Shown here piece by piece: positions 1 through 64,000 of a stretch of DNA of 64,000 bases. The translations under genes and the position numbers were made by a program. The stretch comes from Octopus vulgaris (taxonomy: Eukaryota): the NCBI GenBank assembly GCA_951406725.2, contig OX597829.1, positions 52,824,001 to 52,888,000 of the forward strand, in the 5' to 3' direction. A model generated the notes under the pieces. That model ran no database searches. It was not told where the DNA came from and saw only the letters and a list, made by a program, of their open reading frames with translations. Within the stretch, counting starts at the first letter, position 1; each line of letters opens with the position of its first letter.

Positions 1-515
1 GATGGGAAACAGGAGACCGAATTAGATGCTAGAATTGCTGGTACTGGCAAAGTAACGCCCCAGCTGCAGCATTTGATCTTCAAATCGAGCGGAGAGGTTA
101 GTAAAAAAAAGCCGAACTCGCTACTTTCAGTTCGGTTTTCCTGCCCTTTCTCATCTACGGTCCTGAATGTTGGGTAAGGGCCGAAAGAGTACAATCATGA
201 ATACAAGCGACTGAAATGGAATTCCTCTGAAGGATCCCTGGAGTGATGTTAATCGAACATGTGATTAGAATGTTGTAGAAAAGAATTGGAAAGTGGATTC
301 TTCAAGCCAAGCCAGCCAGCCAGAGATTTAGGGGTATACCACAAATGAGATGGCTGAATAATTTTCATAGATTTCAGTTGGTTACGCTTTCGGAAATCCA
401 GTCGGAAAGTGTAATGATTATTGCTACTGCTAGGGCCCTATGGAAGAAGATTCTATTCCCACGACCCTTCCGGAAATTGTGGATGGAGAACATGAACGGG
501 TGGAATGATGGATAG
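1..515 (+). pseudogene. RTE-clade LINE, decayed 3' ORF fragment plus tail
   Basis: Hand translation across a frameshift and stops: DGKQETELDARI...SVFLPFLIYGPECWV..ERVQS*IQATEMEFL*RIPG, typical of the RTE post-RT region; ends in a GGAT-like tail. Confidence 0.8.
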
Positions 516-1023
516 TGCTGACGATATTCTGCAAATGAAATTTATTTCAAAATTTCGATTTATTCATTTATTTTCCATTTTACCCTTTCTTCGTTCGGGA
601 GCACCTCACCAGCTGTAGCATTTTCATTTTTGAATATTTCTCTTAAAATATTTTTTCGTTGTTCTGAATTTAGCATTAAAGATTATGACTTTAAAAAAAG
701 ACTTTAAAAGAGAGTAGGTGTTATTCATGGTCAGGAATTAGGTGTTTATATTCTAGGATTAGGTTTTAATGTTCAGATTTAGAGTTTAAGGATCTGGAAT
801 TTCTGGTTCGAGTTGGGAGAAACAAGATTCAAAGCATTCAATTTCCGCGTTTCCTCCTCTTTTTTCTTTTTTCTCAGAATCGCAATTTGTTATTTAAAAC
901 GGAAATCCAAAAACAAACAGAGAAAAATGTTTGTGAGTTACCAACTCTACCTGTTGTTTGTCAACAAGCTTTACCAGTATATATATATATATATATATAT
1001 ATACTCACACACATATAGACGTA

Positions 1024-1469
1024 CTAGCAGCTAAGTCCGGTTTGACCCGGTCGGTTTGGATGATGTGGCTGTAAAACCTGCTCTGTGTAAACATTTGACT
1101 CGTTTGGACACGCTTATATTAAAAATTTATTTTAGAATGACATTTTTCTGTCAAAACGCTAAAAATAACTGACCAACAGCAAAAAAAACAAAACAAGATT
1201 CAACGTAATCAAAAAATAAACCCAAATACTAAGCGAACAAAGATGAACCATCCCACTTCCATTGCACACGCACACGCTCACACACATTCACTTGCCCCAC
1301 TTTTACATACACGTATATTCACACAGAGTTGAAATGCTGTTTGATTTATTTTTTCAGCGTACAATTTTCATCATCCCACTACCAAGTATGACATCACCCC
1401 TTCCTTCCTTTTCCATCTATCGCCCCCTTCCTTTCTCATTCATAAACACAAGACTATTATTATAGTAGA
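1024..1469 (-). mobile_element. Non-autonomous Helitron-like element
   Basis: Minus strand starts TCTACTATAATAATA, ends with hairpin CCGG-GTCAAA-CCGG then CTAG, inserted between A and T, no TSD. Confidence 0.7.
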
Positions 1470-2235
1470 TTACCTCGGTAACAATGGAGGCTATGAAAAA
1501 ATACAAAGCCCAGCTTTACCACCGGATCATTCTACACATCTGAGTAAATTTTTCGCGCATTTCCACCCAGCCGTTAGATCGTGAATCCCAAGACAAGAAA
1601 GAATCGCCCATGTCAAATTTATATGTACAGATTATGTTGCAATATTAATATGAATTCTTCCTGCTCACCAGATCCTCCAGCTGGTGGACAACAAAAACCA
1701 GATCTGCTAATACATTGGAGAAGAAGGTTATACTCTATAGAAATGAAGTAAAACTTTCTGTCCTGGAATCTCGATTGGTCGAATGAAATGGAAAAGAACC
1801 ATAAATATCCAAACTTTCGATGCTGACGTCAATAACTGCATGATCGATTTTGAGTTGCAATGCTGCAGTGTAGAGAAATTCGATTGGTCAGTAAGTTGAT
1901 ACGTCATCAAAACAGCTGTCGAATTACAAGTGAGAAGAGAGTGGGAAGAGGAAATCAATAATAACCACGTGTTTATTATCATTTCATGGTTATGTTTACT
2001 GATATGTTGCTATATTTAGGAACTTACGGACTTCATCTTACTACCTTACGTCTGTCATGCTTCTATATATAGAAAAACACGTATATTAACTCTTGGAAAC
2101 GAATTGAATGTTAGCGATGGAGTCGAAAAATATTCTTCGATTTCTAACTTGGAGATATGGAAAGGCAAAACAAGAGTTCGCGGTTTCGAAATTTATATTT
2201 GAAATTCACCACTTTCAAACAATTCGATATTTTAC

Positions 2236-2603
2236 ATACTCTTTTACTTGTTTCAGTCATGTGACTGCGGCCAAGCTGGAGCACCGCCTTTAGTCGACCA
2301 AATCGACCCCAGGACTTATTCTTTGTAAGAATAGTACTTATTCTATCGGTCACTTTTGCCGAACCGCTATGTGACGGGGACGTAAACACACCAGCGATGT
2401 TGGGGGGCAAACACAGACACACAAACACACACACACATACATATATACGACGGGCTTCTTTCAGTTTCCGTCTAACAAATCCACTCACAAAGCTTTGGTC
2501 AGCCCGAGGCTATAGTAGAAGACACTTGCCCAAGGTGCCACACAGTGGGACTGAACCCAGAACCATGTGGTTCGTAAGCAAGCTACTTACCACACAGCCA
2601 CTC
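2236..2603 (-). mobile_element. tRNA-head SINE family A
   Basis: Reverse complement of the full-length copy at 37922-38347. Confidence 0.9.
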
Positions 2604-2745
2604 GTACATTAAGTTTTGTTTTCTGCTGTAAAATATTAAAACCCAATGAACTACTTGAGTTTCAGAGTTAGGGTAGGTGAAAGCGAACCAGCTTTTAAGT
2701 CTTAAAACGCACACGTACACACACATGGATTAATATATAGTGTAA

Positions 2746-2878
2746 GACGTTCTGAGTTCAAATTCCACTGAGGTGGACTTTGCATTTCATCCTTTCGGGG
2801 TCGATAAATTAAGTACCAGCTGCGTATTTCGGCCCCTCCCAAAAAAATTCGGGCCTTGTGTCTAGAGTAGAAAAGAAT
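2746..2878 (+). mobile_element. SINE family B, 5'-truncated
   Basis: GAGTTCAAATTCC...TTTCATCCTTTCGGGGTCGATAAATTAAGTACCAG core shared with many copies in the window. Confidence 0.85.
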
Positions 2879-4922
2879 ATATAGTGTAAGACCCGGTCAC
2901 AAAAAAAAAACCCCCAAAAAACCCAACCTACTATGTGTAAAAAATGTGTAGAAAACGAATATGAAAACAAAAATTTACGCAGAGGAACGGACGTGGGGGA
3001 GAGGACTTTCGGAAAATTCACAAGATCCATTTTTTCCCCTCATATCTTTCAGGAAAATGGATATCTTTTAATGAAATCTTACACAAAAACCTTTCAAACA
3101 GCAGAGACTACGATTTTTTGTTTTCATATTCGTTTTCTACACACCGGGTCCTAACCCTAACCTTAACCCACACATGTATATAGATAACAGGCCATGCTTA
3201 AATTACTACTATTGTTTCGGATTAACTTTCCTAATGAACACTAATACACACGCAATCTCACAAAAAAAAAAAATTCTCCTGCCAAACAATTATAAAAATT
3301 ACAAAAAGTGGTTTGCACAGCCTTATGGCTAACAGCGGACACAGCGTTCGAGTCCAGCAGGCGATTCTTCTTCTTTTTTACAGTAATATTTTTTAAGTTC
3401 TTTGCCATGGGTAAAACTAAGCACTACAGAAGCGGGCAATCTTTCGGTATAAGTATATGACGTCATGAGTGTATGTGACATGTTACATCTGCTCGACGAA
3501 ACTGAACTGTGAAACATATACTCACTTACGATTAACTCCATATACTAATACCGAAACATTGCTTATAAACGATACCAAACTCTTTCATACGTGTTTCAAA
3601 TTTTGGTAAGGAGAACGGGGTTGGTTAATTGAGACCATCGACCTCAGTACATGACTGGTATTATTATTTTATCATCTCGCGAAAGAATGAAAATTATATT
3701 ATCAAAAATATGTTCTTAAATTCCAAACTTCTTTCTTCATAGGATCCATAAGAAGCTAATACAGTGCCACTATTTCCATCATACAGTCTTCGGGAGATTA
3801 GAAAAAAAGAAAGAAAAAAAGCCTGTTCTTTAGTCTTTAGTGTATAAGTTGGCGAAGACATGGACTATTTTAAAATGTTGTTAAAAATTGTAGCAAATAA
3901 TTTTTATTCAAATAATTCTTTCAACTTTAGGTAGAGGGCTAGTCGATTCCATTGACCCCAGTGCTCAGCTGGTACCTATTTCAAGATGAAAGTTTGATGT
4001 CGGCGGAATTTGAACAAAGAACGTAGAGTTGGAAGTAACGCTGCTAAGCATTTTGTCCAACTCAATTTTACACGAATTTTATTTTTACGACATTAAACTG
4101 GGAGATAACCTTATGACGTAAGTAGGCAAGCAACATTAGCAAGAAATCACAAGCCCTGTGGTTCGGCCTAAGGTATCTAAAAGGTACATTGCACACCTGC
4201 TCAGGAAACTCACAGGAACAAGGGCCAAATTCTGATCTATGTATGCTGTGACATGCTGTCACTAAATACTATAGGGTCCGGTACATTGATTTATTTCGGG
4301 TTGGGGCTATAGCGATTTTAAGACAAACCTGTACCTAATATGTAGTCGTTTGCACATGTTTGAGAAGACATTCCCTATGTCGTCTATACGTAATATAGTA
4401 TTCAATAATGATTATAATTAATGAAAGGATTTTCATGAGAAATAGTATGATTATTTGTTGTGCTAATGAATGTTATTTTCATTCACTAATGAAGAATGTA
4501 AATTAAAAAATATTAATTAACTGTTGTCAAAAACGAATATATGAAATAACGAATGAATCTACCGGCGTCCGGATTGTATTCAACAATAAAAGTATTTTAT
4601 TTTAAATTTTGGCGATGAAATAGTAATAACCCTTGAGAGAATATTTTGCTACTTAAAGACTTAGCATTGTTTTACAACCGGCGTAGGTGTGTTTATACCC
4701 CTCTAACTTAGCGGTTCGGCAAAAGACGGATAGAATAAGTACCAGGCTTAGCAGAGAATTAAGTGCTGGGATCGATTCATTCGACTAAAAATTCCTCATG
4801 GTGGTGCTGAAACAAGTAAAAGAATAAAGGATAATTAAAAACGTAAGAAAAATGTTTTTTATTATTTTTTAATAGAACCAAAACAAGAAATAATGCAGGT
4901 CCGTGGTTAACCGACACTACAG

Positions 4923-5025
4923 GACGGAGTAGTTAGCTGGCAACATCATTTTTTCTACAAGGATTTCCTGAAGAAAGGTTTCTAGCCCTGAAATATTGAA
5001 ACACAAGGTAAAACTACTAACCGTC
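4923..5025 (+). ncRNA. Candidate minimal type-I hammerhead ribozyme
   Basis: UUUC-CUGAAGA(4968-4974)-A-AGG..CCU-GAAA(4990-4993)-UA-UU-GAAA; distal pairing GACGG-AGUAGUU / AACUACU-AA-CCGUC. Confidence 0.5.
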
Positions 5026-5289
5026 GACCTCTGTTTAGCTTTATAAAAAAAATAATTTAAAATCATTCATGTGTATCAGACAATGCTTCATAAAAAGTAT
5101 AGAACTCTAATACAAGAGGGAAAAAGTATTCCATAATGAATTTGATGGAATAGACAGTAAATGGAATATATGCGGCAACTCAACCAAAAGTTAGGGACTT
5201 TTATTATTCTTTGAACACGAACATTAAATTTACTTTAAAATATTGTTTATTACGATTGAAAACTGAAATAGTTGCAGGAAAGAAGTAAT

Positions 5290-5590
5290 GCGTGGCACCT
5301 TGGGCAAGTGTTTTCTACTATAGCCTCGGGCCGACTAAAGCCTTGTGAGTGGATTTGGTAGACGGAAACTGAAAGAAGCCCGTTTATATATATATATGCA
5401 TGTGTGTGTCTGTGTTTGTCCAACTGATGCTGGTGTGTTTATGTCCCCGTCACTTAGCGGTTCGGCAAAAGAGACCGATAGAATAAGTACTGGGCTTACA
5501 AAAAGAATAAGTCTCGGGGTCGAGTTGCTCAATTAAAGGCGGTGCTCCAGCATGGCCGCAGTCAAATGACTGAAACAAGTAAAAGAGTAA
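5290..5590 (+). mobile_element. SINE family A, 5'-truncated
   Basis: Matches the family A body and GAAACAAGTAAAAGAG tail. Confidence 0.9.
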
Positions 5591-6478
5591 TGCAAAAAAA
5601 TAGAGCTTCTCCTTCCGTCGCTGCTGCTGCTGCTGTTCTGGCGCTGTTCTGCTACTGTAGTACAAAGAGTAGCAGCAGCAGCCAAAGCTGATTCAACTCT
5701 GCTTCTGATGTGGCTGCTACTGCAATACCACCACCACCAGCAGCATCAGCAGCACCAGCATCAGCCACATCAGCAGCCACATCAGTTGTGGAGCAGTAGA
5801 GTTGTTAGAGCCGGCATGCTTAGAAGATGACGCAATCTTTTAAGTATGTTTGACATGAGTGGTGGTGGGTCATTTTTGTCGGATAATCGATAGTTTTGAT
5901 GACGACAACATCCACGTGAATGCAATATAATAGAGCATCTTGTTGTACATCCTACTTCGTTCGCTACCCTCACATCACGAATGCTGCTGCAGCAGTTGAA
6001 AAGGAATATCTTTGTTGTAAACTAATGTGAAGAGTTAAGTCTACATCACTTGAACACAGCGAAGAAATATTCTCTAAAGAAATCCAACTTAAATAACCGA
6101 AATACACAGTAAAACTTATCGAAATAAACTTTGTCGTTCTTGCTTCTGATAAATGTAACTAAAATATTGTTAGAGTATTGGAAATTTATGTATTAAAATT
6201 AACCGATACGACTTTTGATATTTAATCGGGCGAGGTCAGACAGGTTCCCCCTCCAATCTATAAAAAGGGAAACGGTCAGACGCATAGGATCAACAAATAG
6301 TACACCGTGTCCTACATGCAAAATAGATCTTGCGCAAGACCAGTTACCATATTCTTGCTGAAATACAATCTTTATTATATTTTATTTTTAAAATACTAAA
6401 GAATTCGTTAAAATATATTGTCATTATTTAAACGAAGTCTAAAACAAATTGAATGGAATTTTGATGGTTTTGGTTTAA

Positions 6479-6693
6479 CCTTTTGAATCCGCGTGTACAT
6501 ACGCTTGGACGGTGCCAAAAGTTCGTTTGATTATAACCCCCATGGAAGACGCGAAAGCGGGCGACCACATGGTTTGGTTTTTACGGCTGAAAATTATGAA
6601 GTTTCTGCCAGTTAGCGATTCGTAAACAGAAAACCCATGTGACGCCTGCTTTTACTTTTTTCAAGGGTCAAACGAAATCGCACCTTCTAGGGG
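6479..6693. mobile_element. piggyBac-like MITE
   Basis: TTAA|CCTTTTGAA...TTCTAGGGG|TTAA: TTAA on both sides, imperfect CC..GG termini. Confidence 0.45.
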
Positions 6694-6882
6694 TTAAAAT
6701 AGTTATAACAAGGAGTTCTTATCATAGAAACAGGAGCAGTTTCAGTGTATGTTGGTAACAAAATCCTTAATCGAAGTCCATGTTAGATGTAAATTATTTT
6801 GCAGCAGACTACAACATTCAGTTAGGGAATTCTCTTTTGAGGAACTTAACTAGTAACGATCAAAATAACAGTGCATAACATT

Positions 6883-7682
6883 ATTCTTTTCTGCTCTAGG
6901 CCCGAAATATTGGGGGAGGGGGCTAGTCGATTAGATCGATCCAGTGCACAACTGGTACTAAATTTATCGACTCCAAAATGATGAAAGGTAAAGCCGACTT
7001 CGGTGGAATTTGAACACAGAATGAAGAGACAGGCAAAAAACTGCTAAGCATTTCACCCGGCATGCTAACATTTCTTATTTCTTTATTGCCCATAAGGGGA
7101 CAAAGGGATTAAGTCGATAACATCGACCCAGTGTGTAACTGGTACTTATTTAATCGACCCCGAAAGGATGAAAGACAAAGTCGACCTCGGCGGAATTTGA
7201 ACTCAGAACATAAAAGCAGACGAAATACCGCTAAGCATTTCCCCCGACGTGCTAAAGTTTCTTCCAGCTCACCGCCAAGACCCAAAATTTTGGGGAGGGG
7301 CCAGTCAATTAGATCAACCCCAGTATGCAGCTGGTACTTAATTTATCGACCCCGAAAGGCAAAGTTGACCTCGGGGGGGAAATTGAACTCAGAATATAAA
7401 GACACATGAAATACTGCTAAGCATTTTGCCCGGCGTGCTAATGTTTCTTATTTCTTTATTGCTCACAAGAGGCTAAACATTGAGGGGACAAACAAGGACA
7501 GACAAACGGATTAAGTCGATTATATCGACCCCAGTGCATAACTGGAACTTAATTTATTAATCCCCAAAAAATGAAAGGCAAAGTAAACCTCGACTGAATT
7601 TGAACTCTGAACGTAATGGCAGACAAAATACCGCTAAGCATTTCGCCCAGCATGCTAACGGTTCTGGCAGCTCGCCGCCTTA
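6883..7682 (-). mobile_element. Head-to-tail cluster of four SINE family B copies
   Basis: Four successive copies of CTGGTACTT..ATCGACCCC..AAAGGCAAAGTCGACCTCGG..GAATTTGAACTCAGAA, alternating two 3' tail types. Confidence 0.9.
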
Positions 7683-7857
7683 GTGCAAAACATTGTTGAA
7701 TGTATATTGCTACAGTCGTTGCTGAAGGAGAACTTGATAAATCATAGTCTACAGCCTTCTTTTTGTAATTGTAATGTTACTAATGTAAAGAAATGCCTTG
7801 ATTTTGAATTTCAAAATTCAAAATTGGCAGATTCTGGTGCAGGAGTGATGGGCGGAG

Positions 7858-8053
7858 GTAAAGAATATATGTACCACCCATTTTCAGCGTTGCAAAAATT
7901 CTAACCCTAACCCTAACCCTAAACTCTAACCCTAACCCTAACCCTAAACTCTAACCCTAATCCTAAACCCTAATCCTAATCCTAATCCTAAACCCTAACC
8001 CTAAACTCTAACCCTAACACTAACCCTAAACACTGGGTGTACATATTCTTTAC
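7858..8053. mobile_element. MITE-like element enclosing a degenerate (CCCTAA)n array (7902-8030)
   Basis: Terminal inverted repeats GTAAAGAATATATGTACCACCCA / TGGGTGTACATATTCTTTAC around telomere-like hexamers. Confidence 0.7.
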
Positions 8054-8069
8054 TTTCTTTACCTATATA

Positions 8070-8330
8070 CATCATCATCGTCGTCGTCGTTTAGCATGGT
8101 TAGAGGGTTTGACTGAGGGCTGGCGAGCCAGAAGGCTGCACCAGACTCCAATGTGATCTGGCAATGTTACAGCTGGATACCAACCACTCCAAGAGTGTAG
8201 TGGATACTTTTTACGTGCCACCGGCACAAGGGCCAGTCAGGTGGTACTCGCAACGTGTACACTTGAATGGTGCTTTTTACATCTCACCGGCATGGCACCA
8301 ATCAGCCGGCACTGGCATCAACCATGCTCA
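8070..8330 (-). mobile_element. RTE LINE 3' tail (family D)
   Basis: (CAT)n then GAAGGCTGCACCAG..CCAACCACTCC..; homologous to the 3' UTR at 41780-42043. Confidence 0.8.
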
Positions 8331-8871
8331 TACATACATATATACATACACACATGCATACATCCATACATGCATGCATACATATACATATATGCACACA
8401 TACATATATACATGCATACACACACACATGCATATATATACACATACACACACACACACACACATACATATATCAGTGGCATAGCGTGGTTTTTGGTCAC
8501 CCTGTGCAGTGGCTAAATTGGTGGTCCCCTTTCTTAAACATAACATACCTTCAACTGCATTAAACATGTGTAGGTATAAGACATTTTGGTACAGCTGTTT
8601 TGGCATCACTGATTCAATGCTGACTTATTTGACCTCAGATGCTTTGATTTTTCTCTCATTCTCCCCTCCCACTTTTTCTCTCTCCTTCCTGCCCCCTCCT
8701 CTCTCTGTTTATATAGGTGAGTATATTTCACTTCAGGTTTCTGAGGAGAGGGAAAATGCTTATCTCAATTGTATACAATTAATAGATTGCAATCTGTCTC
8801 TCTCCTTCTCTCCCTCCCACTCTTTCATTCTGTCTCTCAATCTGTATGAGGGCATTTCTGTGTACATTCAT

Positions 8872-9035
8872 AGGCATAGAAGTGGCTGTGTGGTAAGTAG
8901 CTTGCTAACGAACCACATGGTTCTGGGTTCAGTCCCAGTGCGTGGCACCTTGGGCAAGTGTCTTCTACTATTGCCACGGCCCAACCAAAGCCTTGTGAGT
9001 GGATTTGTTAGACAGAAACTGAAAGAAACCCATCG

Positions 9036-9076
<41 letters not shown>

Positions 9077-9298
9077 ATGTAAATGTTTGTGTGTCTGTGT
9101 TTGTCCCCCCAACATTGCTTGACAACCGATGCTGGTGTGTTTACGTCCCCACAACTTAGTGGTTTGGCAAAAGAGACCGATAGAATAAGTACTAGGCTTA
9201 CAAAGAATAAGTCCTGGGGGTCTATTTGCTCGACTAAAGGGTGTGCTCCAGCATGGACGCAGTCAAATGACTGAAACAAGTAAAGGAGTAAAAGAGTA
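8872..9298 (+). mobile_element. SINE family A, full length
   Basis: A-box-like TGGCTGTGTGG, B-box-like GGTTCAGTCCC, internal (TA)n(TG)n, AAAAGAGT tail. Confidence 0.92.
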
Positions 9299-9769
9299 AT
9301 GCCCATATGTGTGTTTGAAGCCCATTGCCAGGTATAACAGGGTCCTGGTTCCATGAATGACACCTTGGGAATTTGCTGGTTCTGAGCCCTTTTAAAGGGA
9401 GGAAGTTAGTTGATTACATTGGTTCAGTACTTGACTGGCACTTTATTTTATCAACCCTGAGAGATGAATAACATAGCTAACTTCAACAGGATTCGAACAC
9501 AAAATGTAAAGAGACATTACAAAATACCACTAGTCATTTAGCTAATAAAGAATTGCTTCAAATTTTAGCACATGGCCAACAATTTTAAGGAAGTTGGTAA
9601 GCTGATTGCATTAGCTCAGGTGGTCAACTAACTCTTATTTTATTGAATCCAAAGGATGAAAGGCAAAGTCAATTTTGGTAGGTTTTGAACAAAGAATCTA
9701 AAGAGATGCAAGGAATGTCACTAAACATTTTGTCTGACTCACTAACAATTCTACCAGCTTGACAGTTTA

Positions 9770-9795
9770 ATAATAATAATAATAATAATAATAAT

Positions 9796-9893
<98 letters not shown>

Positions 9894-10482
9894 TAATAAT
9901 AATAATAAAAAATGCCCTGAGCAGTACCAAGCAGTGGCTCTCATGGCTTCTGATCTTAACTGATTGAAAGTGTTATCATGTACATTGTTTTGTCTTGGTA
10001 TACAAGATGGGTTAACAGCAAATATTCTGCTCAATACCACAGATTTGCTTGTCAGATTTTTTTGACCTTAACCAGTTGAGCATGTCCCTTAGTGGCTGAC
10101 TATATGTGCATCTAAGATCACGAGCAGAAGTAGTTGGGGAGCATCATAGCCATGTATTGAGAGGAATTCTTTGAGGTTTGGATAATTCACCTCTGGAAAC
10201 ATGGGTGGTTCATTCAACATCCTTAAAAAACCCTTATTCAGGGACCTTTTGAGTGGGATGGGTTACTCAACCTGAAGAAAATTCTAATTGGGCCCAACCT
10301 GCAAGGTCATGCACTGTTTATCTTGATATGAGATCACCATGTCGCGCACATATGGTTGTGATGCATGTGCCTAGTGTACCCTTATCAGACAGGTAGTCAT
10401 GATGGGTCTACTGGGCTTCGTATGGTTTACCCCAGTGTCCCTTTGATGGAATGCACTGCTATCTCACTCAATAATAATAATA
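9770..10482. mobile_element. Dispersed repeat embedded in (AAT)n; second partial copy at about 26270-26705
   Basis: About 550 bp body flanked by (AAT)n on both sides; shared AATACCACAGATTTGCTT...GCACTGCT.TCTCAC.CAATAATAAT. Confidence 0.8.
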
Positions 10483-11000
10483 GTAAATGCAAGATATGAA
10501 ATGGGTGAACAAGAAAAGAGTGCAAGAAGGGCCCAAAATATAAAGATTCAATTTTTAATGATAAGGAAACATGAATAACGTAATTAACTTCATTAGCTGT
10601 TTCTTCTATAAGAAGCAGGACACTCAGAGATGAGTGCCTGTGCAACAACTTCTGGCTTCTTCAGAGCCATTAAAATGAAGTGTATGAGTATTTTGGAAAC
10701 ATTTTAAATACATAGAAGAGGTTACCTTTGAAACCATGTATAGAAGTTTGTACTGCTTCTTATAACAGAAACAATTGCCAGGTCATGAAGTTGGTTACAT
10801 AATTCCTATTCCCTTGTCATTCAATAACATACATACATACAAACACATATATACATACATTATGTACGTACATACATACATACATACATACATACATACA
10901 TACATACATACATACAAACTCTTAGTACAAAATTTATCACATTCTGCATTGACACTCCACTAAAATATATTTCTATATCAATTACTTCCTTTATCTACAC

Positions 11001-11335
11001 CAGGGGTTGGTGAACCGAAGTAAATTACCCCAAGTGGGGTAAAAATGAAATACTTTGGGATAATGAGGATTAATTAGTAAGATTATATGAAAAACGTGTT
11101 CCTTGTTACAACAGGAATTTTTCTTGTGGTATGAGGAGGCCGTCAAAAAGTTGCTGCCTTTTGCAACAATCTACCTTTGCAAACAAGAATTTTCATCTTT
11201 AATGAACATAAAATCAAAGCAGAATAATCAATTGGACCATGAAGACTGTATCCAAATTGCTCTGGCATCAAAATACCCCAATTTTGATGTATTTGTTACA
11301 AAAGTTAAGCAAAATCTTTTTTCGAAAACCTGAAG
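11001..11335 (+). pseudogene. hAT (Charlie/Buster-type) transposase C-terminal fossil with possible TIR
   Basis: AVKKLLPFATIYLCKQEFSSLMNIKSKQNNQLDHEDCIQIAL resembles the hAT dimerization motif LLPF.TTYLCE..FS....K.K.R..L; CAGGGGTTGG at 11001. Confidence 0.8.
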
Positions 11336-12735
11336 TGAAAAAATTTCTAGAAAAAACCCTTTTGTTTCATATTGAGGATATTAATTTATTCTATTGCATT
11401 TGTTTTATACTTTTTATATTTATTATTGTATTCTCCATGTAAATAGATTCTTCCTTTCAAATCAAGGGTTAACGTTGGCATAAATAAACACATTTACTAA
11501 GTTTGAAGTAGATGAGTAAGAGAGCTTGACTGTATGACTATTAAAGATGGAACATACTGGATTTTCTTGCTCTGCTAAGAGCATTATTACAATAATCAGA
11601 ATAGTGTTTGAAAATTTCTTCATTGTTGGACAACATTTAATGACTGAATTAATTACAGTCCCAGGATTATTCAAATTTTCATATATGTAATGTAGGTTTT
11701 CATCAAATTTACAACACAAAAGAAACAGTCCAGTGTTTAATTTTAGAGTTATGCTAGAAGGTTTACTACCTTAAAATTATTTTCTATTGTGATAGTCAGA
11801 CCTATGTTCTTAAAAATATTCTCAAAACTTATTCTTTCTATTTCTTCATTACTACAGTTGCAGAGAGAGAGCACTGAATTGCTATACACTAATAATGATA
11901 TGTAAATTATCTACACTGCCCCTTCCAGTCCAAAGTTTACCACTGATATCTGTTACCATTCTCTTAGTCATAAGAAAAATAACAAACTCCTTCCCACACA
12001 ATTTTAAGTGTTTGATGACAAAGATTGGCGCTTATTTGATAGGATGGGAGAAACAGTAGAATAATAGCTATCAATAGCTACTTTTGCTTTAAATTTTCTG
12101 AACATCCAATTATTTTAACACTATTTGTCTATAGATTTAGTTTCAGTTTAGATTTAAGATCAAGTCAACCACCACATACATACATACATACATACATACT
12201 TGTATGCATGCATATGTAGTGGAGGTCAACTCATGACCGAGTAAGACCACTTCTTAAACTCAATAAGTTCATGTAAATATTCCAAGAGTCCAAGAAGTTC
12301 TTGAGCATGAATTTTTTTCTTTATAAGTGGATAAAATGCCGCAGAGCACTGAAGCCATTTTCAGTATAATCTGCAAAAAAAAAAAAAAAAAAAAAAAAAC
12401 CCATCACAACAGGGGGTGATATTGTCAGAAACAAACTGTACTTCAGGCTTTTTTTATACAAGTTTACCTTCTCCTAGAAGGAAGTTCCAATGAGAAGTAA
12501 GGGTCCTTCACTCACAGGGATTCACATGCCAGTTAACCTACACTCAGGACCCTAACAGGTGCTAGTACTCTGGATCAGAATAGATCTGGGAATAATAATG
12601 GTTAAAAGGTGGTTCGAAACTTCTTAAAACTCTGAAATACCAAAACCAGTGCTTCACTACTGGATGCAGTTTAAAGTCAGACCCAGGACAATACGCATAC
12701 ATACATTGCATACATACATACATACATACATACAT

Positions 12736-12945
12736 TATGGCTGCCCCCTCCTTATCGAGTATGGCCATTGCACGAAGCTTAACTGTTACTGGTGCTGTGA
12801 TCGAATGTGACTTTTTAGCCCAGCTAAAGATCTACAATGTCTTGTGCAGAATTGGCAGCTAAAACCTTTACTGGTAATAGCCGGCTGTAGTTGTAACTGG
12901 GCTTCATGTACCTTTGCATGTCGTTTAAGTCCTCCTGCCGAATTA
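12736..12945 (-). pseudogene. LINE (RTE-like) 3' end with C2H2-type zinc finger
   Basis: CNSAGGLKRH..FSCQFCTRHCRSLAGLKSHIRSQHQ* then a short UTR running into (ATGT)n. Confidence 0.65.
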
Positions 12946-12949
12946 CATG

Positions 12950-13223
12950 CATACATACATACATACATACATACATACATACATACATACACACATACAT
13001 ACATACATACACACATACATACGTACGTACATACGTACATACATACATACATACATACATACATACATACACGCATACATACATACATACATACGTACGT
13101 ACATACGTACATACGTACATACATACATACATACATACATACAAACATACATACACGCATACATACATACGTACATACGTACATACATACATACGTGTGT
13201 GTGTGTGTGCGTACATGTGCATG

Positions 13224-13255
<32 letters not shown>

Positions 13256-24401: not shown

Positions 24402-25606
24402 CCATCATCATCACCATCATCATCATCCTCATCATCATCGTCATCATCACCATCATCATCATCATTCATTTTCCATACTGGCATGGGTTAGATGGTTAGA
24501 ATGGAACTGGTAAGCCAGGGAGCTCTACCAGGCTCTAATCTGGCTTGGTTCCTACAGCTGGATGCCCTTCTTAACACCAGCCATTCCATAGAATGTACCA
24601 GATGCCTTTAACATGTCACTGGCATGGATGCCTTCAATATGTCTCCCAACACAAGTGCCCTTAATATGTCAGTGGCACAAGTGCCCTTAACGTGTCACTG
24701 GCACTAGTGCCCTTAGTATGGCACCAGCACTGGTCACTACTACTGTTTTGCTAAGTTTGACGTAGATCGCCAACAGTCTCAGTCACCTGTCATCGCGTAA
24801 TCTGAAATGTAAAATAACGACACATTAACAAGTGTCAAGCACCACCAGGTATCATCTACACTGATAAAATTGTAAAATGAGGTGGGGTTTACTTATTTTT
24901 AAGATGTCTGTCTGTATTCTGAACGATGAGAATATCGCTGATGAAAATATACCTCAGAGAATATACCAAAATAATAAATATAAATTTCAGTTCAATGATT
25001 TCATTAGAGTAATTTCTCTTGTTTGTTTGATTGTTTTTTATTTTCCTTTAATTTTGAATGCCCCCAGAGAGTGAGAGAGAGTTTTTGTCAATTAATTGCA
25101 TGAATGAGCTCAATGAATTTAATTTTTTTCTTAATTCGCTATATTACAAATCCGAATCCATGCTATATTCGTATTTTTAATAAATAAATCATTATCTTTT
25201 ACACTCAATTTACTTGAATTTTATCATAATTTCCAGTCAGTGTGTGTGCATGTGGTCCCAAATTTAGTCATGGTGTATCATCGATAATAATAGGCCCTTG
25301 TGCTTGAATATAGTATTATGTAATAATAATAATGATAATAATAATAATAATAATAACAACAACAATAACAGACAATAAGGAGAGTGCATTGTGATTTTTC
25401 AAAAGGTTGTCTGTCTTCTTTAGGTTCAAAATGTAAAATGAAAACACTTCAGAAACAAGGAAATCCTGGGTCCCCATTTTGAAAGAATGACATCACCAGT
25501 TTTCAGTCTTGTAACTGGTTAAAAGAAAGAAAAAAAGAGAGTAAAAAACAAAAGTGTAAAAAGAAAAGAAAAACAAGAAAAAAGATAAAAGGAAAAAAAA
25601 AATTAT

Positions 25607-25945
25607 TTAGCCAAACAATTTTGTGTAAATGTGATGAAATTCTTCTGTCATTTCATTCATTCCTTCAGGGCAAGATGTTTGTAATTTACAAATACATTTG
25701 TCCTCATGCATTTTGAGGGCTGAAAGTGTAGTAGATTCCAAATATTTTCTGAGAATCTGCACTTTCAGGAGTTCCTCAAAATTGCAGCCATTTGATGTAA
25801 AATGTTTGGCAAGTTCTGTCCAACTACTGTTATTGTGCCTGATGTCATATCTGTGCCCTTTGAATCTTTTCTCTAATCGTTTTGTTGTAAAACCAACATA
25901 AATCAAGTTGTGTTTGGTGCATTCTGCTGTGTGTACCAAATGGGG
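25607..25945 (-). pseudogene. Penelope-type GIY-YIG endonuclease C-terminal fragment
   Basis: VHTAECTKHNLIYVGFTTKRLEKRFKGHRYDI..TELAKHF..LKVQIL..HEDKCICKLQTSCPEGMN; no RT upstream. Confidence 0.88.
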
Positions 25946-26205
25946 AATCTTTACATGCCTGACCTTCCATACAAAATTATGACATTTCTGTTATGATTCA
26001 CAATGGAACTGACTTGACTCATGTTGTTGCAAATAAACAGGGCTTACCTCTCTAAAACTATGGCTTTAAGTCCAATATAAAATTACATCTAGTTTTTCAA
26101 AAACTACTATTGATTATTGAAAGCTTGTGGGTAACTAAAATTACAGTTAGCAACCGGCTACCCATGTAAATTTTACCAGGAATAAGAACAAACCTGAGTC
26201 AAATC

Positions 26206-26255
<50 letters not shown>

Positions 26256-27314
26256 CAATAATAATACCACAGATTTACTCAATACCACAGATTTGCTTAT
26301 CAGTAGTTTGACTTTAACCAGTTGAGCATGTCCCTTGGTGGCTGACAATATGTGCATCTCTGATCATGAGCAGAAGTAGTGGGGGAACATTATAGCCACG
26401 TGCTGAGAGGGATTCTTTGGGGATTGAATAATACACCTCTGGAAACATGAGTGTTTCCTTCATCATCCTTAAGCGCCCCTTATTCAGGGACCTTTCAAGC
26501 AGGATGGGCTACTTGACCTAAAGAAAATTCTAATTGAGCCCCACCTGCAAGATCATGCACATATGGTTGTGCACATATGGTTGTGATGCATGTGCCTGAT
26601 GTACCCTTATCAGATGGGTAGTCATGATGGGTATACTGGGCTTCGTATATTTGTACCCCAGTGTCACTTTGATGGCATGCACTGCTCTCTCACACAATAA
26701 TAATAAAGATAATGATGGACTCTTCTCCCATCAAAGGCAACATATAATCGCTCAGCTTTTGCTGAACGACCTGCACACAGGATTTGTTAATAGAGATCAA
26801 GTGTATGTGTTGTACATAAGCTCACTCTCCCCATCAAATTGATATTACCTGAACAGGTGCAAGGCATACTATATGTCAGGTGCCAAGTCGGGGTCACCAA
26901 ATGTAACAGCTTTTGACAGTAGGTTCACCAAATGTAACGGTTTTTGTATCTTTACATCAGGAAGCCAATTGTAACAGAGTGGTTACCAGAATGTAACAGA
27001 CATGATGTTAAAGAAGAGAAAGCTGATGTGAATGTCGTTGGACTTCAAGGAGTAAGGACAGTGGTTGAAGTTGTAGATAACATGTCTTTTATTTACTGTT
27101 ACTTAATATGTATTATATTATACACAGCAGGTGTGTATAATATAATCGAGATTTAATTTTTCCTTGTATGAGAGTGTATAATGTTCTAGTCATTCTAGCA
27201 ACAGGAAAGAGATAGACAGAGTGATGTTTGTTAGAAAAGGCTGTATGGCTAGGGAGAATTTCTAGGTTTGATTTTGAATCTCAGGTAGGACCAAATGAGG
27301 TCTCTCTCTACACA

Positions 27315-27500
27315 CACATAAGTGACAAAGAACTAGGAAAGATTGAAAAGTACAGTCTACTAAGAGATGAAATTACAAGAATGAGGAGAGTGTCCATTCC
27401 AGCAGTTGTAGGGACACTTGGAGCATTAACAACCAAGTTTGAGAAATATGTCAGAGTAATCAGAACTGACATGAGAGCAGAGCAAGCCCAAAAAACAAAA
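27315..27500 (+). pseudogene. R4/Dong-type non-LTR retrotransposon, restriction-like endonuclease C-terminus
   Basis: DKELGKIEKYSLLRDEITRM..VSIPAVVGTLGAL..FEKYV..AEQAQK resembles KE.EK..KY..L..EI..IP.V.GALG. Confidence 0.75.
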
Positions 27501-28329
27501 CAGCTTCTCTCTAACTATATGTATATGTTTATTTGTGTATGTGTGCACAAGCACTCACACATATACACACAACCATATGCGTATTTGTGTGAGATAATGA
27601 TAATGGTAAAAAGATGAAAGGCAAAGTCAACTTTGGTGGTATTTGAACTTAGAACATTAAGACAGATGAAACACAGCTAAGTATTTTACCTGGTGTACTA
27701 ACGATTCTGCCAGCTCGCCACCTTATTTTTAATACAATATTAATTTCTCTAAGTCAATGAGTGAGCCTCCATACGGTTGTTGAAGCTGCTAGAAATAGTA
27801 GCAAAATCTCTCTCAAATCATATTTATTGAAAGGGCATATTGGATAACATAGTCTGTGCTGTACTATGTGGGAAAAGATGAGATGGTCACAATTGGGATG
27901 CATTTGTTTATAGGTCTGCTTAGTCTTGTGAGAAAGTGACAGTCACTAAAAAAAAAAAGAAAGAAATTTTTTTATTTAGGTAGTGTCCTACTTTGAACAG
28001 CCCTCACTTTCAGAACACCCACCATCACTGCTAATTAGGTCACCTATATACTAGCACAAACTGCCAACATCTCAGGGGCCTTCATAAATTTATTTCCATG
28101 TGTTTCTTTACTGCTTACTTACTCAAATTTGCACCTGCTACACACGCAACCATTTTATCTCTCAGTCTACCTGTATTTCAATTGGATGCACAATGTAGAA
28201 TTCCTACAATTTCATTTCAACATAGAGAACATGACAACCACTTCCAATACGGTGGAACGGACCTGTTTTCTTTCCTTCTAAGTCTTGTGTCTTCAGCATT
28301 TAGATTTCTTTGTCAAATGAAAAGTTTAT

Positions 28330-28830
28330 TTCTTTAGATTGTTTTCAGAGATTTCAATGATGTGATTGTTTATTTTTAGAATGACATTGTAGGGTAGATT
28401 TGAGAGGCCAGATATGGCTGGTTTGAACATAAAACATATAAAATATTAGAGCTGGATATGACCAGTCTAAAGGTTAAAGAATTAAGCTTTACTCTGTCAA
28501 ATGACAGATTACTCTGTCAAATGACATATTATTCTGTCAAATGTTAGTTAGTTAGTTAGTTAGTTAATTTGGCTCAAAAGCAAATAGCAAGGCCATGTAG
28601 GGGGACATGGAGTTAAGTACAGGGTGGTGTTCATGTAATGTTTATTTATTCACATTGTTTTAAATTAATCCTGCATTATCTCATAGCTTTGAGATTGTGA
28701 TAATGTGATTGCTTATTTTTAGAATAATATTGTAGGGTAAGTGTGAGAGGCTGGATATGGCCAGTTTAAAGATAAAGCAGGTAGATTATTTTGGTCAGAT
28801 ATGGCTGTTTTAAATGTTAACAGGTTAAGA
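28330..28830. mobile_element. Tandem pair of a dispersed repeat ending GGTTAA (piggyBac-like MITE); related copy at about 60095-60700
   Basis: Shared TTACTCTGTCAAATG..CATTGTAGGGTA..GAGAGGC..GATATGG body; ends A(G/T)GGTTAA. Confidence 0.7.
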
Positions 28831-29106
28831 TCTGTAGATTTCTAAGCTTTTGCATTTACAATTTCAGTTTCAGTTATAGGCTTCAGACAATCAGTATAGA
28901 AATGTCAAACTATCATTAACATTTTTGTGATTTCTTGAAAAGCAATTCTAACAACAAGAGACCCGGGAAGCAAGCCTTGATGTGGACATCTTCTCACTCA
29001 CTAAACTCCTCAATGAATTCCTTAGTGACTCTCCTCTTGACCACAGCATTCTGTACATGGCTTATATGGTTCTCACAAGTCATATATCTACATCAATTTT
29101 TTGTAG

Positions 29107-29595
29107 TGTAACGGCGATTTGAAACCTAACCACTGGGTAACTTGGTTATGTATTACCGCTAAACCACAAGTGTTATGTGATTGGTCTGTTAAGCAGCCAA
29201 TCAGCATCAAGCCATTGTGTGATTCAGTCTTCTAGATTATTCTTCTTGTATCCCATATAAAACTGCTTTTGGTGCCAACACTCTTTGCAGAGTACCAAAA
29301 GCAGCCAATTCAACAACACATCTCACCTTTTGCTATGCAGAAAGTTGAGGTAGCTGTGTAAAATGTGGCTCCATTCTTGCCAGATCAGACGGTTCCAGAT
29401 ATTTCCGCAGACATTTCCACGTTCTTAGGACAGTCTCAACTAAACATTCACACAAAGTCTCGTAACTTCTTCAAATACAATGCAGTTCTTCCTTCTCTCC
29501 CATTATGGAATTATTACTGCTGTCATTTGTAAAAGACCAGTGTGTATGCCTCAAAGTGCAATAATAAAATCTTTCATTAAACGTTGGGGTTACCA
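29107..29595 (+). mobile_element. Probable solo LTR
   Basis: TGTAAC...GTTACCA termini; CCAAT (~29197), TATAAAA (~29257) and AATAAA (~29564) in LTR order; no clear TSD. Confidence 0.5.
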
Positions 29596-29628
29596 GACAA
29601 CAAACACTCCTTCGACATTAGTAACCAC

Positions 29629-30015
29629 CAAAGGTAGATACTGTTAATCAAAAAGTTAATTTCATTAATTGTTAATCCATTAACTAAAGAGTTAACTTCA
29701 ATAACTGTCAATCAGTTGATTTTTTTAAAAATGTAAAGGAAGTTATCGATAAACCATTAACATTAATTTTCATTATAGAAACAAACAAAAAAACAGTTTT
29801 TGCTCTAAAACCACCTAAAACACCTTTAAAAAAATGCCAAAACTATTAAATTTGTTAACTTCAATTCAAGTTGACTTGAGTTATCAGAAGTTAAATACAG
29901 AAGTTAATTAGTCTGATAATGATTTCCAAAGTTAACTTAAAAGTTAAATCGTTAACGAAAATGTTAACTTCATTAATTAATGATAAATGGATTAACGGTT
30001 TGGTGCCCAGGTTTG
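29629..30015. mobile_element. hAT-like MITE with GTTAAC-rich subterminal repeats
   Basis: CAAAGGT...GGTTTG termini; 8 bp TSD GTAACCAC / GCAACCAC. Confidence 0.7.
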
Positions 30016-30519
30016 GCAACCACCAATCTACAAATCATGGTACCTTTACAAAAAACTCTTCCAGATCATTAAACCTGTAGGTAGAGCGGTTTGGTCTTTG
30101 CTAAAATGTTCTGTAGCAAACCTGATGAGGGAGAAGTCATCAATGGTAACCTGTCCTGGTACAAACTTGAACTGCATCTCCTCGTAGGAGCGAATTCTCT
30201 TCTTAATTAGTAATGATATATGACTCTTTCTATTACTTCCATAACTCGGTCCATCAAATGGTACCTCCTTAGTTTCTTCATTTTAGAATCTCCTCCTCCT
30301 CCTCCATGTGCCCATGTAGCATTTGAGGATGGTATGTTACATCAGAGATTGGGTATGATCCTTTCCTTATACCATCTGATTGACTATGTGAACTATGAGC
30401 ACATGACCTACTTCCCCAGACATTTCCATCATCCTGGATACCGTCTCTGAAGAACCAGCAACTTTCTCTGTCTTCGTAACCTTGATTTACTTTTCCAAAA
30501 CAAATCAGATGTCAGAAAG

Positions 30520-30930
30520 CAGAACCAAAATCGAAGTCGATCAACATCAATGGAAATTACAGCTGTGGTTAAGCGAACCACCCGATCGTGGCCATTGCCA
30601 GAGACTGGCCTCCGTGCCAGTGACATGTAAAAGCACCATCCATTCGTGTCCATTGCCAGCCTCGCCTGGCCCCCGTGCCGGTGGCACGTAAAAAGCACCA
30701 TCCGTCCATGGCCGTCTGCCAGCTCCGTCTGGCACCTGTGCAGGTGGCACGTAAAAAGCACCCACTACACTCACGGAGTGGTTGGCATTAGGAAGGGCAT
30801 CCAGCTGTAGAAACACTGCCAGATCAGACTGGGCCTGATGCAGCCTTCTGGCTTCACAGACCCCAGTTGAACCATCCAACCCATGCTAGCATGGAAAGCG
30901 GACGCTAAATGATGATGATGATGATGATGA
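30520..30930 (+). mobile_element. RTE LINE 3' tail (family D)
   Basis: Repeated GGTGGCACGTAAAAAGCACC units, GGAAAGCGGACG..(GAT)n end. Confidence 0.88.
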
Positions 30931-31239
30931 ACTATCAATTTCAATGGCTGTTCAACCTAGTTGGGTCTTCAAAAGATAGCCACCAGAACAATGCCCCCCC
31001 CCTCTCTCTCTCATATGTGATAGCATTTTTCTTCTTTTCCACATCAGTGTGAACAAATGAACACCTATCATTTTGCACACATTTTGCCCCAGTGACAGCC
31101 TGATTCACATGAACACACTTCTTTGCAATCCAGAACACTTGTGACCTTCACATCACAGAACATTGGAAAGCTCCTTACAATCAACTTCTCTTCCTTGTTA
31201 AATATACATGATATATAACATCTCTTCTACTCAAGCTTA

Positions 31240-31870
31240 CGATCGTGAGGTTGTGAGTTCAATTCTCGGACTGGTCTGTGTGTTGTGTTCTTGAGCAAGA
31301 CACTTTATTTCACGTTGCTCCAGTTCACTCAGCTGTAGAAATGAGTTGTGACATCACTGGTACCAAGCTGTATCGGCCCCTTTGCCTTTCCCTTTGATAA
31401 CATTAGTGGTGTCGAGAGAGGAGGCTGGTATGCATGGGTGACTGCTGGTCTTCCATAAACAATTTTGCCCAGACTTCTGCCTCGGAGGGTAACTTTCTAG
31501 GTGCAATCCCATGGTCATTCATGACTGACGGTGGTCTCCTCCTCCTCCTCCTCCTCCTTATTTGATGTTGTCCCTTTCTTGCATCCCTTCCAGAAGGTGT
31601 GTGGCTTAGTGGTTAGGTTATTTTGCTCACAATCCTAAGGTTGTAAGTTTGATTCCCAGTGGTCCTTGAGCAAGACACTTTATTTCACTTTATTGCTCCA
31701 GTCCACTCAGCAGGCAAAAATGAGTTGCAACGGTATTTCAAAGGGGCCAGCCTTGTCACATTCTGTGTGTCATGTTGAATCTTCCTGAGAGCCACATGTT
31801 ACGCATATTATTAATTTCATGAGTAAGCTGTTCTGTTCATTGGATCAACTGGAACCTTTGTTGTTTCAAC
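31240..31870 (+). mobile_element. Two tRNA-head SINE family C copies (CORE-like)
   Basis: TGGCTTAGTGG A box, GTTCAATTC/GTTTGATTC B box, TTGAGCAAGACACTTTATTTCAC segment. Confidence 0.8.
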
Positions 31871-31899
31871 CCATGCAAGCGTGGAAAACAGATGTTAAA

Positions 31900-31962
31900 T
31901 GATGATGATGATGACGATGATGATGATGACGACGACAATGATGGTGATGGTGATGGTGATGG

Positions 31963-32003
<41 letters not shown>

Positions 32004-32004
32004 T

Positions 32005-32057
<53 letters not shown>

Positions 32058-32070
32058 GTGATGATGGTGG

Positions 32071-32105
<35 letters not shown>

Positions 32106-32240
32106 GTGACGATGATGACGACAATGATGGTGATAATGATGATGACGATGATGATGATGATGGTGATGATGATGATGATGACGATGATGATGACGACGAC
32201 AACGACAACGATGATGTTGATGGTGATGGCGATGATGATG
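31900..32240. repeat. (GAT)n microsatellite expanded from an RTE tail
   Basis: Follows CCCATGCAAGCGTGGAAAACAGATGTTAAAT, the family D terminus. Confidence 0.92.
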
Positions 32241-32731
32241 CCTTCTTTCATGGTCCTATAGCTTCTAAAATTCCACCACAGTGGTACTTTCTGTACTTCC
32301 TGTCAGACTGGCACTTTGCTCCATCCATACATCTGCTTTTGTGACTCATTGCATGCTGTCATTTATATCACAAACCCATTTCTCTTATTTCCTCATTTCT
32401 GTCACACACACATTCACACACATTCACACAGTACTTATAAATGGCAGAAAGATCTTTTGGCCTCTACATTCTTCTTTCTCCAGAATTTTTCTTCTTCAAT
32501 AGATTATACAATGAAATACAAGTCACCAAACATAAAAGTTGCCAATAACAACAAAAGGTGGGCGCTTGTTATTTACTCATCTTTATATATAAAGTATACC
32601 AGGGAAACTAACAACAGGGCCCCCGGTGAATACTCAGCATATCATTGTGTGTGTGTGTGTGTGTGCATGCATGTCTTTGAATACATACATATACACATAT
32701 ACATGTATAAACATGTGTAATATATATTATG

Positions 32732-32784
<53 letters not shown>

Positions 32785-32786
<2 letters not shown>

Positions 32787-33327
32787 ATCTTTTCGATTTG
32801 AACGGCAGCTTTTTAAAATAATTTCTAGGAAACTAAAAAATTTTTAACTTCGTATACTGGTAGAATGTGTTTATAAAACATCATTTTCTCTTGGCTTTCT
32901 TGAGAAAATTCTGTAGTTTGTAACATATTTCGTCTTTAATTTCTTGCATTTCGGCAATTTCAACCAATCAATGACCGTCTATTGAGGTGAAAGCATTTTG
33001 TGCCGCATGAATATGTCCCTCGTTTAAGAAACAGATTGGGTTTATTTACATTTGTGAAGAAAAAAGGATACCCTTCCCCGACCCCTAACCCTAAATCTAA
33101 AATAGATTGAAATGCAATAGATCGATACTAGGGTCATAATTATGGGTGACATTTTCATTTGACTCCGCTAGAAAAAACTGCCATTTTCTCTAGCGGTGTC
33201 ATATGAAATTGTCACCCATAATTAAGAGAAAATGATGTTTTATAAACACATTCTACCAGTATACAAAGTTTAAAATTTTTAGTTACCTAGAAATTATGTT
33301 AAAAACTGCTGTTCAAACTGAAAAGAT

Positions 33328-33329
<2 letters not shown>
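32785..33329. mobile_element. MITE with about 105 bp TIRs inserted in (AT)n; deleted copy at 53646-53858
   Basis: GGATCTTTTCG..GAACGGCAG..ATACTGGTAGAATGTGTTTATAAAACATCATTTTCTCTT mirrored at the right end; internal hairpin 33137-33223. Confidence 0.9.
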
Positions 33330-33374
<45 letters not shown>

Positions 33375-33379
33375 AATAA

Positions 33380-33790
33380 TTCTTTTATTCTTTTACTTGT
33401 TTCAGTCATTTGACTGAGGCCATGCTGAAGCACTGCCTTTAGTCGAGTAAATTGACTTATTCTTTGTAAGCCTAGTACTTATTATATTGGTCTCTTTTGC
33501 CGAACCACTAAGTTACAGGAATGTAAACACACTAGCTTCGGTTGTTAAGCAATGTTGGGCAGACAAATACAGACACACAAACATATACATGGACATACAC
33601 ACACAAACACACACACACGCACATATATATGACGGGCTTCCACCCAATTTCTATCTGCCAAATTCAAAAAGTAGTCGGCTCAAGACTATAGCAGAAGAAA
33701 CTTACCTGAGGTACCATGTAGTAGGACTGAACCCCAAACCTCATGGTTACAAAGTAAACCTCTTTAGCCACACATCTATGCCTGCACTTA
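33380..33790 (-). mobile_element. SINE family A, diverged
   Basis: Reverse complement of family A. Confidence 0.85.
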
Positions 33791-33987
33791 TTAATAAATC
33801 TTTGAAAATAAATTTTTTTTTAAATTTTATTTTTGAGGATAATAATGATATTAATTAGTAATCATTTGGAATGACTAACAGAATTCATTAAGGTTTTGAG
33901 TGATTGTCATCTCTTTGTTTAGAGAATTAAACCAGCTATGACATGGAAGTCATCATCACCATCACTACCACCACCACCACCACCACC

Positions 33988-34021
<34 letters not shown>

Positions 34022-34044
34022 TCATCATCGTCATTATCATTATT

Positions 34045-34410
34045 AAGGTGGCAAGCTCGGAGAATAGTTAGCAATGCCGAGCAAAATGCTTAAGCTGGTA
34101 TTTTGCCTGTCTTTACATTCTGAGTTCAAATTCCGCCGAGGTTGACTTTACCTATCATCCTTTCAGGGTCCATAAATTAAGTACCAGTGAAACACTGGGG
34201 TCGATGTAATCGACTAGTTTCCCTCCTACCAAGTTCCAGGCCTTGTGCCTGGAGTAGAAAGGATTATTAATACTCTGAGTTCAAATTCCGCTCAAGTCAA
34301 CTTTGCTTTCCGCCCTTTCAAGGTCGATGAATCAAGTAGCAGTCGAGTTCTGGGGTCAACATGATCAACTAGCCCCTTCCCCCAAAATTTCAGGCCTTGT
34401 GCCTATAATA
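34045..34410 (+). mobile_element. Two SINE family B copies
   Basis: Family B core twice. Confidence 0.85.
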
Positions 34411-34882
34411 CAGTGGTTCTAAATCAGGGTCCAAATTACCTTTTGGGATCCACATAAGATTTTGTCGTTAAAATTTTATCTACAATAAATTGGTTATACT
34501 GCTACAAAACACAAAATATTTAAATTTATCTTCGATCTATTCCATTTCAGTCACAGATTTTTTAATTAATTTTTTTTTTTAACTAAACTGTTTGAAACTT
34601 CGAATACTGGTAGAATTTTTCGTATAGAACACAGTTTACTCTGAATGTTTTTGACAAAATTTCGTTCCTTTATTTTTTAATTTAATCCCTAATGATATTT
34701 AATTATGAAAATATAATATTACGTTTATATATTTTATTGGCTAAACTGGCAAAATGACCATTCCGAAATACAACAATGAAAATATAATAGTATTTTTTAA
34801 AACATTAAACAGCTTTGAGGGTCCATCTGAGTAAAACAAAAATCAAAGGATTCATAGGCAGGAAAATTGTTAAGAAATAGTG
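34411..34882. mobile_element. Decayed hAT-like MITE
   Basis: CAGTGGTTCTAAA left end, degenerate GTTAAGAAATAGTG right end, GGGTCC subterminal motifs. Confidence 0.45.
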
Positions 34883-35133
34883 CCACAGCAGAAAGGATTA
34901 TTATTATTATTACTAATATTATAGTTGTTGTTGTTGTTGTTGTTATACCAGAGTTCATGGAGGGAGATTTTTTTTAAAATTCTCGATGAAGTTTCCAGAT
35001 GTTTCTGTTTCCAGGTGCAACAAGTCAAGCATAAAACAGCTTTATGAGGATTCTGTTTGGTCTTGACTCTGGTATTGTTTGACTTCTCTGTCTCTCTCTC
35101 TCCCTCTCCTTCCCTCTCTCCTCCCTTTCCCCC

Positions 35134-35165
<32 letters not shown>

Positions 35166-35861
35166 TACATATCTACATTTATGCTTACATACTCACATTC
35201 ACATGCATGCACACACGCAAACATACACACACACACACACTCACACACAACTGTCAAACATGAAGGGACATGTCTAAGAAAATTATCTTTCGTTAGAGAC
35301 CTATCTCTTTCTTTTCTTTTTTTTTTTTCACAATTTACTAAAGACTTTGTTTTGTTTATGATTTTATTTGTTACATTTAAAAAAAAAAATTCTTTTCACT
35401 TACAGGAAATGAAAATACTATATTCTATCAAATGATTTTTTTTTTGTTGTTTATTTCTTTGATTTAGATAATGAAAGGGACAAACATGAAAATGAATAAA
35501 TAAACATTGTCGGATTATAAAATTCCATTGTTTGTTTTATTCCTGGCCAATCCCTGACACTTTTCATAACAAACCACTTCAAACATGTCAGCCACCTGCC
35601 TTTGGCTTTCAGAGCTTCGCTTTCCACCTTTCATCCTTCGAAATGCTTGTTGTGGGTTGTAATTACATTGCTCTTTTTTTTTCCACATTGTTTGAAGTTC
35701 AAATCCTGCAAAAAGTTAATATTTATCTTTCATCTTTATAGGACTGATAAAAATCACCTCAGTCACTACCACCACCGCCACTACCATAATCATTATCATC
35801 ATTTAAAGTCCGGTTTCCATGCTGGCATGGGTAGGATGGTTTGATGGGATCCAGCAAGCTG

Positions 35862-36006
35862 TAATAATAATAATAATAATAATAAAACATTGTGTACAGT
35901 GCTCAGGTGCACTACAACTCATCTAAAGTGTATGTATAATCAGGTGTAGTTTCGGCAGATTTTGGAAAGCATGAGGGCCTTAAAGGATGCAGTGTCATGG
36001 CAGTCG
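35862..36006 (-). mobile_element. CR1/L2-like LINE 3' end with (TTA)n tail
   Basis: Minus strand reads DCHDTASFKALML..* then a short UTR and (TTA)n. Confidence 0.5.
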
Positions 36007-36676
36007 GCTGCATCAAACTCTGTTGTCAGATTTGGCATTGTCTCTATGATCGGATACTCTTCCGAGCACCAACCTCTTTACAGTCAGTGTGTGCTGGGTG
36101 CCTCGTTTCATGCTACGGACACTCAGAGGTAACCAAGTAACTTTCATAACAGAAATAGAAGAGGATGAAGGAAAAAGCCTCTTTGATTAAGCAGAGGTAG
36201 TATTTGAGACTCTGCTGAGTGGTGAGAGGTTAAAGTATGTGAGAGGAGAGATGTCTTGCTATTAAGGAAACACATGGCTAACCCTCGCTGTATAAGGGGT
36301 TGTATAATGCATAAGGAAATATGGTGTCCTTACCAGCAATTAATATATATGTACAAGTTGTCATAAATGTGTTTAATATTTAACATTGGTCTATCCAATT
36401 GCAGTTCACAGCCAGTTGCTGTTTAAGGTGGTGAGCTGGCAGAATCATTAGCAAACTGGAAGAAATGCTTTGCAGTATTTTGCCCATCACTCTGTCCTGA
36501 GTTCAAAATCTGCTGAGGTCGACTTTGCCTTTCATCCTTTCAGGGTTGATAAATTAAGTACCAGTTGCATACTGGGGGTGGTCTAATCAACTGGCCCTCT
36601 CCCCCAAAATTTCAGGCTTTGCGCCTATAGTAGAAAGGATTTAAGCAGTGAGTTTGTCGATGGTTAATGGTTAATG

Positions 36677-36730
36677 GATGTGGTGCTGAAGAAGGAGCAA
36701 AGCCTTCTGAAATATGCATATACACCCATC
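36677..36730 (+). ncRNA. Type-I hammerhead ribozyme with intact core
   Basis: GAUG-U-GGUG-CUGAAGA-AGGAG-CAAAGC-CUUCU-GAAA-UAUGCAUA-UA-CACC-CAUC: 8 bp stem I, 5 bp stem II, palindromic stem III. Confidence 0.75.
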
Positions 36731-36747
36731 ACCTATTTTCACTGTGT

Positions 36748-37090
36748 GGAGGCGCAATGGCCCAGTGGTTAGGGCAGTGGACTTGCTGTCATAAAATCAC
36801 GGTTTCGATTCCCAGACCGGGCGTTGTGAGTGTTTATTGAGCGTAAACACCTAAAGCTCCACGAGGCTCCAGCAGGGGATGGTGGTGAGCCCTGCTGTAC
36901 TCTTTCACCACAACTTTCTCTCACTCTTTCTTCCTGTTTCTCTTGTACCAGTGTCATGTTGAATATCCCAGAGAACTACGTTAAGGGTACACGTCTGTGG
37001 AATGCTCAGCCACTTGCATGTTAATTTCATGAGCAGGCTGTTCCATTGATCGGATCAACTGGAACATTTGTCATCATAAACAACAGAATG
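36748..37090 (+). mobile_element. tRNA-head SINE (family C variant, chimeric body)
   Basis: GGAGGCGCAATGGCCCAGTGGTTAGGG A box, GGTTTCGATTCCC B box; 3' part shared with 31770-31870 and 63790-63930. Confidence 0.85.
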
Positions 37091-52782: not shown

Positions 52783-53052
52783 ATGTGTGTGTATCGAAGC
52801 TATTATGCAAAAGTGTCGTAAGTCCAAAATGTTGTTTTCAAAAATTAAAAAAATAGTTTTGTCGTTCCATAGCAAAGCCATTGTATAACACTGGCAATTT
52901 TTGATATCTTGGCATTTGAAGCAGCTGGAGATACGATAGTTTGACCAAAAGAACTGGCTATTGCAAACAGGAATAAATATTGAAAAAAACACATTTCGCC
53001 AAATTTGGACATACAACAGTTTTACATAATAGCAACAATATATATATATATA

Positions 53053-53451
53053 TCTTTATATATAAAAGTGAGGTTGTGTGCTGTCTGTCTCCTACGATTT
53101 AGATTCCTAACTACTCCCACATTTTGCACTGCAGTTTAACCAAAACCGGGTATCTTATAGTCGTGATTCATATCGAGCCCTTCTGGGTATTAGCGCACAT
53201 CTACGATGAGTCTACGATTTAAAAAAAAAATTACCATCATTTTTTTTTTCCATTTTTTAATGCATTTTTGGCATATATAAGGGAAGTAACTCTCTAAAAA
53301 TGTATTATTAAATCTCAGAACGTAAAAAGCTACAGTAACACCCCCCTTTGTGGTTAGCCATATTGAGATGGCTATTATACTTTACATCTCTAAAAATGCT
53401 TATATAGTTATTTCCCTTACAAACCCGAGCAACGCCGGGCGATACTGCTAG
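53053..53451 (+). mobile_element. Non-autonomous Helitron-like element
   Basis: A|TCTTTATATATAAAA start; hairpin CCCGAGCAACGCCGGG; CTAG|T end. Confidence 0.85.
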
Positions 53452-53488
53452 TATATATATATATATATATATGGAAAGCGGACGTTAA

Positions 53489-53574
<86 letters not shown>

Positions 53575-53854
53575 TCAATGTATCATATATCCGAAAAAGA
53601 AGCACTCTCTAAAGTATAGAGCAGTAATGATCCTATTGGATCTTTAGATCTTTTTTGTTTGAACGACAGTTTGTAACATAATTTCTAGGTAACTAAAAAA
53701 TTTTTAACTTCGTATACTGGTAGAATGTGTTTATAAAACATCACTTTTTGCTTCGCTTTATTGAGAAAATTCTATAGTTTGTAACATATTTCGTCAAGTT
53801 TAAAATTTTTTAGTTACCTAGAAATTATGTTACAAACTGCCGTTCAAACCGAAA

Positions 53855-54205
53855 AGATTCCTAACTACTCCCACATTTTGCAGTGCAGTTTAACCAAAAG
53901 CGGGTATCTTATAGTCGTGATTCATATTGAGCCCTTCTGGGTATTAGCGCGCGTCTACGATGAGTCTACGATTAAAAAAAAATTTACCATCGTTTTCTTC
54001 CATTTTAATGCATTTTTTCGCTATTATATAAGGGAAGTAACTCTCTAAAAATGTCTACGACGAGTCAACGATTTAAAAAAAATTTACCATAATTTTTTTT
54101 CCATTTTTAATGCATTTTTTTGCTATTTTTTGGCTATAACTCTCTAAAAATGCTTATATAGTTATTTCCCTTACAAACCCGAGCAACGCCGGGCGATACT
54201 GCTAG
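53855..54205 (+). mobile_element. 5'-truncated second copy of the Helitron-like element
   Basis: Near-identical body, same hairpin and CTAG|T end. Confidence 0.85.
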
Positions 54206-54738
54206 TAAAGAATATGACTGTGTTTGAGTGGAAGCAGGGGTAGAGTTACCCGTAGTGGTGGCAACGGTATGGAGGAGTGGATGCTGAAAGATTCTGTAAC
54301 ATTTTAACATATTTTGGGCAATTGTGATGTGAATGGTTGTTGAGCTTTATTTAAGGTGGTTACGCTTGTGTATCCAACATAACTGTTTGAACAACGAAGT
54401 TTATAAATTTCGTGTTTACAATGAAATTTGATGCGCTACATTGCTTGTGCGAAGTACATTCTGTGGTTTGTTTATTCGTGGTTCCGATTTGATGAGGAGT
54501 TTTACGTTCTGGTGTTGTTACAATAGATTCGATGAGTTTGTGGTTAGGTGCGGTACAAGTTTTGGTCTCTTTCGTGTGACTTTTTTGTAATTGATATAGT
54601 GCAAGGTGTGGCTGTGTGGTAAGGAGTTGCGTCTTGGGTGAGTTTCTTCTATTGATAGCCTCGGGCAGAGCAGAGCCCGCATGGTGAGTAAATGCCATGA
54701 ACAGAAACAGAACAAAGGCCACGGTATGTGTGTGTGTG

Positions 54739-54784
<46 letters not shown>

Positions 54785-55039
54785 TGTGTGTGTGTAGCAA
54801 GATAGATAAAGAGAGATAGATAAGGTGGAGAACTGGCAGAATCGTTAGCACGCCGGGCGAAATGCTTAGCGGTATTTCGTCTGTGTTTACGTTGTGAGTT
54901 CAAATTCCGCCGAGGTCGACTCTGCCTTTCATCCTTTCAGGGTCGATAAATTAAGTACCAGTTACGCACTGGGCTCGGTGTAATCGACTTAATACCATTG
55001 TCTGTCCTTGTTTGGCCCCTTGTGGGCAATAAAGAAATC

Positions 55040-55090
<51 letters not shown>

Positions 55091-57072
55091 CAGTCAGCCT
55101 GACAGACAGACAGATAGATAGGTAAATAGACAGACAGACAGATAGATATCTACATACATACATACATGCATACATACATATATAAATACATACATAGATA
55201 TATACATACATACATGGATAGATAGTCAGACAGGCAGACATACAGACGTAGTGAATCCACATGGCCTAGTGATCAGGGTGTTGCACTCACGATCATGAGA
55301 TTGCAGTTTCAATTCCCAGACCAGGCAGTGTATTGTGGTTCTTGAGCAAAACACTTCATTTCATGTTGGGCCAGTCCACTCAGCTGCAGATGGATCACCC
55401 TTCAAAAGATTGTCACACGACAGTGTGATGGTGACTCAGGAAAACCACAAGAACGGAGGATGTCTCATGAGCCAATGTTTTATATTCAGTGGTTGAAAGC
55501 ATGAATAGCACAGTCAGTGCGGTGAACCCCAACTGGTTGGCTTGGTTGCTCAACCATGTCAAAGACCAATCAATCAATATTTATATGTATTTTTTTGGTA
55601 TCTAAATATGTTGACGCAACACAAACGATCACCAGTATTGTATGGTGTAAACAACAATTTAAAATGTGATTTTCTTTATTCTTATTTTGTTCTTTTGTGT
55701 GTGTGTGTTTGTGTGTTTTTCTGCCTTTAACCTTCCAACTTGGAGTATAGGCCACTTATAATTGAATTCCATGTCGCATAATTTTTCGCCTCTGTACTTA
55801 TACTCTGCCATGAATGTCCCCCTTTCTCTGGTTCCTTTTGTCTCTCAAAGCCCAACCCCTCGTCCTTGTCGTGAGAGATGGAAACAGGTAAAGCTGGCCA
55901 ACAGGGCTCTGGTGAAGTTGAATGGGCTAATCACCCACGCAATGGATTTTATTTTCAAATTGATTACGAAAACACTGAGAGTTGACAAATCTTGTATTAA
56001 TTTACCAACCAAAGATTTCCAGAGCCAAAAGTTTTTTATGACACCAAATATATATATATATATATTTGGTAAGAATTATGCTTCTCAACCACATGCTTCC
56101 AGATTCAGTCCCTCTGTGTGGTACCATGAGTAAGTGTCTTCTACTATAGCCATGAGCCAACCAAAGCTTTGTGAGTGGACTTGGTAAATGGAAACTGAAA
56201 GAAGCTTGTTGTATATTGTCATTATCACCATAGTTTAACATCCATCTTCCATGCTTACATGGGTAGGACGGTTGACAGGAGCCAGCAATGTAGAAAATCT
56301 ACCCAAGGCTACTGTGTCTGTTTTGGCAGGGATTTTATGGCTGGCTGCTCTTCTTAACACCGACCACTCCGCAGAATGGATTCAGTGCTTTTTATGTAGT
56401 ACTAGTACAGGCAAAGTTAGTTTTGCTAAGAGTTTTACAGCTGGATGCCCTTGCAGACGCCAACCACATTACAGTGTGAACTGGATGCTTTTAACCTGGC
56501 ACCAGCACTGGCAGGATAACCAAGTAACTCACAAGACAAGGAATTATGAGAGGGGCAGGGCATTTGTGTCAGAGAATGGAAAGTCAGAGTGAGACAAAGA
56601 CACAGAGAGACAGAAGCAGGTGTCTTACCACAACAGAGTGGACATTAGAGGAGGTGGTTCAAATCAAATAAGGAAAGTTTAGAGTGTGACAGAGAAATAG
56701 AGAGGCAGAAATAGGTATCTTGCTATAGAGGAGGTACATGGTTACCCAGTGAGAGAGAGAGAGAGAGAAAGAAAGAAGGAAAGAGATAGGGAGAGAGGAG
56801 CTAGAGTTAAAGGGAGAGGTACAGAAAGAAGCCAGAAACAAGTGTGCTAATGTAAAGGTGATATCTAAATATATAAATAGATGAGTGTATTTTTACCTTG
56901 TTAACAATTAACACGGAAAAAATAAATAAATAGTTACCAGGGTAGCAAAAATCTCACAGGTAAAGAGGTTGTAACTCCTTGTTTATAAAGGTAGAAACTT
57001 CGTGTTTACGTGGAATTTTTTGTATAATATATGAATAAATAAATGGAGTTTAACACAGGTGTAAATCAAATA

Positions 57073-57169
57073 TTTTTACTTTCGACACATGTTTCGAAAA
57101 TTCCACTGATACTATTCAAAAGAATAAATGGTATAAACAATGCAATCTTCTCCTCAGGAAAGTGAAAAA
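57073..57169 (-). ncRNA. Type-I hammerhead ribozyme with long stem II and intact core
   Basis: ACUUUC-CUGAGGA(57157-57151)-GAAGAUU..AAUUUUC-GAAA-CAUGUG-UC-GAAAGU; predicted cut between 57084 and 57083. Confidence 0.8.
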
Positions 57170-57874
57170 AACGAAACTCGTCAATAAGACATTTTAGCAA
57201 AAAATGATGGAATTGTATAGCGATTAAGTGAACGCTATTAATATTGTTTAAAAAAATGTTATATAATAACAAACTGTTAAATATTAATACATTTACTAAT
57301 ACTAACATTAATTTAGCTAATACCATGCAACCCTCTAGAAATATTAATAACAAGGTTATTGTATCTGAAGTCAATACCAATAGAATTAAGAGAATTGAAA
57401 CTCTGTTTATAACTGCCAAACTCCAACCAGATGCAAGACCCTTAGAAGCCAGATCCATGAACTTTAAATGGTCTGTTACATATTTTATCTTCTTGTCGAA
57501 GTCTCCATTACTTGATTGAGATATATTCATGTAAACTAATTTTCATCTTATCATTATAAAAAATTGTTATTACCTGATCTGAATGTTTTTTATGTAAACC
57601 ATTTTTTGACTCTTCACAAAGGATACACAAAGCCTCAAACCCTTTTTTATCATTGTCAAAGACTCTGTCACTTGATTTGAATACATTTTTGTAAAACTAA
57701 TTTTTAACACCATAGAAGATACACAAAACCTCACACTTTACTTTTGAAAATCTTTTTAAATAACAGAAACCAGTTAAGTTAATAAATACTTTTAAAAGAC
57801 CCCTGCATTTTCAGATTCTTTTCATTACATTTTTACTCGTATGGTAACCCCCAATTTTACTTTGTGTTATAAAT

Positions 57875-57875
57875 A

Positions 57876-57906
<31 letters not shown>

Positions 57907-58220
57907 ATTTGTATGTATGTATGTATGTATGTATGTATGTATGTATGTATGTATCTATGTATGTATGTATGTATGTATGTATGTATGTATGTGTGTATGT
58001 AGGTATGTATGTATGTATGTATGTGTGTGTGTGTATGTATGTATGTATGTATGTATGTATGTATGTATGTATGTATGTATGTATGTATGTATGTATGTGT
58101 GTGTGTATGTATGTATGTATGTATGTATGTATGTATGTATGTATGTATGTCTGTCTGTATGTATGTATGTATGTATGTATGTATGTATGTATGTGTGTGT
58201 GTATTTATGTATGTATGCAT
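57875..58220. repeat. (ATGT)n microsatellite
   Basis: Directly visible. Confidence 0.97.
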
Positions 58221-58539
58221 ACACTTGCACACCTGTTCATACACAGACATACAAAAACACAAAAGTAAGGATTTGAAAGTTATACACAAACAAATAATGT
58301 TCAGCATTTCCGGTCTGTTAACATCTGAAATGCCAATGTGACTAAGTAATCCACCAGTAGCATTTCACTAAGATTCCTGCTATCTAAACCACTGTCGTTT
58401 CTGCTTCAACCACCAACCACCAACCACCAACCACCAACCACCAACCACTGCTACCAACACCACAACCATCAATGTCAGCGGCAGCAAAATCTACCTCGAA
58501 ACATACACCCAGCTGTTTTAGCTAGTAGGACGCATATAT

Positions 58540-58732
58540 CATCGTTGTTGTCATCATCATCATCATCATCATCATATCATCATCATCATCATCACCCTCA
58601 TCTTCTTTGTTTCTGTCATTGTCAGCGTCGTCTTCGTCATCATCATAGTTACTAACATCCTCATCATCCATCATCATCGTCGTCGTCATCGTTGTCATCA
58701 ATATCATCATCATTGTCATTTTCATCATCATC

Positions 58733-58763
<31 letters not shown>

Positions 58764-58783
58764 CCATCACCATCATCATCATC

Positions 58784-58832
<49 letters not shown>

Positions 58833-58839
58833 CCATCAC

Positions 58840-58882
<43 letters not shown>

Positions 58883-58912
58883 GTCGTCATCATCATCATC
58901 ATCACCACCACC

Positions 58913-58946
<34 letters not shown>

Positions 58947-59194
58947 TCATCATCGTCGTCGTCGTCGTTGTCATCATCATCATCATCATCACCCTCGTCT
59001 TCTTTGTCGCTGTCATTGTCAGCGTCGTTGTCATCATCATCACAGTTATTGTTGTCATCATCATCATTACTATCATCCTCATCATCCATCAGCGTCGTTG
59101 TCATTTTCATCAACATCATTTTTACCATCACCCACATCATCATCATCATTATCACCACCACCATCATCATCATCATCATCATCATCTTCATCAC

Positions 59195-59226
<32 letters not shown>

Positions 59227-59272
59227 CTATCATCATCACCATCACCATCACCATCATCATCATCATCATTCC

Positions 59273-59306
<34 letters not shown>

Positions 59307-59415
59307 TTCATCACCATCACCATCATCATCATCATCATCGTCATCATCATCACCATCATTACCAGCAGTAACTTCATCATCATCTTCATCACCATCGTCA
59401 TTATCACCACCAACA
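58540..59415. repeat. (CAT)n-rich trinucleotide tract
   Basis: Directly visible; source of the poly-D, poly-M and poly-S ORFs. Confidence 0.95.
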
Positions 59416-59564
59416 CCAAAAAAGGGGTCAGGGGAAAAAAGGAAAAAGGTTCCCAATACTAAGTGTGAGGGTGGGGGGAAGTCAAGTTTATGCCAGGTGT
59501 TGAAAGGTTAAAGTATGATAGAGAGACAAGCACAGGGGTGCCTTGCTATAAGAGGAGATACAAA

Positions 59565-60095
59565 GGCAGGATAGTCATGGTTGGAATGCCTTTGATCATT
59601 GGACTATTTGATCAAGACATTGAATAATATATTCTGCAGTACATTATGTCTGAAAGTAAGATGCATGCTCGACATGGATTCGACTTATCTGGTTTGTCGC
59701 ATCAATGAACCTTGAGGTTTAACAACAACAACAACAACAGCAGCAACTGCAACTAGTATCAACAACAACAATATTGATTAGCCAATTAAATAGCCTCTTT
59801 GTGGATGTTAAACCTTCTAGAGATAGCAGCAAAGATTCCTCAATAATGCCCCTACTATCTTAAAAATGGAAGGACATATTAGATAATATATATAGTCTTT
59901 GATATTTCTAAATAGAAATACAGAATGGTCATGGTTGGATCGCTCTTGATCGTGTATTTTTTTAGTCCAGTTAAATATAGAGTTGAATAATAACAAGGAC
60001 AGTATTGACGAAATGGTGACGGAGCCTCTACATGGTTATTCAGCTTGCTAAAAATAACTGTTAGAATTTCCTCAAATAACACCCTACCATCTTAA
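59565..60095 (+). mobile_element. Stacked fragments of dispersed repeat family E with (CAA)n tail
   Basis: CTAGAAATAGCAGC.AAATCTC.CTCAA and GGATGGTCATGGTTGGAATGCCTTTGATC motifs also near 27770 and 49330. Confidence 0.65.
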
Positions 60096-63000
60096 ACCTT
60101 TGGAATTTAAACCAGCAAATCCATCTCAAATATTGTACCTGTTTTATGTTCAACCTGCCAAATTTTCTTTAAAATACCACCCTAATAATTTTAAAACATA
60201 CCTGTAATTTTAAAACCTGTAAAACATACCTGTAACACTTTCAGATTACTCTGTCAAATGTAATGCTTCTTTGTTCACATTCTTCGCAACTAATCATGCA
60301 TTATCCCCAGTGTGAGATTTCGATGATGTGATTATTTATTTTTAGAACGGCATTGTAGGGTAGATGTGAAAGGCCAGATCTGTCCAGTTTAAACATAAAA
60401 TATTAGAATTTTAGAGCTTGATATGACCAGTCCAAAGGTTAAAGAATTAAGCTTTACTCTGTCAAATGACAGATTACTCTGTCAAATGACATATTACTCT
60501 GTCAAATGTAATGTTTATTTATTCACATTGCTTTGAATTAATCATGCATTATATCATAATTTCAGGATTTTGATGATGTGATTATTTACATTCCAAATTA
60601 CATTGTAGGGTATGTGTGAGAGGCTGGATATGGGCAGTTTGAATATAAAACAGCCATAATATTTGGGCTGTATATAGACAATCTAAATGTTAAATGGTTA
60701 ATATACACAGAATGACCTAATACTAAATATTATATTTGAGAAAAGAAAAGAAACTAGTCAAACATTATGTTTCTGCCTCAGAAATATTTTTCACAAGTGA
60801 AAGCCACCAGTGAATCATCTGCACAAAGCAAGTTCTGAGGTACCTTTATATGTTTTATGAAGTCTATAACATTCTGGTACATCAACATCATCATCATTAT
60901 CATCATCATCATTTGGTGTCTGTTGTCCATACTGGCATGGGTTAGATTGCTTGACTAGGCTAGCGCTCTGGAAGGCTGCACCAGACTCCAGTCTGATTTG
61001 GCATGGTTTTCTACAGCTGGATGCCCCTCCTTATGCCAACCACTCTGAGAGTGAAGTGGGTGCTTTTACATGCCACTGGCATGGGTGCCATTTGCATGAC
61101 ACTGGTATCTGCTATGACTGCAATTTTGCTTGGCTTGACGGGTCTTCTTCTCAAGCATGACATAATACCAAAGGTCTCAGTCATTGCCTCCATGAGGCAT
61201 TTGGCATTATGTCATGCTTGAGATGACAAACCAGGTACAAGTATGACTGATTGGTAAGATGTTTACGTTCCATCTATATGGTTCTGGGTTCAGTCCCACT
61301 GAGTAGCATCTTAGACACATTTGTGTGTATTTATGTATAGTCTGTACATGTATGTATATCCTTGTGTATGTGTTTGTGTGTATCTCTCTCTCTCTCTCTC
61401 TGTCTGTTTGCGTGTGTGTGTGTCTGTGTTTGTGTTTGTATGTGTGTGTATGTATTTATGTGTGTATATTTATGTAGTCTGTACATGTATGTATGTCTGT
61501 GCATTTGTGTTTGTTTCTTACCACTGCTTGACAACCAGTGTTAGTTTGTTTATGTCTCTCAAAACTTCGCAGTTCAGTAAAAGAAACTAACAGACTAACA
61601 GAAGAGACTACCAAACTTAAGAAAAAAACAAAGATCAGTGGTTGATTTGTTTGACTAAATCCTCCAAAGGTAACACCCCCAGTATGGCTGCTGTCCAATG
61701 ACTAAAACAAGTAAAAGATAAAAGACTAAATGTTAAAGACAAAAGAAAAAAACAAAAACAAAAGATGCATGATATTCACTAAAGCAATGCTTGAGGAAAC
61801 TTTCTTGCCACCAGAACAGAAAGCACACAGCTTTCCAGATTATAGTCAAGCAAGATTAGACAGATCCCGTTTAGACTAAAATGGTCTTGTAACATGCATA
61901 AGATCCTGTATAGAATATACAAAACACAAATGACATTAGCAAACAAAGAGGAAAGGACACCGTTCTGGAAATGCAGGCTTTCATAATAAGGCTAACAAAT
62001 CACACATTAGTATAATAGTTTTTAATGGTGTTAATTACTGTTTCTAATATTCATTTAGTTTTTGGTGGCAAGCTCCAGAATCGTTAGCATGCTGGGGTAA
62101 GTTTTGTGATGCATGTGGAAGATGTTCGGAAAGGGTCGATGGGCCTTGCTTTTGCGGTCCATATTTGTACTGAAAATCGAGATCGAGCGAGCTTTTGCTC
62201 TTTACTTGTGTGAGTGTGTGTGTGTGTGTGTGTTTGAGTGTGAGTGTCTGTGTGTGTGTGTGTGTGTGTGTTTGAGTGTGAGTGTGTGTGTGTGTGTGTG
62301 TGTACGTGTGTGTGTGTGTGTTTGAGTGTGAGTGTGTGTGTGTGTACGTGTGTGTGTGTGTTTGAGTGTGAGTGTGTGTGTGTGTACGTGTGTGTGTGTG
62401 TGTTTGAGTGTGAGTGTGTGTACGTGTACGTGTGTGTGTGTGTTTGAGTGTGAGTGTGTGTGTGTACGTGTGTGTATGTGTGTGTGTGTATGTGTGTGCG
62501 CATTTGTTTAGACATCATGTAATGGTTGTAAATGAGCATCATCATCATATAGGTGAGGTTGTTCACTTCCAGTCTTCTGTGAAAGACACGTCCAATCACA
62601 CACACACATCCACATACACACATATGAGATAGGTCTTCACACAGTTTCTGTAAAGTAAATCCACTGACAAGGCTTTGATTGACCCATGGCTACAGTAGAA
62701 GAGAGCTGCCCAAGTTGTCATGCCATGGTTGGCAAGGAGGCTTCTCAACCACACTGCCATTTCTGTACCTGCATCGGAACTCACACCATCACCATCACCA
62801 CCACCAATATGGTAAATGCAGAATATCAACAACTATTGTAGTCTAGTTGACCTCTCCTTGCTCATCACCGATGTGGTCACCACCAGAGCTTGTAGGATAA
62901 CGAAAATAGACTGAACAGAGGAGATAAGAGGATGTGTTGTTGGCTGGTTGTGACATGGCACACTATTACACTTCGTTAATGATATTCTAACCTCATAAGA

Positions 63001-63608
63001 AATACTTTGTGCAACCGCACAAACAGAACCTAATAAAGAGTATTCAGAATTAGAAAACCAACCAGCCCTTATAACTGAATAAACCCCAGTTCAAGAAACA
63101 CTTAAAAATAACAACACGGTTAAACCCACAATCACCACAAAAAAAATATCTATTATATAACATAAAGCAAAAAATCTTAAAAATGGACAAACAAAAGAAG
63201 GGAAATAGTTAAACAAAGTAAGTTTAATATACCTATTTCTTTACTACCCACAAGGGGCTAAACACAGAGGGGACAAACAAGGACAGACATAGGTATTAAG
63301 TTGATTACATCGACCCCAGTGCGTAACTAGTACTTAATTTATCAACCCCGAAAGGATGAAAGGCAAAGTCAACCTCGGCGGAATTTGAACTCACAACGTA
63401 ATGCAGACGAAATACCGCTAAGCATTTCGCCCGGCATGCTAACGTTTCTGCCAGCTCTCCGCTGTTTAATATACCCCTTACTAAACAACTTAATTGCATC
63501 TGATAAAGGCTGAGGAAGCCCCATCAAACCAACCTTATTAGGATCCTTTTCGCTCCAACAACATAAAAAATAGCAACTGCTAATAATACATAAATATACA
63601 TTACCTAG

Positions 63609-63930
63609 TGAAGGCACATGGCTTAGTGGTTAGGGCATTTGACTCATTATCATAAGGTCGTGAGTTCAATTTCTGGCAGTGCGTTGTGTCCTTGAGCAAG
63701 ACACTTTATTTCACATTGCTCCAGTCTACTCAGCTGCCAAAAATGAGTAGTATCTGTATTTCAAAGGGCCAGCCTTGTCACACTCTGTGTCACGCTGAAT
63801 CTCCCAGAGAACTACATTAAGGATACATGTATTTGTGGAGTGCTCAGCCACTTGCATGTTAATTTCACGAGCAAGCTGTTCTGTTGATCACATCAGCAGG
63901 GACCCTCGTCATCACAACCAATGGAGTGCT
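63609..63930 (+). mobile_element. SINE family C, full length
   Basis: TGGCTTAGTGGTTAGG A box, GAGTTCAATT B box, CORE-like GTGTCCTTGAGCAAGACACTTT. Confidence 0.88.
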
Positions 63931-64000
63931 CCTACACATTACCTCATATGAAATTAATTCAACAAACATTATTAAGCGAAAATATATAAAATTTCCATAA

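Follow-up and report, generated by a model that had tools for sequence, protein, structure and literature searches.

A preliminary description of a 64,000-nt stretch of the Octopus vulgaris genome (hereafter the window; GenBank assembly GCA_951406725.2, contig OX597829.1, positions 52,824,001 to 52,888,000 of the forward strand), made from its letters alone, had reported a compact and fully intact hammerhead ribozyme lying isolated between two SINEs, and had taken the scarcity of flanking element sequence as a sign that its function might have been retained. The question is whether a self-cleaving RNA has been kept by the octopus at this locus or whether the motif is a leftover of mobile DNA. 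Most likely the locus is an ordinary fossil and not a retained functional ribozyme. With a probability of roughly four in five, the hammerhead resides in a decayed, SINE-interrupted copy of an ORF-less repeat family with a unit of ~420 bp, likely a non-LTR retrozyme mobilised by proteins of Penelope-like elements (PLEs); by prediction this copy misfolds, and it has likely lost its function.

The motif itself is real, as every core residue and three helices can be found within 54 nt of the plus strand (36677..36730). Stem I is formed by GATG-t-GGTG (36677-36685) and CACC-CATC (36723-36730), and the core C3-U4-G5-A6-N7-G8-A9 reads CTGAAGA (36686..36692), coinciding with the core columns of the family alignment A1 (see below). 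Stem-loop II (36693..36708), located by folding and alignment, pairs AGGAG with CTTCT (36693-36697 and 36704-36708), including one G.U pair, around the loop CAAAGC; its base is A10.1-U11.1, the usual pair at this place in hammerheads being G10.1-C11.1, and its family-majority letters also occur in contigs from other species. GAAA occupies 36709-36712, and since U16.1 is 36721 and A17 is 36722, giving the cleavage triplet AUA, the cut is predicted after 36722, in agreement with the position read from the sequence in the preliminary description. Accordingly, a type I hammerhead with three helices, helix I being open-ended, can be drawn for 36677-36730 with CUGANGA, GAAA and UH all present. A strict descriptor matched the window once and none of 60 Markov-shuffled windows, both strands being scanned. 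An Rfam search of the window gave no match of any kind at the gathering score and no hammerhead at E ≤ 10 around the site, and this absence carries no weight against the motif. The palindrome ATATGCATAT (36712..36721, plus strand) offers a weak, all-AU stem III in the monomer and, in the dimer, a 10-bp intermolecular helix with a predicted energy of -9.5 kcal/mol. The palindromic, dimer-type stem III proposed earlier therefore stands, matching the metazoan type I design as set out in part of PMC4209133, with the length of the palindrome to be given as 10 nt.

The two SINEs flanking the motif are likewise real, their depth in four runs being thousands of times that of the unique flanks. SINE 1 (36428..36639, plus strand) lies 5' of the hammerhead between 6-bp target-site duplications TTTAAG (36422..36427 and 36640-36645), and SINE 2 (36746..37094, plus strand) lies 3' of it between duplications of 11 bp with one mismatch (36735-36745 and 37095-37105); no tRNA genes were found by ARAGORN. 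However, the assertion that little flanking element remains fails, as the host element runs on past both SINEs, collinear with its paralogues. The host copy comprises ~340 bp on the plus strand, spread over about 36299-37210 and split into three pieces: a 5'-truncated 5' part (36299..36421, model positions ~273-403, from BLAST to paralogues; 36299-36415 in the family profile), a middle part with the hammerhead (36641..36745, model ~1-98, from the paralogue alignment; 36641-36740 in the profile), and a 3' part (37095..37210, model ~94-210, from BLAST; 37097-37230 in the profile) that ends near the family's site A (see below), the profile that maps these collinear pieces including the window copy itself. 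Of 29 other loci, 14 are matched by BLAST in their portion upstream of the hammerhead (query: window positions 36298-36401) and 16 in their downstream portion (query: 37094-37210), as counted by hand. Because the collinear pieces continue beyond the SINEs, each of which has its own target-site duplication, both SINEs must have entered a pre-existing copy of ~340 bp. The isolation is thus an illusion created by two later insertions, and with it falls the retained function that had been deduced from it. SINE 1 differs from the majority of its SINE family at 36 of 214 columns, which suggests that the host copy, as judged by this divergence, may be old; for SINE 2 the family comparison covers only 30 of 346 columns. 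The copy itself amounts to less than one unit with one hammerhead, and shows no inverted arm and no clear target-site duplication of its own.

The family to which this copy belongs was delineated by DNA searches of the octopus's own genome (2.8 Gb in 227 contigs). The first gave 676 candidates, of which 40 were scored, namely the window and 39 others matching at 82-87%; the second, with a complete unit from locus L028 as query, yielded 1561 candidates, with matches of 71-87%, mostly 73-83%, bar L028 itself and L033. The 19-mer of the window over the core occurs exactly 35 times in the genome (reversed control: 0) and is carried by a single copy among the 30 of the second sample; the copy number follows as ~1,000-1,500 from this share and as ~1,500 from per-column rates, both estimates being rough. 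Of 56 distinct loci, 55 contribute the 62 hammerhead regions of alignment A1, five duplicate fetches having been dropped from 61; the alignment contains L033, which is not independent of L028 (~91% duplicate). As the 2.8 Gb contain a family-typical 44-mer a single time and a 31-mer four times, and as the median pairwise identity of the 62 regions is 77%, no young, near-identical set or expansion can be seen; the family is old and appears extinct. The preliminary description had looked to conserved paralogues: paralogues do exist, at least in the hundreds, but as degraded members of a mobile family they are no sign that the locus itself is conserved.

The unit has a length of ~420 nt, a G + C content of 28-35% and one hammerhead, and with a longest stop-free frame of 33-61 aa in three natural units it is ORF-less. 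Of 64 hammerhead-bearing chains, 16 exceed one period and continue into the same unit without an ORF, and two hammerheads follow each other head to tail in L028, L003 and L033; no long or young tandem arrays were found among the copies examined. The sense strand of four aged natural units, folded as circles, yields z scores of -0.6 to -1.9 against 30 shuffles each, a fold just slightly better than that of the shuffled sequences. L028 and L033, which lie ~0.87 Mb apart on contig C29, share a duplicated segment of 1094 bp with 91% identity overall, of which a 421-bp upstream part is 98.8% and the unit 87-89% identical, so that gene conversion or an assembly mosaic is possible. The contigs of runs from three further organisms include 74-109 pieces of at least 90% likeness. 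One run, guessed to be RNA, contributes four short paralogue-like contigs, 90-95% alike and none of them window-specific, in a type of data, contigs, that shows no RNA ends.

The designation of the window copy as fully intact does not survive folding either, at least as predicted by a nearest-neighbour model, which ignores tertiary contacts, Mg2+ and proteins. The active fold lies 5.5 kcal/mol above the predicted minimum free energy (MFE) structure and has a predicted P of 5e-5; in the latter, a shifted stem II pairs 36690-36695 with 36703-36708 with a probability of 0.96-0.99 and traps N7, G8 and A9. In alignment A1, the window departs from the majority at 36703 (C instead of the A of 56 of 62 copies) and at 36706 (T instead of the C of 52 of 62). 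Each of these two changes adds one Watson-Crick pair to the shifted stem II, and the shifted register is therefore favoured: the predicted mean probability of the correct register is 0.02 for the window and 1.0 for the family-majority sequence, versus 0.97 and 0.0, respectively, for the shifted one. The correct register is predicted with a probability above 0.5 in 36 of 62 copies, and the window ranks 52nd of the 62; by the energy gap to the active fold, on the other hand, it belongs to the better copies, ranking 12th of 53 gap-free ones. A third change, C at 36730 (T in 54 of 62 copies), strengthens stem I, for which pair probabilities of 0.7-0.8 are predicted in the window, and a 2-nt insertion relative to the paralogues is found near 36673, upstream of the hammerhead. 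The copy is thus predicted to be misfolded by its own mutations at 36703 and 36706 and would not be fully intact.

The change at 36703 may have a second consequence. Loop II ends with an A in 56 of 62 copies, and 58 of the 62 retain the U located seven bases after the cut; pairing of a loop II A with a U at this distance has been described as rate-enhancing (PMC9217987, in the part available). By analogy, such a contact may have existed in the octopus repeat family, and the change to C would remove the A. A distal extension of stem I, joining columns 28-32 to 94-98, is paired in 86% of cells, but it is one candidate among others for the structure of loop 1, since a different pairing, located upstream, competes with it in the MFE structure as predicted.

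It is conceivable that the hammerhead, as an unselected fossil, still cleaves weakly in vitro, either in monomeric form at high Mg2+ or as a dimer formed in trans via the palindrome, a reading that is compatible with the fossil nature of the locus. The full core, the AUA triplet, the strong stem I and the perfect palindrome with its predicted duplex all speak for such residual activity, but the predominance of the shifted stem II and the all-AU stem III argue against it, and single metazoan hammerheads of such design cleave poorly or not at all according to parts of PMC4209133 and PMC7229834, so that even weak cleavage is rather unlikely. The hammerhead of an anole PLE was found to cleave only with its protein (PMC11167929). 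In the 64-kb window the family profile detects no second hammerhead of the same family as a partner for dimerisation, the next best match having an E value of 0.71; this weak match (62516-62620, minus strand) extends over most of the hammerhead region, is CA-rich and is probably due to chance. A minimal-hammerhead-like motif (CTGAAGA, short stem II, GAAA, 2-nt loop III) at 4968-5000 on the plus strand matches a relaxed descriptor and could represent a PLE end or chance.

How the family may have been mobilised can be read from the ends of its copies. Their 3' ends cluster at two places of the model ~120 nt apart, site A at ~195-222 and site B at ~318-345. Both strands of the element are present at 28 of 58 loci, 27 of these being arranged head-to-head; where both outer ends could be classified, i.e., in 14 of the 27, site A is paired with site B without exception (14/14, p 6e-5), the other 13 having one or both ends outside the two classes. 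Both directions occur, with the main arm ending at A and the inverted arm at B, and the reverse. The 14 A+B insertions are flanked by short direct repeats, somewhat longer than in the control, of 8.9 nt on average versus 7.2 in mismatched pairs, and repeats of at least 10 nt are found in 4 of the 14 versus 4% in the control. An inverted pseudo-LTR (pLTR), a tail on one arm and a target-site duplication of 8-10 bp constitute the Penelope layout in the part of PMC3846280 consulted, and inverted pLTR, tail on one arm and a 9-bp target-site duplication are also called typical of Penelope in an excerpt of PMC8557442; the tail has been accounted for by two internal start sites of reverse transcription (PMC11167929).

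In comparison with EN+ PLE insertions as described in these three sources, the first two in part, the octopus copies are alike in their 5' truncation, in an inverted arm placed head-to-head, in a pair of 3' ends of which the extended one is confined to a single arm, in AT-rich ends, in the location of the hammerhead inside the copied part and, apparently, in flanking repeats of ~9 bp. They differ in the lack of an RT/GIY-YIG ORF, in a unit that repeats on itself, and in the length of the extension, which is ~120 nt versus 30-40 bp in PLEs. On this sequence evidence, the retrozyme family is probably best regarded as a non-autonomous Penelope-like derivative, which for want of an ORF cannot be placed amongst the autonomous PLEs and yet would seem to insert like them.

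The genome holds many ORFs with RT and GIY-YIG domains, many of them of 781 codons. Nevertheless, none of the 30 GIY-YIG loci fetched (of 150 scored) carries the hammerhead or the unit and could be the autonomous partner, and no RT/GIY-YIG ORF was found in or beside 56 family loci. This bears on an alternative according to which an extinct autonomous PLE left the family behind as its pseudo-LTR stub, the window copy being a 5'-truncated end of such an element. Inverted arms, a tail-like pair of 3' ends and short target-site duplications are indeed PLE hallmarks, and other PLE families of this genome carry hammerheads downstream of their GIY-YIG domain (relaxed-descriptor matches at 10 of 30 GIY-YIG loci). 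In contrast to what would be expected of a stub, the over-long copies mentioned above run into the same unit and not into an ORF, and the upstream flanks of the family loci share only inverted arms, SINEs or a duplication. In addition, a tblastn search with the proteins of the GIY-YIG loci against the 56 family loci yielded nothing but an unrelated neighbour ~870 nt off, encoded on the opposite strand, a search covering 30 GIY-YIG loci and 1.5-kb flanks that a distant or extinct clade could escape. Such an origin is consequently improbable.

Several further PLE-related observations were made. At L068, L069, L071, L072, L075, L080, L086, L087 and L091, a hammerhead-like motif with a U3-A8 core (TTGATAA ... 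GAAA catg T) lies approximately 440-1000 nt downstream of the GIY-YIG match; a U3-A8 covariant core has been reported for Schistosoma PLEs in the part of PMC4209133 concerned with these elements. Since many of its genome matches lie in identical-scoring ORFs of 781 codons, this hammerhead-bearing PLE family looks young. L073 (~3014) and L080 (~3237) each have, on the minus strand and thus opposite to the GIY-YIG ORF, a type I hammerhead motif, the two being distinct in sequence. In the window, a decayed GIY-YIG remnant (25607-25990, minus strand; Pfam E 0.0013, below the cut-off; 24.5% to a PLE protein by tblastn), at a distance of 10.7 kb from the hammerhead, is likely to derive from another Penelope-like element.

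For the non-LTR retrozyme preferred here, the following course of events may be envisaged. Source RNAs consisting of tandem or circular units would have cleaved themselves after the AUA triplet, presumably best as dimers via the 10-nt palindrome, a design as in the part of PMC4209133 referred to above. A PLE protein with reverse transcriptase and GIY-YIG domains, acting in trans, may then have started cDNA synthesis at two internal sites of the RNA and inserted 5'-truncated and often inverted copies. More specifically, though tentatively and with somewhat less than an even chance of being right, the circular or tandem RNA might have been copied by a Penelope protein dimer that primed at two fixed internal sites ~120 nt apart, one for each arm of an inverted insertion. 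Having one hammerhead and less than one unit, the window copy would have been dead on arrival and would have drifted since, later receiving the two SINEs and the misfolding mutations.

If the copy has drifted, the survival of its core calls for an explanation, and this can be found in the family. The core is intact in 39 of 62 copies, and in 16 of 30 in the second sample. The core together with a 4-bp stem I and a 5-bp stem II is present in 7 of 62 copies, and with a perfect palindrome in addition in 3 of 62 (hand count), the window being among these better copies. Across the copies, 37 core changes are seen where non-core columns matched for base would lead one to expect 70 (P 0.0008 by column permutation), and 21 where 44 would be expected in the second sample (P 0.002); pure post-insertion drift predicts intact cores in 29% of copies versus the 53-63% seen. 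N7 and one position of loop II do vary across the copies. As the core has been kept beyond base-matched expectation, the ribozyme must have mattered to the source elements. We read this conservation as the probable result of selection on many source elements during the activity of the family, which would be compatible with later constraint on some copies. The core of the window copy survives because intact cores are common among the copies and because only intact ones could attract the notice of a reader of the sequence. Immediately before the core, two bases (A1 columns 42-46, window 36682-36685) decay like an ancestral CpG, with many TA and CA variants, and this decay breaks the first pair of stem I in 25 of 62 copies.

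These data also allow for an assessment of co-option by the host, in which the hammerhead would cut a pre-mRNA, a lncRNA or a SINE read-through transcript. The hammerhead of the window is better kept than its own flanks, differing from the family majority at 4 of 52 positions versus 45 of 219 (Fisher p 0.02). However, 13 of 53 loci pass the same test, with the window in 7th place, and 34% of 59 other copies equal or surpass the window in closeness to the majority, in a sample of which half of the loci were recovered with the hammerhead region as query and for a finding that was itself picked for looking intact. A Pol III read-through RNA is conceivable, as the hammerhead is closely preceded by SINE 1 in the same orientation and followed, at 36736, by a T4 run, which acts as a Pol III terminator, but another T4 run within SINE 1 at 36478 would halt the polymerase earlier. 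Furthermore, among 87 of the 118 open frames of at least 90 codons in the window no Pfam match reached the cut-off and no host exon was recognised (short exons would escape), and both the lack of a second family hammerhead within 64 kb and the predicted misfolding weigh against a function. Contigs from three other organisms cover the unique flanks with few differences (36248-36453, 36262-36487, 37071-37400 and 37128-37400), the SINEs swamping the tables. None of the contigs listed spans 36641-36745, and at 90% likeness 36641-36672 is uncovered in four runs, a hole in coverage that is no proof of absence. Altogether, the cutting of a host transcript at this locus, which if true would be a rare instance of a molluscan host co-opting a ribozyme, is very improbable. 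A mere chance resemblance to a hammerhead, in favour of which the missing Rfam match, a folding z of just -1.9 and base-pair covariation in the helices not above shuffles (41-266 of 500), as is expected for drifting copies of related sources, might be adduced, is largely refuted by the shuffled windows, by the pairing of 85% of cells in the named structure across 62 copies versus 32-50% for slid controls, and by core columns that are kept beyond base-matched expectation while N7 and the loop II position vary.

The octopus repeat is accordingly to be considered a new family of a known kind, the non-LTR retrozymes. With the metazoan members of this group, as portrayed in parts of PMC7229834 and bioRxiv 10.64898/2026.07.22.740005, it has in common one type I hammerhead per short, ORF-less and AT-rich unit, the occurrence of tandem or partial-tandem besides many solo copies, and the co-existence of autonomous PLEs. 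Mussel retrozyme units are given there as 350-390 bp and retrozyme units in general as 170-400 nt; at ~420 nt the octopus unit is slightly above this range, and its G + C content agrees with the reported <45%. In contrast to these retrozymes, the family is one without long or young arrays found, appears extinct and is known here from DNA copies. Its hammerhead resembles the metazoan type I hammerheads covered by the accessible part of PMC4209133 in the conserved core, the short helix III and the palindromic loop favouring dimers, and differs from them in the A-U pair at the base of stem II, a 4-bp proximal stem I with a bulge and, in the window copy, the predicted misregister of stem II. No octopus retrozyme was found among the papers listed by literature searches, as judged by titles and the beginnings of abstracts, and the word 'octopus' is absent from the main texts of three key papers, PMC7229834 and bioRxiv 10.64898/2026.07.22.740005 among them; supplements, Repbase or Dfam may already list the family.

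With respect to the locus, the window demonstrates how a fossil ribozyme can take on an appearance of isolation and conservation through SINEs that were inserted later. With respect to the family, metazoan non-LTR retrozymes are now argued to be non-autonomous PLE derivatives (bioRxiv 10.64898/2026.07.22.740005, in part), and the retrozyme papers, as far as their text was available, argue for this link from shared hammerheads, co-occurrence and phylogeny. The strict pairing of sites A and B in an ORF-less hammerhead repeat ties the spread of retrozymes to two-start-site Penelope reverse transcription, A and B being the two sites that a PLE protein would need to recognise in trans. If true, priming at two sites would provide direct, insertion-level evidence that animal retrozymes hijack the PLE machinery, the tail being three to four times as long as those known.

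Follow-up and report, generated by a model that had tools for sequence, protein, structure and literature searches.

Penelope-like elements (PLEs) with a pLTR-ORF-pLTR layout and a hammerhead motif have been described in PMC4209133 and PMC8557442, and the same architecture is seen in an element family (family A) of the octopus genome analysed here. According to PMC8557442, PLEs of the Hydra clade (e.g., Hydra-1_Obim) have units of less than 3 kb with a single ORF, carry RW and DKT motifs and no CCHH, show CxxC and CxH around conserved E and N residues, bear a hammerhead in their 3′ part, insert into (TA)n, and occur as truncated and inverted copies; family A is alike in all of these respects. 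For a Poseidon element, PMC11167929 reports that the protein nicked AT-rich DNA and initiated cDNA synthesis at two internal sites of the RNA, showing the use of uncut RNA as a template as well as internal priming; in the same in vitro work, ribozyme cleavage required the protein, and mutants with dead ribozymes still inserted. Retrozymes are defined, in PMC7229834 and 10.64898/2026.07.22.740005, by short tandem units carrying one hammerhead each.

The window analysed here (i.e., the whole stretch of 64,000 nucleotides of Octopus vulgaris DNA) contains a type I hammerhead motif that the preliminary description had placed in a single element of about 1 kb without a recognisable protein, abutting an (ATGT)n tract and thought to be a non-autonomous Penelope derivative or a retrozyme-like element. 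We found that this interval (56872–57876) is made up of three pieces, namely a pLTR end, an inverted ORF piece, and a separate older repeat. The first two pieces (56872–57390) very likely represent a 5′-truncated copy of an autonomous Penelope-like element, likely inserted at a TA-rich site by its own RT-endonuclease. The features of the region are:

56861–56871: degenerate, short TA-rich target sequence into which the copy runs at its 3′ end

56872–57268, minus strand: pLTR, 3′ end of the autonomous Penelope-like element (family A); 93–97% identity to 39 other loci, matching both pLTRs of locus L189

57073–57169, minus strand: type I hammerhead motif (stem I, core, long stem II, GAAA, stem III/loop, and predicted cut)

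57172–57184, minus strand: sequence upstream of the motif; in a predicted alternative fold it pairs with the hammerhead core (3′ half)

57263–57390, plus strand: inverted 128-bp piece of the family-A ORF; 97.6% identity to loci L189 and L196

57391–57876: separate older repeat (family B), truncated at 57391; 81–88% identity to other copies

57878–58217: (ATGT)n microsatellite adjoining family B

The genome (2.8 Gb) was searched with positions 56860–57880 as the query, and the best 40 of 4069 first-look candidates were scored. The 39 scored loci besides the window matched 56861–57268 with 93–97% identity, and many of them also matched 57263–57390 on the opposite strand and approximately 500 bp upstream; none of these 39 matched 57391–57880. 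The proposal of one element of about 1 kb had to be abandoned, as none of 29 family-A loci and none of 29 family-B loci showed 56872–57876 as a single unit joined in the same way. The pLTR part of the window copy (27% GC) starts approximately 96 nt past the ORF stop of full copies, terminates at the “long” fixed 3′ end of family A, and shares a 6-bp overlap (57263–57268) with the inverted ORF piece. The latter corresponds to the region between the RT thumb and the endonuclease and keeps 42 open codons from 57265, in frame; because 57263–57390 is a piece of the family-A ORF, the interval does contain recognisable protein sequence. Adjacency to the (ATGT)n microsatellite holds for the family-B repeat but not for the hammerhead-bearing part. 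A 158-codon open stretch on the minus strand (57069–57542) spans all three pieces, gave no Pfam hit, and was taken as a chance occurrence. No target-site duplication was identified for the window copy, and the window contains no second pLTR copy of family A. As a lone copy in which both the ORF and a second hammerhead are missing, the window copy is most likely inert.

Family-A loci have a common 3′ end and a variable upstream extent, and full copies were reached by walking upstream. In the full copies (L189, L190, L194, L195, and L196), the same 397 bp flanks a single ORF on both sides, and this pLTR bears the hammerhead; a check for a second hammerhead, as initially suggested, thus found two in full copies and only one in the window copy. 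The distance from hammerhead to hammerhead, which gives the unit length, is 2863 bp in L189, around a 778-codon open frame with a Met at codon 4. Unbroken 778-codon frames were found in three (L189, L191, and L192) of the eight long family-A loci fetched, which had been picked because of their long frames or tandem arrangement, and ORF sequence is carried by 21 of 30 family-A loci. Assembled contigs of four runs, presumed to represent RNA, cover the pLTR, with the ORF start included in three of the four; no GT-AG joint was seen in these contigs, which cannot show ends, strand, or level. The suspected Penelope link thus stood, in the form of an autonomous Penelope-like element with a hammerhead in its pLTR, whereas the non-autonomous 1 kb derivative did not.

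The family-A protein (P0001) has 11 database homologs with 29–39% identity, eight of which were aligned end to end. In this alignment, P0001 presented a YRDD motif and, near its C-terminus, a putative endonuclease region with Y(I/T)G, the motif IYQ...FYIG...R...H aligning with the homologs. Pfam identified no family on the full P0001 ORF; RVT_1 was found only on a fragment of the ORF (E 4e-4), and GIY-YIG gave no hit on P0001 and a weak one (E 0.012) on one homolog (P0002). A PDB sequence search returned nothing below E 0.29. An AlphaFold model built on the homolog alignment (mean pLDDT 75.6) matches telomerase RT best: telomerase RTs represented 9 of the 12 top Foldseek hits (best E 7e-9).

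P0001 has DKT, lacks CCHH, and shows CxxC and CxH beside the conserved E and N (CLLCNSE ... LVN ... CKH); however, RWL replaces the RWK of the Hydra clade, and the CxCX5C linker motif is missing both from P0001 (residues ~615–660) and from the window's own piece (57265–57390). This linker motif is present in all eight aligned homologs as well as in a second family of the same genome (described below). Because the motif is absent, we call family A Hydra-like rather than filing it in the Hydra clade. Family-A copies still end in (TA)n although their ORF lacks the linker motif. The N-terminal and RT motifs of family A line up by eye with the printed part of Hydra-1_Obim. The sequence of family A nevertheless differs from the printed one throughout, and stem II of the hammerhead has 22 nt there and 55 nt in family A; the optional 3′ tail, given as 30–40 bp for the Hydra clade in PMC8557442, is approximately 150 bp long in family A. 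Family A is distinct from the published Hydra-1_Obim, as both the printed protein start and the hammerhead differ. None of six short motifs of the window locus was found in the PMC8557442 supplement, in which line breaks could mask a match, and literature searches, with Repbase and Dfam outside their range, found no paper on family A. We regard family A as new at the family level, within an established type of Penelope-like element.

The hammerhead-shaped RNA motif at 57169–57073 is real at the level of sequence, while its cleavage is predicted. All of the initially reported structural features, including the GUC triplet, the G-C closure of stem II, a stem I of 6+5 bp, and an extended stem II, were seen on the minus strand. 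The core CUGAGGA (57157–57151) is followed by a stem II that opens with the pair G57150-C57096 (G10.1-C11.1) and spans 55 nt (57150–57096), comprising 7+5 bp and further helices; the GAAA lies at 57095–57092 and the GUC cleavage triplet at 57086–57084, with the predicted cut 3′ of C 57084. The inner stem I consists of 6 bp (57163–57158 with 57083–57078), and the outer stem I, past a bulged C, of 5 bp (57169–57165 with 57077–57073). The stem III/loop consists of 8 nt, ACAUGUGU (57092–57085), and is self-complementary with two G-U pairs; it forms 2 bp and a 4-nt loop in the monomer, and in the dimer state the ACAUGUGU duplex has a predicted energy of −6.0 kcal/mol. Cutting would thus be poor in the monomer and better in a dimer formed via the self-complementary stem III, and we consider it rather probable that the window sequence would cleave in a dimer construct. 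An alternative fold that hides the hammerhead core, in which 57172–57184 pairs with the 3′ half of the core, was predicted to be 3.0 kcal/mol more stable in a 141-nt context with 30 extra upstream bases.

A loose type I hammerhead descriptor, composed after the motif had been seen, matched the window once and none of 100 doublet-block shuffles. The hammerhead fold is the minimum-energy fold of the 101-nt motif, with 12 of 200 shuffles equally stable (z −1.82), and the fold energy of the hammerhead region is by itself unremarkable (z −1.38 and z −1.82). Rfam gave no match at gathering score across the window, and the hammerhead family was absent among matches at E ≤ 10 in a search of 56000–58500. 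With the metazoan PLE hammerheads described in PMC4209133, family A shares type I topology, the G10.1-C11.1 pair, an enlarged stem II, and a short palindromic stem III suggesting action as a dimer, as well as a predominance of solo motifs from truncated copies and opposite-strand pairs 100–700 bp apart; however, stem II has 7–8 bp there and is much longer in family A, which also lacks the extra nucleotide between A9 and G10.1 and contains an abundant lineage with a U4C change.

Matches to the pLTR in the fetched loci stop at one of two positions in 76 of 85 cases, either near position 246 of the pLTR (short end, 21/85) or near position 397 (long end, 55/85), that is, 61 and 212 nt beyond the predicted cut. 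Fifty-nine of these 76 fixed ends run into TA tracts and nine into the ORF; the window copy stops at the long end, next to a run of TA that is short and degenerate. Family A includes copies with 5′ truncation, an inverted 5′ arm, and the optional 3′ tail of ~150 bp. An adjacent inverted arm was found in 23 of 40 family-A copies (L198–L237), sampled evenly as every fifth row of two pattern lists, and scoring of these 23 by eye showed a long end paired with a short end in 19 and two short ends in one, with three not scorable. The Poseidon element PAc of Anolis carolinensis (PMC11167929) likewise has two fixed 3′ ends past the hammerhead, AT-rich targets, and a cut site that is read through, although it belongs to a different clade and its ORF starts inside the hammerhead rather than ~260 nt past the cut.

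These observations are consistent with a pathway in which the family-A enzyme would nick (TA)n and cDNA would begin at one of two fixed points of the RNA. The window copy runs through the cut site, and its template must therefore have been either uncut or re-ligated at that hammerhead. The predicted cut falls approximately 260 nt upstream of the ORF start, where, going by PMC4209133, the hammerhead would cleave read-through transcripts. Since the long end is usually paired with the short one, the inverted arm of the window copy is expected to reach the short end, approximately 850 bp from the junction; this arm is atypical in having no fixed end. Only 128 bp of the arm is left, and it stops exactly where repeat B is interrupted, a coincidence suggesting that the window arm was truncated by deletion. 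The inverted arm would then once have reached the short fixed end over a length of ~850 bp, and its outer part would have been lost along with the left part of repeat B; internal priming of the arm is the alternative.

The preliminary description had made its case depend on conservation of the hammerhead among copies, and the motif is indeed kept in hundreds of copies. In 30 chosen rows representing three subfamilies, 92.3% of 918 cells were paired, as compared to 34–53% in slid controls. Covariation was limited to one clear inherited change from U-A to C-G in stem I, along with G-U/G-C and U-A/U-G swaps in stem II across subfamilies, and the outer 5 bp of stem I were broken in 7–11 of the 30 rows at three pairs; conservation thus supports a real structure, with covariation contributing thinly. 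Two older subfamilies (L099–L148), ~80% alike, retain the same hammerhead, and a few copies have a stem III loop that is 2 nt shorter.

Exact 20-letter patterns identified 671 motifs with CUGA and 552 with CCGA (U4C) in the genome, while longer patterns identified at least 357 motifs with an intact core and G-C closure and at least 176 with U4C and a G-U closure of stem II; reversed-pattern controls gave 0 in both cases. The altered lineage is characterised by CCGA in place of CUGA, often accompanied by a G-U closure of stem II, a GUA triplet, and the loss of a pair from stem I, and U4C was present in all three unbroken-ORF copies checked (L189, e.g., L189:2467, L191, and L192). In a tree of 84 pLTR rows, a sample biased by the way in which loci were found, 10 of the 13 U4C rows form a supported clade with short branches nested among CUGA rows, and the window copy has a terminal branch of 0.013, typical of its subfamily. 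Altered copies were also more uniform, with a median pairwise distance of 0.032 as compared to 0.081 for intact copies (20 each, evenly sampled), in a comparison of non-independent copies, with several sublineages combined in the intact group. Eleven of the 20 altered copies keep only five of the six inner stem I pairs, while five of the 20 intact copies have five or fewer. For the length of the 5′ extension, no clear difference emerged between the intact and the altered lineage (medians of 264 and 394 bp, respectively; p 0.10). Two variants, among them that of the altered lineage, have a perfectly palindromic stem III/loop, and the window form pairs there with two G-U wobbles. According to PMC3088659, U4C lowers activity considerably in vitro, and a natural U4C variant is active enough in vivo in a viroid. 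Judging from these sequence comparisons, the youngest branch of family A has spread with a hammerhead that is likely weakened.

Several other explanations for the locus and its hammerhead were considered. That the interval is copied in one piece, as a non-autonomous retrozyme or a Penelope derivative of 1 kb, and gives rise to small circular RNA is very improbable. Family A does share a type I hammerhead, AT-richness, and a high copy number with metazoan non-LTR retrozymes as presented in PMC7229834 and 10.64898/2026.07.22.740005, and the latter source argues that retrozymes derive from pLTRs; however, no tandem units of 150–450 bp were seen among the exact family-A motif hits of contig C1, and the family is joined to its own RT-endonuclease ORF, a piece of which is carried by the window copy itself, and this copy has one hammerhead, no pLTR partner in the window, and a 1 kb arrangement seen at no other locus examined. 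The retrozyme-like tandem arrangement raised in the preliminary description was likewise not found: the exact motif hits listed for contig C1 number 104, and those with a same-strand neighbour within 10 kb are separated from it by 2859, 2863, 4023, and 8719 bp, the closest two distances corresponding to full elements, with no same-strand neighbours at less than 2.8 kb and all closer pairs on opposite strands. Even less probable is co-option of the window copy by the host, e.g., to cut a pre-mRNA spanning it. The intact core and stems of this copy speak in favour, but the same form is usual across hundreds of copies, the terminal branch of this copy has the typical length given above, and the window yielded no host gene (no Pfam hits among the 50 longest of 168 open stretches, a search that small exons could escape).

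A different question is whether the family-A hammerhead is a vestige, ribozyme-shaped but no longer cleaving or needed and carried along because every copying event includes the stretch of RNA in which it lies, which we regard as conceivable though somewhat doubtful. The high numbers of U4C motifs, the nesting and greater uniformity of the altered form, its occurrence in every unbroken-ORF copy checked, and the in vitro insertion of ribozyme-dead mutants of another PLE (PMC11167929) all point in this direction. On the other hand, three subfamilies that are ~80% alike have all retained the core, the G-C closure, and the palindromic stem III, the altered lineage gained a perfect stem III palindrome, GUA is still a valid triplet, and the viroid variant mentioned above shows that U4C is compatible with activity. 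The perfect palindrome in the altered lineage makes attenuation rather than loss possible. We tentatively put forward, as a plausible reading short of the probable, that the youngest, ORF-intact lineage multiplied while its hammerhead decayed stepwise (U4C, G-U closure, and loss of a stem I pair), such that cleavage would be dispensable or kept weak, and that (TA)n targeting operates without the proposed linker cysteine motif. If stepwise decay in a multiplying lineage is correct, family A would serve as a natural experiment addressing two questions in Penelope biology that are still debated. One is the need for ribozyme cleavage, questioned by in vitro work on one element; older intact and youngest altered pLTR hammerheads, together with unbroken ORFs, would allow a direct test of this need, and the window copy, itself a routine dead copy, would provide the ancestral intact ribozyme for comparison. 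The other is target choice, since family A inserts at (TA)n even though it has lost or never had the linker motif to which this preference is ascribed.

The remaining piece of the supposed 1 kb element, the family-B repeat (57391–57876), was searched separately, and the best 40 of 463 candidates were scored (81–88% identity). Family B has fixed ends near 57830 and 57876, approximately 46 bp apart, against microsatellites, and copies elsewhere extend into CA-rich sequence; no ORF, homolog match, or hammerhead was found in family B or its extension. Its copies (L040–L068 and L164–L188) show degenerate internal repeats and, in several cases, inverted second arms, a layout that recalls a Penelope-mobilised non-coding element, without ORF or hammerhead. 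Family B was also considered as the 5′ part of a Penelope element and rejected, since family-A sequence lies close to only one of 29 family-B loci and is separated from it there by a microsatellite; a continuation of family B was not found on the other side of the Penelope insertion.

The window also contains a second hammerhead-type family, represented by an inverted pair of hammerhead-bearing ends between TA tracts (22913–23205), with hammerhead cores at 23136 (plus strand) and 22982 (minus strand). These ends have 1045 candidates in the genome and are 96–98% alike. One locus of this second family (L197) has a 727-codon open frame that is 33% identical to P0001 and includes the linker motif. 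Two degenerate simple repeats were observed in addition, namely an 855-bp (TCA)n tract at 58551–59406 and a (CTAACC)n tract of approximately 130 bp at 7896–8031, a telomere-like repeat in an internal position.
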